From Solirubrobacterales bacterium (GTDB lineage: Bacteria > Actinomycetota > Thermoleophilia > Solirubrobacterales > 70-9), in contig DASUZK010000059.1 in NCBI GenBank assembly GCA_036376915.1, positions 43,249 through 107,248 on the forward strand: 64,000 bases of DNA. Direction: 5' to 3'. Positions 1 through 64,000 of the stretch are shown piece by piece. The position numbers and the translations under genes are program-made. Position 1 is the stretch's first letter. The number at the start of each line of letters is the position of its first letter. The notes beneath the pieces are model-generated. The model saw only the letters and a program-made list of their open reading frames with translations, ran no database searches and was not told where the DNA came from.

Positions 1-390
1 CAGGCGCCTCCAGTCGACCAGCCCGAGGAGGAAGATCGCGCAGAGCGGCAGGAAGACGTAGGGGGCGTTGAGCTTGTGGCCGAAGGCGCCCGAGTAGCCG
101 CGCGCCATCTTCCAGGCGACCTGGTACCCGGCCCAGGACTCGCGCACCTCACCCGTCGCGGAGTCGACGACGACCAGCGCCACCTGGCCGTCGCCGGCGA
201 ACCAGGCGATCTCCCAGTTTCCGTCGACCTTGGCCGTCGTGTGCGTGAGGCCGCCGTTCTCCTCACGCTCCTCCACCACCTTCGAGTCCTGGGCGGCGAT
301 GCGGGTTGCGGCAGCGGCCCCCACGTCTGCCCTCGCGGGCGCGGGAAGGAGGAGCGCGACGGCAACAAGGGTCGCCGGCCAAAGCCTCAT
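1..390 (-). CDS. exported hypothetical protein, 5' part only (CDS runs off the left edge)
   Basis: Own minus-strand translation from ATG (complement of 388-390): MRLWPATLVAVALLLPAPARADVGAAAATRIAAQDSKVVEE... The N-terminus looks like a signal peptide, and a later hydrophobic segment is YVFLPLCAIFLLGLV. The frame stays open to base 1. ATGA start/stop overlap with 387..1910. Not in the ORF track because it is truncated. Confidence 0.55.
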   Translation of the reverse strand, partial: MRLWPATLVAVALLLPAPARADVGAAAATRIAAQDSKVVEEREENGGLTHTTAKVDGNWEIAWFAGDGQVALVVVDSATGEVRESWAGYQVAWKMARGYSGAFGHKLNAPYVFLPLCAIFLLGLVDWRRL

Positions 391-1910
391 AGCCCGAAGT
401 GGTCCAGCACGACCGGCGCGATGTCGCGAAGGGTCCACTGGGCGCGTTCGGAGGCGTCCGCCGGCGCGCAGCCGACGAAGAGCAGCGGCCCGAGCGAGTC
501 GCCGGCGAGCAGCGATCCGTGGCTGCCCCCGCCGGCGTGAGTTACCCCGCCCCAGTCCACGGCCTCGTAGCCGGGCGCCAGCGAGAGCAGGAAGTCGCCC
601 GCGTGGGGGGCCGCGAGCGCGGACCAGATCCGGGCCAGGGGGTCGGGGTAGGCGAGGCTAAGCAGCTGGCCGTCCTCGACCGTCGCCGCGATCGCGGCGA
701 GATCGCCGGCGAAGTCCCAGCGAGCGCCCCGTAGGTCGGCGACGGCGTCGCCGGGGCCGAAGCGCAGCCCTGCCTCTCCGCGTTCGACTACCGCGACCGC
801 GCCGTCCGGCGGTGCTCCCGGCTCCTCTCGAGCCAGTGGCCTGCCGTCCGCGGACTCGAGGCGGCAGACGAGGTCGACCCCTTCGAGCACGTTCAGCCTC
901 GCCCGCACCGCCTCCGGGTCAGCCCGCTCCCCTGCTCCCGGGAGCAGGTAGACGTGGGCGGCGCGGCCGGTCGGGCTGACCGCCAGCTGGGCCTGGTCGG
1001 GCTCGGGCTCCGACGGCCTCAGCACCGACCACTCGTGGCCGAGCAGCTCCGCCAACGGCAGGCCGCGGCGCACCGGCGTCTGCGCGTGGTCGGCAAGCAG
1101 GACGACCGCGTGGTCGGCGAGGAAGGCGTCGAGCCCACCGCCGGCCTCGACCAGCTTCGCGAAGCAGCCGTCGGCCTTGGAGATCGACTCGACGCTCGCC
1201 TCCGGCCCGTGGCGATGGGAGTAGTTGTCGTTGTCGGGCAGGGAGAAGAGCAGGAAGTCGAAACCGTCGGTCCTCGCCAGCTCGGCGGCGCAGCAGGCCG
1301 AGTAGCCGTCCCGCGAGCCTGGGATCGAGCTCGGCTTGCAGGGCACCTCGCTGCTCGCGTAGAGGTCGCCGTAGAAGAGCTCGCCGGGCCCCCAGGTGTG
1401 GTGGCGGAACTTCAGCTGCGTCGCGTCGACCGCGCGCCGCAGGAGTCCCTCGAGCGACACCTGGTGGCGGTGGCGTCCGCGGTAGACCAGGAACGGCGTG
1501 CAGGCGGTGCGCACGCCGGCGTCGTCGAGGCGCTCGAACAGCGTCTCGGCGGCGGGGTTGAGATGTGCCAGGTTCATGTTGTAGACGAGGTCGTAGAGGG
1601 CCCGGAAGATGCCGAACGCTCGGCTCGCCTCCAGCGAGGAGCCGTACTCGACGTAGCGTCGCTCGAGCCGGTGGTACCAGTTCATGCCACTGATCCAATG
1701 ACCTTCCGCCGCGGTGCCGGTGACCATCTCGGCACAGGCGACCGGCGTCACCGAGGGGAAGCTGGAGACGCAGTCTTCGACCAAGACGCCGCGTTCGATC
1801 AGGGCGCCGAAGGTGGGTGCGCGGCCCTCGGCGACGGCGCGGAGCAACATGTCCGTGCGCAGCGAGTCGACGTAGGTGAGGACGAGCTTCTTGGCGGGCA
1901 CCGCCGCCAA
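387..1910 (-). CDS. alkaline-phosphatase-superfamily enzyme (type I phosphodiesterase / nucleotide pyrophosphatase-like)
   Basis: 507-aa ORF with motifs SFPSVTPVACAEMVTG, LPDNDNYSHRHGP and GGGSHGS, as in the AlkP/NPP fold. Confidence 0.7.
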   Translation of the reverse strand: MAAVPAKKLVLTYVDSLRTDMLLRAVAEGRAPTFGALIERGVLVEDCVSSFPSVTPVACAEMVTGTAAEGHWISGMNWYHRLERRYVEYGSSLEASRAFGIFRALYDLVYNMNLAHLNPAAETLFERLDDAGVRTACTPFLVYRGRHRHQVSLEGLLRRAVDATQLKFRHHTWGPGELFYGDLYASSEVPCKPSSIPGSRDGYSACCAAELARTDGFDFLLFSLPDNDNYSHRHGPEASVESISKADGCFAKLVEAGGGLDAFLADHAVVLLADHAQTPVRRGLPLAELLGHEWSVLRPSEPEPDQAQLAVSPTGRAAHVYLLPGAGERADPEAVRARLNVLEGVDLVCRLESADGRPLAREEPGAPPDGAVAVVERGEAGLRFGPGDAVADLRGARWDFAGDLAAIAATVEDGQLLSLAYPDPLARIWSALAAPHAGDFLLSLAPGYEAVDWGGVTHAGGGSHGSLLAGDSLGPLLFVGCAPADASERAQWTLRDIAPVVLDHFGL

Positions 1911-1942
1911 TCATCCTGAATCGCGAGAGGTGACTGAGGGCC

Positions 1943-2377
1943 CTAGCGCAGGACGCGGAGCCCGGCGTGCTTGCGTTGGGCGCGGCGGCGGCGGGAGATG
2001 CCTAGCCAGGCGAGGGCGGCGATGACCAGCAGGACCGCCGGCTCGAGCAGCAGCGCGATCGCGACGACGAGGAGGGCGACGAGAGAGACCAGGAAGCCGA
2101 GCGCGCCGGAGCCGCTGCCCTCGCGACGGCCGGCGCCACTGACCACGTCGCTGACGATCAGGCAGGCGAATACGGCGCCCGCCATGCAGAACAGAGCCCC
2201 GGCCACCGTGCTTACGTCGGCGCTTCCGGCCAGCAGAATGCCCGCGGCGAGGGCGATGGCGGCGGCGAGGATCGTCATGCGGCCACGGGCCGAGCCGTGC
2301 GTGCCGGTGGTGCCGGCCAGCATCCCGATCGCGATGCCGATGCCGAGCTCCAGGCAGATTCCCGAGAAAGATCCCAC
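1943..2377 (-). CDS. small multi-pass membrane protein, hypothetical
   Basis: 144-aa ORF with about 4 hydrophobic helices and a basic tail (SRRRRAQRKHAG). No recognisable family. Confidence 0.45.
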   Translation of the reverse strand: MGSFSGICLELGIGIAIGMLAGTTGTHGSARGRMTILAAAIALAAGILLAGSADVSTVAGALFCMAGAVFACLIVSDVVSGAGRREGSGSGALGFLVSLVALLVVAIALLLEPAVLLVIAALAWLGISRRRRAQRKHAGLRVLR

Positions 2378-2430
2378 GCTGGAAACCTAGCTCCCCCGGC
2401 GAGACGGCGCCAATTCGGCACACTGTCTCC

Positions 2431-3786
2431 ATGCCAGAGCCGCCCCACCGGCGTCGTGCCCACGCCCGCAGCAGCGACCTGGAGCGGTATGCCGGCCTCT
2501 TTGCGGCGCGGACGCAGGTGATGCGCTCTTCGGCGATGCGCGACCTGATGGCAGTGACCGCACGGCCGGAAGTGATCTCGCTTGCCGGCGGCCTTCCCGA
2601 CACCTCGACCTTCCCGCCGCAGACCTTCGCCGCGCAGATGACGCGGATCGCCCAGGAGTCCGCCGCCGAGGCGCTCCAGTACGGGCCCACCGAGGGATTC
2701 CGCGAGACCGTCGACTGCATCGTCGAGGTGATGGGAGCCGAGGGGATGCTTCCCGACCCCGAGGACGTGATCGTCACGACAGGCGGCCAGCAGGCGATCG
2801 ACCTGATCTGCAAGACGCTGGTAGATCCCGGCGACGCGGTGATCTGCGAGGCGCCCACTTACCCAGGCGCGATCCCGGTCTTCTGCAGCTACGAGGCGGA
2901 CACTATCCAGGTCGAGTGCGACGCGGAGGGGATGCGGATCGACGAGCTGGAGGCGGTGCTCGAGCGACTCGACGGCGAAGGGCGGCGGCCGAAGTTCGTC
3001 TACTCGGTGCCGACCTTCCAGAACCCCGCCGGCGTGACGATGTCGCTGGAGCGGCGGCGGCGGCTGGTCGAGCTTGCACGGTCGCGAGAGCTGCTCGTCG
3101 TCGAGGACAACCCCTACGGCCTGCTCCGCTTCGACGGCGAGGGCGTGCCGCCGCTCTACCAGCTCGACGGCGGGGACTTCGTCGTCTACATCGGCACCTT
3201 CTCGAAGATCCTCTCGCCCGGCATCCGCCTCGGCTGGGCGGTCGCCCCGCCGCCGGTGATGGACAAGGTCGTGCTCGGCAAGCAGGCCGCCGACCTGTGC
3301 ACCTCGACCCTGACCCAGTACTTCGTCCGCGAGTACTTCCGCGACGGGAACTGGCGCGAGTACGTCGAGAGCCTGGCCGGGATCTACCGCGCCCGCCGCG
3401 ACGCGATGGTCGACGCGCTTCGCCGACACTTCCCGCCCCAGGCGACTTGGACCGAGCCCGACGGCGGCCTGTTCATCTGGGCGACGCTGCCCCCCTACAT
3501 CGACACCGGCGATCTCCTGGCAAAGGCCTTGCGCGAGGACGTCGCCTTCGTCCCCGGCCAGGCCGCCTACGTCGACGGCAGCGGGCACAGCTCGATGCGG
3601 CTCAACTTCTCCGCCGGAGACGAGGACGAGATCCGCGAGGGGATCAGGCGGATCGGCAAGGTGGTCGCCGAGCAGGTCGAGCTCTACGGAGCCCTGACTG
3701 GCGAGCACGAGCCGGCGGCGGCGACTCGGCCCGCGGAGGAGTCGCCGGAGAACGTCGTGCCGTTCAAAAAGGCCGAAGGCGAATGA
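2431..3786 (+). CDS. PLP-dependent aminotransferase, class I/II (2-aminoadipate/aromatic transaminase-like)
   Basis: 451-aa ORF. PLP-lysine motif GTFSKILSPGIRLGW, also NPAG, EDNPYG and GGLFIW motifs. The stop overlaps the ddl start (ATGA). Start codon uncertain. Confidence 0.85.
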   Translation: MPEPPHRRRAHARSSDLERYAGLFAARTQVMRSSAMRDLMAVTARPEVISLAGGLPDTSTFPPQTFAAQMTRIAQESAAEALQYGPTEGFRETVDCIVEVMGAEGMLPDPEDVIVTTGGQQAIDLICKTLVDPGDAVICEAPTYPGAIPVFCSYEADTIQVECDAEGMRIDELEAVLERLDGEGRRPKFVYSVPTFQNPAGVTMSLERRRRLVELARSRELLVVEDNPYGLLRFDGEGVPPLYQLDGGDFVVYIGTFSKILSPGIRLGWAVAPPPVMDKVVLGKQAADLCTSTLTQYFVREYFRDGNWREYVESLAGIYRARRDAMVDALRRHFPPQATWTEPDGGLFIWATLPPYIDTGDLLAKALREDVAFVPGQAAYVDGSGHSSMRLNFSAGDEDEIREGIRRIGKVVAEQVELYGALTGEHEPAAATRPAEESPENVVPFKKAEGE

Positions 3787-4715
3787 AGGTCGCGGTCCTC
3801 AAAGGCGGTCGATCGCTGGAGCGCAGCGTCTCGCTGCGCTCCGGTGCCCGTGTCGAAGACGCGCTTGGCCGACTCGGCCACGAGGTGCTCGCGCTGGAGG
3901 CCGGTGGCGACTTGGCCAAGCTGCTGAGCGCCCAGCGACCCGACGTCGCCTTCGTTGCCATGCACGGCATGGGCGGGGAGGACGGCACCGTCCAGGAGCT
4001 GCTGGAGATCCTCGGCATTCCCTTCACGGGACCGGGCGTCGCGGCCTGCGTGCGCTGCATCGACAAGGTTCTGACCAAGCACGAGCTGCGGGCGGCGAAC
4101 ATCCCGACCCCCGACTGGTTCGCGTTCAACGAGACCGCGTTTCGCGAGCTCGGCGCCGCCGACGCGCTCGGGAGCCTGGAGGAGCGACTCGGCTTTCCGC
4201 TCGTGATCAAGCCCAGCCGCGGCGGCTCGGCCCTGGGAGTGAAGTTCGCCGAGAGCGGCGCCGACGTTCCCGGCGCCCTCGTCTCCGCCTTCAGCTACGA
4301 CGAGCGGGTGCTGCTGGAGCGCTTCGTCAGCGGTCGCGAGCTGGCGGTCAGCGTGCTCGGCGACGAGCCCCTGCCGGTGGTTGAGGCGATCCCCCGCGCT
4401 GGCCACAACTACGACTTCGAAGCGCGCTACGAGATCGGCCGCACCTCCTTCGTCTGCCCGGCGCGGCTCGGCGAGGGCGAGACGGGGGCCGTGATCGAGG
4501 CCGCGCTGGGCGCATACGAGACGCTCGGCTGTGCCGGCTTCTCCCGCGTCGACTTGATCCTCGGCGAGGAGGGGCCGCAAGTGCTCGAGGTCAACGCCAT
4601 CCCCGGCCTTACCGACACCAGCCTCCTCCCCCAGGCCGCCGAGGCCGCCGGCATGTCCTTCGAGCGGCTGGTCGAGCGAATCTTGGAGCTCGCGCTGGCT
4701 CCGGCCAGCGTCTAG
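3783..4715 (+). CDS. ddl: D-alanine--D-alanine ligase (short DdlB-like form)
   Basis: MKVAVLKGGRSLERSVSLRSG..., HGMGGEDGTVQELLEILGIPFTG, EVNAIPGLT. ATG at 3783 lies inside the longer run-through ORF 2916..4715. Confidence 0.9.
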   Translation: MKVAVLKGGRSLERSVSLRSGARVEDALGRLGHEVLALEAGGDLAKLLSAQRPDVAFVAMHGMGGEDGTVQELLEILGIPFTGPGVAACVRCIDKVLTKHELRAANIPTPDWFAFNETAFRELGAADALGSLEERLGFPLVIKPSRGGSALGVKFAESGADVPGALVSAFSYDERVLLERFVSGRELAVSVLGDEPLPVVEAIPRAGHNYDFEARYEIGRTSFVCPARLGEGETGAVIEAALGAYETLGCAGFSRVDLILGEEGPQVLEVNAIPGLTDTSLLPQAAEAAGMSFERLVERILELALAPASV

Positions 4716-5206
4716 GAGTCTTCGCCCTTGGCGAAGTCGTCGGGCGTGACCTCGTCGAGGAACTCTTTGAACTTGTCGACGACCTCCTCGGTGTCCTCGA
4801 CGTCGTGCTCGAACTCGATCGCCGACTCCTCGATCACGTCCTCGTCGGCGAAGATCGGCGCCGAGACGCGGACGGCGAGGGCGAGGGCGTCGGAGGGGCG
4901 CGAATCGATCTCCATCTCCGACCCGTTGATCGAGACCGTGATCGAGGCGTAGAAGGTGTTGTCGCGCAGTTCGGTCACGGAGACCCGCTCGCATTTGGCG
5001 TCGAGCTGCTCGAGCAGGTCGGAGAGCAGGTCGTGGGTCATCGGGCGCGGGGTCGAGGCGCCCTGGAGCTTCATCAGGATCGCCGCCGCCTCGGGATGGC
5101 CGATCCAGATCGGCAGGAACTTGTTGCCGTCGACCGTCTTCAGCAAGACGATCGGCTGCTTGCCGACCATGTCGAAGCTGACGCCGTAGATCTGCATCTG
5201 CTGCAC
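4712..5206 (-). CDS. bifunctional nuclease family (DUF151/BFN) protein
   Basis: PIVLLKTVDGNKFLPIWIGHPEAAAI, PRPMTHDLL, DNTFYA, DSRPSDALALAVR. Start is GTG 5206 or ATG 5197. Confidence 0.8.
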   Translation of the reverse strand: MQQMQIYGVSFDMVGKQPIVLLKTVDGNKFLPIWIGHPEAAAILMKLQGASTPRPMTHDLLSDLLEQLDAKCERVSVTELRDNTFYASITVSINGSEMEIDSRPSDALALAVRVSAPIFADEDVIEESAIEFEHDVEDTEEVVDKFKEFLDEVTPDDFAKGEDS

Positions 5207-5209
5207 GAG

Positions 5210-5283
<74 letters not shown>

Positions 5284-5332
5284 GGAGCCAAGCCGAAGGA
5301 TAGCGGGGAGATCGGGGCGGAAGGGCGGGCCT

Positions 5333-6208
5333 TCAGTCGCGGTTTGGGCCGACCCTGCGGGCCAGTGCCAGCGCCTCGTCGAGGCTGGCCAGACGGATCT
5401 CGACCGCCACCCCCCTCCCCTTCGGCCTCACCTCGACCTCGTGGCCGAACGCCGACTCGAGCTCGTCGGCCGCATCGCGGATCGCCGCCTCCTCCTCGAC
5501 CGACAGCGCCGAGCGGCGAGCGCTCTTCCCCTTCTTTGGCTGGCCAGCCAGCTTGGCCCTGCTCTCGGTCTCTCTGACCGACCAGCCCCCCCGCGCGGCA
5601 TCTCGGGCGAGGCGACGGCGGGTGTCGTTTCCGTCCGCCGAGAGCAGCGCCTTGCCGTGGCCCTCGCTGAGCTCTCTCTTCTCGAGCAGGTCAAGCGCCT
5701 CGTCCGGGAGGTCGAGCAGACGGATCAGGTTGGAGACGGCGGGGCGGCTGCGCCCGACACGGCGAGCCAGCTCCTCCTTGGAGAGGCCGAGGTCGTCGAC
5801 CAAGGCGGAGCAGGCTCGCGCCTCGTCGACCGGGTTGAGATCCTCGCGGACCATGTTCTCGATCAGGGCCACCTGGAGGCGCTCGGCCAGCTCCTGGTCG
5901 CGGACGATCGCGGGGACCTTTGCCAGGCCGGCTTTCCGCGCGGCGCGCCAGCGGCGCTCGCCAGCGATCAGCTCGTAGCTACCGTCGGGGAGGGGGCGGA
6001 CCAAAAGCGGCTGGACGACGCCGTTCGCTCCAATCGAAGATGCGAGACCGTCGAGCGACTCCGGGTCGATCTTGCTGCGCGGCTGGTTCGGATTGGGCTT
6101 GATCGTCTCGACCGGCAGCTCGCGCAGCTCGCCCGCGGCATCGGCGGAGGCCTCCGGCAGGATCGCGGCGAGGCCGGAGCCGAGGCCCCGCTTGGCGGTC
6201 TTAGCCAC
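5333..6208 (-). CDS. parB: chromosome partitioning protein ParB
   Basis: RGLGSGLAAILPE, IKPNPNQPR, LIAGERRWRAA, HTH region. Overlaps the parA stop by 8 nt. Confidence 0.95.
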   Translation of the reverse strand: MAKTAKRGLGSGLAAILPEASADAAGELRELPVETIKPNPNQPRSKIDPESLDGLASSIGANGVVQPLLVRPLPDGSYELIAGERRWRAARKAGLAKVPAIVRDQELAERLQVALIENMVREDLNPVDEARACSALVDDLGLSKEELARRVGRSRPAVSNLIRLLDLPDEALDLLEKRELSEGHGKALLSADGNDTRRRLARDAARGGWSVRETESRAKLAGQPKKGKSARRSALSVEEEAAIRDAADELESAFGHEVEVRPKGRGVAVEIRLASLDEALALARRVGPNRD

Positions 6209-6959
6209 GGGAAACGAGCTCCTCGGCGAGTGCTCGGTAAGCGACGGAACCGCGCGAGGCCGGCGAGTGCTCGGTCACCGGTAGCCCGTGGCTCGGCGCC
6301 TCGGCGACACGGACACTGCGCGGGATGACCGTCTCGAAGACCATTTCGGGGAAGTGCTGGCGCAATTCCCGCTCGACGTCCTGAGCCAAGCGAGTGCGCT
6401 CGTCGTGCATGGTGACCAAGAGGCCCGACACCTCCAGCGGCGGGTTGAGCTCGCGGCGGATCATCGCCAGCGTGTCGAGGAACTGAACCAGGCCCTCGAG
6501 CGCCAGGTACTCGGCCTGTACGGGCACGACCACGCGGTCGGCCGCGGTCAGCGCGTTGACGCTGACCGGGCCCAGCGAGGGCGGGCAATCGAGCAGCGTG
6601 TAGGCGAAGCGCTCGCGCACGGGGCCGAGGCGCTGGCGCAGCCGCGTCTCGGAGCCATCCATGCGGGGCAGCTCCACCGCGGCGCCGGCCAGGTCGCGAT
6701 TGGCCGGCACCAGCCAGAGATTGTCGGGGCCCGCCGGCCGGGCCGCCTCGGCGACCGAGACGTCGCCCGTGAGGCAGTCATAGGAGGAGGGGTGCATGTC
6801 ACGCTCGCCGCCCAGCGCCACCGTTGCGTTGCACTGCGGGTCGAGGTCGACGAGCAGGGTCTGGGCGCCGGAGGCGGCAACGCAGGCGGCAACGTTGACC
6901 GCGGTGGTCGTCTTGCCGACGCCTCCCTTCTGGTTCGCGATTGCGTAGACGACACCCAT
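6201..6959 (-). CDS. parA: chromosome partitioning ATPase ParA/Soj
   Basis: Internal ATG at 6959 gives MGVVYAIANQKGGVGKTTTAVN (deviant Walker A). The 330-aa ORF-track version is an N-terminal run-through. Confidence 0.92.
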   Translation of the reverse strand: MGVVYAIANQKGGVGKTTTAVNVAACVAASGAQTLLVDLDPQCNATVALGGERDMHPSSYDCLTGDVSVAEAARPAGPDNLWLVPANRDLAGAAVELPRMDGSETRLRQRLGPVRERFAYTLLDCPPSLGPVSVNALTAADRVVVPVQAEYLALEGLVQFLDTLAMIRRELNPPLEVSGLLVTMHDERTRLAQDVERELRQHFPEMVFETVIPRSVRVAEAPSHGLPVTEHSPASRGSVAYRALAEELVSRG

Positions 6960-6975
6960 CGGCCGCAGACTAGCC

Positions 6976-7659
6976 TTACCCGCGGGGGCGCTTCTTGGCC
7001 ATTCCCGCACGGCGCGGCAATCCAGCCGGGGTGGGGCCGGTCTTGCGGAGGACGTGGAGGTGGCGGTGTTCGCTTCCCGCGAAGGGGCCCACGTGGAGGA
7101 TCTGCTCAGGGTGCATGGCCAGGGCCTCGGCTGCGCTTGCGAGCTGGGCCTCCTCGTCGGGATCGCGCTTTCCCTTCCAGGCGACCAGAGCACCGCCCTC
7201 CCTCAACAGGGGGGAGGCCAGCTCTGCCAGGGTGGAGAGACGACCAACCGCCCGGGCCGTGACAGCGTCGTAGGCGCCACGTCCCTCGCCGGCGGCCAGC
7301 TCCTCCGAGCGGACGTTCAGGATCCGGGCGTTGCCGATTCCCGCGGCGTCGATCGCACGCTGGACGAACTCGCACTTGCGGCCGACGGACTCGATCAGGT
7401 CAACCTGGGCAGAGGGCAGGGCCACGGCCAGGACCAGACCCGGAAACCCAGCTCCAGAGCCAATATCTGCGATGGTTGGGGCATCTTTCAGGGCCTCGAC
7501 CTCGAGGCCCGTGAGGCTGTCGGCCACATGCACCTTCCAGGCGCGGCCGGGGTCGGTGACCGAGCTAACCGACGCCCGCTCCTCGGCGAGGAGGCGGAGG
7601 ACGATGTCCAGGGCCTCCCGGGCGGCAGGATCGAGCTGGGCCGTCGGGTCCGGGCTCAC
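6976..7659 (-). CDS. rsmG: 16S rRNA (guanine527-N7)-methyltransferase RsmG
   Basis: DIGSGAGFPGLVLA SAM motif. GTG at 7659 forms a GTGA overlap with the jag stop. The track start at 7689 would overlap jag by 34 nt. Confidence 0.88.
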   Translation of the reverse strand: MSPDPTAQLDPAAREALDIVLRLLAEERASVSSVTDPGRAWKVHVADSLTGLEVEALKDAPTIADIGSGAGFPGLVLAVALPSAQVDLIESVGRKCEFVQRAIDAAGIGNARILNVRSEELAAGEGRGAYDAVTARAVGRLSTLAELASPLLREGGALVAWKGKRDPDEEAQLASAAEALAMHPEQILHVGPFAGSEHRHLHVLRKTGPTPAGLPRRAGMAKKRPRG

Positions 7660-8138
7660 TCGGCGACGAGCGGTGCAACCACGACGCAACGGTGGGGGTC
7701 GTCGCCTTCGCTGTAGGTCTCGACGCCGGAGCGCTCCTTGAGGTGCTCGTGGACGACCCGCCGCTCCTGCGCGCTCATCGGATCCATCTCCACCGAGTGA
7801 CCGCCGCTCAGAGCCTGCTCCGCAGCCCGGTCAGCGCGGGCCGTCAGCGTCTCCCGGCGGCGCTCCCGGTAGCCGGCCGCGTCGATCACGACCCGCTTGC
7901 GATCCCGGAGCCCACGGAAGGCAGCCTGGTAGGCGAGCAGCTGAAGCGCGTCGATCGTCTGCCCCCTCTTGCCGATCAAGAGGCCATAGTCGTCGCCCCC
8001 GTCAACCGAGGCCGTGATCCGATCGTCGTCCTCGACGATCTCGACGTCCCCATCCAGGTCCAGCTCGTCCAGGACGCCCTCGACCAGCTCCCTCACACGC
8101 TCTGCCGGCTCCGCAGGCCAATCTGCGATCTCACCCAT
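7656..8138 (-). CDS. jag: Jag/KhpB-type RNA-binding protein (KH + R3H domains)
   Basis: LLIGKRGQTIDALQ (KH GXXG) and ERRVVHEHLK...VETYSEGDDPHRCVVV (R3H). Confidence 0.85.
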   Translation of the reverse strand: MGEIADWPAEPAERVRELVEGVLDELDLDGDVEIVEDDDRITASVDGGDDYGLLIGKRGQTIDALQLLAYQAAFRGLRDRKRVVIDAAGYRERRRETLTARADRAAEQALSGGHSVEMDPMSAQERRVVHEHLKERSGVETYSEGDDPHRCVVVAPLVAE

Positions 8139-8233
8139 AAGCCGGGAGTCTATTGGCGAGGAGTTGCTGGCGCGGCGGGTCCTGTCGCCGTAGCTCGACC
8201 AGGGCTGGGACGAGAAAGCTTGGGGTGTCTGAA

Positions 8234-8367
8234 GAGCCCGGTGGGGAGGGGTTTTGGGATCCTCGCGAAGCGGCCCCCGGCAAGGTGATTCTCAGCCGCG
8301 AAGCGGCACCAGGTTGCACCGCCGCGGGCGGTGCAATGGGATCCCAAAACCCCTCCCCACCGGGCTC
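8234..8367. repeat. long palindromic intergenic element (29-bp perfect arms) between yidC and jag
   Basis: 8234..8262 GAGCCCGGTGGGGAGGGGTTTTGGGATCC is the exact reverse complement of 8339..8367. The loop holds an 11-nt direct repeat CGCGAAGCGGC (8264, 8297) and a 10-bp/3-nt inner hairpin (8314..8336). Confidence 0.8.
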
Positions 8368-8371
8368 CCGA

Positions 8372-9121
8372 TTACCGCCGCTTCTTCTTTTTCCTAGGCG
8401 ACGGGGGGGGTGGCTTCGCTGCCTGAACCTCTGCCGGCGTAGGCACATGCGGCGCAGGGATCAGTTTCTGGATCGTGTACTGCTGTCCGATCGTCCAGAC
8501 GTTGGTCGTAATCCAGTAGAGGACGAGGCCGGCTGGGAAGTTGATCACGAAGGGGACGAAGATGAGCGGCAGGACGAACATCATCACCCGCTGGCTTTTG
8601 TCGGCGGTGATCGCCATGACCATCCCGGAGATCAACTGCGTGCCGACGTAGAGGATGAGCAGGGCGATCAGTTCGCCGCCGGTGGCCTTGGCCGTCAGGT
8701 CGCTGATGAAGAGGAAGGAGGCTTCGGAGCCGCACTCGCCCGCCTTGCACCCGATGTCATCCGGAAGCTCGTTCTGCAGCAGGTAGAAGAGGGTGATGAA
8801 GACCGGCAGCTGTGCCAGCAGCGGAATGCAGGAGGCAAAGGGGTTGACTTTGTTCTCCTGGTAGAAGCGCATCATCTCCTGCTGCATGCGCTGACGGTCG
8901 TTTTTGTATTTCGCCTGGATCTCTTTGATCTGCGGCTGCAGGGCCTGCAGGGCCCGCATGCCCTTCAGCTGTTTGTAGGTGAGCGGGATCAGCAGCGTCC
9001 GCGTCACGATCGTCAGCGCGATGATCGCGCCACCCCAGCTGAGACCGACGCTGTCGTGGAAGAACTTGAGGACTTCGTTGGCGACGTCGATCAGCGGCTG
9101 GAGGATGTTCGCCGGGATCAT
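8372..9121 (-). CDS. yidC: membrane protein insertase YidC (short Gram-positive type)
   Basis: ALTIVTRTLLIPLT, QPQIKEIQAKYKNDRQRMQQEMMRFYQENKVNP, basic C-tail KKKKRR. ATGA overlap with yidD. Confidence 0.93.
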   Translation of the reverse strand: MIPANILQPLIDVANEVLKFFHDSVGLSWGGAIIALTIVTRTLLIPLTYKQLKGMRALQALQPQIKEIQAKYKNDRQRMQQEMMRFYQENKVNPFASCIPLLAQLPVFITLFYLLQNELPDDIGCKAGECGSEASFLFISDLTAKATGGELIALLILYVGTQLISGMVMAITADKSQRVMMFVLPLIFVPFVINFPAGLVLYWITTNVWTIGQQYTIQKLIPAPHVPTPAEVQAAKPPPPSPRKKKKRR

Positions 9122-9390
9122 GTGTGCACCTCACCGTGGTGGGTGGCGGGGTCGACCGGCCCGACTCGCAGCGTGAAGCGCTCGGGGACCGGGTCGAAGC
9201 CGCCGTGGCTGAAGGGATTGCAGCGCAGAAGGCGCCAGGTGCCGAGGAGGGCGCCGCGCAGGGCGCCGAATCGCTGCACGGCTTCGGCGGTGTAGGTGGA
9301 GCAGGTCGGCTCGTAGCGACAGCGGCGCGGCATCGAGGGGGAGACCCAGCGTCGGTAGGCGGCGATCAGGCCTAGGAGTGGTCGTTTCAC
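9118..9390 (-). CDS. yidD: membrane protein insertion efficiency factor YidD
   Basis: CRYEPTCSTYTAEAV...RCNPFSHGGFDPVP. GTGA overlap with rnpA. Confidence 0.92.
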   Translation of the reverse strand: MKRPLLGLIAAYRRWVSPSMPRRCRYEPTCSTYTAEAVQRFGALRGALLGTWRLLRCNPFSHGGFDPVPERFTLRVGPVDPATHHGEVHT

Positions 9391-9397
9391 GTGGAAC
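9384..9397. promoter_or_regulatory. parS-like site (13/14 match to GTTTCACGTGAAAC)
   Basis: GTTTCACGTGGAAC read directly, spanning the rnpA stop / yidD start junction. Confidence 0.55.
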
Positions 9398-9755
9398 GCC
9401 TCCCTCGGCCGCCGGTCAGCGCCTCTTCGAGGCTCGCCCGCACTCCCGCTGCCCCGTCGCGCTCGACCAGGTCGCCGATCTCGGGCCGGGCGACCAAGAC
9501 GAAGTCGTGGTCGGCGGGGAGCTGGTCGGACAGGCCCCAGAAAGCCTCGCGCATGACCCGCTTGACGCGGTTGCGGTCGACGGCCCCGCCGATCTTGCGG
9601 CTCACCGAGACACCGAGCCTCACTTCGTCAGCCTCTTCGCTCTTACGGGGGAACCTGTAGAGGACGAGGTAGCGGGTCGCATGTGATGATCCGTCGCGGT
9701 AGACGCGGTCGAACTCGCCGCTGCGCGAGAGCCGGCGACGTCTCGACGGCGCCAT
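9387..9755 (-). CDS. rnpA: ribonuclease P protein component
   Basis: RLSRSGEFDRVYRDG, GVSVSRKIGGAVDRNRVKRVMREAF. Confidence 0.92.
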   Translation of the reverse strand: MAPSRRRRLSRSGEFDRVYRDGSSHATRYLVLYRFPRKSEEADEVRLGVSVSRKIGGAVDRNRVKRVMREAFWGLSDQLPADHDFVLVARPEIGDLVERDGAAGVRASLEEALTGGRGRRST

Positions 9756-9875
9756 TAGCGTCTTGTCTCGTGACGTTGGCCAGGAAATGACGCGGTCCAG
9801 GCGCCGTCAGACAGGGACGCAGTATGGCGGTGATCTGGGGCCGTCATTTGCGGTCGACGTCGCGTGACAAGGCGC

Positions 9876-10010
9876 TCAGGGAGTGAGGCGCTTCCGGCCT
9901 TTGTGGCGCCGGCGCTTGAGGATCGCCCGGCCGCCCCGGGTGCTCATACGTGCCCGGAACCCGTGGGTCTTCGCCCGCTTCCGCTTCTTCGGCTGATAAG
10001 TCCGCTTCAT
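9876..10010 (-). CDS. rpmH: 50S ribosomal protein L34
   Basis: Own translation: [44 protein letters not shown]. Too short for the ORF track. Confidence 0.93.
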
Positions 10011-10129
10011 CGGCCGTCGCAGTATACGGATCGCTTTTCAACCTGCGCGCCGGCAACGCCTCAGGCTTTCTTCGGGATTTGCGGGCGGGCCGATTTCGCG
10101 GCTCCCGGCCGTCGCTATGGTCGCCGTCG

Positions 10130-11452
10130 GTGGCGGACCGGGCGGCGAAATCCGAGCTTGACCGTACCTGGGAGCAGGTCCAGGAGCGGTTGCGCGCGTC
10201 TGTGCCCGCTTCCACTTTCCAGCTCTGGCTCGAGCCGCTGAGGGCCTCTGGGACACGGGCGGGCGTCCTATATCTCTCGGCGCCCGACAACATCCGTGCC
10301 TGGGCAGAGCGCCGGTACACCGGACTGATTCGCGAGGCGCTGAGGGCAAGCGGCTCCGAGTTGACCGACGTCAGGTTCGCCGAGAGCGGGGATGACGAGC
10401 CGATCGGAGCCGACCCCGATCTCGATCTCAACGTCAACTACACCTTCGACCGATTCGTGATCGGGGAGGGGAACCATGTCGCCCACGCCGCGGCCCTCGC
10501 CGTCGCGGAGGCGCCCTCGGAGGCCTACAACCCGCTCTTCCTCCACGGCCCCCCGGGCCTTGGCAAGACGCATCTCCTGGTGGCGATCGCCAACTACCTC
10601 GGCGGCTCGGCGCCCACCCTCGGCGTCCGCTACACCACCGCAGAGCGCTTCACCAACGAGTTCGTCGCCGCGCTGCGCACACAGGGCGCCGATGAGTTCA
10701 AGCGCCGGTACCGAGACCTCGACGTGCTGCTCGTCGACGACGTCCAGTTCCTCGAGGGCAAGCGCCACACCGAGGACGAGTTCTTCCACACCTTCAACGC
10801 GCTCTACGAGGGCGGCAGCCAGATAGTCCTCTCCGCGGACCGGATTCCGAGCGAGCTCTCGACCCTCGAGGGGCGGCTGCGGGATCGTTTCGAGTGGGGC
10901 CTGACGGTTGCCGTCGAGCCTCCCAACCTGGCGACGCGCCTCACCGTCTTGCGCCGCCTCGTTCGCGAGGCCGGAGTCGACGCCGAAGGCGACGTCCTGA
11001 CCGAGCTTGCGCGACGGATCGACGCCAACGTGCGCCAGCTCCACGGGGCGCTCACCCGCGTGATCGCCCATGCCTCGCTCACCGCGAAGCCGGTTAGCGC
11101 CGAGCTCGTCGACGCCGTGGTCCCGAAGGCTTCGCGCTCGAGAGAAGCCAGCCCGGTAGAGGAGATCCAGCACCGCGTGTCGGCTGCCTTCGGCATCTCG
11201 CGTGCCGAGCTCGTCGGCTCCACGCGCGCCGCCGCCCCCCTGCGCGCCCGCCAGGTCGCGATCTACCTCACCCGTGAGCTGACCGACCTCTCGCTTCCCC
11301 AGATCGGGCGGCTCTATGGCGGGCGCGATCACTCGACCGTGCTCAACTCGATTCGCCGGGTCGAAGCTCGGTTCGGCGAGGATGCCGAGCTCGCCGACCG
11401 GGTCGAGCAACTCCGCTCCGCAATCCACAACGGCTCCACAGGCTCTGCCTGA
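10130..11452 (+). CDS. dnaA: chromosomal replication initiator DnaA
   Basis: TFQLWLEPL, Walker A GPPGLGKTHLL, DDVQFL, C-terminal HTH (GGRDHSTVLNSIRRV). GTG 10130 is preferred because the track start 9950 overlaps rpmH. Confidence 0.93.
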   Translation: MADRAAKSELDRTWEQVQERLRASVPASTFQLWLEPLRASGTRAGVLYLSAPDNIRAWAERRYTGLIREALRASGSELTDVRFAESGDDEPIGADPDLDLNVNYTFDRFVIGEGNHVAHAAALAVAEAPSEAYNPLFLHGPPGLGKTHLLVAIANYLGGSAPTLGVRYTTAERFTNEFVAALRTQGADEFKRRYRDLDVLLVDDVQFLEGKRHTEDEFFHTFNALYEGGSQIVLSADRIPSELSTLEGRLRDRFEWGLTVAVEPPNLATRLTVLRRLVREAGVDAEGDVLTELARRIDANVRQLHGALTRVIAHASLTAKPVSAELVDAVVPKASRSREASPVEEIQHRVSAAFGISRAELVGSTRAAAPLRARQVAIYLTRELTDLSLPQIGRLYGGRDHSTVLNSIRRVEARFGEDAELADRVEQLRSAIHNGSTGSA

Positions 11453-11502
11453 CAGCCGACGCCGGTGTAAGAATCAGTGCCCTTCCACAGATCAGCCCAC
11501 AA
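11421..11502. promoter_or_regulatory. cluster of four DnaA-box-like 9-mers (xxxTCCACA / xxxCCCACA)
   Basis: CAATCCACA 11421, GGCTCCACA 11432, CCTTCCACA 11481, CAGCCCACA 11494, all in the same orientation. None is a perfect TTATCCACA. Confidence 0.3.
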
Positions 11503-11520
11503 CCCGCGAAGCCATTGCCG

Positions 11521-11536
11521 GAGCGGCATGCCGCTC
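11521..11536 (+). terminator. 16-bp perfect palindrome after dnaA (possible terminator hairpin)
   Basis: GAGCGGCATGCCGCTC followed by GCTTTCGCGCTTTTC. Confidence 0.3.
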
Positions 11537-11588
11537 GCTTTCGCGCTTTTCAACAAGCCCTAATCCAACTCAAGAAAGCCTTCGTCAC

Positions 11589-12695
11589 TTGAAGCTGACA
11601 ACCAAACGCGATGAGCTGGTCGCGAAGCTCTCAATCGTTTCCCGCGCGGTTTCGACACGAGCCGCTACCCAGTCGCTCTCGGGGATCCTGATCGGTGTCG
11701 AAGAGGGTGGCGTCAGCCTCTGCGCAACCGACCTCGAGATGGGGCTGAAGACCGATCTGGCGGCCGAGGCGGACGGCACCGGCTCGATTCTCCTTCCCGG
11801 CCGACTCCTCGCCGAGCTCGCCCGCTCCCTCGGCGATCCGACGGTGGAGATCGAGCTGCGCGAGTCCGAGCGCGACGTCGAGATTCGCAGCGGCGGCTCC
11901 AGCTTCCACCTGCGGACCCTTCCCAGCGAGGATTTCCCCAAGCTGCCGGACGAGGAGGGCGAGCCCTTGACGATCCCGGCGGCGGCGCTGGCAGCGGCCG
12001 TCGACCTCGTCGCCGGCGCCGCATCCCGCGACGACATGCGGCCGGTGCTGACGGGGGTCCTGGTCAGCGCCAGCGGCTCCGAGATGACCATGGTCGCGAC
12101 CGACTCCTACCGACTCGCGGTCAAGCGCACCGAGCTCGAGCAGGAGATCGGCGGCGAGCTGCAGGCCAACATTCCCGCCCGCGCCCTGCGCGAGCTCGGG
12201 CGGATCGTCTCCAGCGACGGCGTCGGGACGGTCTCGGTGGCCCTTCTCCCCAACCAGGCCGTCTTCAAGGCAGGGGAGATCCTCCTCAACACGAGGCTGA
12301 TCGACGGCCAGTTCCCCAACTTTCGACAGCTCTTGCCGGAGTCCTACGAGCACGACGTCAGGTTGCCGCGGCCCGAGCTGCTCGACGTGATCCGCCGCGT
12401 CAGTCAGCTCGCCCAGCGCAACGCTCCGCTGAGGCTGTCTTTCTCCTCGGGCGAGCTGACCGTGGCAGCCTCGACCCCCGACGTCGGCGACGCCGAAGAG
12501 ACGATGCCGGCGGCGTTCGAGGGGGAGGCGCTGGAGATCGGCTTCAACCCCGACTTCCTGCGCGAGGGGATCGAAAGCGTCGAGGGCGACGAGGTGATGT
12601 TGCGTCTGATCTCACCGCTGCGGCCGGGACTGCTTCAGCCGGTCGACAACGAAGACTTCCGCTACCTGGTGATGCCGATCCGCCTCAACGTGTGA
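11589..12695 (+). CDS. dnaN: DNA polymerase III beta sliding clamp
   Basis: TTG start gives MKLTTKRDELVAKLSIVSRAV... Three-domain length (368 aa), with C-terminal LLQPVDNEDFRYLVMPIRL. Confidence 0.92.
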   Translation: MKLTTKRDELVAKLSIVSRAVSTRAATQSLSGILIGVEEGGVSLCATDLEMGLKTDLAAEADGTGSILLPGRLLAELARSLGDPTVEIELRESERDVEIRSGGSSFHLRTLPSEDFPKLPDEEGEPLTIPAAALAAAVDLVAGAASRDDMRPVLTGVLVSASGSEMTMVATDSYRLAVKRTELEQEIGGELQANIPARALRELGRIVSSDGVGTVSVALLPNQAVFKAGEILLNTRLIDGQFPNFRQLLPESYEHDVRLPRPELLDVIRRVSQLAQRNAPLRLSFSSGELTVAASTPDVGDAEETMPAAFEGEALEIGFNPDFLREGIESVEGDEVMLRLISPLRPGLLQPVDNEDFRYLVMPIRLNV

Positions 12696-12705
12696 GGTTG
12701 GTCGG

Positions 12706-13797
12706 GTGCTGGTCACGGCCGTCGAAGCGAGGCCGCTGAGGAGCCTGGCGCAGGCGCGGGTCGAGCTGGGCCCGGGAATCGTCAGCCTCGTCGGTCCCAA
12801 TGGGATCGGCAAGACGAACCTGCTCGAGGCGCTCTACTTCGCCCTTACGGGCCGCTCCTTCCGGTCCGCCGACCGGCGCGACCTGATCCCGTTCGGCGAG
12901 TCCTTCGCCCGCGCCGAAGCGACGGTGCGCGACGAAGACGGCATCGAGCGCCGGCTGCTCGCTTCGGTGAGCCGGGCCGAGGGTCGCCGGCACCTGCTCG
13001 ACGGCAGCGCCGCCGACCCGACCACGATCTCCCATAGCCGCCCCCCCGTCGCCGTCTTCGCTCCCGACCGACTCACCCTGATCAAGGGCCCGCCGGCGGA
13101 ACGGCGGGCTCACCTCGACGGCTTCCTCGCCGCCCGCTGGCCCGCCCGCGCCGACCTGCGCAAGCGATTCGGGCAGACGCTCGCCCAGCGCAACGCCCTG
13201 ATCGGGCGCATTGCCTCGGGCCGAGGAACGCCCGGCGACCTCGACGTCTGGGACGAGACGATGGCAGCCGCAGCCGCAGCGCTGGTGGCCGCCCGTCTCG
13301 AGGCGGTCTCCGAGCTGGCCGAGCCTTTCGCGAGCGCCGCGGAGGAGCTCGGGATGGAGGGGGCCGCGACGATCGAGTACGCACCCCGCGCCACGGGCTC
13401 GGCCGCGGAGATCCGCGCCGGCTTGGCCGAGCGACGCGACGCCGACGTCCGCCTCGGCCGCAGCTCCTGGGGCCCTCACCTGGACGAGCTGAAGATCGAG
13501 CGCGACGGCCGCTCGCTACGCCGCTACGGCTCGCAGGGACAGCAGCGAGCGGCGCTTCTCGCCCTTCTGTTCGCCGAGCGCGACACGCTCCTCGAGGCCC
13601 GCCGCGTGGTGCCGCTGCTGTTGCTCGACGACGTCATGAGCGAGCTGGATCCGGGTCGCCGGGAGCGCCTGGTCGAGCGGCTCGCGACCGGAGGGCAGGC
13701 CCTGATCACCGCGGCGTCGATGGACTCCCTGCCCGACCGGGCAAGCGGATCCGTCGTGCGAATGCCGCTCGTCGTCGCCGAGGCCGCGGCGGCGTGA
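12706..13797 (+). CDS. recF: DNA replication/repair protein RecF
   Basis: Walker A GPNGIGKTNLLEALY, signature YGSQGQQRAALLAL, Walker B LLLLDDVMSELD. Confidence 0.93.
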   Translation: MLVTAVEARPLRSLAQARVELGPGIVSLVGPNGIGKTNLLEALYFALTGRSFRSADRRDLIPFGESFARAEATVRDEDGIERRLLASVSRAEGRRHLLDGSAADPTTISHSRPPVAVFAPDRLTLIKGPPAERRAHLDGFLAARWPARADLRKRFGQTLAQRNALIGRIASGRGTPGDLDVWDETMAAAAAALVAARLEAVSELAEPFASAAEELGMEGAATIEYAPRATGSAAEIRAGLAERRDADVRLGRSSWGPHLDELKIERDGRSLRRYGSQGQQRAALLALLFAERDTLLEARRVVPLLLLDDVMSELDPGRRERLVERLATGGQALITAASMDSLPDRASGSVVRMPLVVAEAAAA

Positions 13798-14099
13798 GCA
13801 GACGAAGAGCGCCCCGGCCGGCCGTGACTGCACTGCGTGCCGCCCTCGACCGAGCGGCGCCGAAGACGCCGCTCGCCGCCCTTCAGGTCGCCTGGGCGGA
13901 GACCGTGGGGGAGCAGATCGCCGCCGTCGCCACCCCCGTCTCCGAGCGTGCGGGGGAGGCCGTGGTGAGCTGCTCGGATTCCGTCTGGGCGCAGGAGTTG
14001 GATTTGATGCAGGGGCAGCTCTTGGAGCGCCTCGAGAAGCGCCTCGGAGAGCAGGCGCCTCGGAGTTTGCGGTTCCGTGTGGAAGATGACCAAAAGTAA
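13794..14099 (+). CDS. DUF721-family protein (DciA-like position between recF and gyrB)
   Basis: 101 aa, ATGA-type overlap with recF. LQVAWAETVGEQIA...AVVSCSDSVWAQELDLM pattern, plus conserved synteny. Confidence 0.75.
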   Translation: MSRRRAPRPAVTALRAALDRAAPKTPLAALQVAWAETVGEQIAAVATPVSERAGEAVVSCSDSVWAQELDLMQGQLLERLEKRLGEQAPRSLRFRVEDDQK

Positions 14100-14108
14100 T
14101 TTAAATTA
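14097..14108. promoter_or_regulatory. AT-only 12-bp perfect palindrome TAATTTAAATTA upstream of gyrB
   Basis: Read directly. Embedded in the inverted repeat CCAAAAG(14090-14096)...CTTTTGG(14124-14130). Function unknown. Confidence 0.3.
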
Positions 14109-14255
14109 TGCGGATTTGCAGGGCTTTTGGCTTAGGTCGGCCGGCCCTCGAAGGACCCGAACTGGTATCCTTATGTCTACTTGCGTTTCTGCCCTGACCC
14201 TGTGCGGCGCGCGTCCACGGAGTCGGGGTTTTCTATGAGAGCGGGAAGGGACTAA

Positions 14256-16685
<2,430 letters not shown>

Positions 16686-16716
16686 GAGGCGCGTCGTGGG
16701 TTGGGAGGCGGTCTAG

Positions 16717-20481
<3,765 letters not shown>

Positions 20482-20496
20482 GCACCTGTTGGGATA

Positions 20497-20570
20497 GGGA
20501 CGGGGACCCCTCTCCCAAAACGCGCGGCGGGAGCCGCGCTTGAGTGTTTTGGGAGAGGGGTCCCCGTCCC
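20497..20570. repeat. long palindromic intergenic element (25-bp perfect arms); likely bidirectional terminator between gyrA and the HNH gene
   Basis: 20497..20521 GGGACGGGGACCCCTCTCCCAAAAC is the reverse complement of 20546..20570. Inner hairpin GCGCGGC-GGGA-GCCGCGC. Shares the TCCCAAAAC / GTTTTGGGA core with the 8234..8367 element. Confidence 0.8.
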
Positions 20571-20573
20571 TTC

Positions 20574-21080
20574 CTACGCAGCTGCCGGAAGATACTGCTG
20601 CCAGGCTTCCGGAATGGAGGGACTGGCCACCTGGATGAAGACCGTTGGACCCGGTGCCTTGGGGGTCGTCTGGGGGTGCATGTGGATCTCGCGGGGGAGG
20701 CGGTTGCCCTTGCGGCGGTTGCAGCTGGCGCAGGCGGCGACGATGTTCTCCCAGACCGATTTGCCGCCGCGGCTGCGGGGGATCACGTGGTCGACCGTGA
20801 GGCCCGACTTGCGCGAGCCGCAGTATTGGCAGGTCCACGAGTCCCGCGCGAGCACCGCGCGGCGGGTGATCTTCCTCCTGTGCGCTTCGCGCGGGATCCG
20901 CACGTAGTTGACCAGGCGGATCACATCGGGCCGCTCCATCGTCATGTGCTCGGAGTGGATGGCCCCCTCTCGTCTCTCCAGCAGCTCTGCCTTCTCCTTC
21001 AACAGCAGCACGGCGGCACGTCTCAACGTGCAGACGTTGATCGGCTCATACGTTGCGTTGAGTACGAGCACTCGTGCCAT
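20574..21080 (-). CDS. HNH endonuclease family protein
   Basis: CQYCG...LTVDHVIPRSRGG...WENIVAACASCNRRKGN. Confidence 0.85.
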   Translation of the reverse strand: MARVLVLNATYEPINVCTLRRAAVLLLKEKAELLERREGAIHSEHMTMERPDVIRLVNYVRIPREAHRRKITRRAVLARDSWTCQYCGSRKSGLTVDHVIPRSRGGKSVWENIVAACASCNRRKGNRLPREIHMHPQTTPKAPGPTVFIQVASPSIPEAWQQYLPAAA

Positions 21081-21108
21081 CTTGCTCGGGAATTCTACGC
21101 AGGCGGCT

Positions 21109-21945
21109 CTAGTCGACGGGGTAGCTGCCCAGAATTCGGACCGAGGCGGCCTTTGCTCGGAGGGCTTCTATGGCCTCGGCGACTGCGTCGTCCTGAGTGC
21201 TCCCCTCCAGGTCGCAGAAGAACATGTAGCGGCCTAGGCCGCTGCGGAGGGGGCGAGACTCGATGCGGGTGAGATTGACGTTGCGGGAGGAGAGCTCCTG
21301 AAGGGCCTCGACCAGGGCGCCGGGATGGTCCTCGCCAAGCTCGGAGAAGACCAATGACGTCTTCCAGGCTGAGCCGTCCTTGGGCTCGGTCCCCGCTGGG
21401 GCGATCCAGACGAAGCGGGTCACGTTGTTGCTCTCGTCCTCGACGTCCTCGCGCAGGATCGTGCAGCCGTAGAGCTCGACGGCTGAGCGAGCGCCGATCG
21501 CCGCCCAGGGCTCGCTCGACTCGGCGACCCGACGCACCGCCTCGGCCGTGCTGCTGACGTCGCGCCGCTCGGCACCGGGCAGGCTCTCGCGCAGGAAACG
21601 GGCGCACTGGGCAAGCGGCTGAGGATGGGAGAGCACGGCCGAGACCCGGTCGAGCTCGATCTTCTCCCGGGCGATCAGCTGCGCCCGCACCGTGAAGTCG
21701 TGCTCGCCGACGATCGTCACGGCCTCCGTGTCGAAGGCGAGGGTGTCGAGGGCGCTGCGCACGGAGCCCTCGATCGAGTTCTCGAACGGAACCAGGGCCC
21801 GGTCGGCTTCGCCACGCTCGACGGCGAGGATGGCGTCGTGGACCGTTGCCGTTCGCAGCGGCTCGAATCGCCCATCCGGCCCGAGCGCCTCGTGCAGGGC
21901 GTCCTCGGTGAAGGTCCCCGCCGGCCCCAGGTAGGCGATCCGCAT
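21109..21945 (-). CDS. pheA: prephenate dehydratase (PDT + ACT domains)
   Basis: MRIAYLGPAGTFTE, NVTRF, and ACT-domain motif LTRIESRP. Confidence 0.9.
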   Translation of the reverse strand: MRIAYLGPAGTFTEDALHEALGPDGRFEPLRTATVHDAILAVERGEADRALVPFENSIEGSVRSALDTLAFDTEAVTIVGEHDFTVRAQLIAREKIELDRVSAVLSHPQPLAQCARFLRESLPGAERRDVSSTAEAVRRVAESSEPWAAIGARSAVELYGCTILREDVEDESNNVTRFVWIAPAGTEPKDGSAWKTSLVFSELGEDHPGALVEALQELSSRNVNLTRIESRPLRSGLGRYMFFCDLEGSTQDDAVAEAIEALRAKAASVRILGSYPVD

Positions 21946-21952
21946 CGGGCCC

Positions 21953-23011
21953 CTATTCGAAGGTGACCGAGTAGCTGGCTTCGTTGTTGTCGGCGAGCTG
22001 CTCGCCGGGCACGGTGTCGACGTTGACTTCCAACGTCGTTTCTCCCTTCGGAGCCGGCGTCAGAGGGATGGAGACGCTCCCCGTTTCTCCAGCTTCGATG
22101 CTGTTGATCGTTCCCGAGAGCGTCGTGCCGCCGCTGACGGTGACCGAGACGTCGATCCCGTTCTCGGTCGATTCGCCCTGGTTCTGCACCTGGACTTCGA
22201 CTTCGGGCGTTCCTTCGCCGATTACGGAGGTGGTCGATTCGGCCGAGAGTTCGGTCCCGTTGACGCTGGTGCCGAGGAGGCCGAGGCCATGTACCCCCGA
22301 CGTCGTCGCCCCGGTCGCTCCGCTGACCGAGCCGAGCGCGGCGCTCACTTCCTCTTCGTCGAGCCAGGCCGTCCCATCGGGGACGAAGACGCTCTTCGGC
22401 ACGTCGCTTCCGCTGATCCCGTTGTCGGCGAGGACGGCGTTGATTTCCGGCCGCACGACCGCTGCGTAGAGGACGTCGCTCGCGGCGAGCGTCTGCATCT
22501 GCTTGGCGATGATCGCCGTCGCTTTCTCCGAGCCGACGTCGCCCAGCGCGGTGCTGATCTGGTCGGCGATTTCGTTCATCGCGCTGCTGCGGAGCACGTA
22601 GACCAGCTCGAGCGTGTCCTGGGCATCGCCCATGTCGCCCGGTGCGTCCAGGCCGTCGACCCGACTCGCGTAGTTGTCCATCGCGCCGCGGTCGGCGTCG
22701 ACCTGGCCGATGAAGTCGGTCACCGAGAGGCTCCCAGGGTCGTCGAGCTTGTCGAAGAGCGCCTTGCTGGTCCGGTCGGTCTCTTCGACGATCTGGGTGA
22801 CGTCGCGCGCGTAGTCGCTCAGCGCCCTGTCCTTACGGGCGTCGAGACAGCCCTTGACGCCGAGGACCAGCAGGATCAGGACCAGCAGGCCGCCACCGAG
22901 GGCAAGGCCACGGCGGATCAGGATCTGTTGCCGTTCGGGCCGGCGCGGCGGCCGTGGCCGGCGTCCCGGTCGGTTTGCGGGGGAATCCTCCAAGGGAATC
23001 TGGCTCTCCAA
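21953..23011 (-). CDS. membrane-anchored protein with C-terminal CARDB-like domain
   Basis: TM helix GLALGGGLLVLILLVLGV. The C-terminus EVEVQVQNQGES...IEAGETGSVSIPL...VDTVPGEQLADNNEASYSVTF is CARDB-like. Start is a tentative TTG at 23011 or 22993. The 770-aa track ORF is a run-through antisense to the kinase. Confidence 0.6.
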   Translation of the reverse strand: MESQIPLEDSPANRPGRRPRPPRRPERQQILIRRGLALGGGLLVLILLVLGVKGCLDARKDRALSDYARDVTQIVEETDRTSKALFDKLDDPGSLSVTDFIGQVDADRGAMDNYASRVDGLDAPGDMGDAQDTLELVYVLRSSAMNEIADQISTALGDVGSEKATAIIAKQMQTLAASDVLYAAVVRPEINAVLADNGISGSDVPKSVFVPDGTAWLDEEEVSAALGSVSGATGATTSGVHGLGLLGTSVNGTELSAESTTSVIGEGTPEVEVQVQNQGESTENGIDVSVTVSGGTTLSGTINSIEAGETGSVSIPLTPAPKGETTLEVNVDTVPGEQLADNNEASYSVTFE

Positions 23012-23155
23012 AGCTGGGTTGGCTGGGGCGAGAGTATGAACGCTGCCGTGGTCGTCGTGCCAAGAAGCGCAGCAAGCGCCGCGTTTCCGGGAACGCCGCT
23101 CCCGTTCTTTCGCCGCGCAGGAGTGCTGTCCTGCGCGGCGAACCGTGGGAGTGAC

Positions 23156-24076
23156 GTGGTCGGCTCGCTCGTCCTCAACCGCTTTCTGATCGAGCGCCGC
23201 ATCGGCAGCGGCGGCTTCGGCACGGTCTACGAGGCCTGGGATGGCCGCCTCGAGCGGCCGGTCGCGGTCAAGGCGATCGAAGCGACCGGCTCGCGCGGCT
23301 CGCAGCGCGTGCTGCGCGAGGCGCAGGCAGCCGCAAGGCTGAACCACCCGGGCATCGTCACCCTCTACGAGATGGGCGAGGAGGACGGCAACGCGCTGCT
23401 CGTCACCGAGCTGGTCGACGGCTCGACCCTGGCCCAGCTCAGCCGCGACGGCGAGCTCAGCGATCGCGAAGTGGGGGAGATCGGCGCCGACCTGTGCGAG
23501 GCGCTCGACCACGCCCACTGCCGCTCCGTCGTCCACCGTGACATCAAGCCCCAGAACGTCCTCGTCACCGAGGACGGGGAGCCACGCGCGAAGTTGATGG
23601 ACTTCGGTGTCGCGCGCCTCGCCGGCGCCACCGCCCTGACCGCGCCGGGCGACGTGGTCGGCACCCTCGCCTACATGGCCCCCGAGCAGGCGGAGGGTCG
23701 CGACGCCGGCCCCGAGGCCGACGTCTACTCGCTGGCGCTGATGCTGTACGAGTGCTGGAGCGGTGAGAACCCGAACCGGCGCTCCACCCCTGCCGCGACC
23801 GCGCGCGCGATCGGCGCCCGCCACCGGCCGCTGCGCCGCCTGCGCCCGGACCTTCCCCGCGAGCTGACCGACGCCGTCGACGGCTGCCTGGAATCCCGCC
23901 CCGGCAGGCGGCTCTCGCTGGAGGAGCTGGGAGAGGCGATCGAGGGCTCGCTCGACCGCCTGGCCGAGCAGCCCCCCCGGCCGGAGCGCTCGCTGCACCT
24001 GCGCCTCGCGGCGGTCGCCACCGCCGCGGTGCTGGGAGCCTGGCTCGCCGCCGGTCACGGCGTCCTGCTCCCGTAG
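23156..24076 (+). CDS. Ser/Thr protein kinase with C-terminal TM tail
   Basis: RIGSGGFGTVYEA, AVK, HRDIKPQN, DFG, APE. Start is GTG 23156 (alternative ATG 23036). Confidence 0.85.
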   Translation: MVGSLVLNRFLIERRIGSGGFGTVYEAWDGRLERPVAVKAIEATGSRGSQRVLREAQAAARLNHPGIVTLYEMGEEDGNALLVTELVDGSTLAQLSRDGELSDREVGEIGADLCEALDHAHCRSVVHRDIKPQNVLVTEDGEPRAKLMDFGVARLAGATALTAPGDVVGTLAYMAPEQAEGRDAGPEADVYSLALMLYECWSGENPNRRSTPAATARAIGARHRPLRRLRPDLPRELTDAVDGCLESRPGRRLSLEELGEAIEGSLDRLAEQPPRPERSLHLRLAAVATAAVLGAWLAAGHGVLLP

Positions 24077-24134
24077 GATTTCACCCCAGCCCCCTGGGCC
24101 CAGGGCGGCTGCCGCGCCCGAGAAGGAGCTACCG

Positions 24135-24905
24135 ATCAGCGTTCTACGTAACCTCGAGAGTCGGATCGAAGGCCTCGTCGAGGGGGTCTTCAGCCGCGCT
24201 TTCAGCTCCGAGGTGCAGCCGGTCGAGCTGGCTCGCAAGCTGGCGAAGGAGATGGACTCCCACAAGACGGCCGGCGTCGCACGCGTCTACGTGCCGAACG
24301 AGTACACCGTCTACCTCTCCAGCAGGGACCGGACCAAGCTCGAGGGCTACGAGCGCTCCCTGGAGCAGGAGCTATCCGGCTATCTGTTGGAGCACGCCCG
24401 GCGTCGCGGCTACGACCTGCTGACCCGCCCGGCGGTCGAGTTCAAGACTGACGAGCGTCTGCGACTGGGCGAGTTCGGGATCCAGACCCGGCTGGTCAAG
24501 CCGCCCGCGCACGAGGGCGAGGCGCCCCGCCAAGGAGAGGAGGGCCACACGATGGTCTACTCGGCGGTGAAGGAGGCCGCCCCGGCGAAGAGCCCCGAGC
24601 AGCGCGCCCAGGGGCTGGTGGCGACCCGCGCCGTCGTCTCCCTTGGCGACCGTCGCTATGTGCTGGACGGCCCGCGGGCCACGATCGGTCGCTCGAAGGA
24701 GGCGGAGTGCGTGCTCGCCGACCCCAACGTGTCGCGTCGCCACGCCGAGCTGCGCCGCTCCCAGATCGGCGACTGGACGATCGCCGATCTGGGGTCCACC
24801 AACGGCATCAAGGTGAACGGGCGCCGGGTCTCTTCGGCCCGTCTCAGCCCGGGCGACCAGGTCACCGTCGGGACCACGACCTTCCTGTTCGACATCGAGC
24901 AGTAG
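24135..24905 (+). CDS. fhaA: FhaA-like protein (DUF3662 N-domain + FHA domain), probable non-canonical ATC start
   Basis: The DUF3662-like N-terminus (I)SVLRNLESRIEGLVEGVFSRAFSSEVQPVELARKL extends 26 codons upstream of the track GTG (24213). GAAGGAG lies 6 nt before ATC 24135. C-terminal FHA: GRSKEAECVLADPNVSRRHAEL...STNGIKVNG. Confidence 0.8.
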   Translation: MSVLRNLESRIEGLVEGVFSRAFSSEVQPVELARKLAKEMDSHKTAGVARVYVPNEYTVYLSSRDRTKLEGYERSLEQELSGYLLEHARRRGYDLLTRPAVEFKTDERLRLGEFGIQTRLVKPPAHEGEAPRQGEEGHTMVYSAVKEAAPAKSPEQRAQGLVATRAVVSLGDRRYVLDGPRATIGRSKEAECVLADPNVSRRHAELRRSQIGDWTIADLGSTNGIKVNGRRVSSARLSPGDQVTVGTTTFLFDIEQ

Positions 24906-24910
24906 GTCGC

Positions 24911-25378
24911 GTGGACTACGACCCGATCTCAGTCGCCCTCAAGTTCGGCTTCCTCGCCGTCCTCTACCTGTTCCTGCTCTGGGTCGCTCGCGGGGCGCTC
25001 AAGGACGTACGGCGCACGGCGACCCCCGCTTCCGACGCAACCGGGTTCCACCCGGTTGCCGCGGTCGCACCGCAACCGAGCCCCGACGTCTGGCTGGTTG
25101 CCGAGCGCGGCGGCGGCCTCGAGCCCGGTGAGCGCTTCGATCTGATCGGCGGCCTCTCGATCGGCCGCTCGACCGACGCGGACGTGCGCATCGACGACCG
25201 CTATGCCTCCGGCGTGCACGCCAGGATCTTCAGTCGCGATGGCCGTACCTATATCGAGGACATGAGCTCGACCAATGGGACTCAACTCAACGACGCGACC
25301 CTCAGCGGCGAGGCGGAGCTGATCGACGGAGACGTGGTGAGGATCGGCGACACCGAGCTCAGGTTCGAGGCCGGCTGA
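24911..25378 (+). CDS. fhaB: FhaB/FipA-like protein (N-terminal TM + FHA domain)
   Basis: The GTG start gives VDYDPISVALKFGFLAVLYLFLLWV. FHA: GRSTDADVRIDDRYASGVHARI...STNGTQLN. Confidence 0.85.
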   Translation: MDYDPISVALKFGFLAVLYLFLLWVARGALKDVRRTATPASDATGFHPVAAVAPQPSPDVWLVAERGGGLEPGERFDLIGGLSIGRSTDADVRIDDRYASGVHARIFSRDGRTYIEDMSSTNGTQLNDATLSGEAELIDGDVVRIGDTELRFEAG

Positions 25379-26556
25379 TGCTGCGCATCGACGACCAGGC
25401 CTTCCGCACCGACACCGGCCGCCAGCGCAACGCCAACGAGGACGCCTTCTTCGTGCGGCCGCCGATCTTCGTCGTCGCCGACGGGATGGGCGGCGCGCAG
25501 GCGGGCGAGGTCGCCTCCCGCGCCGCCGCCGACGCCTTCGACATCGACCTGCCGGACGGCCCGGCCGAGCAGGTTCTGCGCGAGACGATCCTCGCGGCCA
25601 ACCGACGCATCCACGACCTCGCCCGCGAAGACCCCTCGCGGGCCGGGATGGGGACGACCCTGACGGCGGCGATCGTCAACTCCGAGCGAGAGGAGGTGGC
25701 GATCGGCCACGTCGGCGACAGCCGCGCTTACCGCCTGCGGGGCGGGCGGCTCGACCAGCTCACCCGCGACCACTCCCTGGTCGAGGAGATGCGCCGCAAG
25801 GGCCAGCTCACCGACGCGCAGGCCGAGGACCACCCGCAACGCTCGATCATCACCCGGGCACTCGGCCCCGAGCCGGAGGTCGAGCCGGACGTGCACACGG
25901 TGTCCGCCGGCCCGGGCGACGTCTTCCTGATCTGCTCGGACGGGTTGACGACGATGCTCGCCGAGGCCCAGATCGCGAAGCTGCTCTCCGCCGCGACGAC
26001 GATGCAGGCGGCAGTGCGAGCCTTGGTGGACGAAGCCAACCGCGCGGGCGGCCGCGACAACATCACGGCGCTCGCCTTCCGTCTCGAAGACGCCGCGGCA
26101 CCGCGCCGCCCCTCCGAGGGCGCGACGCTTATCGGCTCCAGCGCGGAGGAGGCGGGCCTCACCGCAACCGAGGTGCGCCGGCGGGCGGCGGCAGCCGCGG
26201 CCCAAGAGCGCCGCGAAACGCTGGCGGCCAAGCCGCCGCGCCGCCGCCTGCGTCGCGCCGCCTCGGCACTGGCCGTCCTCGTAATCCTGGCCGCCCTCGC
26301 CTTCGGCGCCTGGTACGGAAACCGCCAGGTCTGGTTTCTCGGCACCGACGACGGCGGCCGCGTAGCCCTCTACCGTGGCCTGCCGTACGAGCTTCCCCTT
26401 GGGATCTCCCTCTACGACGAGCGTTACGCGACCCCGGTCCAGACCGAGTCGCTGGCGCCGCGCCGCCGCGACTCCGTCACCGCCCACGACCTGCGATCGC
26501 GTGCCGACGCGGTCTCGCTGGTCGAAGACATCGAACGGTCCCAGGGAGTCAGGTGA
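25378..26556 (+). CDS. pstP: PP2C-family Ser/Thr phosphatase (PstP-like) with TM and extracytoplasmic tail
   Basis: RQRNANEDAF, VADGMGG, GTTLTA, CSDGL, DNITAL, and TM ALAVLVILAALAFGAW. Confidence 0.9.
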   Translation: MLRIDDQAFRTDTGRQRNANEDAFFVRPPIFVVADGMGGAQAGEVASRAAADAFDIDLPDGPAEQVLRETILAANRRIHDLAREDPSRAGMGTTLTAAIVNSEREEVAIGHVGDSRAYRLRGGRLDQLTRDHSLVEEMRRKGQLTDAQAEDHPQRSIITRALGPEPEVEPDVHTVSAGPGDVFLICSDGLTTMLAEAQIAKLLSAATTMQAAVRALVDEANRAGGRDNITALAFRLEDAAAPRRPSEGATLIGSSAEEAGLTATEVRRRAAAAAAQERRETLAAKPPRRRLRRAASALAVLVILAALAFGAWYGNRQVWFLGTDDGGRVALYRGLPYELPLGISLYDERYATPVQTESLAPRRRDSVTAHDLRSRADAVSLVEDIERSQGVR

Positions 26557-27884
26557 GCGCTCGCAACCGGGAGCTGACGGCCCTGGTTCCCGTTGCTCTG
26601 CTACTCACCGCGGGCTTCACCGCGGTCTTCGCCCAGGAGGGCGCCCGGATCGACGACGCCAGCCTCGCCTACGGCGCCTACTTCCTCGCGGTCTGCCTGG
26701 CTGCCCACCTCTACCTGCGCGTCCGGCTCCCCGACGCCGACCCATACCTCTTCCCCCTGGTCGCCCTGCTGACCGCGTTCGGCCTGGTGATGATCTACCG
26801 GATCGACCCCGACCTCGCCCGCGACCAGGCCAACTGGTTCGTGCTCGGGCTCGTCCTCTTCGTCCTCACGATCCAGCTCCTGCGCGACTACGACGTGCTC
26901 GAGCGCTACCGCTACACGATCGCCGTGGTCGGGCTGCTGCTGCTGCTGGCGCCCCGCCTGCCGGGAATCGGACAGCAGGTCAACGGCGCCTACCTCGGGG
27001 TCAAGGTCGGGCCCCTGGCCTTCCAGCCGGCCGAGTTCTCGAAGATCTGCCTCGTCGTCTTCCTCGCCAGCTACCTGCGCGAGCACCGGGAGGTGCTGAT
27101 CGTCGGTGCGCGCCGCGTGCTCGGGGTGACGCTGCCGCCGCTCAAGCACTTCGGCCCGATGCTGGTGGTCTGGGGCGCGTCGATGTTCATGCTCGTCTTC
27201 ATCCGCGACCTCGGCAGCTCGCTGATGTTCTTCGCCGCCTTCCTCGCCCTGCTTTACGTGGCGACCGGCCGCTTCTCCTTCGTCGCGATAGGGATGGCGA
27301 TGTTCCTCGTCGGCGCCTGGTTCTTCGCCTCGACCGTGCCGCACGTGCACGACCGGGTCGAGATCTGGCTCGACCCCTACGCCCATCCGAAGGGCAGCGG
27401 GTACCAGATCCTCCAGTCGATCTTCGCTCAGGCCGACGGCGGCCTCTTCGGCAAGGGCTTCGGACAGGCGCTGATCACGATTCCCGGCACCGACGACGCG
27501 CTGCTGCCGGCCGCCCAGACCGACACGATCTACTCGCTGATCGTCAACGAGCTCGGCCTCTTCGGTGCCTGCGGCGTCGTGATGATCTACCTCCTCACCG
27601 CCGCCCGGGGCTTCAAGATCGCCCTGATCGCCGACGACGGCTTCTCGAAGCTGCTGGCGACCGGCCTGACCGCGGTCTTCTCGATCCAGGCCTTCGTGAT
27701 CATCGGCGGCGTGACCCGGGTGATCCCGCTGACCGGCGTCACCCTGCCCTTCATCAGCTATGGCGGCAGCTCGATCGTCGCCAACTTCGTCCTGCTGGCT
27801 CTGCTCCTGCTCGTCTCCGACCGAGCCCGGCGAGAGGCCGGAGCCGAAGCCCGCCTCGGCGGCCTCGCCCTGGAGAACCGGTGA
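26553..27884 (+). CDS. rodA: SEDS-family peptidoglycan glycosyltransferase RodA/FtsW
   Basis: 10-TM profile, FQPAEFSKI, TDTIYSLIVNELG, PFISYGGSS. GTGA overlaps on both sides. Confidence 0.9.
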   Translation: MSARNRELTALVPVALLLTAGFTAVFAQEGARIDDASLAYGAYFLAVCLAAHLYLRVRLPDADPYLFPLVALLTAFGLVMIYRIDPDLARDQANWFVLGLVLFVLTIQLLRDYDVLERYRYTIAVVGLLLLLAPRLPGIGQQVNGAYLGVKVGPLAFQPAEFSKICLVVFLASYLREHREVLIVGARRVLGVTLPPLKHFGPMLVVWGASMFMLVFIRDLGSSLMFFAAFLALLYVATGRFSFVAIGMAMFLVGAWFFASTVPHVHDRVEIWLDPYAHPKGSGYQILQSIFAQADGGLFGKGFGQALITIPGTDDALLPAAQTDTIYSLIVNELGLFGACGVVMIYLLTAARGFKIALIADDGFSKLLATGLTAVFSIQAFVIIGGVTRVIPLTGVTLPFISYGGSSIVANFVLLALLLLVSDRARREAGAEARLGGLALENR

Positions 27885-29338
27885 ACCCCCAGATCGTCAA
27901 GCTCTTCAGCCTGATCGTCGCTCTCTTCGCGGTGCTGATCGGGTTCACCTCGTACTGGTCGGTCTTCGACGCCGAGGCGCTGGAGGAAGAGGACGCCAAC
28001 ACACGCCCGCTCTTCGAGCAGCAGCAGATCAAGCGCGGCCGGATCCTGGCGGCCGACGGCACCGTGATCGCCCGCTCGGTCCCGAAGGGGAGGGGGGAGT
28101 CGCTGCGCTACGTGCGCCGCTACCCGGAGGGGCCGCTCTACGGCCACCCGATCGGCTACAGCTTCGTCGAAGAGGGCGACAGCGAGCTCGAGCAGTTCCA
28201 CAACGACGAGCTGGTCGGCAACGACTCGGAATTCACCTCGATCCTCGACGAGCTGCGCGGCCACACCCAGGAAGGCAACGACGTCGTCACCAACCTCGAC
28301 CCGACCGCCCAGGCGGTCGCGCTGGAAGGCCTGGAGGCAGCCGGCTTCGGCGCCGTGGTGGCGATCGAGCCGCGGAGCGGGCGCATCAGGGTGCTTGCCT
28401 CCAATCCTTCTTACGACCCCAACCGCGTCCCCTACGAACTGACCGAGCTGAACAAGAACGAGTTGGAAGCGCCGCTGGTGAACCGGGGTACGCAGGGTGA
28501 GCGCCCGCCCGGCTCGACCTTCAAGGTGGTGACTGCTGCCGCCGCCCTCGACAGCGGCACGATCACGCCGGAGACGACGATCGACGCGCCGGGCACGCTG
28601 GAGGTACAGGGACAGCCGCTGCACAACGACTTCGACGAGGACTTCGGACCGATCGCCCTCGACACGGCGCTGACCAACTCGGTCAACACATGGTTCGCGC
28701 AGCTCGGCGAACGGGTCGGGCAGGACACGCTGTTCGAATACATGGACAAGTTCGGCTTCAACTCGAAGCCGGCGATCGATCTCCCCTCCGACCAGCTCTC
28801 GACCAGCGGCCTCTTCGAGGAAGGGGAGCTTCTCGGGCCGAGCGACCCGATCGACATCGCGCGAGTGGCGATCGGGCAGGAGCGCTTGCTGGCGACGCCG
28901 CTGCAGATGGCCGAGGTCGCGGCGGCGATCGCCAACGGCGGCAAGTTGATGAAGCCGCAGCTCTGGAGCCGCGTCGTCGACCCGGACGGGCGGGTGACGA
29001 AGAGCCTCGACCCCTCCGAGTACAGCGAGCCGATCAGCGAGGAGACAGCAGCAGAGCTGACCACCGCCATGGAAGGCGTGGTCAGCGAAGGCACCGGCAC
29101 GAACGCGGCGATCGAAGGCGTGACCGTGGCCGGCAAGACCGGCACGGCGGAAACTCCCTACAACGAGTCCTGCGGCGGCGGCACCGACGAGAACCAGGCC
29201 TGGTTCATGGGCTTCGCCCCCGCCGAGGACCCGCGGATCGCGATCGCGGCGACGGTCGAGTGCACGACCCAGTTCGGCAACGACGTCGCCGCGCCGATCT
29301 TCGCCGCCGTCGCCGAAGCCATCTTGAGCAGCGAATGA
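27881..29338 (+). CDS. pbpA: class B penicillin-binding protein (PbpA-like transpeptidase)
   Basis: The GTG start gives VNPQIVKLFSLIVALFAVLIG. Motifs STFK (PGSTFKV), SVN and KTGT (AGKTGTAE). The track ORF 26375..29338 is a run-through. Confidence 0.9.
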   Translation: MNPQIVKLFSLIVALFAVLIGFTSYWSVFDAEALEEEDANTRPLFEQQQIKRGRILAADGTVIARSVPKGRGESLRYVRRYPEGPLYGHPIGYSFVEEGDSELEQFHNDELVGNDSEFTSILDELRGHTQEGNDVVTNLDPTAQAVALEGLEAAGFGAVVAIEPRSGRIRVLASNPSYDPNRVPYELTELNKNELEAPLVNRGTQGERPPGSTFKVVTAAAALDSGTITPETTIDAPGTLEVQGQPLHNDFDEDFGPIALDTALTNSVNTWFAQLGERVGQDTLFEYMDKFGFNSKPAIDLPSDQLSTSGLFEEGELLGPSDPIDIARVAIGQERLLATPLQMAEVAAAIANGGKLMKPQLWSRVVDPDGRVTKSLDPSEYSEPISEETAAELTTAMEGVVSEGTGTNAAIEGVTVAGKTGTAETPYNESCGGGTDENQAWFMGFAPAEDPRIAIAATVECTTQFGNDVAAPIFAAVAEAILSSE

Positions 29339-29350
29339 AAGGGTTAGCGC

Positions 29351-31240
29351 GTGGCTGAGGTGACACAGGGGTCCGTGGTCGACGAGCGGTACCGGATCGA
29401 GAGGCGGATCGGCTCAGGCGGGATGGCCGACGTCTGGCTGGCCGAGGACACGCACCTGCAGCGCCAGGTCGCGCTCAAGGTGCTGCACGCCCGCTTCGTC
29501 CAGGACCGCGAGTTCGTCGAGCGTTTCCGGCGTGAGGCCGAGGCGGCGGCCGGCCTTCAGCACCCCAACGTCGTCTCCGTCTTCGACCGCGGCGACGTCG
29601 ACGGCACCTACTACATCGCGATGCAGTACCTGGAGGGGCGCTCGCTGAAGCAGCTGATCGACGCCGGCCTCACCCCGGAGCAGGCGGCCGGCCTGATCCG
29701 CCAGGTCCTCGAGGGCGCTCGCTTCGCCCACCGCAACGGCGTCGTCCACCGCGACCTCAAGCCCCAGAACGTGATCGTCGACGCCGACGGCAAGGCGACT
29801 GTGACCGATTTCGGCATCGCCCGCGCGGGCGTCTCGGAGATCACCCAGACCGGCTCGGTGATGGGGACGCCGCACTATCTCTCGCCCGAGCAGGCCCAGG
29901 GCCAGGACGTCACCGCCGTCTCCGACCTCTACTCGATCGGCGTGATGCTCTACGAGACCCTCACCGGCCGGGTGCCGTTCGAGGGCGAGTCCGCCGTCGC
30001 CGTGGCGATGAAGCAGGTCTCCCAGGCGCCGCAGCGGCCGAGCTCGATCAACCCGAACGTCTCACCCGCCCTCGACGCGGTCGTGATGAGGGCGCTGGAG
30101 AAGGAGCCGGGTCAGCGCTTCCAGAACGCCGACGCCTTCATCGCCGCCCTCGACGCGGCCCTGCGCGATCCCGGCGGGGGGGCGGAAGGCACGGCGGCCT
30201 TTGCGCCGCTGCCGCCGGTCGTGGCAACTCCCTCCGAGCCGGTGGCGGAGGGGTACGACGAAGAGGCGGAGGCACGCCGCCGCAGGCGTCTCGGCTGGCT
30301 GCTGGTGGCGGCTGCCGTCCTGATCGGCGCCCTCGTCGGCTTCGCGCTGACGCGCGACACGACGACCGAGGTGCCGAACGTGAAGGACAACGATCTCAAC
30401 GTGGCGATCTCCCTGCTCCAGCAGAACGGCTTCGAGGTCGGGGAGGTGAAGCGGGTCGAGCGGGAAGCTCCGGCGAACACGGTGCTCGAGCAGGATCCGC
30501 TCGCCTCGCCGCCGGCGAGCGAGGCCTCGCTCGATTGCGCCTTCCTCTCCTTCTTCTGCTCGAAGCCGAAGATCGTGCTCACGGTCAGCTCCGGCCCGGG
30601 GACCGCCAGGGTCCCGTCGACCGCCGGGCTGATGGCGGCCGCGGCCGAAGCCGAGATCGAAGAAGCGGGCTTCGACCCGCGGATCGAAAAGACGGTCTCC
30701 GAAAAGGTGGAACAGGGGCTGGTGATCAACTCGCTGCCCGCCGGCGGCTCGACGGCGACGCGCGGAAGCGAAGTCGTCCTGCGGGTCTCCACCGGCCCGA
30801 AGCTGGCCGCGGTGCCGGTGCTCGTCGGCACCCAGCGCTCGGTTGCGGTGCAGCAGATCCGCGGCCGCGGCTTCGTGCCCAGCGTCGAAGAACGGGAGAG
30901 TGCCTCACCCGCCGGCGAGGTGATCGACCAGGCGCCGAATGCCGGCTCCAAGCTGCCGGCCGGCTCGACGGTCTCGATCGTCGTCTCCAAGGGCGAAGAG
31001 AAATCGACGGCGCCGAACGTGATCGGCCAGCTGCGCTCCGAAGCGGTGGAAGCCGTGCGGGCGGCGGGCCTGAAGCCGACTGTCTCCGAACAGCCGACCG
31101 AAGTCCCCTCGCAGGTGGGTCGCGTCACCGACCAGTTCCCCCCGCCGGGGTCCGAATTGAAGCCCGGCGACACCGTGAGCCTGGTGGTCGGCACAGCTGC
31201 CGCCGGCGCCACCGAACCCGAAGCGGGGATAGAAGAATGA
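29351..31240 (+). CDS. pknB: Ser/Thr protein kinase PknB with four PASTA domains
   Basis: RIGSGGMADVWLA, ALKVL, HRDLKPQN, DFGIA, SPEQ, a TM helix, then 4 PASTA-like repeats (VPNV..., VPST..., VPVLVG..., APNVIG...). Confidence 0.93.
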   Translation: MAEVTQGSVVDERYRIERRIGSGGMADVWLAEDTHLQRQVALKVLHARFVQDREFVERFRREAEAAAGLQHPNVVSVFDRGDVDGTYYIAMQYLEGRSLKQLIDAGLTPEQAAGLIRQVLEGARFAHRNGVVHRDLKPQNVIVDADGKATVTDFGIARAGVSEITQTGSVMGTPHYLSPEQAQGQDVTAVSDLYSIGVMLYETLTGRVPFEGESAVAVAMKQVSQAPQRPSSINPNVSPALDAVVMRALEKEPGQRFQNADAFIAALDAALRDPGGGAEGTAAFAPLPPVVATPSEPVAEGYDEEAEARRRRRLGWLLVAAAVLIGALVGFALTRDTTTEVPNVKDNDLNVAISLLQQNGFEVGEVKRVEREAPANTVLEQDPLASPPASEASLDCAFLSFFCSKPKIVLTVSSGPGTARVPSTAGLMAAAAEAEIEEAGFDPRIEKTVSEKVEQGLVINSLPAGGSTATRGSEVVLRVSTGPKLAAVPVLVGTQRSVAVQQIRGRGFVPSVEERESASPAGEVIDQAPNAGSKLPAGSTVSIVVSKGEEKSTAPNVIGQLRSEAVEAVRAAGLKPTVSEQPTEVPSQVGRVTDQFPPPGSELKPGDTVSLVVGTAAAGATEPEAGIEE

Positions 31241-32205
31241 GGGTCGCGGTGCTCAGCGGCGGGCGCTCCTCGGAGCACGACGTCTCGCTGCGCTCGGGGG
31301 AGGCGGTGGCGCGCGGCCTCGAAGAGGCCGGGCATGAGCCGCTGCGGGTGACGATCTCCCGCGAAGGGGTCTGGAGCTGTGACGGTTCGCCGGTCTCGCT
31401 GGCGCCCGGCGAAGGCCTGCTCGGCTGCGAGGTTGCCTTTCCCGCCTTGCACGGCCCCTTCGGCGAGGACGGCAGCGTCCAGGGCTTGCTCGAGTGGCTC
31501 GAGCTGCCATACGTCGGCTCCGACGTGCTCTCTTCGGCGATCTGCATGGACAAGCTGACGCTGAAGCGGCTCTTCGCCCAGGCGGGAGTCCCTCAGGTCG
31601 CCTTCGCCGGTGCCGGCGAACCGGGCTGGCGCGAGCGCTGCGAGTCGATGGGCTCGCCCCTCTGGGTCAAGCCCTCCCGCCTCGGCTCCAGCGTGGGGAT
31701 CAGCCGGGTCGAGGGAACGGGGGTGGAGCTGGACGACGCGGTCGCCCTCGCCCGCCGTCATGACCCCCGGGTGATCGTCGAGGCCCACGCTGCCGGCCGC
31801 GAGGTCGAGTGCTCGCTGCTCGGCAACGATCGGGTCGAGGCCTCGATTCCAGGAGAGGTCGTCGCCAACGGCGATTGGTACGACTACGAGACCAAGTACC
31901 GCGACGGCGGCATGGAGTTGGTCGTCCCGGCGCCGATCGGGGAGGAGCAGCTGGCGCACGTCCGCGACCTCGCGGCCCGCGTCTTCGAGCTGGCGGGTTG
32001 CTCGGGCCTCGCCCGCTGCGACTTCTTCGCCGAACCCGACGGCACCGTCCTCGTCAACGAGATCAACACCATGCCCGGCTTCACCCAGACCAGCGTCTAC
32101 GCCAAGCTCTGGGAGGCAAGTGGGGTCGCGTACCCGGAGCTCTGCGGCCGGTTGGTGGAGCTGGCGCTGGAGCGCCACGCCAAGGCGCGTTCCTACGAGT
32201 TCTGA
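31237..32205 (+). CDS. ddl: D-alanine--D-alanine ligase, second paralogue (long DdlA-like form)
   Basis: MRVAVLSGGRSSEHDVSLRSG, HGPFGEDGSVQGLLEWLELPYVG, VNEINTMPGFT. ATGA overlap with the pknB stop. Confidence 0.9.
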   Translation: MRVAVLSGGRSSEHDVSLRSGEAVARGLEEAGHEPLRVTISREGVWSCDGSPVSLAPGEGLLGCEVAFPALHGPFGEDGSVQGLLEWLELPYVGSDVLSSAICMDKLTLKRLFAQAGVPQVAFAGAGEPGWRERCESMGSPLWVKPSRLGSSVGISRVEGTGVELDDAVALARRHDPRVIVEAHAAGREVECSLLGNDRVEASIPGEVVANGDWYDYETKYRDGGMELVVPAPIGEEQLAHVRDLAARVFELAGCSGLARCDFFAEPDGTVLVNEINTMPGFTQTSVYAKLWEASGVAYPELCGRLVELALERHAKARSYEF

Positions 32206-33416
32206 GCTGGCAGCGTTCGCTGCCTTACCAGCGTCAAGGCGATCGGCAGGGAGCCCGTCCGCAGGATCGCGGCGAAGGCCTTGGCTTCCCCGAAGCTGGC
32301 GAAGCCTCCCGAGATTTGAGCGCCGGTTCGGCCGTCGATCCCGTCGGGGTTTTCGGCGAAGTTGATGATCGGGCGAGTCTTCACTTCGCGATCGAAAACG
32401 ACGGCGAAGTGGCCAGACAGCCTTTCAGCTTTCCTCGAGGTAACTCGGCCGGTCGCTCGCGCCGCGCCCCGGAAGGCGATCGCACGGGTGAGTCGCTCGA
32501 AGGCGATCCGTCCCTTGGCGGTGAAGGCAAAGGTGACATTTGGCTGACCGAGCTCGGTAGCTTCCTGTCTTGGATTGACGATGTCGACGCCTGTGAGGGC
32601 CGGCCTGTCCTTGAACGCATACCAGCCGGGCTCGCCTGCCGTGAGGACTTCACCAGAGCGGCTGGTCGGCTGCTCGGAAACGATCGTGATGCCGAGCGGC
32701 ACCTCGAGCACTATGCCGTTTCGCTGAGTGCCGCCGGTGCGAAGATCCGTCCTCCTGGCGACCGGTCCGGCGGTCAGCTCGTGGGCTGCCGAGCGGTCGA
32801 ACATATAGAAGCGCGAGCCCGAAGCGGTGCAGTTGGCACAGGGCGAGCGCGGCTCTTGTCGGGAGGCAAGCTCGACCGCGCCGTAGGGGGTCGGGAATGC
32901 GCCGGAGAGAATCAGCCGGGCGTTCTGCGGCGAGCTGTACGGTCGTCCGGCTGCTCGCCATTCGCGTTTCGCTCGCCTCAACGCGCTCGCCTTCGGTTTC
33001 CAGCCGGGGTTCCCGCCGATCGCCAGCTCGGGACCGATCAGGTTGGGTTCCCAGTCATAGAAGCCGAGCTGAGCCGTGGCACCGAGCCGATCCGCCACCC
33101 GTCGAGCGTCGCCGGGCTCCAGCCCCTCGGGCAAGACGACGCGAAGGCGGTTCCTGCCCCGCGCGTGGACCTCTCCGTCGGCAATTCCGAGGGCCCGCAG
33201 CCGCGCGCAGACGATCGCCACGGCCTGGTCGCGAGTGCGCGCCGTAACCCTCTCTTCGCCGGCCTGCAGTACGAATTCGAGCTCGAGCGAAGGCGCCTCT
33301 GGCTCGGCGGAGCAGGCCGGCGGAGACGCATCCGCACCTCCATCGGGGCCGCCCAGTGCGATCGCGCCGGCGACAATCGCCGTAAGAGCGGCAAGGGGCA
33401 GGGTGGGCCGAGTCAT
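32193..33416 (-). CDS. exported protein resembling the periplasmic (P1) domain of SecD, with no SecD transmembrane bundle
   Basis: Signal/anchor LPLAALTAIVAGAIALGG. RLRALGIADGEVHARGRNRLRVVLPEG...LGATAQLGFYDW and GQPNVTFAFTAKGRIAFERLT...FAVVFDREVKTRPII...GAQISGGFASFGEAKAFAAILRTGSLPIAL match my memory of SecD P1 motifs. Confidence 0.6.
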   Translation of the reverse strand: MTRPTLPLAALTAIVAGAIALGGPDGGADASPPACSAEPEAPSLELEFVLQAGEERVTARTRDQAVAIVCARLRALGIADGEVHARGRNRLRVVLPEGLEPGDARRVADRLGATAQLGFYDWEPNLIGPELAIGGNPGWKPKASALRRAKREWRAAGRPYSSPQNARLILSGAFPTPYGAVELASRQEPRSPCANCTASGSRFYMFDRSAAHELTAGPVARRTDLRTGGTQRNGIVLEVPLGITIVSEQPTSRSGEVLTAGEPGWYAFKDRPALTGVDIVNPRQEATELGQPNVTFAFTAKGRIAFERLTRAIAFRGAARATGRVTSRKAERLSGHFAVVFDREVKTRPIINFAENPDGIDGRTGAQISGGFASFGEAKAFAAILRTGSLPIALTLVRQRTLPAQNS

Positions 33417-33459
33417 TTCGACAGGGTACGCGGGCGGTATCCCTGAAAGATCTACGACG

Positions 33460-34947
33460 TCAGCGCAGCAGCTCGATGTCGCTGATCTCGACCTGGTAGC
33501 GACCGGCCTGGTCGCGGGCTTCTGAGGCCCTGTTGAACCAGAGCAGGAAGTAGCGCGAAGGCGCGGGGACGGTGAGGTCGATCTCCTCGACCGAGGAGGC
33601 GTCGATCGCGATGCCCACCGGTTCGCCCCATTCGGACACTTCGCCCGGCGGCCCGCTGGCCGCGGCGAAGACCTGTGCGTCCCAGCCGGGGGTCGGGGTG
33701 CGGACGATCATCTTCCTGGGCCTGGCGAGCGAGCTCGCCGTCACGTAGACGCCGACCCCTTCGTTGGGGCCGGTCTTGGTCCCGGCGAAGTCGTCGGAGT
33801 CGTAGTGCTCGGTTTCCCACGCCGTCCCGGTCGGGTCGCCGTCGACGGCGAGCGCGATCTTGCTGCCGACCTCTTCTTCGTCCCCCTGCGGGTCGTAGTC
33901 GGTCGCCGAGCTGAGCGACACCGGCTGGCCTTTGCCCTCGTTGGCCCCGCCACCGCCGAGACCGCTGGAGATCAGCTGCACGGCGAGCAGCACGGCGCCG
34001 GCGACCAGCAGCAGCCCGGCGATCGCGGCCCAGCTCCAGCGCGCGCGCGTCGAGAGCTCGCGCTTCGGCGCCGGCACCGCCTCCAGGACGCTGGTCGCCT
34101 CACCCGTCGTCGACCCCGCCCGCGCCGCCTCGACCTCGAGCGCGGTCGAGAGGTCGTCGATCATCTCGCCGACGTCCTGGTAGCGCTGGCTCGGGTCCTT
34201 GGCGGTCGACCGCTCGACCACGAGCGCCACGGCGGCGGAGACCTCCGGCCTGCGCCGCTGCACGTCGGGCAGCTCCTCGTTGACGTGCTTCATCGCCACG
34301 CCGACCTGGCTCTCGGCCTGGAAGGGAACCTGCCCCACCAGCATCTCGTAGAGGACCACGCCGAGCGAGTAGACGTCGGAGCGGGGGTCGACCTTTCGTC
34401 CCATCGCCTGCTCGGGCGCGACGTAGTCGGTGGTGCCCAGCACCCGACCGGTCGCGGTCATCCCGTCCTGCTCGAGCTGTCGCGAGATGCCGAAGTCGGT
34501 CAGCTTCGCCCGTCCCTCGGCGTCGATCAGGACGTTCTGGGGCTTGATGTCGCGGTGGACCATGTTGCGCGCGTGCGCGACCGAGAGGCCGCGCGCCACC
34601 TCGATCGCGTAGGCGATCGCCTCCTGCGGCGCGAGGGCCCCGTCCCGGGCTATCCGCTGCTTCAGCGTCTCTCCCTCGACGTACTCGAAGACGATGTACG
34701 GGTGACCGCCGTCCTCGCCCGCGTCGATCACCGAGACCACGTTGGGATGGGAGAGCTTGGCGACGGAGCGCGCCTCCTGGCGGAAGCGCTCGAGCTGGTC
34801 AGCCTGCTCGGACATCTCGCGGTGCATCACCTTGACCGCGACCGGCCGGTCGAGGGTCTGATCGCGCGCCAGGTAGACGGTCGACATGCCGCCGCTGCCC
34901 AGCTTCGCCTCCAGCCGGTAGCGACCGGAGAGCACGGTCCCGATCAT
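33460..34947 (-). CDS. receptor-type Ser/Thr protein kinase (kinase + TM + about 170-aa extracytoplasmic domain)
   Basis: The internal ATG gives MIGTVLSGRYRLEAKLGSGGMSTVYLA. AVKVM, HRDIKPQN, DFGIS, APEQ, and TM WAAIAGLLLVAGAVLLAV. The C-terminal domain is unassigned. Confidence 0.88.
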   Translation of the reverse strand: MIGTVLSGRYRLEAKLGSGGMSTVYLARDQTLDRPVAVKVMHREMSEQADQLERFRQEARSVAKLSHPNVVSVIDAGEDGGHPYIVFEYVEGETLKQRIARDGALAPQEAIAYAIEVARGLSVAHARNMVHRDIKPQNVLIDAEGRAKLTDFGISRQLEQDGMTATGRVLGTTDYVAPEQAMGRKVDPRSDVYSLGVVLYEMLVGQVPFQAESQVGVAMKHVNEELPDVQRRRPEVSAAVALVVERSTAKDPSQRYQDVGEMIDDLSTALEVEAARAGSTTGEATSVLEAVPAPKRELSTRARWSWAAIAGLLLVAGAVLLAVQLISSGLGGGGANEGKGQPVSLSSATDYDPQGDEEEVGSKIALAVDGDPTGTAWETEHYDSDDFAGTKTGPNEGVGVYVTASSLARPRKMIVRTPTPGWDAQVFAAASGPPGEVSEWGEPVGIAIDASSVEEIDLTVPAPSRYFLLWFNRASEARDQAGRYQVEISDIELLR

Positions 34948-35048
34948 CGCGCTGCTTGTCGGTCGGGCTTCCACCAGGGTCACGCTATTGTCGCCGTCGT
35001 CACCGTTCGATGGTTCGCCGCCCTCCGCCTGCTGCCTGCAATCGGGCC

Positions 35049-38000
35049 TCAGTCGGCGGCGTCTTCGGAGGGCGCCTCGAGGAAAGCGGTTCGCAGCCGC
35101 TCGAGCGGGGCGGACCGGGCGTCCCCCGAGGCCAAGAGCCCATCGATGCGGGCCAGGTACTCGTACCGCTTTCCAGACGGCAGAAGCCGGCGGCAGCGCT
35201 CGATCGCCTGATCGGCCTCCTGCGTCTGCCCGGCCGCCGCCGCCGCGAGCGCGTGATGGAACTGGATGTCCGGATCGTCGCTGTAAGAACCCGAACACAG
35301 CCTCGCAATCGCCAGCGTCCGCGGGTCTTCCGCGGCCTCCAGGCACTCGCTGTCAGCCGCGAACGGCTCCACCCCTTCGACTTCTGCGATCGCTCGGGCT
35401 GAGCCGTACATCCTGGCGAGGTCCAGCAGCGCGACACGGGCCAGGAGGGCCGGGAGTTCGGGAGCCAGTAGTGCGGCCTCATGCAAGGCGCTTACAACGT
35501 GTGGGGCGAGGAGCTCGTCGGAGTTCTCTTCCAGGTAATCGAAGGACTCCTCTCCCCCGAGCGCAATCCACTCCATGAGTGGATTGCGCTCGGGCTGGGC
35601 ACTCTCCTCCTCAGCTCGTTTGTAGAGAATGGTCCAGCCCTCGTCGCCGGCGGCCGGACTGGCCAGCCAATCCGGCAGCTTCCGGCCGATGTCGCGCTCC
35701 CAGATCGAATCGAACGCAGCCTCGTCGGACGAGCGCAGGCGACCCAGGAAGGCGCGAGCGTCGGAAGAGAGCTCGTCCCCTCGCACCCCGCGCGCCCCGT
35801 CCAGGGCGAGCACCCCGTCCGCGACGGCCCCGGCCAGGTCACCCTCGTCGGAGTGCCATTGCGCCCGGCTCAGCAGGATGAACCCGACCGCGTCTTGCTG
35901 CCGATTTTCCTCCAGCGCCTCCTCGATCGCCTCCAGCGCCTCCTCGCTGCGGTTCAGGTTGCGGAGGATCGTGGAGAGGTTTTCGAGCGACATCGCGAGC
36001 TCCGACAGCCAGCGCTCCGGATCGTCTGCCGCCAAGCTACCGAAGCACTCCAGCGCCTCCTCGATCACCCTCAGCGCCTCCTCCATCCGTCGATTCCGCC
36101 CAAGCAGTGTCGCCAGGTTGTTGAGCGAGGCGGCCAGGGCCGGCAGGTAGTGCTCTCCGGCTTCGTCGAGCAGCCCCCGCTGCAGCTTCACCGCCTCCTC
36201 GATCGCCTCCAGCGCCTCCGTCTCGTCGCCGAGTATTCCTATGACGTTCGAGAGGTCGTTTAGGGCTATCGACAGCTCTGCCGCATGACGCTTCGGATCG
36301 AGCTCGAACAGCTCTCGACACCAATCGACGGCCTCCCGGACGAGGGGCAGCGCCTCCTCCCTCCATCTGCGCGGCGGAAGGACTCCCGCCAGGTTGCGCA
36401 GCGAGCCGGCGAGCTCCGGCAGCCAGCGCTCCGGATCGTCATCCGCGAACTCCCGATAGCCCTCTACCGCCTCCTCGATCGCCTCCAGCGCTTCCTCTCC
36501 TCTCCCCAGGTTGCCGAGGACGTTCGAGAGGGTGACGAGCCCACCGCTGAGCGAGGGCAGATAGCGATCGCGGTCATGTGCCACCAAGCTCCGATAGCCC
36601 TCTACCGCCGCCTCTACCGCCTCTACCGCCTCCTCGCTCCGCCACATGTCATTGAAGAGCCCGGCCAGGTTGTTGCGGGAGTTGGCGAGCGCATGCTGGT
36701 GTTCAAGTTCGTCCCCTATCGCCAGTTCGTCCCCCATCGCCAACACCTTCCGGATTTCCACCGCCTCCTCGCCCGCTTCCACCGCCTCCTCCCCGCGGTT
36801 GCTGTGGGCGAGGGCGATGGAGAAGCCAGCCAGCAGGCCAGCGAATTCACTCGGGGAAGCGGGCTTCTCGACCTCCCTCCGGAGCGTCTCGATGGCCACC
36901 CGGTAGAGGGCTGCCGCCAGGCCGGCCATCGCCGGCCCGGCTTCGCCGGCGCGCCGTGCGGCCTCCACGACTTTTGCTCTCGGCCGGGAGGCGAGGACGG
37001 CGAGCTCGACCGACGCCGCCAGCTCCGGCTCGGAGGTCGAGTGGATGGCCTGCCGGACGAGGCCCGGCAGGCGCTCGCCTAGTGCCCGGCCGACCTGCTC
37101 GGCCAGCGGATCGCTTCCCGTGCAGGCGCGGGCCAGGGTGTTCAGCGCCCGCGCCAGCTGGGCCTCGGACGCTGTGTCCAGTGCGGCCTCGATGAGCTCC
37201 GGGCGCTTCGTGCACTCTCGCCCGACGAGTGCCTCCCCGAGCATGTCCGGCTCGACCGGCGAGATCGCCGGCGCCCGATCCAGCTGCCCGCTGGCGTAAA
37301 GGTGGCTGAGCCAGCGCGCGACTTCCAGCTTTCGCTCCGGCACCGCCTCCTCCAGGTGGGGTATCGCACCCACGAGTGAGAGCGCTTCCTCCTCGGTGTC
37401 GGCCCCCAGCATCGTCGCCACAGCCGCGGCTGGCGCGTGCAGCGATCGATCCAGCTCAGTGCCCAGACTTCTGTCCCAGCGTTGCCAGTACTGTGCCTCG
37501 TGGCGATCGATCAGCTCGAGCATCACCTCGTCGCGGCCCAGCGTGTCTATGTCGATTGTCGGATCCTCGGCGCAGAGCAGCGCTGCCGCGAGGACGAAGA
37601 GGGGTCGGTCGAAGTGCGCTTGCTCCAGTGACACCCGCGGCACAGCCGCGGCCTCGGTGCCCAGCTGCGCGCGGAAGGCGACGACCCCCGCCTCGAACAG
37701 GCGCCGGCTGTCGAGCCGGTGCTCGGGGTCGCCGAGCCCGACCTCCTCGGCCTGCCTCAGGACCGCGGCGATCGCCTCTCGGTCGTCTCCGCTCGCAAAC
37801 AGCTCCTCCAGCTCTCGCCTCGTGCCGGCCTGGCGGCAGACGAGCACCAGCCGCACGGCCGCGCCACTCGCCCGATATGCGAGCTGCCCGATCAGAGAGC
37901 CGACCGCCTCGGGCCGGGTCTCGGCGTAATCGATCGCCACGAGCAAGCGGCCCGGCCACTCCACGAGTCGCTCGAGCTTTGCGCCCACGTCTGTCACCGC

Positions 38001-38969
38001 GTCCAGCGTGAGAAGGCCTGCCGTCCATCCCGCCCGCTCCGCCCGCCCGCACTCCTCGAGCGCCAGGCGGGTCTTGCCCGACCCACCACTGCCGGTGACC
38101 AAGAGGACATCCAGTCGCTTGGGTGACTCTCTCCAGTGCATGAACTGCGCTTGGAGCTCCTCGCGCTCGATCAGCTCGACGGCGCTGTAGCGTGGCTTGA
38201 GCAGCTCGCTCGGCGCGTACTCGGCCTTGGGATCCAGCTCGTAGGGGGGAGGCAGGATGGGCAGCTTCCTGGCCTCTCCCCGCCGCGTCGCGGCCGCCGC
38301 GCGTTCGCCCTCGACGGCGTCGTCCCAGGTTCCGTTCGTGTGTGCGGCTTCGCTGCGTTCGATTAGCCCCTGGAACTCGTCCACTACCACCGACATCGGA
38401 ACGGCGAACGCTCTGGGGTCGTGCTCCTCGCGCGTGCTCTCGATGACGCCGCAGACGAGGCCGGTGCGCATGTTCAGCAGGGGACTGCCGCTAAACCCGG
38501 GCACCACCTGGCCGTCCCTCAGCTTGAAGACGCCGAGGTCCCCGAAGACGCCCTCGAACTCGACCCTCGTCCCGTGAGACTCGACTACCCCGGGTCGGTG
38601 CATGCCTCGGCTGAAGGCCGACAGCCTGAGGCGATCGGCTTCGTCGCCGGCTGCTGGTACTTCAACCCCGAGCCGGACGCTCTGGTGCCCGTCGGGCGGC
38701 TCCCCCACTCGCAGCAGGGCGATGTCGGGAAAGGCGAAACCCTCCAACGGGGAATCCCCCTCGAGCTGGGGAGCGGAGGCAACGATCTCGGCCGGGGACG
38801 TCCAACCTCCCCTCGAAACCGTAATCGGCTTCCCGCCGTCGACCACGTGGGCGCAAGTGAGAATCTCCCCCTGGGCTACGAAGAACCCGGTCCCACTGAA
38901 CTCGCCGCCGCGGTCGATTCGAACCACGCACTCGTCCAGCAGGGATATGAGCGGGTTTCCCTCCGCCAC
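35049..38969 (-). CDS. trypsin-like serine protease + STAND-type P-loop NTPase + TPR-repeat protein (1306 aa)
   Basis: Triad H41 (LTCAHVV), D82 (FPDIALLRV), S161 (PGFSGSPLL). Walker A GSGGSGKT (293-300), Walker B RLLVAIDYAE (341-350). About 7-8 TPR-like repeats across aa 700-1035 (...EEALEAIEEAV.GYR...). Helical C-terminal region of about 270 aa. GTG start. Confidence 0.85.
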   Translation of the reverse strand: MAEGNPLISLLDECVVRIDRGGEFSGTGFFVAQGEILTCAHVVDGGKPITVSRGGWTSPAEIVASAPQLEGDSPLEGFAFPDIALLRVGEPPDGHQSVRLGVEVPAAGDEADRLRLSAFSRGMHRPGVVESHGTRVEFEGVFGDLGVFKLRDGQVVPGFSGSPLLNMRTGLVCGVIESTREEHDPRAFAVPMSVVVDEFQGLIERSEAAHTNGTWDDAVEGERAAAATRRGEARKLPILPPPYELDPKAEYAPSELLKPRYSAVELIEREELQAQFMHWRESPKRLDVLLVTGSGGSGKTRLALEECGRAERAGWTAGLLTLDAVTDVGAKLERLVEWPGRLLVAIDYAETRPEAVGSLIGQLAYRASGAAVRLVLVCRQAGTRRELEELFASGDDREAIAAVLRQAEEVGLGDPEHRLDSRRLFEAGVVAFRAQLGTEAAAVPRVSLEQAHFDRPLFVLAAALLCAEDPTIDIDTLGRDEVMLELIDRHEAQYWQRWDRSLGTELDRSLHAPAAAVATMLGADTEEEALSLVGAIPHLEEAVPERKLEVARWLSHLYASGQLDRAPAISPVEPDMLGEALVGRECTKRPELIEAALDTASEAQLARALNTLARACTGSDPLAEQVGRALGERLPGLVRQAIHSTSEPELAASVELAVLASRPRAKVVEAARRAGEAGPAMAGLAAALYRVAIETLRREVEKPASPSEFAGLLAGFSIALAHSNRGEEAVEAGEEAVEIRKVLAMGDELAIGDELEHQHALANSRNNLAGLFNDMWRSEEAVEAVEAAVEGYRSLVAHDRDRYLPSLSGGLVTLSNVLGNLGRGEEALEAIEEAVEGYREFADDDPERWLPELAGSLRNLAGVLPPRRWREEALPLVREAVDWCRELFELDPKRHAAELSIALNDLSNVIGILGDETEALEAIEEAVKLQRGLLDEAGEHYLPALAASLNNLATLLGRNRRMEEALRVIEEALECFGSLAADDPERWLSELAMSLENLSTILRNLNRSEEALEAIEEALEENRQQDAVGFILLSRAQWHSDEGDLAGAVADGVLALDGARGVRGDELSSDARAFLGRLRSSDEAAFDSIWERDIGRKLPDWLASPAAGDEGWTILYKRAEEESAQPERNPLMEWIALGGEESFDYLEENSDELLAPHVVSALHEAALLAPELPALLARVALLDLARMYGSARAIAEVEGVEPFAADSECLEAAEDPRTLAIARLCSGSYSDDPDIQFHHALAAAAAGQTQEADQAIERCRRLLPSGKRYEYLARIDGLLASGDARSAPLERLRTAFLEAPSEDAAD

Positions 38970-38978
38970 CGAGTTCGC

Positions 38979-39290
38979 CTAACGCTCGTTGGCCCACTCG
39001 AGCGTCACGACGAGCGAACCCCTTCCTTCCCCCTCGACCAAGAGGCCGCTCAGCTTCCCGTTCTTGACCGCAAGCTCCATGCCGAACTCGACGGTGGTCC
39101 TGTTGGGTTCGACCTTGGCCAAGGCTGCGTGGATCGCCTTGGCCACGCCCTGGAGCGTCTCGCCCACCCCGTCGAAATCGAGCTTGCCCATCGCACCGAC
39201 CTTCTTGGCTCCCTCCTCGTCCACCGCCGCTACCCGCGCCAGCGCGGTGGAGCCGTTGGGAAGGGACACCTCGACTATCTGCTCTTGCAC
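38979..39290 (-). CDS. small Trypco1-like (trypsin-co-occurring domain) protein, 103 aa
   Basis: GTG 39290 is preceded by AGGAGA with a 6-nt spacer. VQEQIVEVSLPNGSTALARV...TTVEFGMELAVKNGKLSGLLVEGEGRGSLVVTLEW matches the family pattern as I recall it. It ends 9 nt before the protease-NTPase gene. Confidence 0.65.
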   Translation of the reverse strand: MQEQIVEVSLPNGSTALARVAAVDEEGAKKVGAMGKLDFDGVGETLQGVAKAIHAALAKVEPNRTTVEFGMELAVKNGKLSGLLVEGEGRGSLVVTLEWANER

Positions 39291-39355
39291 CTTTGGTCTC
39301 CTGTGGTCCGCGGCATTCGATTGCAATGTAGTAACGACTCAGATGCGTTTGACCT

Positions 39356-40348
39356 TTAACCCTTCTCGCTCACCTGGCCGATCCGGTCTGCGTTCGGATA
39401 CCACTGACGCAACTGCTCGAGTGCTGCTGCATCGTCGCCGGCGGCGACGATGCAGCAGAAGCCGCAGCCCATGTTGAAGACCTCGTGCATCTCCCCGTCG
39501 GCAGTGCCCGAGCGCTCGGCAATCAGTTCGAAGATCGGTGGCACGGGGAGCGGCGCGTCGATCTCGTAGCCGACCTCGGCTGCGAGGCGGAGCAGGTTGC
39601 CGAGGCCGCCGGAGGTGATGTGGGCGAGGCCGCGCACCTCTACCTCCGAGCGCAGCAGCTCGAGGACCGGCTTGACGTAGATCTCGGTCGGCTCGAGCAG
39701 GACCTCGCCGAGGGGCCTGCCGAGGCGGCCTTCGGGATCCTCGTCCAGGGGAAGGCCGTCCAGAGCCGAGCGAGCGAGCGTGTAGCCGTTTGAGTGGATG
39801 CCGGAGGAGGGCAGGCCGATCACCGCGTCGCCCGGCCGTACGGCCGACCCGTCGACGATCTCGTCGAGGCCGACGGTGCCGAAGCAGGCGCCGGCGACGT
39901 CGAAGCCGCGCACCATGTCGCCGAGCTGTGCCAGCTCTCCGCCCGGGATCTCGATCCCGGCCAGCTCGGCCCCGCGGGCGAGGCCGACGCCGATCTGCTC
40001 GCAGACCTCGGGGTCGGCGCGGTCGATCGCGACGTAGTCGAGCATCGCCAGCGGCTCGGCGCCGACGCAGATCACGTCGTTGACGTTCATCGCCACGCAG
40101 TCGATGCCGACGGTGTCGAAGCGGCCGAGCTGCTCGGCAACCAGCAGCTTCGTCCCAACGCCGTCGGTGGAGAGCGCGATGCCCGTCCGCTCGTCGAGCT
40201 TGATCACGCTCGCGTAGTGGCCCGGCAGCGGCACCTGGCGGGAGGGGCGTCCCAGCTGGATCGCCCCGAGCGCCTTGACCAGCCCGGCGACGGCGGCGTC
40301 GGCTGCCCCCTGGTCGACCCCCGCCCTCGCGTACGCGTCGCCGCTCAT
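39356..40348 (-). CDS. purM: phosphoribosylformylglycinamidine cyclo-ligase (AIR synthase)
   Basis: YARAGVD, STDGVGTKLLVA, GIDCVAMNVNDVICVGAEPL, SSGIHSNGYTL, HITSGGL, FNMGCGF. Confidence 0.85.
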   Translation of the reverse strand: MSGDAYARAGVDQGAADAAVAGLVKALGAIQLGRPSRQVPLPGHYASVIKLDERTGIALSTDGVGTKLLVAEQLGRFDTVGIDCVAMNVNDVICVGAEPLAMLDYVAIDRADPEVCEQIGVGLARGAELAGIEIPGGELAQLGDMVRGFDVAGACFGTVGLDEIVDGSAVRPGDAVIGLPSSGIHSNGYTLARSALDGLPLDEDPEGRLGRPLGEVLLEPTEIYVKPVLELLRSEVEVRGLAHITSGGLGNLLRLAAEVGYEIDAPLPVPPIFELIAERSGTADGEMHEVFNMGCGFCCIVAAGDDAAALEQLRQWYPNADRIGQVSEKG

Positions 40349-40377
40349 GCAGCGATTCTTTCAGCCCGGCCTGCCGC

Positions 40378-40740
40378 TCAGCTGCCCTGCGGCGCGTAGC
40401 GGTTGTGAAGCATCAGGTCGTTGCCGTCGGGATCGGTGAAGAAGGCCATGTGGCAGACCCCGGTGTCCATGATCTCGCCGGCGAACTCCACCCCCTTGGC
40501 CTCGAGCTCCGTTCGCGCCGCAGCGACGTCGTCCACGTGCAGCGCCGGGTGCGCGTTCTTCTGCGCCGCGAACTCCATCCCGAATTTCTCCGGCTCCCAG
40601 ATGCCGAAGCACGTCTCCCCGGCCCAGAACTCGAAGCGTGAGTTCGCGTCCGGGCGCAACCCGAGCGTCTCGACGTAAAACCCCCGCGAGCGCTCGGCGT
40701 CCTGCGAGGGGATTCCTATGAAGTCTGCCTTGGTGATCAT
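40378..40740 (-). CDS. VOC/glyoxalase-family protein
   Basis: ATG 40740 is preceded by GGAGGA. GFYVETLGL...HPALHVDD...MAFFTDPDGNDLML. Confidence 0.8.
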   Translation of the reverse strand: MITKADFIGIPSQDAERSRGFYVETLGLRPDANSRFEFWAGETCFGIWEPEKFGMEFAAQKNAHPALHVDDVAAARTELEAKGVEFAGEIMDTGVCHMAFFTDPDGNDLMLHNRYAPQGS

Positions 40741-40818
40741 CGGTCCTCCAGGTGTCGTGGGAAACGCCAAGCTAACTCCAAATCAACTCCAAGTTCGTCC
40801 AAATTTTGGAATTAGCTG

Positions 40819-41628
40819 CTAACGACGCAATTTCGAGAGCACCACAGCCGCGAGCCCCAGTCGGTACGCCGCATAGGGCCACAGCGCCCGGTCGCGCTCG
40901 ACCAGCTTGATCAGGCGCTGGGAGGCGAGGGTGGAGGCGAAGGAGGCGGCGACGCCGATCGCCATCGACCGGCGCAACGCGGGTGAGGCACCGCGACGGC
41001 GCAGGCGAACGCCCTTCAGCAGGGTGGCCCCGACGATGATCGGCAGCGCGATCGTGCGCGAGAGCAGGTTTGCCTGGTCGCGGGAGAAATGACGCCAGCG
41101 CGCAGCCGCCAGCGTGATGCCGTTGCGCGAGACGCCGGGCGCGAGCGCCGCGGTCTGCGCCACGCCGAGGGCGAGCCCGTCGGCGGCTCCCGCCTCGCCC
41201 CGCCCGCGCAGCTGGGGCCGCGCGTCCCCCGCGATCATCGCCACCGCCCCGACGAGCAGCCCTATCGCGGTCGCGCAAGGCCCGCCGAGGTGGCGCTCGA
41301 TCGGCCGCTCGAGCTTGTAGCCAACAGCTGCGGCAGGGAGGAAGGAGAGCGCCAGCACGGTCGCCCCGCGCAGGTCGAACTCGCGCAGCTCTTCGGCGAT
41401 CAGCCGGCGCTGGCCGATCAGCAGCGCCGCCGCGGCCCCGGCGTGCAGCGCGACCTCGAAGCTCTTGCGCACCTCGGGGTCGATCGTCTCCCACTCCCAG
41501 TCGGCGAGCCAGGGCACGAGCACGATGTGCGCCGAGCTGGAGACGGGAAGCAGCTCGGCCGGGCCTTGGACCAGGCCGAGCGCGAGGGCGCGGCGGTCGG
41601 GAATGCTGTCCTCGGCGGGACCGCTCAA
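40819..41628 (-). CDS. uppP: undecaprenyl-diphosphate phosphatase
   Basis: LVQGPAELLPVSSSAH, GVSRNGITL, 8-TM profile. The TTG start forms a TTGA overlap with the dedA stop. Confidence 0.85.
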   Translation of the reverse strand: MSGPAEDSIPDRRALALGLVQGPAELLPVSSSAHIVLVPWLADWEWETIDPEVRKSFEVALHAGAAAALLIGQRRLIAEELREFDLRGATVLALSFLPAAAVGYKLERPIERHLGGPCATAIGLLVGAVAMIAGDARPQLRGRGEAGAADGLALGVAQTAALAPGVSRNGITLAAARWRHFSRDQANLLSRTIALPIIVGATLLKGVRLRRRGASPALRRSMAIGVAASFASTLASQRLIKLVERDRALWPYAAYRLGLAAVVLSKLRR

Positions 41629-42320
41629 GCTCCGCGCGAGCCCGCCGGCTCCGGCTCCGGCTCCGGCGCCGCGACGGGCTCCTCGTCGCTCTTGCCACCA
41701 CCACCCCGCCGCCTCAACAGCAGGTAGACGACGAGGGCTATCGCCGCGGCCAGCACCGCGTAGTCGAGGTAATGCAGATGGTCTCGCCACTCCTCCCAGT
41801 TGTCGCCGACGCTCTTGCCGATCAGGCTCAGCATCAGGACCCAGGGGATGCAGCCGAGCAGGGTAAGCACGGTGAAGCGCCAGAAGGGCATCTTCGCCAC
41901 CCCGGCCGGCAGCGAGATGAAGGTGCGGATGATCGGCAGCATGCGCGAGAAGAAGACGGTCGCGTCGCCGTAGCGCGCGAACCAGTCGTCCGCCCATTTC
42001 AGGTACTTCGGCGGCAGGTGGATCAGCTTGTTCTTCTCGAGCAGGTCGATCCGGCCGTAGTAACCCACCGCGTAAGCGGCCCAGGAGCCGACGAGGTTGC
42101 CGAGCACGCCCGCGGCGACGACCCCGAACATGGTCAGCTCGCCGGCGGCGACGCTGGAGCCGGCGAAGAGCATGATCGCCTCGCTCGGCACCGGCAGGCA
42201 GGCGGACTCCAGCGCCATCAGGATGAAGACCGCCGGCAGCCCGGTGCTGCTGATGAAGTCGGTCCCCGCGTTGACGATCGGGTCGAGGAAGAAGTCTGTG
42301 ACGCTGGCGAGCAGGAGCAT
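41625..42320 (-). CDS. DedA-family membrane protein
   Basis: ALESACLPVPSEAIMLFAG, SRMLPIIRTFISLPAG. Start is ATG 42320 or TTG 42359. Confidence 0.85.
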   Translation of the reverse strand: MLLLASVTDFFLDPIVNAGTDFISSTGLPAVFILMALESACLPVPSEAIMLFAGSSVAAGELTMFGVVAAGVLGNLVGSWAAYAVGYYGRIDLLEKNKLIHLPPKYLKWADDWFARYGDATVFFSRMLPIIRTFISLPAGVAKMPFWRFTVLTLLGCIPWVLMLSLIGKSVGDNWEEWRDHLHYLDYAVLAAAIALVVYLLLRRRGGGGKSDEEPVAAPEPEPEPAGSRGA

Positions 42321-42377
42321 GCGAGAAGCGGGGATTGTAGGGACGCGACCGAACAGCAACTAAACTGGCCCGGTTCC

Positions 42378-44267
42378 ATGCGCCGGTTGAACCACCCCGT
42401 CTACCGCAACCGGGTCCTCCAGTTGGTTGCCGACGGCGCCCTCGTCGCGCTGGCCTTCTACCTGGCCTTCCGCCTGCGCTTCCTCGACGATCCGAACGGC
42501 CTGCCCGACCGCTACTGGACGCTGTTCCTGCAGGCCGTCGGTTTCGTCGTCGCCGTCAAGCTCTCGGTCTTCGCCGCCTTCGGGCTCTACCAGAAGTGGT
42601 GGCGCTACGTCAGCGGCCGCGACTTCCTCTTGATCGTCCGCGCGGTTGCCGTCTCCAGCGCGATCCTCGTCGTCGCCTTCACGGTGATCCAGCCCTTCGC
42701 CCACAGCCTGCCGCGCTCGGTCGCGGTGATGGACTTTCTCCTGACGCTGATGCTGATCACCGGGGCCCGGCTCGCGGTGCGGCTGATCGTCGAGCGACCC
42801 TCGCGCGCCGGCCGCCTCCCCAGGCACGAGGTGCTCGTGGTGGGCGCCGGCTCCGGTGGGCAGATGGTCGTGCGGGAGCTGCAGCTCAACCCGGACCTTG
42901 GGGCGACCGCGATCGGGTTCGTCGACGACGACCCTCGCAAGCGGGGGATGCGGATGCTCGGTCTCAAGGTGCTCGGGTCGACCAAGCAGATCGCGACGAT
43001 CCTCGACGAGACCCAGCCCGACGAGGTCGTGATCGCGATCCCCTCCGCCCCCGGGACCCTCCGCGCCAAGGTCGTAGCCGCCTGCCGCGAGCGCGAGATC
43101 CGGGTGCGCACGCTGCCGACCGTGTTCGAGCTCCTGCGCGGCGGGGTCCAGCTCAACAAGCAGCTGCGCGACGTCCAGGTCGAGGACGTGCTCGGCCGCG
43201 ACCCGATCGTCTTCGAGCTGGACCGAGTCGGTGCCTACCTGCGCGACCGCATCGTTCTCGTAACCGGCGCCGGCGGCTCGATCGGCTCCGAGCTCTGCCG
43301 CCAGATCGCCCGCGTCGGGCCGCGCCTGCTGGTGATGCTCGACCACGCCGAGGACAACCTCTTCGAGATCGACCGCGAGATGGTCGAGGAGCGGCACTTC
43401 ACCAGCGTCGAGTCGGTGCTCGCCGACTGCAAGGAGCCGCACCGGATGCTGGAGGCGATGCAACGCTTCAAGCCCAGCGTCGTCTTCCACGCGGCCGCCT
43501 ACAAGCACGTGCCGCTGATGGAGGCCAACCCCCTGGAGGCCGTCCGCAACAACGCGATCGCCACCCGGATCACCGCGGAGGCCGCCGCCGCCTCCGACGT
43601 CGAGCGCTTCGTCCTGATATCGACCGACAAGGCGGTCAACCCGAAGACCGTGATGGGCGCCTCGAAGGCGATGGCCGAGTGGATCGTCGAGTCCGCCGGC
43701 CGCAAGCACCCTGGCACCCGCTTCGCCAGCGTCCGCTTCGGCAACGTGCTCGCCTCCTCGGGCAGCGTCGTGCCGATCTTCCGCGGCCAGATAGAGCGCG
43801 GCGGGCCGGTGACGGTCACCCACCCGGAGATGACCCGCTACTTCATGACGATCCCGGAGGCCGTGCAGCTGGTGATCCGCGCCGGCGACATCGGCGCCGG
43901 CAAGGGCGAGGTCTTCGTCCTCGACATGGGCGAGCCGGTGCGGATCGTCGACCTCGCCCACAACATGATCCGGCTCGCCGGCTACGAGCCGGAAGCTGAC
44001 GTCGCGATCGAGTTCACCAAGCCTCGCCCGGGGGAGAAGCTGCACGAGGAACTGTTCGGCGTGGCCGAGAGCGGGCAGCCGACCGCGGCGAAGCGGATCC
44101 GCCGCGCCGTGCGGGAAACGCCGCTCGACGCGGACTGGGTCGAGGCGACGCTCAACTCGTTGGAGGACCTGGTGCTGGCCGGTGACGAGGTTAACCTGGC
44201 GCAGCGAGTCGTCGAGATGATCACCGCACCGGGCGGGGACGCGGCGGCGGTCGCCTACGACGAGTAG
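42378..44267 (+). CDS. membrane-bound nucleotide-sugar 4,6-dehydratase/epimerase (CapD/WbpM/PglF-like)
   Basis: The ATG gives MRRLNHPVYRNRVLQLVADG, followed by 4 TM helices. Rossmann motifs VVGAGSGG and VTGAGGSIGSEL, plus YKHVP, STDKAVNP and YF-MTIPEAV. Confidence 0.88.
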   Translation: MRRLNHPVYRNRVLQLVADGALVALAFYLAFRLRFLDDPNGLPDRYWTLFLQAVGFVVAVKLSVFAAFGLYQKWWRYVSGRDFLLIVRAVAVSSAILVVAFTVIQPFAHSLPRSVAVMDFLLTLMLITGARLAVRLIVERPSRAGRLPRHEVLVVGAGSGGQMVVRELQLNPDLGATAIGFVDDDPRKRGMRMLGLKVLGSTKQIATILDETQPDEVVIAIPSAPGTLRAKVVAACREREIRVRTLPTVFELLRGGVQLNKQLRDVQVEDVLGRDPIVFELDRVGAYLRDRIVLVTGAGGSIGSELCRQIARVGPRLLVMLDHAEDNLFEIDREMVEERHFTSVESVLADCKEPHRMLEAMQRFKPSVVFHAAAYKHVPLMEANPLEAVRNNAIATRITAEAAAASDVERFVLISTDKAVNPKTVMGASKAMAEWIVESAGRKHPGTRFASVRFGNVLASSGSVVPIFRGQIERGGPVTVTHPEMTRYFMTIPEAVQLVIRAGDIGAGKGEVFVLDMGEPVRIVDLAHNMIRLAGYEPEADVAIEFTKPRPGEKLHEELFGVAESGQPTAAKRIRRAVRETPLDADWVEATLNSLEDLVLAGDEVNLAQRVVEMITAPGGDAAAVAYDE

Positions 44268-44281
44268 CCTCTCGCAGCCAC

Positions 44282-45052
44282 TTGGAGTTGATCAAGGAAA
44301 TCGGTGCCTTCGCGGGCTTGGCTGCGTTTCTCGGGCTTGCCGTTTTGGCGATGCTCGCCTTCTCCCAGGGGCGGGACGTTCGGCGCCTGCGTGAGTGGGC
44401 CGGCTCCGCCCCCGAGCGCGACAGCGAGCGCAAGGAGACGACCTCGGCGGTCGCGGCGAAACGAGCCGAGGAGCTGCGGGCCCTCGAGGAGGCGCGCACG
44501 GCCGAGCAGGCGGCGCTGGAGGAGCGCCAGGAGCGCCGCCGCCGTCGCGAGGCGGGGCTGCCGGAGCAGACCCGCCTCGAGCGCCTGCGGGGGGCCCTGT
44601 CCACTTTCGGCGCTCATCTCGCCGAGCCGCGCTATCTCGTGGCCACCTTCGTCGTCCTGGCCGCGCTTGCCGCGGGGGCCGTCTACCTGGTGACCCAGGA
44701 CTCCGACGACGCCGGCGGCAAAGGCGGCCAAGGCAAGGCCGCGGCGCGGATGAAGCCGGCCGAAATCGAGGTGACCGTGCTGAACGGGACCGCCGTCGCC
44801 GGTCTTGCCGCCACCTACGGCGACAAGGTCGAGCGCAAGGGCTTTCAGCTCGGCGCGGTGACCAACAGCAGCACCAGCTTCGCCGACAGCGTCGTCATGT
44901 TCGAGCGGGGCCATGCTCCGGAGGCACGCCGGGTCGCGGCTGCCCTGGGGATCTCGGAGGCCCTGCCGATGACCGCCGACGTCGCCGCCGTCTCAGGCGG
45001 CGCACCGGTCTCGGTGATCGTCGGCGAGGACAATGCAGCGACCGAAGGCTGA
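44282..45052 (+). CDS. LytR_C-domain membrane protein with charged coiled-coil linker
   Basis: TTG start. TM, an E/R-rich segment, a second TM, then EVTVLNGTAVAGLAATYGDKVERKGFQLGAVTN...VVMFE. Confidence 0.7.
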   Translation: MELIKEIGAFAGLAAFLGLAVLAMLAFSQGRDVRRLREWAGSAPERDSERKETTSAVAAKRAEELRALEEARTAEQAALEERQERRRRREAGLPEQTRLERLRGALSTFGAHLAEPRYLVATFVVLAALAAGAVYLVTQDSDDAGGKGGQGKAAARMKPAEIEVTVLNGTAVAGLAATYGDKVERKGFQLGAVTNSSTSFADSVVMFERGHAPEARRVAAALGISEALPMTADVAAVSGGAPVSVIVGEDNAATEG

Positions 45053-45551
45053 TGCCTGGGCCGCGCTCGTCTTCGCGCTCCTAGTCCTCGCAACCCTCGC
45101 CGCCTTCGCCTGGTCCCAGCGCTTGAAGCGCGACCCACTGGTGCTGGACAAGGTTTCCTTCGTTGCCGTCCCGAAAGTGGCTCCAGAGCCGGGAGAAGCT
45201 CGGGAGGTCGTCCGACCCTTCACTCCCAACGACGATTGCCGCTTCGACCGCGAGCGGATTCGCTTCCGGGTTACCCAGACTGACCATGCCACGGTCCAGG
45301 TGGTGAAGCCCGGCGGCAAGCTCGTCATCACGCTCGCCCGCGACCGTCTCCTCGAGCGCTACAAGTTCCACACCTACTACTGGGACGGTCGCGAACGCAA
45401 CGACGGCATCGCGCCCCCCGGTCGCTACAAGCTGCGGGTCAAGCTGCTCGGCCAGGGCCGGGTGCTCGTGCCGCCGGGAGCGATGAAACTGCACCGTGCC
45501 CAGCGGCGTCCGGTGGGGCCGTGCGTTGCGGGCGAAGGGAGCCAAGGTTGA
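45033..45551 (+). CDS. membrane-anchored protein with FlgD-Ig-like beta-sandwich
   Basis: N-terminal TM. VQVVKPGGKLVITL...YYWDGRERNDGIAPPGRYKLRV. Confidence 0.55.
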   Translation: MQRPKADAWAALVFALLVLATLAAFAWSQRLKRDPLVLDKVSFVAVPKVAPEPGEAREVVRPFTPNDDCRFDRERIRFRVTQTDHATVQVVKPGGKLVITLARDRLLERYKFHTYYWDGRERNDGIAPPGRYKLRVKLLGQGRVLVPPGAMKLHRAQRRPVGPCVAGEGSQG

Positions 45552-47152
45552 GCGAGGTCCTTTCCGGGGTGGGGGTCCTGATCGCCGGCGGCACGGCAGC
45601 GGCAGCGATCCTGCTGCCGTCGGGTCGCCTCCGCGCAGCCCTGATGCTCCTCGCGCTGGCTCTCTTCCCGGTTTTGATCGTCGGCGACCAGTGGGACATG
45701 CGAGCGATTGCCGACCTGCGCGACAGCACCGGCCGCATGGTCGCTCTTGGTGCACTGGCTGTAGGCGCCTCCGTGGCCCTCGCCTTCGTCTTTCGACGCT
45801 GGTCGATGCTGCTGCCCCTCGCAATCGTCGCCGCGCTGCCATTCCGGGTGCCACTACATGCCGGTGGAGACACCGCCAACCTGCTCGTACCGCTGTATCT
45901 CGTCATCGCGGGCGGTGTGTTGGCCTCGGCGGTGAGGGACTGGAGCGCTCGGCCGGCGGGCCCTGTCGCCGCAGGGGGCCCACCACCCCCTGCGGTCGCT
46001 AAAGCGTCCTCGGGGGCGGTCCCCCCTTCAGCGCCACCCGCCGGACGGGCGGTTGTCTGGCTGCCTAGGGTTCTCGCCGCGGTGGTGGCGTTGTACGCGG
46101 TGCAGGTTCTGTACTCCGAGGACTTCTCGAAAGGGCTGCAGGACGTTTGCTTCTTCTTCGTTCCGTTCAGCTTGGTCTACGCCTTGCTGAGCGACGTGAG
46201 CTGGAGTCGAAAGCTTCTCGTGGCCGTTCTCTGGGTGGTCGCCGTTGAGGCAGTGGCATTCGTGGTCGTCGGCTCTGTCGAGTACCTGAGCCGGAGCTTG
46301 TTCTGGAACGACCAGGTGATCCGCTCGAACGAATTCCACACCTACTTCAGGGTCAACTCGGTCTTCTGGGACCCCAACATCTACGGGCGGTACCTGGCAC
46401 TGGTGGCAGTAGCTGCCATGTCGGCGCTGATGTGGGCCCGGGAGCGGCGTGACCTGGCGCTGCTCACGGCACTCGTCGCAATCGTTTGGGTCGGGCTCTT
46501 CCCAACCTTCTCGCAGTCGAGCTTCGTCGCCTTGCTTGGGGGCTTGGCGGTGCTGGCGGCTTTGAAGTGGAGCTTTCGCTGGACGCTCGCCACGGTCGCT
46601 GCTCTAGCGGTTGCAGGTGTACTGGTGATCCTGCTCGCCGGCGGCTCCTCCAAGCTCAGCCCCGATCGGATCAACGTCGACCTGAGCGGACGCGGCAACC
46701 TGATCTCTGGAGGCATCCACCTCTTCGCCCAGCGCCCCGTCTACGGCTACGGATCGGGCAGCTTTCCCAAGGCGTACCGCCAGCACGTCAAGACGAAGGA
46801 GGTTCCGGTCTCGGTCTCCCACACGGAGCCGATCACCATTGCCGCTGAGCAGGGCCTCCTAGGTCTCGCGCTCTACACAGCTTTGGTCCTGACAGCCCTA
46901 TGGACGATGGCCCCAGGCTTGTCCCGCTCGCTGCCCAGCTCATCCGTCTCTCGCGCGACAGGACCCGCGCGCCAGCTGCCAATAGCTCGGGTCGCGGTCC
47001 TAGCAACCTTCACAGCCCTACTAGTCCACACGATGGCCTACGCAGGCTTCTTTGAGGACCCCATCACCTGGGTCCTCCTGGCCGCCGGCGTCTCCCTCGC
47101 AGCCGCCGAGCAACGTAGGCTCGCCGCGTGTCCGGATACCTCCGCCGCCTAG
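45548..47152 (+). CDS. O-antigen ligase/polymerase-like (Wzy_C) membrane protein
   Basis: Many TM helices. SQSSFVALLGGLAVL...SHTEPITIAAEQGLLGLALY. TTGA overlap with the upstream gene. Confidence 0.75.
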   Translation: MSEVLSGVGVLIAGGTAAAAILLPSGRLRAALMLLALALFPVLIVGDQWDMRAIADLRDSTGRMVALGALAVGASVALAFVFRRWSMLLPLAIVAALPFRVPLHAGGDTANLLVPLYLVIAGGVLASAVRDWSARPAGPVAAGGPPPPAVAKASSGAVPPSAPPAGRAVVWLPRVLAAVVALYAVQVLYSEDFSKGLQDVCFFFVPFSLVYALLSDVSWSRKLLVAVLWVVAVEAVAFVVVGSVEYLSRSLFWNDQVIRSNEFHTYFRVNSVFWDPNIYGRYLALVAVAAMSALMWARERRDLALLTALVAIVWVGLFPTFSQSSFVALLGGLAVLAALKWSFRWTLATVAALAVAGVLVILLAGGSSKLSPDRINVDLSGRGNLISGGIHLFAQRPVYGYGSGSFPKAYRQHVKTKEVPVSVSHTEPITIAAEQGLLGLALYTALVLTALWTMAPGLSRSLPSSSVSRATGPARQLPIARVAVLATFTALLVHTMAYAGFFEDPITWVLLAAGVSLAAAEQRRLAACPDTSAA

Positions 47153-48711
47153 CGACCACCGGTGCCGCCTACACGGCGGCGAGCATCTTCTCGAAGCTGA
47201 TCGCGGTCGCGCTGCTGCCGCTGTACACGCGCTACCTGGCGCCCGAGGACTACGGCGCCGCCGAGGTGATGTTCGCCGCGGTCGTCTCGGCCAGCATCGT
47301 CGTCCGGCTCGGCGTGATCGAGGCCCTGCTGCGCTTCTACTACAAGGACGACGAGAACCCCGCTCGCGTCCTCTCGACCTCCTTCGCCGCGCTCTTCTGG
47401 TTCTCCACCGTGGCGGCCCTGGTCGCCCTGCCCTTCGCCGGGCCGATCTCCGAAGCGCTGCTCCCCGAACCGGCCGACCTCGACCCCCGCGAGGCAGTCG
47501 CCTGGCCGGGCGACGCTGCGGACCTGGCCCGGATCTCGATCGCCGGCCTCTGGGTGCTGACGCTGCACGAGTACCTGCTGACGATCTTCCGGCTCGAAGA
47601 GCGAGCTCGCGCCTTCTTCGTGACGACGATGCTGAACGTGGTGGCGGCGATCGGGCTGACGGTCGTCTTGGTCGTGGGCGCCGACGAGGGCGCTCGCGGC
47701 CTGCTGCTGGGGAGCTACGCCAGCGGCGCCGTCTTCGTGCTCGGGCTGATCGCCTACCACTGGCGTCGCCTCTCGCTCTGGATCGACCGGGCGCTGTTGC
47801 GGCGCCTGCTGCGCTTCGGCACTCCGACGATGCCGGCGGAGCTCTCGCTCTACGCGCTCAACTTCGTCGACCGGATCATCATCGTCCGTACCCTTGGCCT
47901 GGCCGAGGCAGGCCTCTACTCGCTGGCCGTCAAGTTCGCCCAGGCGGTCAACGTCCTGGTGCGGGGCTTCCAGCTCGCCTGGCCGCCGCTCGCCTACTCG
48001 ATCCGCGACGACGAGGACGCCCGCCGCGCCTACGCCGCGGTGGTCACCTGGTTCGTGGTCGGCGGCGCCTTCGTCGTCTCCGGCATGTGGCTGCTCTCGC
48101 GTTGGATCGTGCGCGCCCTGGCGGCGCCGGAGTTCTTCGACGCCTACGAGCCGATCGGCCTGATCGCCGCCGGGGTCACGCTCTACGCGCTCTACATGGT
48201 GCTCGTCGTCATCCTCGGCCGCACCGGACGCACCGAGTTCAACTTCCCCGCGACGGGGGCGGCCCTCGTCGCCAACGTCGCCCTCAACCTCCTCCTCGTG
48301 CCGCCGTTCGGCATCGTCGGAGCCGGCGTCGCCCTCGTCGCCTCTTACCTGGTCGTGCTGGCCCTGATGTACGGCTTCACCCAACGTCTCTTCCCGGTGC
48401 CCTACGAATGGGGCCGTCTCGCCCGGGTCGTCCTGGTCTCGGCCGCGCTCGTCGCCGCGGGCGAGCTGCTGCTCCCGACCGACGGCCTCGTCGGCCTGCT
48501 CTCCCGGACTCTCCTCTGGCTCGCCTACCCGCTTGCCCTGCTCGCGATCGGCTTCTTCACTCCTGGCGAGCGCGCCTGGCTGGCCCAGCTTCGCAACCCG
48601 GCCGACCTCGTCCGCCGGCTGCGAGCGTTCCGCCCGCGCCCGCCCGCTGTCGACGGCCGCATCCCCGAGGCTGCAGAGGTCGAGCAGATGGACGAGGACT
48701 CCCGCTTCTAA
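47128..48711 (+). CDS. polysaccharide flippase (Wzx/MOP superfamily)
   Basis: About 14 TM helices. N-terminus AAYTAASIFSKLIAVALLPLYTRYLAPEDYG. Confidence 0.8.
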   Translation: MSGYLRRLATTGAAYTAASIFSKLIAVALLPLYTRYLAPEDYGAAEVMFAAVVSASIVVRLGVIEALLRFYYKDDENPARVLSTSFAALFWFSTVAALVALPFAGPISEALLPEPADLDPREAVAWPGDAADLARISIAGLWVLTLHEYLLTIFRLEERARAFFVTTMLNVVAAIGLTVVLVVGADEGARGLLLGSYASGAVFVLGLIAYHWRRLSLWIDRALLRRLLRFGTPTMPAELSLYALNFVDRIIIVRTLGLAEAGLYSLAVKFAQAVNVLVRGFQLAWPPLAYSIRDDEDARRAYAAVVTWFVVGGAFVVSGMWLLSRWIVRALAAPEFFDAYEPIGLIAAGVTLYALYMVLVVILGRTGRTEFNFPATGAALVANVALNLLLVPPFGIVGAGVALVASYLVVLALMYGFTQRLFPVPYEWGRLARVVLVSAALVAAGELLLPTDGLVGLLSRTLLWLAYPLALLAIGFFTPGERAWLAQLRNPADLVRRLRAFRPRPPAVDGRIPEAAEVEQMDEDSRF

Positions 48712-48762
48712 CCGCCGACTTGTCTTTGTCTTTCTTCGCCAGTACGGCGAATAAGTGCGAAG

Positions 48763-49686
48763 TCAGCGATTTGCCAGGTCGGCGATGCTAGTCCCGTGGG
48801 CGGGAAGGAGCGCCTGGCGGGCGTGGGCCCAGTAGACCATGGCCGGGTGGCTTGGGAGGACGGTCGCGGCAATCGCGCGGAGCGCATAGGACCAAGCGGT
48901 GAAGGCGCGGACGGTAAAGGCTGCGGCTCGACCGCGGTGCTTGCGCATATAGAGGTCGCGGTTGCGGTGGAATTCGACGATCCGGGGGAGGCCCTTGGCG
49001 AGGTCGGTGGAGAGCTGGTCGTGGTGGACGGCCTCGGCAGCGGGGACGAAGAGACTGTGCCAGCCGGCGTCGGCCAGGCGCTTGGCGAAATCGCACTCGT
49101 CGTAGTAGACGAAGAAGGCGGGGTCCATGTATCCCACCTCGACGGCCGCCTCGCGCCGCACGAGCAGCGCGCTCGACTGCGCCCAGTCGACTCGGCGGGT
49201 GGCGCTGCCCCTGCTCTGCACGGTCAGCCGGCGGTGTAGGAACAGCGCCCCGGCGAGGGCGGTGCCGACGCCGGGGAAGCGCCAGGCGCAGGGCACTGGC
49301 ACTCCGCTGGAGTCGAGCAGCTGAGCACCCGCGGCCGCCGCCCGCGGCTCGGCCTCGAGCGCCGCGACCAGGGCCTCCGCCGCACCGGGGCGCAGCTCGG
49401 AGTCCTCGTTGAGCAGCAGGCAGTAGCGACCGCCTGCCTCCCGCATCAGGGTCGAGTCGTTCTCGGCCTTGCCCGTCCGCCGCTCCAGTGCGATCAGGCG
49501 AACGTCGCCGCGCGCGCGAACCGCCTCGACCGAGCCGTCGTCCGAGGCGTTGTCGAGGACGAGGATCTCGCGCTCGACTCCGGCCGGGTGCGTGCGCTCG
49601 ATCGCGTCGAGGCAAGCGAGCAGGTACTCGCGGCCGTTCGTGTTCACGACGCAGTAGGAGAGCGTGGGGGCCAAGAGGGTCACCAT
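48763..49686 (-). CDS. glycosyltransferase family 2
   Basis: SYCVVNTNGREYL...VLDNASDDGS...LNEDSEL. Confidence 0.85.
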   Translation of the reverse strand: MVTLLAPTLSYCVVNTNGREYLLACLDAIERTHPAGVEREILVLDNASDDGSVEAVRARGDVRLIALERRTGKAENDSTLMREAGGRYCLLLNEDSELRPGAAEALVAALEAEPRAAAAGAQLLDSSGVPVPCAWRFPGVGTALAGALFLHRRLTVQSRGSATRRVDWAQSSALLVRREAAVEVGYMDPAFFVYYDECDFAKRLADAGWHSLFVPAAEAVHHDQLSTDLAKGLPRIVEFHRNRDLYMRKHRGRAAAFTVRAFTAWSYALRAIAATVLPSHPAMVYWAHARQALLPAHGTSIADLANR

Positions 49687-49697
49687 AATCGCGCCTG

Positions 49698-50804
49698 ATG
49701 CGGGTTCAGCTAGTCGACCCCTCGGCCTTCACGCCGCCGTACGACCACGCCCTGGCCGCGGCCCTCGCCCGTGCCGGCGCCGACGTCGAGCTGCTGACCA
49801 GCCGCTTTCTCTACGGCCCGGTACCCCCTGCCGAGGGCTACCGAGTGCGCGAGTGCTTCTATCGCCGCACCTCGCCGCGCGGCCTCGATGCCCCCGGCCG
49901 CCGCGCCCTCAAGGCGGCGGAGCACCTGCCCGACATGCTGCGCCTGCGGCGTGCCCTCGACGCCGACGTCGTCCACTACCAGTGGCTGACGATGCCGGGC
50001 ATCGACGCGCACATGCTGCCGTCGCACCGGCCGCGCGTGCTCACCGCGCACTACGTGCTGCCCCCGCGCCCGAGCCGCCGCGATCTGGCGACGGCACGGC
50101 GGGCGTTCGGACGCATGGACGCGGTCGTCGCCCACTCCGAGCACGGCGCCGCGCGGCTGCGAGACGAGGTCGGCCTGGACCCCGACCGCGTCCGCGTCAT
50201 CCCCCATGGCGCCTTCGACTACCTCACCCGCCTTCCCGAAGAGAAGCCGCTGGCAGCCGAGCTCCAGGGCGCCGAGGGCCCGGTGATCCTCTTCTTCGGC
50301 CTGCTGCGCCCCTACAAGGGGATCGACACGCTGCTCCAGGCCTTCCGCGAGGTTCGCGGCGCCGAGCTCTGGATCGTCGGCAACCCGCGCATGGATCTGG
50401 AGGCACTGAAGCGCCTCGCCGTCGAGATCCCGAGCCGCGTCCGCTTCCTCACCCGCTTCGTCGAGGACGCCGAGATCCCGGCGATCTTCCGCCGCGCCGA
50501 CGTCGTCGTCCTCCCCTACCGCGACGCCGAGCACTCCGGCGTGCTCTACACCGGCCTCGCCTTCGGCAAGCCGATGGTGCTCAGCGCCGTCGGCGGGTTC
50601 CCCGAGGTCGCGGCGACCGCCGCCGCCCGGCTCGTCCCGCCCGAGGACCCCGTCGCGCTCGCGAGCGCCCTGAACGAGCTCGTCGCGGACCCCGCCGCCC
50701 GCGCGCCCCTGGCTCGGTCCGCGAGCGAGGCCGCCGCCGGCCCCTACTCCTGGGACACGGTTGCCGCCCAGACCCTCGCCCTCTACGCGGACCTCCTCGC
50801 CTGA
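49698..50804 (+). CDS. glycosyltransferase family 4 (GT-B, group 1)
   Basis: FFGLLRPYKGID, LPYRDAEHSGVL, GKPMVLSAVGGFPE. Confidence 0.85.
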   Translation: MRVQLVDPSAFTPPYDHALAAALARAGADVELLTSRFLYGPVPPAEGYRVRECFYRRTSPRGLDAPGRRALKAAEHLPDMLRLRRALDADVVHYQWLTMPGIDAHMLPSHRPRVLTAHYVLPPRPSRRDLATARRAFGRMDAVVAHSEHGAARLRDEVGLDPDRVRVIPHGAFDYLTRLPEEKPLAAELQGAEGPVILFFGLLRPYKGIDTLLQAFREVRGAELWIVGNPRMDLEALKRLAVEIPSRVRFLTRFVEDAEIPAIFRRADVVVLPYRDAEHSGVLYTGLAFGKPMVLSAVGGFPEVAATAAARLVPPEDPVALASALNELVADPAARAPLARSASEAAAGPYSWDTVAAQTLALYADLLA

Positions 50805-50873
50805 CCGCACGTTCCGGTGCGCTCTATGCCACTCATGACCACATAAAGCGCACCGGAAGCAGATAATCGCCGG

Positions 50874-51998
50874 ATGCTTGCCGCTCTCTTCTGGGTCTCC
50901 GCCGGGTTGATCGTCTACACGCACCTCGGCTACCCGCTCGCGCTGCGGGCGTTGCTCGCCCTGCGCCGCCGACCGACGCTCGAGCCCGGCACCTGGGAGG
51001 AGCCGCCCCGCGTCTCGTTGATAGTCGCCGCCTACGACGAGGAGGAGGTGATCGCGGCCAAGGTCGCCAACGCGCTGGCGCTCGAGTACCCGCGCGAGCG
51101 CCTCGAGCTGATCGTCGCCTCCGACGGCTCCACTGACGCAACGGCGGAGAGGGCGCGCGCCGCCGGCGCCGACATCGTGCTGGAGCTGCCTCGCGGCGGC
51201 AAGCTCGCGGTCCAGAACGCCGCCGCCGAGAGCGCCTCGGGTGAGATCCTCGCCTTCTCCGACGCCAACAGCTCCTGGAGCCCTGACGCCCTGCGCCACC
51301 TGGTCGAGCCCTTCGCCGATCCCGCGGTCGGCTATGCCTGCGGCCAGGTCCGGTTCCTCGACTCCGGCGGCGAGAACCTCGAGGGCGCCTACTGGCGCTA
51401 CGAGATGAAGGTTCGGGAGATGGAGTCGGCCCTGGGCGGCGTCACCGCTGGCAACGGCGCGATCTACGCGGTACGGGCCAGCGCTTATGTCCCGCTTGCC
51501 CCTTCCGGGAGCCACGACCTCTCGTTCCCCTTCCAGCTGGCGAAGAGGGGGAAGCGCTCCCTCTACGTTCCCTGGGCTCGTGCCGAGGAGAAGATGGTGC
51601 CGACCATGGAGGGCGAGTTTGCCCGCAAACGGCGGATGATGGTCGGCCTCTGGGACATCGTCGTCGGCGAGCGGATGATCTCTCCGCGCGGCTACTCCCC
51701 GCTCTACGCCTTCGAGCTCGCCTCGCACCGCCTGCTCCGCTACATGTCTCCCTTCCTGCACCTGTTCGCCTTCGTCGTCAACCTTTTGTTGCTGGACCAG
51801 GGCTGGGTCTACGTCCTCGCCTACGGGGTCCAGCTGGCCGCGATCGCGGCCGCGATCCTCGGCGGCCAGTTCTCGTGGAGACCCCTGCGCCTAGCCCGCC
51901 ACTACGCACTGAGCACGCTCTCGATCGCCGCCGGTCTCTGGGACCGCCTCCGCAAGGGCCCCCCGGCGGCCTGGGAGAAGGCCCCCGGAACTCGATGA
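50874..51998 (+). CDS. membrane glycosyltransferase family 2
   Basis: VSLIVAAYDEEEVI, ASDGSTD, FSDANS, RKRRM (QxxRW-like region), and C-terminal TM helices. Confidence 0.8.
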   Translation: MLAALFWVSAGLIVYTHLGYPLALRALLALRRRPTLEPGTWEEPPRVSLIVAAYDEEEVIAAKVANALALEYPRERLELIVASDGSTDATAERARAAGADIVLELPRGGKLAVQNAAAESASGEILAFSDANSSWSPDALRHLVEPFADPAVGYACGQVRFLDSGGENLEGAYWRYEMKVREMESALGGVTAGNGAIYAVRASAYVPLAPSGSHDLSFPFQLAKRGKRSLYVPWARAEEKMVPTMEGEFARKRRMMVGLWDIVVGERMISPRGYSPLYAFELASHRLLRYMSPFLHLFAFVVNLLLLDQGWVYVLAYGVQLAAIAAAILGGQFSWRPLRLARHYALSTLSIAAGLWDRLRKGPPAAWEKAPGTR

Positions 51999-52019
51999 CG
52001 CGTCGTCATCGGTAGCCAA

Positions 52020-52583
52020 ATGCCAAGGATTTTGGACATAGCCATTGCGTCGATCGCGCTCGCACTCCTCTCGCCCGTGTTGTTGGTTGCAGCGGTCGCG
52101 ATCAAGCTGGGCAGCAGGGGCCCCGTCCTCTACCGGCAGCGACGGGTCGGCCTCAACGGCGAGGAGTTCGAGATGCTGAAGCTGCGCACGATGGTCGAGG
52201 GCTCCGACCCGGTCGGCGTCGGCATCGCCGTCACCCGCGACGACCCCCGCGTCACCGCTGCTGGGCGCATCCTGCGACGCACCTCGCTCGACGAGATCCC
52301 CAACCTGGTCAACGTCCTGCGCGGCGAGATGGCGATCGTCGGGCCCCGCCCGACGATCCCGGCCCAGGTGAAGGACTACGCGCCGCGCCAGCGCCGCCGC
52401 CACGAGGTCCGCCCCGGGATCACCGGCTGGGCCCAGGTCCAGGGCCGCGCCGGCATCCCCTGGGAGGAGCGGATCGAGCTCGACGTCGAGTACGTCGATC
52501 GCCGCAGCACCGCCCTCGACGTCCGCATCCTCGCCAAGACCGCCTGGCTCCTCGTAACCGGCCACGGGCTGGCGCCGGATTAG
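52020..52583 (+). CDS. small monotopic phosphoglycosyl (sugar) transferase, PglC/WbaP-C-like
   Basis: SPVLLVAAVAIKLGSRGPVLYRQRRVGLNGEEFEMLKLRTM, DEIPNLVNVLRGEMAIVGPRP, PGITGWAQV. Confidence 0.88.
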   Translation: MPRILDIAIASIALALLSPVLLVAAVAIKLGSRGPVLYRQRRVGLNGEEFEMLKLRTMVEGSDPVGVGIAVTRDDPRVTAAGRILRRTSLDEIPNLVNVLRGEMAIVGPRPTIPAQVKDYAPRQRRRHEVRPGITGWAQVQGRAGIPWEERIELDVEYVDRRSTALDVRILAKTAWLLVTGHGLAPD

Positions 52584-52866
52584 CTCGGCTTCCGGGGCCA
52601 GGCTCCGTCAGCGCCACCGGTCCGCCCTATTTCCTTGATCCACTCCACCGACAATCGATCACCAGTCGGTCGGGGATCGTGGCTCAAAGGAAGGTCATGG
52701 CGTCGACACCTTGCCCTCCCGGTTCATCCAATGTTCCGCAGTGAGGCTCCGAGTCTTTGTGGAGTGGCACCAGCACGAAGAGCGCGTGGTTGAGATCGTC
52801 CCGCCCGATCATCCTGCTGCCAGGCAGGTCTATTCGATCGGGCCTGGCCCGAATAGGCTTGGCGCG

Positions 52867-53415
52867 ATGAATGATCGCCCCAATGTGTTCCTGCGGCCGT
52901 TTGAGTCCGGCGATGCGGGAGCCGTCCACCGCTGGTTCAACAACCCCGAGGCGACCGCTTCGCTGATGGAGCAGCGCGACGGGTTCTCCCTCGAGGAAGC
53001 GCAGGCCTGGGTCGAGCGGGCGATGGACGACTCGGGCGAGGATCGCAAGTACGCGATCGCGGTAGAGGGCTTCGCCGAGCCGGTCGGCTTCACCGCGCTC
53101 TACGGGCTCTTCCGTCAGACCGCGCCGGAGCTGGGGGCGCTGATCGGCGACGACGTGCGGGGCATGGGGGTGGGACGCCGCGCCGAGGCCCTCACCCTCG
53201 CCAAGGCCTTCGACGAGTTCGGCGCACACCGGGTATACGGACGCATCCCGGCTCGCAACGAGGTCGCGAAGAAGACCGTGGCCGGGCTGGGCTGGAAGCA
53301 CGAGGGGACGATGCGGGGACACCTGCGCCGCGAGGGCCTCCCGGCCGACGACTGCGAGGTCTGGGGCGTGCTGCCCGACGAGTTTCGCGCCGCCGCCGCC
53401 GACCTGATCCCGTGA
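52867..53415 (+). CDS. GNAT-family N-acetyltransferase
   Basis: The ATG gives MNDRPNVFLRPFESGDAGAVHRW. RGMGVGRRA acetyl-CoA loop. Confidence 0.8.
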   Translation: MNDRPNVFLRPFESGDAGAVHRWFNNPEATASLMEQRDGFSLEEAQAWVERAMDDSGEDRKYAIAVEGFAEPVGFTALYGLFRQTAPELGALIGDDVRGMGVGRRAEALTLAKAFDEFGAHRVYGRIPARNEVAKKTVAGLGWKHEGTMRGHLRREGLPADDCEVWGVLPDEFRAAAADLIP

Positions 53416-53488
53416 GCGAGCCAATCGTCACGGTGATCGCCGGTTGTTCGAATCCGTGGCGATTGGGGCGCGAACAAGAGGTTCTCCC

Positions 53489-54484
53489 ATGAGCGAGCCG
53501 ATCGCCACGGCCGAGCTGATCGAGGACCGGGGGGAGGCCTCGGCAAGCGAGGAGTTCTTCCGCTCGCGCCCGTTCCTCGACGCGGAAGGCGTCACCCACA
53601 CCCTCCGCATCGAGACCGCCGGCGCGGAGCTGCTGGCGCCACTGATCGTGCGCCCGGTGGGCGACGGCCCCGAGCGCGACGCGATCTCCCCCTACGGCTA
53701 CCCCGGCATCGCCACCTCCTTTCGCGCATCCGACATCGACCACACTCCAGGGGGGTCAATGTCGGATGCGCCATTCGATCCAGCCCAGGTGGACTTCGCC
53801 GGCACAGGCCTGGTCACCGCCTTCCTGCGCCACGCGCTCACAATCGACCCCCCGCTGCTCGGCGCGACCGAGCGCAACGTCGTCCAGATCGCGGACCTCG
53901 AGCTGCCGGCGAAGAGCCGGCCCAGCGACCGCAACCAGATCAACAAGAATCTCCGCCGCGGCTACGAGGTCCGCATCGTCCCCGGCCCCGAGACGACCTC
54001 AGCCGACCGCGCCGGCTTCCTCGCTGCCTACGAGCAGACGATGCAGCGCACCGGCGCCGCCGAGCGCTACTTCTTCTCCGCCGCTTACTTCGACCGCGTC
54101 CTCGAATCCGACCGCACCTGGCTCGCCCTCGCCCTCGCCCCCGGAGGAGAGGTCGCCGCCGCCTCGCTCGCCGCCCGCAGCGACGGCTTCCTCCACTACT
54201 ACCTCAGCGGCAGCGCCGATTCCCACCTGCGCGACTCGCCGATGAAGAACGTCCTCGCCGCCCTGATCGATCTCGCGGCTGAACAGGGCCTGCCGCTCAA
54301 CCTAGGCGGCGGCATAGTCCGTGGCGACAGGCTGGAGGAATTCAAGCGCGGCTTCGCCAACCGGGAGCAGCCGTGGCACACCTCAGAGATCGTCTGCGAC
54401 CCAGGTGCCTACGCGCGCCTCTCCGCCGGCCGCGACGCGGGCGGCTTCTTCCCGGCCTACAGGCCGGTCGACCGGGCTAGTTGA
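53489..54484 (+). CDS. FemAB/CelD-like GNAT-fold acyl/aminoacyl transferase
   Basis: NKNLRRGYE, FLHYYLSGS, MKNVLAALIDLAAEQGLPLNLGGG, EEFKRGFAN. Confidence 0.6.
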   Translation: MSEPIATAELIEDRGEASASEEFFRSRPFLDAEGVTHTLRIETAGAELLAPLIVRPVGDGPERDAISPYGYPGIATSFRASDIDHTPGGSMSDAPFDPAQVDFAGTGLVTAFLRHALTIDPPLLGATERNVVQIADLELPAKSRPSDRNQINKNLRRGYEVRIVPGPETTSADRAGFLAAYEQTMQRTGAAERYFFSAAYFDRVLESDRTWLALALAPGGEVAAASLAARSDGFLHYYLSGSADSHLRDSPMKNVLAALIDLAAEQGLPLNLGGGIVRGDRLEEFKRGFANREQPWHTSEIVCDPGAYARLSAGRDAGGFFPAYRPVDRAS

Positions 54485-55256
54485 CCGTCGGTTCCAACGG
54501 CGTCGGTGCCGTCGGCTTGAACGTGTTGACCGGCTCGCCGCCGTATTTGCCCCAGGTCTCCTTGGCGAAGGCCCGGATCGCGTCGAGCGTGATCGCACCC
54601 TTGTACTCGTTGCAGCCAAGCACGTTCGTCCAGGTCGCCGCGGCCACCGCGTAAGTCATGTCTTTGTTGGGGAAGAGCAGCGTCCCGCCCCACATCGTTT
54701 CGTAGAGGCCGACCAGTTCCTCCTGGTCTCCCTCGGACAGGTCGGGGCTGTATTGGATCGCCAGCCGCCCGTGCTCGAGCGAGTGGACGACGGCGGTTTC
54801 CTTCGGCGTTTCGCTGTAGGCGCCGTCGGCCTGGGCGATTTCGGAGTGGGTGCCCGAGTTCGGAGGGTTCGTCCCGTAGTTCGGCCCCGTGGCGGTTGCG
54901 GGGATGTGTTCGTGCCCCTCGTCTTTGAGTTTCAGCTGCAGATCGCAGTCGGCCATCTTTGCCGCTTTTTTGACGTCGGTGACCTTGGCGACCGGAGTCT
55001 CGCCCCCGGAGCGTTTGTCCGGCTGGACGCCGAACGTTTCACCGGTGCCGACGTCGATATGCGCTTCGCCGCCCTCGTTCTTGCCGGCGGAGGAGGCTAT
55101 GGCGAAGACGATGCCGACGATCACGACCAGGCCGATCACGCCCGCCACGCCGTAGCCCGCCATCAGGCGCCGCCGCTCCGACGAAGCCTGCTTCTTCTCG
55201 CGCTCCTGCCGTGCCCGGCGGAGCGCCTCCCTCTCTTCCTCCCTGCGATTAGCCAT
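54477..55256 (-). CDS. DUF3105-domain membrane protein
   Basis: N-terminal charged region plus TM. NPPNSGTH, VVHSLEHGRLAIQYSP. Confidence 0.7.
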   Translation of the reverse strand: MANRREEEREALRRARQEREKKQASSERRRLMAGYGVAGVIGLVVIVGIVFAIASSAGKNEGGEAHIDVGTGETFGVQPDKRSGGETPVAKVTDVKKAAKMADCDLQLKLKDEGHEHIPATATGPNYGTNPPNSGTHSEIAQADGAYSETPKETAVVHSLEHGRLAIQYSPDLSEGDQEELVGLYETMWGGTLLFPNKDMTYAVAAATWTNVLGCNEYKGAITLDAIRAFAKETWGKYGGEPVNTFKPTAPTPLEPTVN

Positions 55257-55275
55257 GAGGCAGCGCTTATTTTAG

Positions 55276-56193
55276 TCAGAGAGACTTCGCCAAGTCGCCC
55301 GTTTCGCCCCGGCGCCTCTCCCAAGGACGCGCAGCGCGCAGCGCGCCGAGCACCGCCCGCGTCGCCGGCGCCCGGTTCAGCGCGTAGAAGTGGATGCCGG
55401 GAGCACCCGCGACGAGCAGCTCCGCGCACTGCTGGGCGGCGTAGGCGACGCCCAGCTCGAACTCGGCCCGCTCGTCGCCTTCGGCGGCATGGAAGGCCTT
55501 CTCCAGGCGGCCGGGGATCGAGGCGTCGCAGAGCTCGCAGATCCGCTTCGTCTGCGCGAAGCTCGCCACCGGGATCACCCCGGCCAGGATCGGGACCTCG
55601 ACCCCGACCGCCCGCGCGGCGGCGACGAAGTCGAAGTAGACCTGGTTGTCGAAGAAGAGCTGGGTGATCAGGAACGACGCCCCGGACTCCACCTTCGTCT
55701 TCAGGTAGGCGAGGTCGGTCTCGAGATCGGGCGCCTCGGGGTGCACCTCGGGGAAGCAGGCCCCGCCGACCGTGAAGTCCCACCCCTTTGAGATGAAGGC
55801 GGTCAGCTCCGCCGCGCTTCCCAGCCCTCCCTCGGGCTGGACGAAGTCCTCCTGCCCCCGCGGCGGGTCGCCGCGCAGGGCGAAGACGTTCTCGATCCCC
55901 GCCTCGCCGATCCGGTCCAGCGTCGCCGCCAGCCCCTCGCGCGTCTCGCCGACGCAGCTGAGATGGGCCATGGTCTCGAACCCCAGCTCCTCCTTGAGGC
56001 CGCGGGTGATCTCCACCGTCCCCTCACGAGTCGAGCCGCCGGCCCCGTAGGTGACGGAGACGAAGTCGGGTCCCAGCTCGCGCAGCGAGCGGGCGGTGTC
56101 GAACAGCGCCGCGGTGGCCTCCGCCGTCTTCGGCGGAAAGAGCTCGACCGAGAAGGTCGGGCCCTCAGCGGCAATGATCTCGTCGATGCGCAC
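55276..56193 (-). CDS. metF: methylenetetrahydrofolate reductase
   Basis: FSVELFPPKT, VTYGAGGSTR, ALRGDPP, ITQLFFD. GTG start chosen; start uncertain. Confidence 0.88.
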   Translation of the reverse strand: MRIDEIIAAEGPTFSVELFPPKTAEATAALFDTARSLRELGPDFVSVTYGAGGSTREGTVEITRGLKEELGFETMAHLSCVGETREGLAATLDRIGEAGIENVFALRGDPPRGQEDFVQPEGGLGSAAELTAFISKGWDFTVGGACFPEVHPEAPDLETDLAYLKTKVESGASFLITQLFFDNQVYFDFVAAARAVGVEVPILAGVIPVASFAQTKRICELCDASIPGRLEKAFHAAEGDERAEFELGVAYAAQQCAELLVAGAPGIHFYALNRAPATRAVLGALRAARPWERRRGETGDLAKSL

Positions 56194-56203
56194 GGGGCGG
56201 AGG

Positions 56204-56485
56204 TTAGCCGCCCCGCCGCTCAACCCTCGCCTGGAAGAAGGCCTGGATGTCCTCCAGCCGCTTGCCCTTGGTCTCGGGGACGAACTTCCAGCAGAAGGCG
56301 AGGGTGAGGAGTCCGATCCCACCGTAGAGCCAAAAGGCACCCGGCCGCCCGAGCGCTTCGATCAGGCCCTGGGCGAAGCTGCTCAAGCCGAAGTCGGTCT
56401 TGATGAAGAGCAGCGCCCCGGCGATGACGCCGGTGTCGTAGCCGAAGAGCAGCCCTCCGAGCCCGGCGATCGCGGCCGTCAGCAC
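56204..56485 (-). pseudogene. MFS sugar-porter remnant: N-terminal TM1 region fused in frame to the C-terminal TM12 tail
   Basis: AAIAGLGGLLFGYDTGVIAGALLFIKTDFGLS (sugar-porter N-terminal signature) is followed at once by GAFWLYGGIGLLTLAFCWKFVPETKGKRLEDIQ (C-terminal signature). About 350 aa of a normal transporter are missing. Confidence 0.55.
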
Positions 56486-56938
56486 GACGTTGCGTCGTGC
56501 CCCCTCCGGGACGCCTCGAGCCCGTCGGTCATCCGGCGCGACCGTATAGGTGCTCCCGTACGGGGCATTTCTCCGGAGTTTGCGGGAACGTATTCGTCGC
56601 CCCCCTGGTGCCCCGGCAGAGGGCGCGCTAAGTTCGATCTGCGACTGGGAGAGACAGGATCCGCGGAAGCCAGCGGACACCGTCTCGAAGGTGGCGCAAC
56701 GAGCTTCAGGCGCGAAGGCTACGCGCCGGCAGGCAACCGAGCGCCGTCCCCGGTCGCGTTTTCGTGCGCTGGCCGATCTGTCTGGACGAGTGCCTATGTT
56801 GAGCCTGGCCGCCGAGCTCCTGCCCTCGTCGACCAGCGTGCCGGGACGCAGTTCGGGAGCCGGGCGTTGCTGGTGCCCCGTGAGTGCCTCCAGCGACATA
56901 GCCCGCCCGCTCCCCACCCCTATGCGAGGATCTCGGCG

Positions 56939-57685
56939 ATGAGCGGGGAGCTTCGCTACGAGCGGGTGGGGGCAGCGGCGGTGCTGACGATCGACCGGCC
57001 GGAGCGCCGCAACGCGATCGATGCCGCCGCCGCCGAGCTGTTTCGCCAGGGCCTGGACGATTTCGAGGCCGACGACGAGGCGCGCGTCTTGGTCCTCACC
57101 GGCGCTGGCGGCGCCTTCTGCGCCGGGGCCGACCTCAAGGCGATGAACCTCGACGTCACCCACCCCAGCGGGCCGATGGGCCCGACTCGCCTGACGCCCT
57201 CCAAGCCGGCGATCGCGGCAGTCGACGGATGGTGCCTCGCCGGCGGCGTCGAGCTCGCGCTCTGGTGCGACATGCGCATCGCCACGCCGCAATCGACCTT
57301 TGGCCTTTTCGAGCGTCGCTGGGGCGTGCCTCTCCTCGATGGCGGCACCCAGCGCCTGCCCCGCATCGTCGGCATGGGCCGGGCCCTGGAGCTGATCCTC
57401 ACCGGCCGCGCCGTGGAGGTCGAGGAGGCGCACCGGATCGGCCTCGTCAACGAGATCGTCGAGCCGGGCAAGCACCTCGACCGAGCCCTGGAGCTCGCCG
57501 AGCGCATAGCCGGCTTTCCTCAGGAGACCATGCTTGCCGATCGCCGCGGCGCGATCGAAGGCTTCGGCCAGCCTCTCGCCGACGGCCTCGACCTGGAGCG
57601 CCGCCTGGGAAACGAGGTCCTCGACGTCGCCGTCCGCGGCGCAAAGAAATTCGCCGACGGCGCCGGCCGTCACGGCGAGTTCTGA
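56939..57685 (+). CDS. enoyl-CoA hydratase/isomerase (crotonase) family protein
   Basis: LTIDRPERRNA, LTGAGGAFCAGADL, GWCLAGGVELALWCD. Confidence 0.88.
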   Translation: MSGELRYERVGAAAVLTIDRPERRNAIDAAAAELFRQGLDDFEADDEARVLVLTGAGGAFCAGADLKAMNLDVTHPSGPMGPTRLTPSKPAIAAVDGWCLAGGVELALWCDMRIATPQSTFGLFERRWGVPLLDGGTQRLPRIVGMGRALELILTGRAVEVEEAHRIGLVNEIVEPGKHLDRALELAERIAGFPQETMLADRRGAIEGFGQPLADGLDLERRLGNEVLDVAVRGAKKFADGAGRHGEF

Positions 57686-57729
57686 TCTCTCCCAAGCTAG
57701 CGCCGCCTTTCGTAGCCCCGATGGCTCGA

Positions 57730-58422
57730 CTAAGCCAAGCCGCCCCGGGACTTCGTCACCCGGCGCATCTCGTCTTCCGCTTCCTCGGGCCCGAGGTAGG
57801 GCATCAGCACGGCGAAGACGAGGTCGGGGAGGATCCGCTGCAGCTCCGGGCCTCGGCCGGCGCGGATCTCGTCGAAGATCATCGAGGTCGCGCCGCCGAT
57901 CGCGAAGCGGGCGGTGTCGGCCGGCAGCTCCTCGCTCTGGCTGGAGTACTCGCGACCCTCTTCGAGGAACGGGGTGAAGCGGGCGAGCGCGGCTCGGTAG
58001 CGTGCTCGCGCATCGTCGCCGGCGGCGGTCACCTCGACCATCGCCATCCGCGCGATGTCGGCCTCGGCCGCCAGCAGCTCGACCAGGGCGCCGAGGCCGA
58101 CGGCGATCCGCTCGGGCCAGGGCTCTCCCGCGGCCGACTCGAAGGCGCTGGTGACGTGGGCGACGAGGACGTCGATCACGGCGTCGTAGGCCTCGAGGAA
58201 GCAGGCGGCCTTGTCGTCGAACATCTCGTAGAAGGTGGCCCTGGAGACGCCGGCGACCTCGATCACGTCGGTGACCGTGGTCGCCTCGTAGCCCTTGGCC
58301 GCGGCGACCCGGACCATCGCCTCGAGCAGCCGCTCGCGCTGAGAGCGAACCACGTAGGCGCGGGGCAGGCCGTGGCGCCCGCTCGGCAGACGCTCTGGAT
58401 TCGAAGTCGATGACGAATCCAT
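57730..58422 (-). CDS. TetR-family regulator (paralogue 1)
   Basis: LPSGRHGLPRAYVVRSQRERLL, HTH TTVTDVIEVAGVSRATFYEMF, C-terminal ILPDLVFAVLMPYLGPEEA. Confidence 0.85.
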   Translation of the reverse strand: MDSSSTSNPERLPSGRHGLPRAYVVRSQRERLLEAMVRVAAAKGYEATTVTDVIEVAGVSRATFYEMFDDKAACFLEAYDAVIDVLVAHVTSAFESAAGEPWPERIAVGLGALVELLAAEADIARMAMVEVTAAGDDARARYRAALARFTPFLEEGREYSSQSEELPADTARFAIGGATSMIFDEIRAGRGPELQRILPDLVFAVLMPYLGPEEAEDEMRRVTKSRGGLA

Positions 58423-58531
58423 GCAGTCAGCGTAGGGCAGCGGCAGCAGACTGTCCAACGGGTTTCGCAGCCGGTCGCCCAGCCCTCGCCACAACGTCCA
58501 ACCGGCCCTCCCCGATGCCTACACTGCGGAA

Positions 58532-59779
58532 ATGAAGATCGGGATAGTCGGCCTCGGATACGTCGGCCTGCCCCTTGCCGTCGCCTTTGCCGAGGCCGGA
58601 GACGAGGTCGTCGGGCTCGACACGGATTCCCGCAAGATCGAGGGCACGAACGCCGGCCGCAGCCACGTCGAGGACATTCCCGACGCCGTGCTTGCCCCCC
58701 TGCGCGAGCGCCTGCGCGCCACCGCCAACCAGGCGGATCTCGCCTCATGCGAAGCGATCGTGATCTGCGTCCCCACCCCGTTGACGGGCTCGCGCGAGCC
58801 CGATCTCACCTACATGCTCGAATCGGCGACGGCGCTCTCGAGCGTGCTCCAGCCCGGGCAGCTGGTCGTGCTCGAGTCGACGACCTATCCCGGCACCACT
58901 CGCGAGCGGCTGCTGCCGATCCTCGAGGAGTCGGGGCTCTCCGCCGGCCGTGACTTCCACCTCGCCTTCTCCCCGGAGCGGATCGACCCCGGTCGCACCG
59001 ACTACACCGTCCGCACCACGCCGAAGCTCGTCGGCGGTCTCACGCCGACGTGCTCTGAGCGCGCCGAGGCCCTCTACTCGCGAATCTGCGACGAGGTCGT
59101 GGTCCTGACGACGCCGGAGGCGGCCGAGCTCTCGAAGCTGCTGGAGAACATCTTCCGCTCGGTCAACATCGCGCTCGTCAACGAGCTGGCGCAGCTCTGC
59201 GATCGGCTCGGGATCGACGTCTGGGAGGTGATCGACGCGGCGTCGACCAAGCCCTTCGGCTTCATGCGCTTCGATCCCGGCCCGGGAATGGGCGGGCACT
59301 GCCTTCCGGTCGACCCGTTCTACCTCGCCTTCAAGGCGCGCGAGCACGACTTCTACCCGGAGTTCATCGAGCTGGCGGGCAAGGTCAACCAGACCCAGCC
59401 GGCCTTCTGCGTGGAACGGATCGCGCGCGCCCTGAACGAGGCGGGGAAGCCGGTCCGGGACTCGAAGATCCTCCTCCTCGGCGTCAGCTACAAGGCCGGT
59501 GTCGGCGACGTCCGCGAGTCGCCGGCCCTGACGATCGCCAAGCGCCTGGTCGATCTCGGCGGCGACGTCTCCTACCACGACCCACACGTCCCTCGCCTCT
59601 CCGACCTCGGCCTCGACTCGGTCGACCTGGCCGAGGGCCTCGCCGCCACCGACCTCGCCGCCATAGTCACCGCCCATCCCAACCTCGACTACGAGAACGT
59701 GGTGTCCAGCGCCCCGCTGGTGGTCGATTTCCGCGGCGTGACCCGCGGGATCGAGGCGGAGAACCTGGTCAGGCTCTAG
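58532..59779 (+). CDS. nucleotide-sugar (UDP-glucose/GDP-mannose family) dehydrogenase
   Basis: MKIGIVGLGYVGLPLA, GGHCLPVDP catalytic Cys, GVSYKAGVGDVRESPA. Confidence 0.9.
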   Translation: MKIGIVGLGYVGLPLAVAFAEAGDEVVGLDTDSRKIEGTNAGRSHVEDIPDAVLAPLRERLRATANQADLASCEAIVICVPTPLTGSREPDLTYMLESATALSSVLQPGQLVVLESTTYPGTTRERLLPILEESGLSAGRDFHLAFSPERIDPGRTDYTVRTTPKLVGGLTPTCSERAEALYSRICDEVVVLTTPEAAELSKLLENIFRSVNIALVNELAQLCDRLGIDVWEVIDAASTKPFGFMRFDPGPGMGGHCLPVDPFYLAFKAREHDFYPEFIELAGKVNQTQPAFCVERIARALNEAGKPVRDSKILLLGVSYKAGVGDVRESPALTIAKRLVDLGGDVSYHDPHVPRLSDLGLDSVDLAEGLAATDLAAIVTAHPNLDYENVVSSAPLVVDFRGVTRGIEAENLVRL

Positions 59780-59806
59780 AGCCCCGCAGACACGCGGAGT
59801 TACGAG

Positions 59807-60493
59807 TCAGGCTTTGGCCGCCTGCATCTCCTCCTCGGCTACATCGGAGCCGAAGTAGGGCAGGACCGCGAAGTACATGAACTCAGGCAGCAGCTCGCGG
59901 AAACCGTCGTTCGCCCCTGTCGCCAGCCGGGCGTGGACGACCGCGTGGATGCCGGCGACGATGCCCTCCGGGGCGATCGGCGGCGGCGACTCGCCCGTGG
60001 TCGCTCGTGCCGAATCGATGAAATCGGTGATCCGCTCCATCGCCTCCGAGCGTTTCTCCAGTGCCTTGGGCCCCGCTGCATGGACCTCGACGATCAGGGC
60101 TCGGCCGAGATCGGGCTCGCCGTCGAGTGCCTGCAGCAGGGCACCAAGGCCCGCGCGCAATTTGCCCTGCCAGGTCTTCTCGGGGTCGGCGGCTGTCTGC
60201 ACCAGCGCTTCCACCCGCGCCACGCCGAAGTCGAATGCCTCCAGGTAGCAGGTGTCCTTGTCCGGAAAGAGGTCGTAGAAGGCCTGCCTGTAGAGGCCCG
60301 CCGAGTCGAGCACCGCGCGTACGGACGTCGCGTCGTAGCCGTTCGACCCGACCGAGTGGAGCATCCCCTCCAGGATCCTTTCGCGCTTGGGTGAAATCAC
60401 CAGCTTGAGTGTGGAAGCGTGGGTAGACGTTTGCCCCATCGCGCCGGCCTCCTCAGCCCCTGCCAGGACCTTGGTTGCGGCCTGCTCTCCCAT
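59807..60493 (-). CDS. TetR-family regulator (paralogue 2)
   Basis: KRERILEGMLHSVGSNGYDATSVRAVLDSAGLYRQAFYDLF, C-terminal LLPEFMYFAVLPYFGSD. Alternative start ATG 60439. Confidence 0.8.
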   Translation of the reverse strand: MGEQAATKVLAGAEEAGAMGQTSTHASTLKLVISPKRERILEGMLHSVGSNGYDATSVRAVLDSAGLYRQAFYDLFPDKDTCYLEAFDFGVARVEALVQTAADPEKTWQGKLRAGLGALLQALDGEPDLGRALIVEVHAAGPKALEKRSEAMERITDFIDSARATTGESPPPIAPEGIVAGIHAVVHARLATGANDGFRELLPEFMYFAVLPYFGSDVAEEEMQAAKA

Positions 60494-60592
60494 TCCGATC
60501 CTTCCTCTACTCGATCAGGGGAACCGCTTGTCTGGGCCTCGGTACTGTAACGGTATTCGGCCGATACGTCCAGCTTGGAATAAGGAACTGCT

Positions 60593-61285
60593 GTGGGTAC
60601 CCTGGCTTTTGTGGCCGAGCACGCCCCTCAGGCGACCAGGATGCCGCCGGGAAGGCACCCGCTGTCGCGGGAGTTCATCACCCAGCACCAGCGCGCCCGG
60701 ATCATCGCCGCCCTTGCCGAGGAGACCGTCGAGAAGGGCTACCGGGCCGTCACCGTCGCCGACATCGTAAGCCGGGCGGGGATCGCCCGCAACACCTTCT
60801 ACGAGAACTTCTCCTCGAAGGAGGATTGCTTCCTCTCCGCCTCGGAGTATGCGGTCACCGAGGCCCTGCGGCGCGTCGTCGACGCCGCCAGCAAGGTCGA
60901 CAGCTGGCCGGCCCGGGTGAACGCCGGCCTCGCGGCCTTCCTCCACTACGTCGCGGGCGAGTCGGCGCTCGCCCGCACCTGCATCGTCGAGGCGCTTTCC
61001 GCCGGGCCCGCCGCGGTCGAGCGCTACGAGCGCTCGATCCAGGCCTTCGTGCCGCTGTTCCGCATGGGCCGCAAGATCTCGTCGAAGGGCGAGGAGCTGC
61101 CGGACACGCTGGAGGAGACGATCGTCGGCGGAATCTTCTGGATCCTCTACCAGCGCATCATCATGGGCCAGGCCGAGCAGATCGAGGACCTGCTGCCGGA
61201 GTTGGTGGAGTTCTCGCTCACTCCTTACCTAGGCGCCGAGGCGGCCAAGCGGACCTCAGCCGAAGCGCCGCCGACAGCAGGCTGA
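60593..61285 (+). CDS. TetR-family regulator (paralogue 3)
   Basis: MPPGRHPLSREFITQHQRARII, VTVADIVSRAGIARNTFYENF, LLPELVEFSLTPYLGAEAA. GTG start. Confidence 0.85.
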   Translation: MGTLAFVAEHAPQATRMPPGRHPLSREFITQHQRARIIAALAEETVEKGYRAVTVADIVSRAGIARNTFYENFSSKEDCFLSASEYAVTEALRRVVDAASKVDSWPARVNAGLAAFLHYVAGESALARTCIVEALSAGPAAVERYERSIQAFVPLFRMGRKISSKGEELPDTLEETIVGGIFWILYQRIIMGQAEQIEDLLPELVEFSLTPYLGAEAAKRTSAEAPPTAG

Positions 61286-61363
61286 GCCAAGGCGGGGACT
61301 GGGGGCCCGTGATCTAGTGCTCGGTTCGCCAAATCGACGCCGGACTCATCGAACGGAGCGCTG

Positions 61364-62722
61364 GTGCTCGACGTAGAGACTCGCGAGCGCACCGCCGGGC
61401 CCGAGCGCGAGCGGATTCTCGCCGCCTTGGTCGAGATCGCCGCCGAGCGCGGCTATGCCGAGACCACGGTCGAGACGATCCTCGAGAGCGCCGGCCTGGA
61501 CCGACCCGCCTTCGACCGCCATTTCCGCAGCAAGTACGACTGCTTCCTCACCGCCTGGCAGGAGATGAACGAGACCTGCATGCAGACGATGCTGGCGGCC
61601 TACAACAGCCACGAGCGGTGGCCCGACAAGCTGCGCGCGGTCGCCTGCGAGGTGGTCGAATCGCTGCGCGGCAACCCCACCCGCGCCACCTTCTCGGTCG
61701 AGGTGCTGGCGGCCGGCGACGCCGCCCGCGCCCGGCGCGACATGACGATGCGGGTGATCGCCTCCCTGATCGACGCCGGCCGCAACGAGATGGAGGACCC
61801 CGAGTCCGTTCCCCACACGACCGCGGAGGCGCTGGCTGGTTCGGCCTACGGCCAGGTCTATTCGAGGATCGTGCAGGGCCGCGGCGACGAGCTGCCCGCC
61901 CTGGTGCCGCAGTTGATGTCGGCCGCCGTGATGCCCTATCTGGGTCTGGAGGCCGCGATGGCCGAGCTGGGTAGGGGGTTCGACCCTCCGGCGCGATATC
62001 GTCGGGACGTGGCCAAGCGCACCCCCACGCCAAAGTCCGACCGCGTCACGAGTGCCGAGGGCTACCCGCCCGAGCTCTCGCGCCTGCCGCCGGGGCGGCA
62101 CGGCCTGCCGCGCGAGTTCGTCGTCCACAACCAGCGCGAGCGGCTGGTCGCGGGCCTCGCCGAGGCGATCGCCGAAAACGGCTACTCGGGCACGACGATC
62201 GCCCACATCACCAGGCACGCCGCCGTTTCCCGCCGCACCTTCTACGAGCACTTCTCCAGCAAGGACGAGTGCTTCGTCGCCGCCTACGACACGGTGATGA
62301 AGGAACTGCGCGAACGCGTTTCGGAGGGCTTCGAGGAGGCCGAGGACTGGCCGCACGCCGTGCGCTCCGGGATCGCGGCGATGCTCGCCTTCCTCGCCAC
62401 CGAGCCGCACCTCGCCCGCCTCTGCATGGTCGAGGCGCTGGTCGCCGGGCCGGTTGTGGTCGAGCGCTACGACGCCGCGATCAAAAGCTTCGTCCCCTAC
62501 TTCCAGAGCGGCCGCGAGGGCCGCCCACCCGAGGTTCTCGCCCGCCTCTCGCCGACCACCGAGGAGGCCCTGGTCGGCGGCATGGTCTCGCTGATCTCCC
62601 GCCGCATCATCGCCGGCAAGGCGGAGGAGCTGGAAGAGCTCCTTCCCGACCTGGTCGAGTTCACCCTCACGCCCTACCTCGGCAGTGAGGAAGCGGCCGA
62701 GGTCGCCGCCGAGAAGGACTGA
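61364..62722 (+). CDS. fused tandem double-TetR regulator (452 aa, two complete TetR units)
   Basis: Unit 1: RERILAALVEIAAERGYAETTVETILESAGLDRPAFDRHF ... LVPQLMSAAVMPYLGLEAA. Unit 2: LPPGRHGLPREFVVHNQRERLV...TTIAHITRHAAVSRRTFYEHF ... LLPDLVEFTLTPYLGSEEA. Confidence 0.85.
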   Translation: MLDVETRERTAGPERERILAALVEIAAERGYAETTVETILESAGLDRPAFDRHFRSKYDCFLTAWQEMNETCMQTMLAAYNSHERWPDKLRAVACEVVESLRGNPTRATFSVEVLAAGDAARARRDMTMRVIASLIDAGRNEMEDPESVPHTTAEALAGSAYGQVYSRIVQGRGDELPALVPQLMSAAVMPYLGLEAAMAELGRGFDPPARYRRDVAKRTPTPKSDRVTSAEGYPPELSRLPPGRHGLPREFVVHNQRERLVAGLAEAIAENGYSGTTIAHITRHAAVSRRTFYEHFSSKDECFVAAYDTVMKELRERVSEGFEEAEDWPHAVRSGIAAMLAFLATEPHLARLCMVEALVAGPVVVERYDAAIKSFVPYFQSGREGRPPEVLARLSPTTEEALVGGMVSLISRRIIAGKAEELEELLPDLVEFTLTPYLGSEEAAEVAAEKD

Positions 62723-62815
62723 GCTCGCGCGGGTGCGCTCTGCGCGCGCCAAGATTGTCTCTTCGGTGACGATGCGCGCACTACAGGTGCGGAAGGTCCT
62801 GCGACAATAAGTTCC

Positions 62816-63112
62816 GTGTTCGACCGGCGCCAAACCCTCCGTGAGCTGATTCGCACCCAGCACAGGGAGTTCATGCTCTACCAGGAAAAGCGGGACGAGG
62901 AAAGCCGCAAGCGGGACGAGGAGTTCCGCAGGCGGGGCGAGGAGATGCGGGAGTTCAACCGCGAGATCCTCCTGCGCAACGAGAAGGTCTACACGGCCGT
63001 GATCGCCGAGCTGGAGCAAGGCCGGAAGCAGCTGGAGGAAGGAACCAAGCAGATCCAGGCGAACACGCGAGCGGTCCTGAGCGTGCTCGACCGGCTCGAC
63101 GAAGCCGCTTGA
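62816..63112 (+). CDS. small charged coiled-coil protein, hypothetical
   Basis: 98-aa ORF, E/R/K-rich heptad-like sequence, GTG start, in the lower-GC segment. Coding status uncertain. Confidence 0.4.
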   Translation: MFDRRQTLRELIRTQHREFMLYQEKRDEESRKRDEEFRRRGEEMREFNREILLRNEKVYTAVIAELEQGRKQLEEGTKQIQANTRAVLSVLDRLDEAA

Positions 63113-63224
63113 CTACGTCCCAGCTCTGTGGTTTCCACTGGGATGTTTTTCGACGGCTGGGACAGCGAGGTGGGCGGCGTACCGCATCTCCACTCCGCAG
63201 TTACCTGATAAACGTTCTGAGCTA

Positions 63225-64000
63225 GTGCAGATCGCAAAGATCAGGAAAATTCGCAACTTCCGCTCATTGCGGGAAGTCGGACCACTCGAGCTCGGCGATA
63301 TAACCGTGTTCGTCGGCTCCAACAACTCGGGTAAGTCCTCGATCCTGCAGGCGGTCCTCCTCCTGCAGCAGGGCTTCGCGGCCAATGGGCGACAGGTGCG
63401 CTTGGGTGAATCCGAGGCTGAAATCAGCCTCCGGATGAAGGGACTGCAGGGGTTCTCGGGTTGGGGAACGAATTTGCGGAGCGACGCGGGAATGATCGAG
63501 ATCAAGCTCGGTCTCGAGAGCAACCTGTCGCTTACGGTTGAAACTCCCACCGACGAAACCCGGCTCGTTGACCGTATTCCCGATCGGGAGCCCAACCACC
63601 TGCTCGTTCCCTTCCTGTCGCAACGCCGGCCCGAAACGTTCAACGAAGACGTTCGAGAAGAGAACGCCAACGGCGTTCATCCGGACATGCGGTTTCTTGC
63701 CGCCAAACTAACTCGGGTAGGACAGTCGGCTCATCCCGGCCACGCCGCATACGCCGAAGCATGCAGGCAGATCCTCGGTGTCGTCGTGACTGCCATTCCC
63801 TCCCCGAACGGCCAGATACCGGGTGTCTTCGTCGGGTCGTCGGAAAATATCGCCCTGGCTGACATGGGGGCAGGAGTAACGCAAGTAGTCGGCCTGCTCG
63901 CCGACCTAGCGCTTGCGAGGAACAAGATCTTCGTGATAGAGGAGCCGGAGAACGATCTGCACCCCGCTGCCCTTCGTGCGTTGCTTGACTTGATCGTTGA
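63225..64000 (+). CDS. AAA15/OLD-type ABC-like ATPase, N-terminal 258 codons (runs off the right edge)
   Basis: Own translation: VQIAKIRKIRNFRSLREVGPLELGDITVFVGSNNSGKSSILQAV (Walker A) ... ALADMGAGVTQVVGLLADLALARNKIFVIEEPENDLHP (signature-like + Walker B). Not in the ORF track because it is truncated. Confidence 0.75.
   Translation, partial: MQIAKIRKIRNFRSLREVGPLELGDITVFVGSNNSGKSSILQAVLLLQQGFAANGRQVRLGESEAEISLRMKGLQGFSGWGTNLRSDAGMIEIKLGLESNLSLTVETPTDETRLVDRIPDREPNHLLVPFLSQRRPETFNEDVREENANGVHPDMRFLAAKLTRVGQSAHPGHAAYAEACRQILGVVVTAIPSPNGQIPGVFVGSSENIALADMGAGVTQVVGLLADLALARNKIFVIEEPENDLHPAALRALLDLIV

Follow-up and report, generated by a model that had tools for sequence, protein, structure and literature searches.

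Avs1-5 are reportedly the Avs families described by Gao et al. in 2022, and in the bacterial gasdermin-protease systems attributed to Johnson et al. in 2022, a sensor-linked protease is said to cleave a neighbouring small pro-toxin, upon which the membrane is permeabilised. A preprint by Lee et al. (bioRxiv 10.64898/2026.01.04.697583) adds families Avs7-21. Kaur, Burroughs, Iyer and Aravind (2020, eLife; PMC7159879) defined Trypco1 and Trypco2 as families that neighbour trypsin-like peptidases in a mutually exclusive manner, and described such pairs mainly in vWA-MoxR ternary systems. The sequence-only reading that preceded our analysis took Trypco domains to be without experimental characterisation, a view that is outdated since Evans et al. 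(bioRxiv 10.1101/2025.11.14.688446), who use 'Pepco' for Trypco1 and Trypco2 together, tested a Trypco2: SsPepco, which our family search assigns to Pfam Trypco2, was studied with the trypsin-bearing SsAvs4. Here, toxicity depends on a trigger, the phage portal, as well as on the small protein and on the catalytic serine. The SsAvs4 protease cleaves SsPepco, the exact truncation product is toxic alone, and deletion of the small gene abolishes toxicity. The toxicity was shown to be protease-licensed and of the pore type. A caspase-like protease lacking a partner effector still defends in the same study.

We analysed a window of 64,000 nucleotides from a soil actinobacterium (Solirubrobacterales, contig DASUZK010000059.1), in which a small gene and a giant gene form a cassette of ~4.38 kb (34975..39355, minus strand) between the stop codon of purM and the start codon of a Ser/Thr protein kinase. 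The purM gene (AIR synthase; 39356..40348, minus strand; Pfam AIRS and AIRS_C) is 76-91% identical in 80 species representatives, and the 504-aa kinase (33460..34974, minus strand; Pfam Pkinase, 5.6e-58) shows 58-92% identity in relatives and comes directly after purM there. At empty sites the purM stop codon touches or overlaps the ATG of the kinase, as in L018 ('...CCACTGAATGGAAGC...'), and among 75 species representatives, 51 have a purM-kinase gap of at most 300 nt. The homologous kinase of the window starts at 34974 (GTG GAA GCC CGA). An otherwise tightly coupled junction is thus split by 4.4 kb, and the cassette is an accessory insertion 3' of purM, as had been proposed. The two cassette genes, purM and the kinase share one strand and are separated by gaps of 65, 9 and 74 nt; promoter and terminator consensus sequences were not detected, and the cassette contains no mobility gene or att-like repeat. 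The cassette lies inside a housekeeping operon, in the same slot in seven genomes, which vertical inheritance explains too.

The small gene (38979..39290, minus strand) encodes a 103-aa protein of the Trypco1/CU044_2847 family (Pepco class). It matches Pfam Trypco1 PF19493 (E 2.3e-13, 51 bits against a cut-off of 24.6) and NCBIfam CU044_2847_fam (1.4e-13, 51.3 bits), which bears out the original assignment. The longest form of the reading frame (38979-39326, minus strand) would yield 115 aa from a TTG start, but the GTG start at 39290 is favoured because 20 homologues start there, because GenBank HEX6753191.1 has 103 aa, and because a ribosome-binding site AGGAGA (39297..39302, minus strand) is located 6-7 nt upstream. 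We compared the protein to 20 close homologues and to 1238 family representatives. Its AF2 monomer model, for which no structural neighbours were found, is of low confidence (pLDDT 61.5) and contains an N-terminal beta-hairpin, an amphipathic helix and a long amphipathic beta-hairpin. A profile over 125 Trypco1 proteins again has an amphipathic helix, and in the two long strands hydrophobic residues alternate with positions that are charged in 69-94% of the sequences. Only four residues follow the invariant Trp in the window protein, and across the family the median tail length is 7 aa (range 0-48; 1% Ile). A mechanism in which a 2-kDa tail is removed behind a conserved Ile can therefore not simply be carried over. 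No significant sequence relationship was detected between Trypco1 and Trypco2 (hhalign E 0.06-0.24, probability below 1%).

Nine nucleotides separate the small-gene stop codon from the GTG start of the large gene (35049..38969, minus strand; GenBank HEX6753190.1); the pair and its spacing had been read correctly. The 1306-aa product combines a trypsin-like protease, a STAND-type NTPase, a TPR array and a C-terminal helical domain, the four-part anatomy first described. The protease domain (aa 26-175; 38445..38894, minus strand) is a full-length Pfam Trypsin_2 match (E 4.6e-15, 57 bits, cut-off 27.6). It is modelled by AF2 with a pLDDT of 90, and Foldseek returned MarP/Rv3671c, Deg2, HtrA and chymotrypsin-family proteases (E 1e-8 to 1e-6, TM 0.6-0.73). 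The motifs CAH41VV, FPD82IA and GFS160GS place the triad codons at 38847-38849, 38724-38726 and 38490-38492 (minus strand); His-41 and Asp-82 had been named before, but the catalytic serine is Ser-160 rather than residue 161, which is a glycine. Across 35-50 homologues all three are fully or almost fully conserved, and the catalytic triad of this trypsin-fold protease is intact.

The P-loop domain (aa 264-415; 37725..38180, minus strand) carries the invariant Walker A motif GSGGSGKT with Lys-299 (38070-38093, minus strand) and the Walker B motif LLVAIDYAE with Asp-347 and Glu-350 (37920-37946, minus strand), both already noted and now verified by translation. Lys-299, Asp-347 and Glu-350 are invariant or nearly so in the 35-50 homologues, and Arg-379, located past the strand next to Walker B, is invariant. 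Pfam nSTAND_NTPase5 covers aa 270-385 with an E-value of 1.6e-6 and 28.5 bits, under its cut-off of 34, and matches 12 of 13 family members. From its sequence, the domain is predicted to be a STAND-type NTPase for which nSTAND_NTPase5, though below cut-off, is the nearest Pfam model; no sequence match to a solved STAND structure was found in the PDB. In the AF2 model strand-helix units alternate, and the protease-NTPase portion is of high confidence. An alternative reading is a cassette in decay or inert, whose protease no longer catalyses and serves only as a binding module; Kaur et al. (PMC7159879) report such a role for many trypsin domains of vWA-MoxR systems, where almost all those in the effector position are inactive. 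Two uninterrupted reading frames, the intact and conserved His-41, Asp-82, Ser-160, Lys-299 and Asp-347, and the confident protease-NTPase model make this reading very improbable.

The NTPase is followed by an all-helical region (aa 416-703; 36861..37724, minus strand; AF2 helices only, pLDDT about 90) that had no Pfam or PDB match and contains the invariant residues His-452, His-490-Glu-491, Trp-495, Trp-553, Tyr-558 and Pro-574-Asp-575. It is presumably the helical and winged-helix arm of the STAND module. TPR_10/TPR_12-type repeats occupy aa 704-1031 (35877..36860, minus strand), with Pfam TPR_10/12/2/8 matches at E 1e-11 to 1e-13 and kinesin light chain TPRs in a PDB profile search (1e-16). 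The earlier estimate of about 7-8 repeats in aa 700-1035 becomes exactly seven units of 46 aa; their DNA has a period of 138 nt and 60-76% identity. The family-specific C-terminal helical domain of 275 aa (35052..35876, minus strand) is conserved across 12 homologues; in the window clade it is shorter by one internal unit of about 65 aa. Pfam and PDB searches with it returned no match, in keeping with the absence of a recognisable motif reported at the outset, and the domain probably belongs to the sensor.

A Trypco1 gene is located immediately upstream and on the same strand in nine of nine examined loci whose giants are homologous at 36-57% identity, namely the window, L001-L003 and L083-L087; the adjacency of small and large gene is strict. 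On Streptomyces plasmids, a trypco2 gene takes its position beside distant homologues of the window giant (25-31% identity over the NTPase region), and these pairs are flanked by IS and Tn3 transposases. The partner thus appears interchangeable, which fits the rule of mutually exclusive Trypco1 and Trypco2 (Kaur et al. 2020, PMC7159879). At the purM-kinase junction, the cassette is present in one of 80 related species representatives; its carriers turn up in scattered places on the purM+kinase tree, every one of them with empty-site sister taxa. Cassettes of different carriers are 32-66% identical, flanks 77-89%. Homologues also occur at unrelated loci; one (P0025) lies in a restriction/helicase island with Eco57I, XhoI, HNH, UvrD and DEAD/MZB genes, next to a TrwC relaxase. 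In another species the purM-kinase slot is taken by PDC-S27, a PADLOC candidate defence gene (1.6e-25). The cassette is accessory and patchily distributed at a variable chromosomal slot, with homologues in defence and mobile-element contexts. A lineage-inherited switch for stress or developmental cell death or signalling, with an endogenous trigger and wired into the purM-kinase operon beside the cell-wall/PASTA-kinase cluster, would agree with the slot and strand shared by seven genomes, with the short gaps, the undetected promoter and terminator consensus and the missing mobility gene, and with cassette identity to the window roughly following flank identity (L002 is closest in both); Kaur et al. 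tie such systems to multicellular lifestyles, not strictly to phages (PMC7159879). We nevertheless consider this unlikely, given that 79 of 80 representatives, including each carrier's sister taxa, lack the cassette, that homologues are found at unrelated loci, beside a relaxase and between plasmid transposases, and that a different candidate defence gene can fill the slot.

We favour, with a probability of roughly 55%, a two-gene NLR/Avs-style sensor and executioner module, a bacterial immune or suicide switch in which protease-cleaved Trypco1 damages the membrane. The TPR array and the C-terminal helical domain would probably keep the large protein autoinhibited until a trigger, most likely a phage protein, is bound. 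We infer that binding leads to nucleotide-dependent oligomerisation, which would bring together and activate the N-terminal protease domains. These would then probably cleave the Trypco1 encoded directly upstream, and an oligomer of the processed protein would damage the membrane, causing cell death or arrest (abortive infection). Of the substrate, inhibitor or adaptor roles offered for the small protein, substrate is the best supported because of the findings of Evans et al. on Trypco2 and trypsin-Avs4 (bioRxiv 10.1101/2025.11.14.688446). With the same architecture, Trypco1 might instead be an adaptor, chaperone, inhibitor or decoy substrate regulating a protease that, once activated, kills by direct cleavage of host or phage proteins. 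The undetected homology to the tested Trypco2, the missing cleavable C-terminal tail, the low-confidence monomer model devoid of structural neighbours and the partnerless caspase-like protease speak for this, but Trypco1 and Trypco2 occupy identical positions beside homologous giants, loss of the small gene removes SsAvs4 toxicity (bioRxiv 10.1101/2025.11.14.688446), and a membrane-active oligomer accounts better than an inhibitor for the family-wide amphipathic helix and alternating charged/hydrophobic strands, rendering the alternative doubtful. Against the sensor-executioner reading we count the sub-cut-off NTPase with no solved relative by sequence, the low-confidence Trypco1 model, the short Trypco1 tail, the lack of PADLOC defence-model matches to either protein outside the protease domain, the absence of mobility genes and att-like repeats from a cassette with the same housekeeping slot in seven genomes, and the characterised Pepco member SsPepco being a Trypco2, a family with no significant sequence relationship to Trypco1.

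We compared the locus to the known systems. The proposed logic of sensor, protease and pro-toxin is that of the bacterial gasdermin-protease systems, but here the 103-aa partner is a Trypco1 with no gasdermin fold or family match. Avs families share with the window giant an N-terminal effector, a STAND NTPase and a C-terminal TPR-like sensor, and several have protease effectors acting on a neighbouring gene product. The effector-NTPase-repeat layout of the initial Avs-like candidate therefore stands, whereas membership of any named Avs family that we tested does not: PADLOC Avs models gave no match, the NTPase remains below cut-off and matches no solved STAND by sequence, and the protein's accession was not found in the portion of the Lee et al. 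supplement that we searched (bioRxiv 10.64898/2026.01.04.697583). The pair follows the mutual-exclusion rule of Kaur et al., but it has purM and a kinase as neighbours in place of vWA or MoxR genes, and its protease forms one polypeptide with a STAND NTPase and TPRs and has its catalytic residues intact. SsPepco-SsAvs4 from Streptomyces subrutilus likewise has an actinobacterial host and a small gene of about 100-117 aa immediately upstream of a giant that combines a trypsin-like protease at its N-terminus with a STAND NTPase and a sensor made of helical repeats, and SsPepco shares the amphipathic helix and amphipathic beta-strands. In contrast, the window protein is a Trypco1 with no detected sequence homology to the Trypco2 SsPepco, has an additional N-terminal beta-hairpin and lacks the 20-aa tail cleaved past Ile-97; its giant has an nSTAND5-like rather than an Avs4 NTPase and shows weak BLAST similarity to SsAvs4 in the protease only (E 0.002). 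The protease-STAND-TPR architecture with a Trypco partner is already catalogued, and a member of the sister family Trypco2 has recently been tested.

We analyzed a two-gene cassette located between purM and a Ser/Thr kinase gene. ORF calling places a large gene (1306 aa, GTG start) at 35049-38969 on the minus strand and, directly upstream of it on the same strand, a small gene at 38979-39290 that encodes 103 aa from a GTG at 39290. The small-gene stop codon and the large-gene GTG are separated by 9 nt, as described in the sequence-only reading. An alternative TTG start at 39326 would extend the small protein to 115 aa. The 103-aa form is favored, because an AGGAGA motif lies 6-7 nt before GTG 39290, 20 homologs start at this position in an alignment, and the GenBank entry for the small protein (HEX6753191.1, labeled "CU044_2847 family protein") has 103 aa. 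The two frames represent a genuine, well-formed conflict module.

The large protein begins with a protease domain, with Pfam family Trypsin_2 (clan PA) matching aa 26-175 (E 4.6e-15, 57 bits against a cut-off of 27.6). Codon translation gives CAH41VV, FPD82IA and GFS160GS, a His-Asp-Ser triad in the canonical order previously claimed, with the serine at position 160 rather than 161, a one-residue slip in that claim. Alignments of 35 and 50 homologs show little or no variation at H41, D82 and G158-S160-G161. An AlphaFold2 model of aa 1-700, calculated from a 50-sequence alignment (pLDDT 90.1, pTM 0.84), contains from N to C terminus a β-rich domain, an NTPase core of alternating strands and helices, and an all-helical region. 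Foldseek comparison of this model with the PDB returned Mycobacterium tuberculosis MarP/Rv3671c as the first match (TM 0.65-0.73), followed by RsgI9 S1C, Deg2, HtrA, chymase and trypsin. With proteases leading the matches, the predicted structure has the double β-barrel trypsin fold that the sequence-only reading had assigned, and the refuting outcome named in that reading, a lack of trypsin-fold hits, is not borne out.

Codon translation also confirms the Walker A motif GSGGSGKT, which follows a strand at 286-292 in the AlphaFold2 model, and the Walker B motif LLVAIDYAE, which closes a strand at 342-346. G296-G298-K299, D347-Y-A-E350 and R379, located after the next strand, are invariant or nearly so in the alignments of 35 and 50 homologs. 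These motifs give the large protein the P-loop NTPase signature expected of STAND proteins in general (GxxGxGKT, hhhhD, and an Arg after the next strand). The family nSTAND_NTPase5 (PF25199) matches aa 270-385 with an E-value of 1.6e-6 and 28.5-30.1 bits, under the 34-bit gathering cut-off; four of six homologs score 24.9-32.1 bits, the cut-off never being cleared among the proteins checked. It is the best family for 12 of the 13 members of the NTPase sub-alignment (best E 2.5e-8), followed by AAA_16 and nSTAND3. A PDB profile search with this sub-alignment returned generic P-loop matches only and no solved STAND relative, and the best 50 Foldseek matches of the aa 1-700 model are taken up by trypsin-fold proteases. 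In PADLOC-DB v2, neither Avs1-5 nor any other system-level model matches either protein; the protease domain weakly matches RT-Protease_XI (1e-5), a generic TPR model also gives a weak match, and the small protein gives none. Because nSTAND5 is the best family yet stays under its cut-off, and because no solved STAND structure was matched, we call the domain nSTAND5-related rather than a member: it is probably a STAND-type NTPase that lies outside certified nSTAND5 membership and the named Avs families modeled in PADLOC. The earlier STAND assignment thus holds for the Walker motifs and the best-matching family but is not backed by the Pfam cut-off or by a PADLOC Avs model.

Residues 416-703 are all-helical and highly conserved, with invariant H452 and H490, and lead into the TPRs; they may form the helical and winged-helix arm of a STAND module. 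Here, Pfam TPR families match at E about 1e-12, and the array consists of exactly seven units that recur strictly every 46 aa (aa 704-1031), which narrows the "7-8" repeats counted before. With just 60-76% identity between its DNA repeats, the array has not undergone recent expansion and is not hypervariable. For the last 275 aa, which are conserved across the family, Pfam and PDB profile searches gave no match, in line with the lack of a recognizable motif reported earlier; the window clade lacks one internal unit of about 65 aa in this C-terminal domain.

Within the sequence coding for the C-terminal domain, at 35556-35594 (about aa 1126-1138), perfectly matching 18-bp inverted arms enclose a 3-nt loop (CCCGAGCGCAATCCACTC / GAGTGGATTGCGCTCGGG); this repeat is absent from the equivalent position in related loci. 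Perfect hairpins of ≥13 bp number only 4 in the 64-kb window and 0 in 5 shuffles. An antisense ORF at 35481-36263 (plus strand) encodes ERNPLHEWIALG, nearly the same peptide as ERNPLMEWIALG on the sense strand. This likeness is due to the 18-bp palindrome, and the ORF is a curiosity that provides no evidence for an antisense gene.

The small protein matches Trypco1 (PF19493) with 51 bits against a cut-off of 24.6, covering model positions 3-97 of 98, and NCBIfam CU044_2847 (NF041216) with 51.3 bits against a cut-off of 23, in agreement with its earlier assignment. A full-library search yielded 1238 representative Trypco1 clusters, and a phage database search with the small protein gave no match. 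The AlphaFold2 monomer is a weak model (pLDDT 61.5) composed of a short N-terminal β-hairpin, a 22-residue helix and a long β-hairpin; Foldseek found no match for it. In an alignment of 125 of the 1238 representatives, the helix is strongly amphipathic, and hydrophobic positions in the long strands alternate with positions at which 69-94% of the sequences have a charged residue (E68, E72, K76, K94, E98). A conserved hydrophobic stretch, G-K-L-T-A-L-L-V-K-G, lies between the two strands. μH values at 100 and 180 degrees are 1.72 and 0.07 for the helix (39-60), and at 180 degrees the strands reach 2.68 (64-76) and 2.01 (88-100). The tail that follows the invariant Trp is only 4 aa long in the window protein (ANER); family tails have a median of 7 aa, are ≤2 aa in 20 of 123 sequences, and contain Ile at 1% of their residues. 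As all motifs in the cassette are intact, it is very unlikely to be an inert remnant.

We compared the insertion site with that in other genomes. The first three homologs occupy the same slot as in the window, in the order purM, Trypco1, giant (the large-protein homolog), kinase, which suggested a conserved core-genome feature. We rejected this idea after surveying 80 genomes, each representing one species and having a purM 76-91% identical, as the cassette is present at the purM-kinase slot in only one of them (L083). Of the 75 genomes in which both flanking genes are present, 51 have a purM-kinase gap of ≤300 nt, the others carrying different inserts of 0.5-6.7 kb. Where the site is empty, the stop codon of purM directly adjoins the start codon of the kinase gene or overlaps with it. 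Since the homologous kinase start in the window is at 34974, as compared with the direct junction in empty sites, the cassette represents a discrete 4.38-kb insertion. The seven carriers are dispersed over a purM+kinase tree, and most of them have empty-site sisters. Occupancy, empty sites and scattered carriers together support the accessory insertion downstream of purM that the sequence-only reading had proposed. A non-antiviral role with an endogenous trigger would fit the operon context, but the patchy distribution speaks against it, and we consider it improbable.

Between carriers, the cassette has diverged much further than the flanking genes: identities are 54-66% for the small protein, 42-59% for the protease, 50-64% for the NTPase, 37-43% for the TPR array and 32-49% for the C-terminal domain, as compared with 77-89% for purM and the kinase. 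Its left junction is short and weakly conserved among carriers, and the cassette contains no recombinase or mobility gene, no att-like direct repeats, and no promoter or terminator recognizable in a scan. Its history may be one of ancient gain followed by repeated loss, or of repeated exchange via recombination in the conserved flanks.

Other inserts in the slot were called by ORF listing and Pfam/PADLOC searches. In another Solirubrobacterales species (L016, 11029-12477), the slot is occupied by the gene for a 482-aa DUF234/ATPase_2/AAA_16 protein, which PADLOC matches to its candidate defense family PDC-S27 (E 1.6e-25); inserts of similar size are seen in L007 and L010. L036 (11029-13617) contains an 862-aa ORF whose product matches nothing in Pfam or PADLOC; by eye, its GYSLGS motif resembles the nucleophile elbow of α/β-hydrolases. 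L081 carries a 6.7-kb set of ordinary-looking genes. More distant homologs of the pair are found elsewhere. In L086 (1-18336), Trypco1 and a 2111-aa giant with many more TPRs have a TrwC relaxase gene on one side and, on the other, a series of Eco57I, XhoI, HNH, UvrD-helicase and DEAD/Helicase_C/MZB genes, in what looks like a defense island on a mobile element, and in L087 the pair is surrounded by unrelated genes.

Several further features of the neighborhood were noted. The 3' end of purM in the window contains an inverted repeat with perfect 17-bp arms around a 1-nt loop (39424-39458, encoding ...CCIVAAGDDAA...) about 70 nt upstream of the left junction, and none was seen in the purM genes of relatives. 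The purM tail (39356-39400) reads ...RIGQVSEKG* in the window and ...RIG.A..GPREIRRP* in relatives, including other cassette carriers; the window frame ends about 5 codons early, beside the insertion, with a shorter and different tail. Two more slots are variable. The one between BacA and purM contains a glyoxalase/VOC gene in the window (40378-40770) and, in relatives, a Fic-domain gene (L001, L003, L084) or nothing (L002, L085). Between the kinase and Ddl, a 407-aa SecD-P1-head-like protein is encoded at 32193-33416, and relatives have different genes or none. Long palindromes, perfect over stems of 19-26 bp and with the ends GCCGACGGGCC ... GGCCCGTCGGC in common, recur in related Solirubrobacterales loci (L023 14479-14523; L041 579-631 and 15539-15587; L055 1841-1893; L082 15775-15823; L084 15124-15172) and may constitute a REP-like or terminator element.

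Trypco1 and Trypco2 were defined as mutually exclusive neighbors of trypsin-like peptidases in NTP-dependent conflict systems (Kaur et al. 2020, PMC7159879). The statement that such pairs had not been characterized experimentally is outdated since November 2025, when Evans et al. described SsPepco, whose gene is located just upstream of a trypsin-bearing Avs4 in Streptomyces subrutilus and is required for portal-triggered toxicity (bioRxiv 10.1101/2025.11.14.688446). SsPepco forms heat- and SDS-stable 9-10-mers and is cut by the protease after Ile97, losing a tail of ~2 kDa, and the protein truncated exactly after Ile97 is toxic; the lumen of the Pepco barrel is charged, its exterior is hydrophobic, and its basal helices are amphipathic (bioRxiv 10.1101/2025.11.14.688446). 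SsPepco belongs to Pfam Trypco2 (E 5e-18) and is so termed in the supplementary legends of Evans et al. (bioRxiv 10.1101/2025.11.14.688446). Three hhalign comparisons of Trypco1 profiles (21 and 126 sequences) with SsPepco or a 25-sequence Trypco2 profile gave E-values of 0.06-0.24 and probabilities <1%; as none is significant, we do not claim homology between the two families.

Genomic context links them. Trypco1 precedes the giant in all nine loci examined, at 36-57% identity and in several genomic contexts, bearing out the expectation that the small ORF is conserved beside such proteases. On Streptomyces plasmids (L088, L089), an annotated trypco2 gene precedes distant giant homologs in the same arrangement; these giants, which carry trypsin-like peptidase or TPR protein annotations, share 25-31% identity across the NTPase plus helical region. 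In its hydrophobic moments and charge pattern, placed on the low-confidence AlphaFold2 topology, window Trypco1 further has a design like that of SsPepco, with an amphipathic helix and strands that have one charged and one hydrophobic face. Because the families swap beside homologous proteases and share this amphipathic design, the two would most simply share one role. The SsPepco mechanism is thus carried over to Trypco1 on grounds of genomic context, not sequence homology. The vWA-MoxR ternary system (Kaur et al. 2020) requires vWA and MoxR AAA+ genes, whereas the cassette is surrounded by purM, the kinase, a glyoxalase and the SecD-like protein, and no vWA or MoxR gene is present in the precomputed Pfam annotations of L001-L003 and L084-L087.

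Our preferred model, to which we assign a probability of roughly 55%, is an Avs/NLR-style switch. Here, a ligand would be bound by the TPR and C-terminal domains of the giant, releasing its nucleotide-dependent oligomerization; the clustered protease domains would then cleave Trypco1, and the cleavage product would damage the membrane. In the main rival, which we regard as rather unlikely, the switch is the same but Trypco1 acts as a regulator or decoy and is not the toxin.

If Trypco1 is cleaved as the preferred switch model proposes, the site differs from that in SsPepco. SsPepco has a disordered charged/Pro-rich tail that is cut after a conserved Ile, whereas the window protein has no such tail; compared with Trypco2, it has an extra N-terminal β-hairpin and essentially no C-terminal tail. 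Because Trypco1 tails are short and Ile makes up 1% of their residues, cutting off a long tail behind a conserved Ile cannot be what licenses this family, and any cleavage must take place elsewhere. It is possible, though we say so tentatively, that Trypco1 forms a separate protease-licensed effector class instead of a Trypco2/Pepco variant, acting under an nSTAND5-like sensor clade at a recombination-prone slot within a housekeeping operon of the little-studied Solirubrobacterales. The lack of detectable homology, the extra hairpin and the missing tail would then mean that activation uses another site or another mechanism; one candidate site is the flexible linker with a conserved G-G-E-x-D-V between the N-terminal hairpin and the helix, and a second is a position inside the last strand, C-terminal to the conserved V/I95.

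Pfam and NCBIfam already contain both protein families, and GenBank entries annotate both proteins, the large one under HEX6753190.1. The architecture entered the catalogs in 2020, and a sister family was characterized in 2025. Architecture, families and general mechanism are thus published or in annotation databases, and the locus reveals no new principle. It is of modest interest for how a tail-less Trypco1 is licensed, Trypco2 being tail-gated, and for the ligand of an nSTAND5-like TPR sensor. The locus also provides a clean natural case of a defense-type cassette between two translationally coupled core genes, so that occupied and empty alleles are easily compared. If our model holds, the "sensor - protease - pro-toxin" logic of bacterial immunity would reach the Trypco1 branch, with its ~1,200 representative clusters, as well as a further STAND clade in an uncultured soil actinobacterial order, a logic that parallels the inflammasome-caspase-gasdermin pathway.
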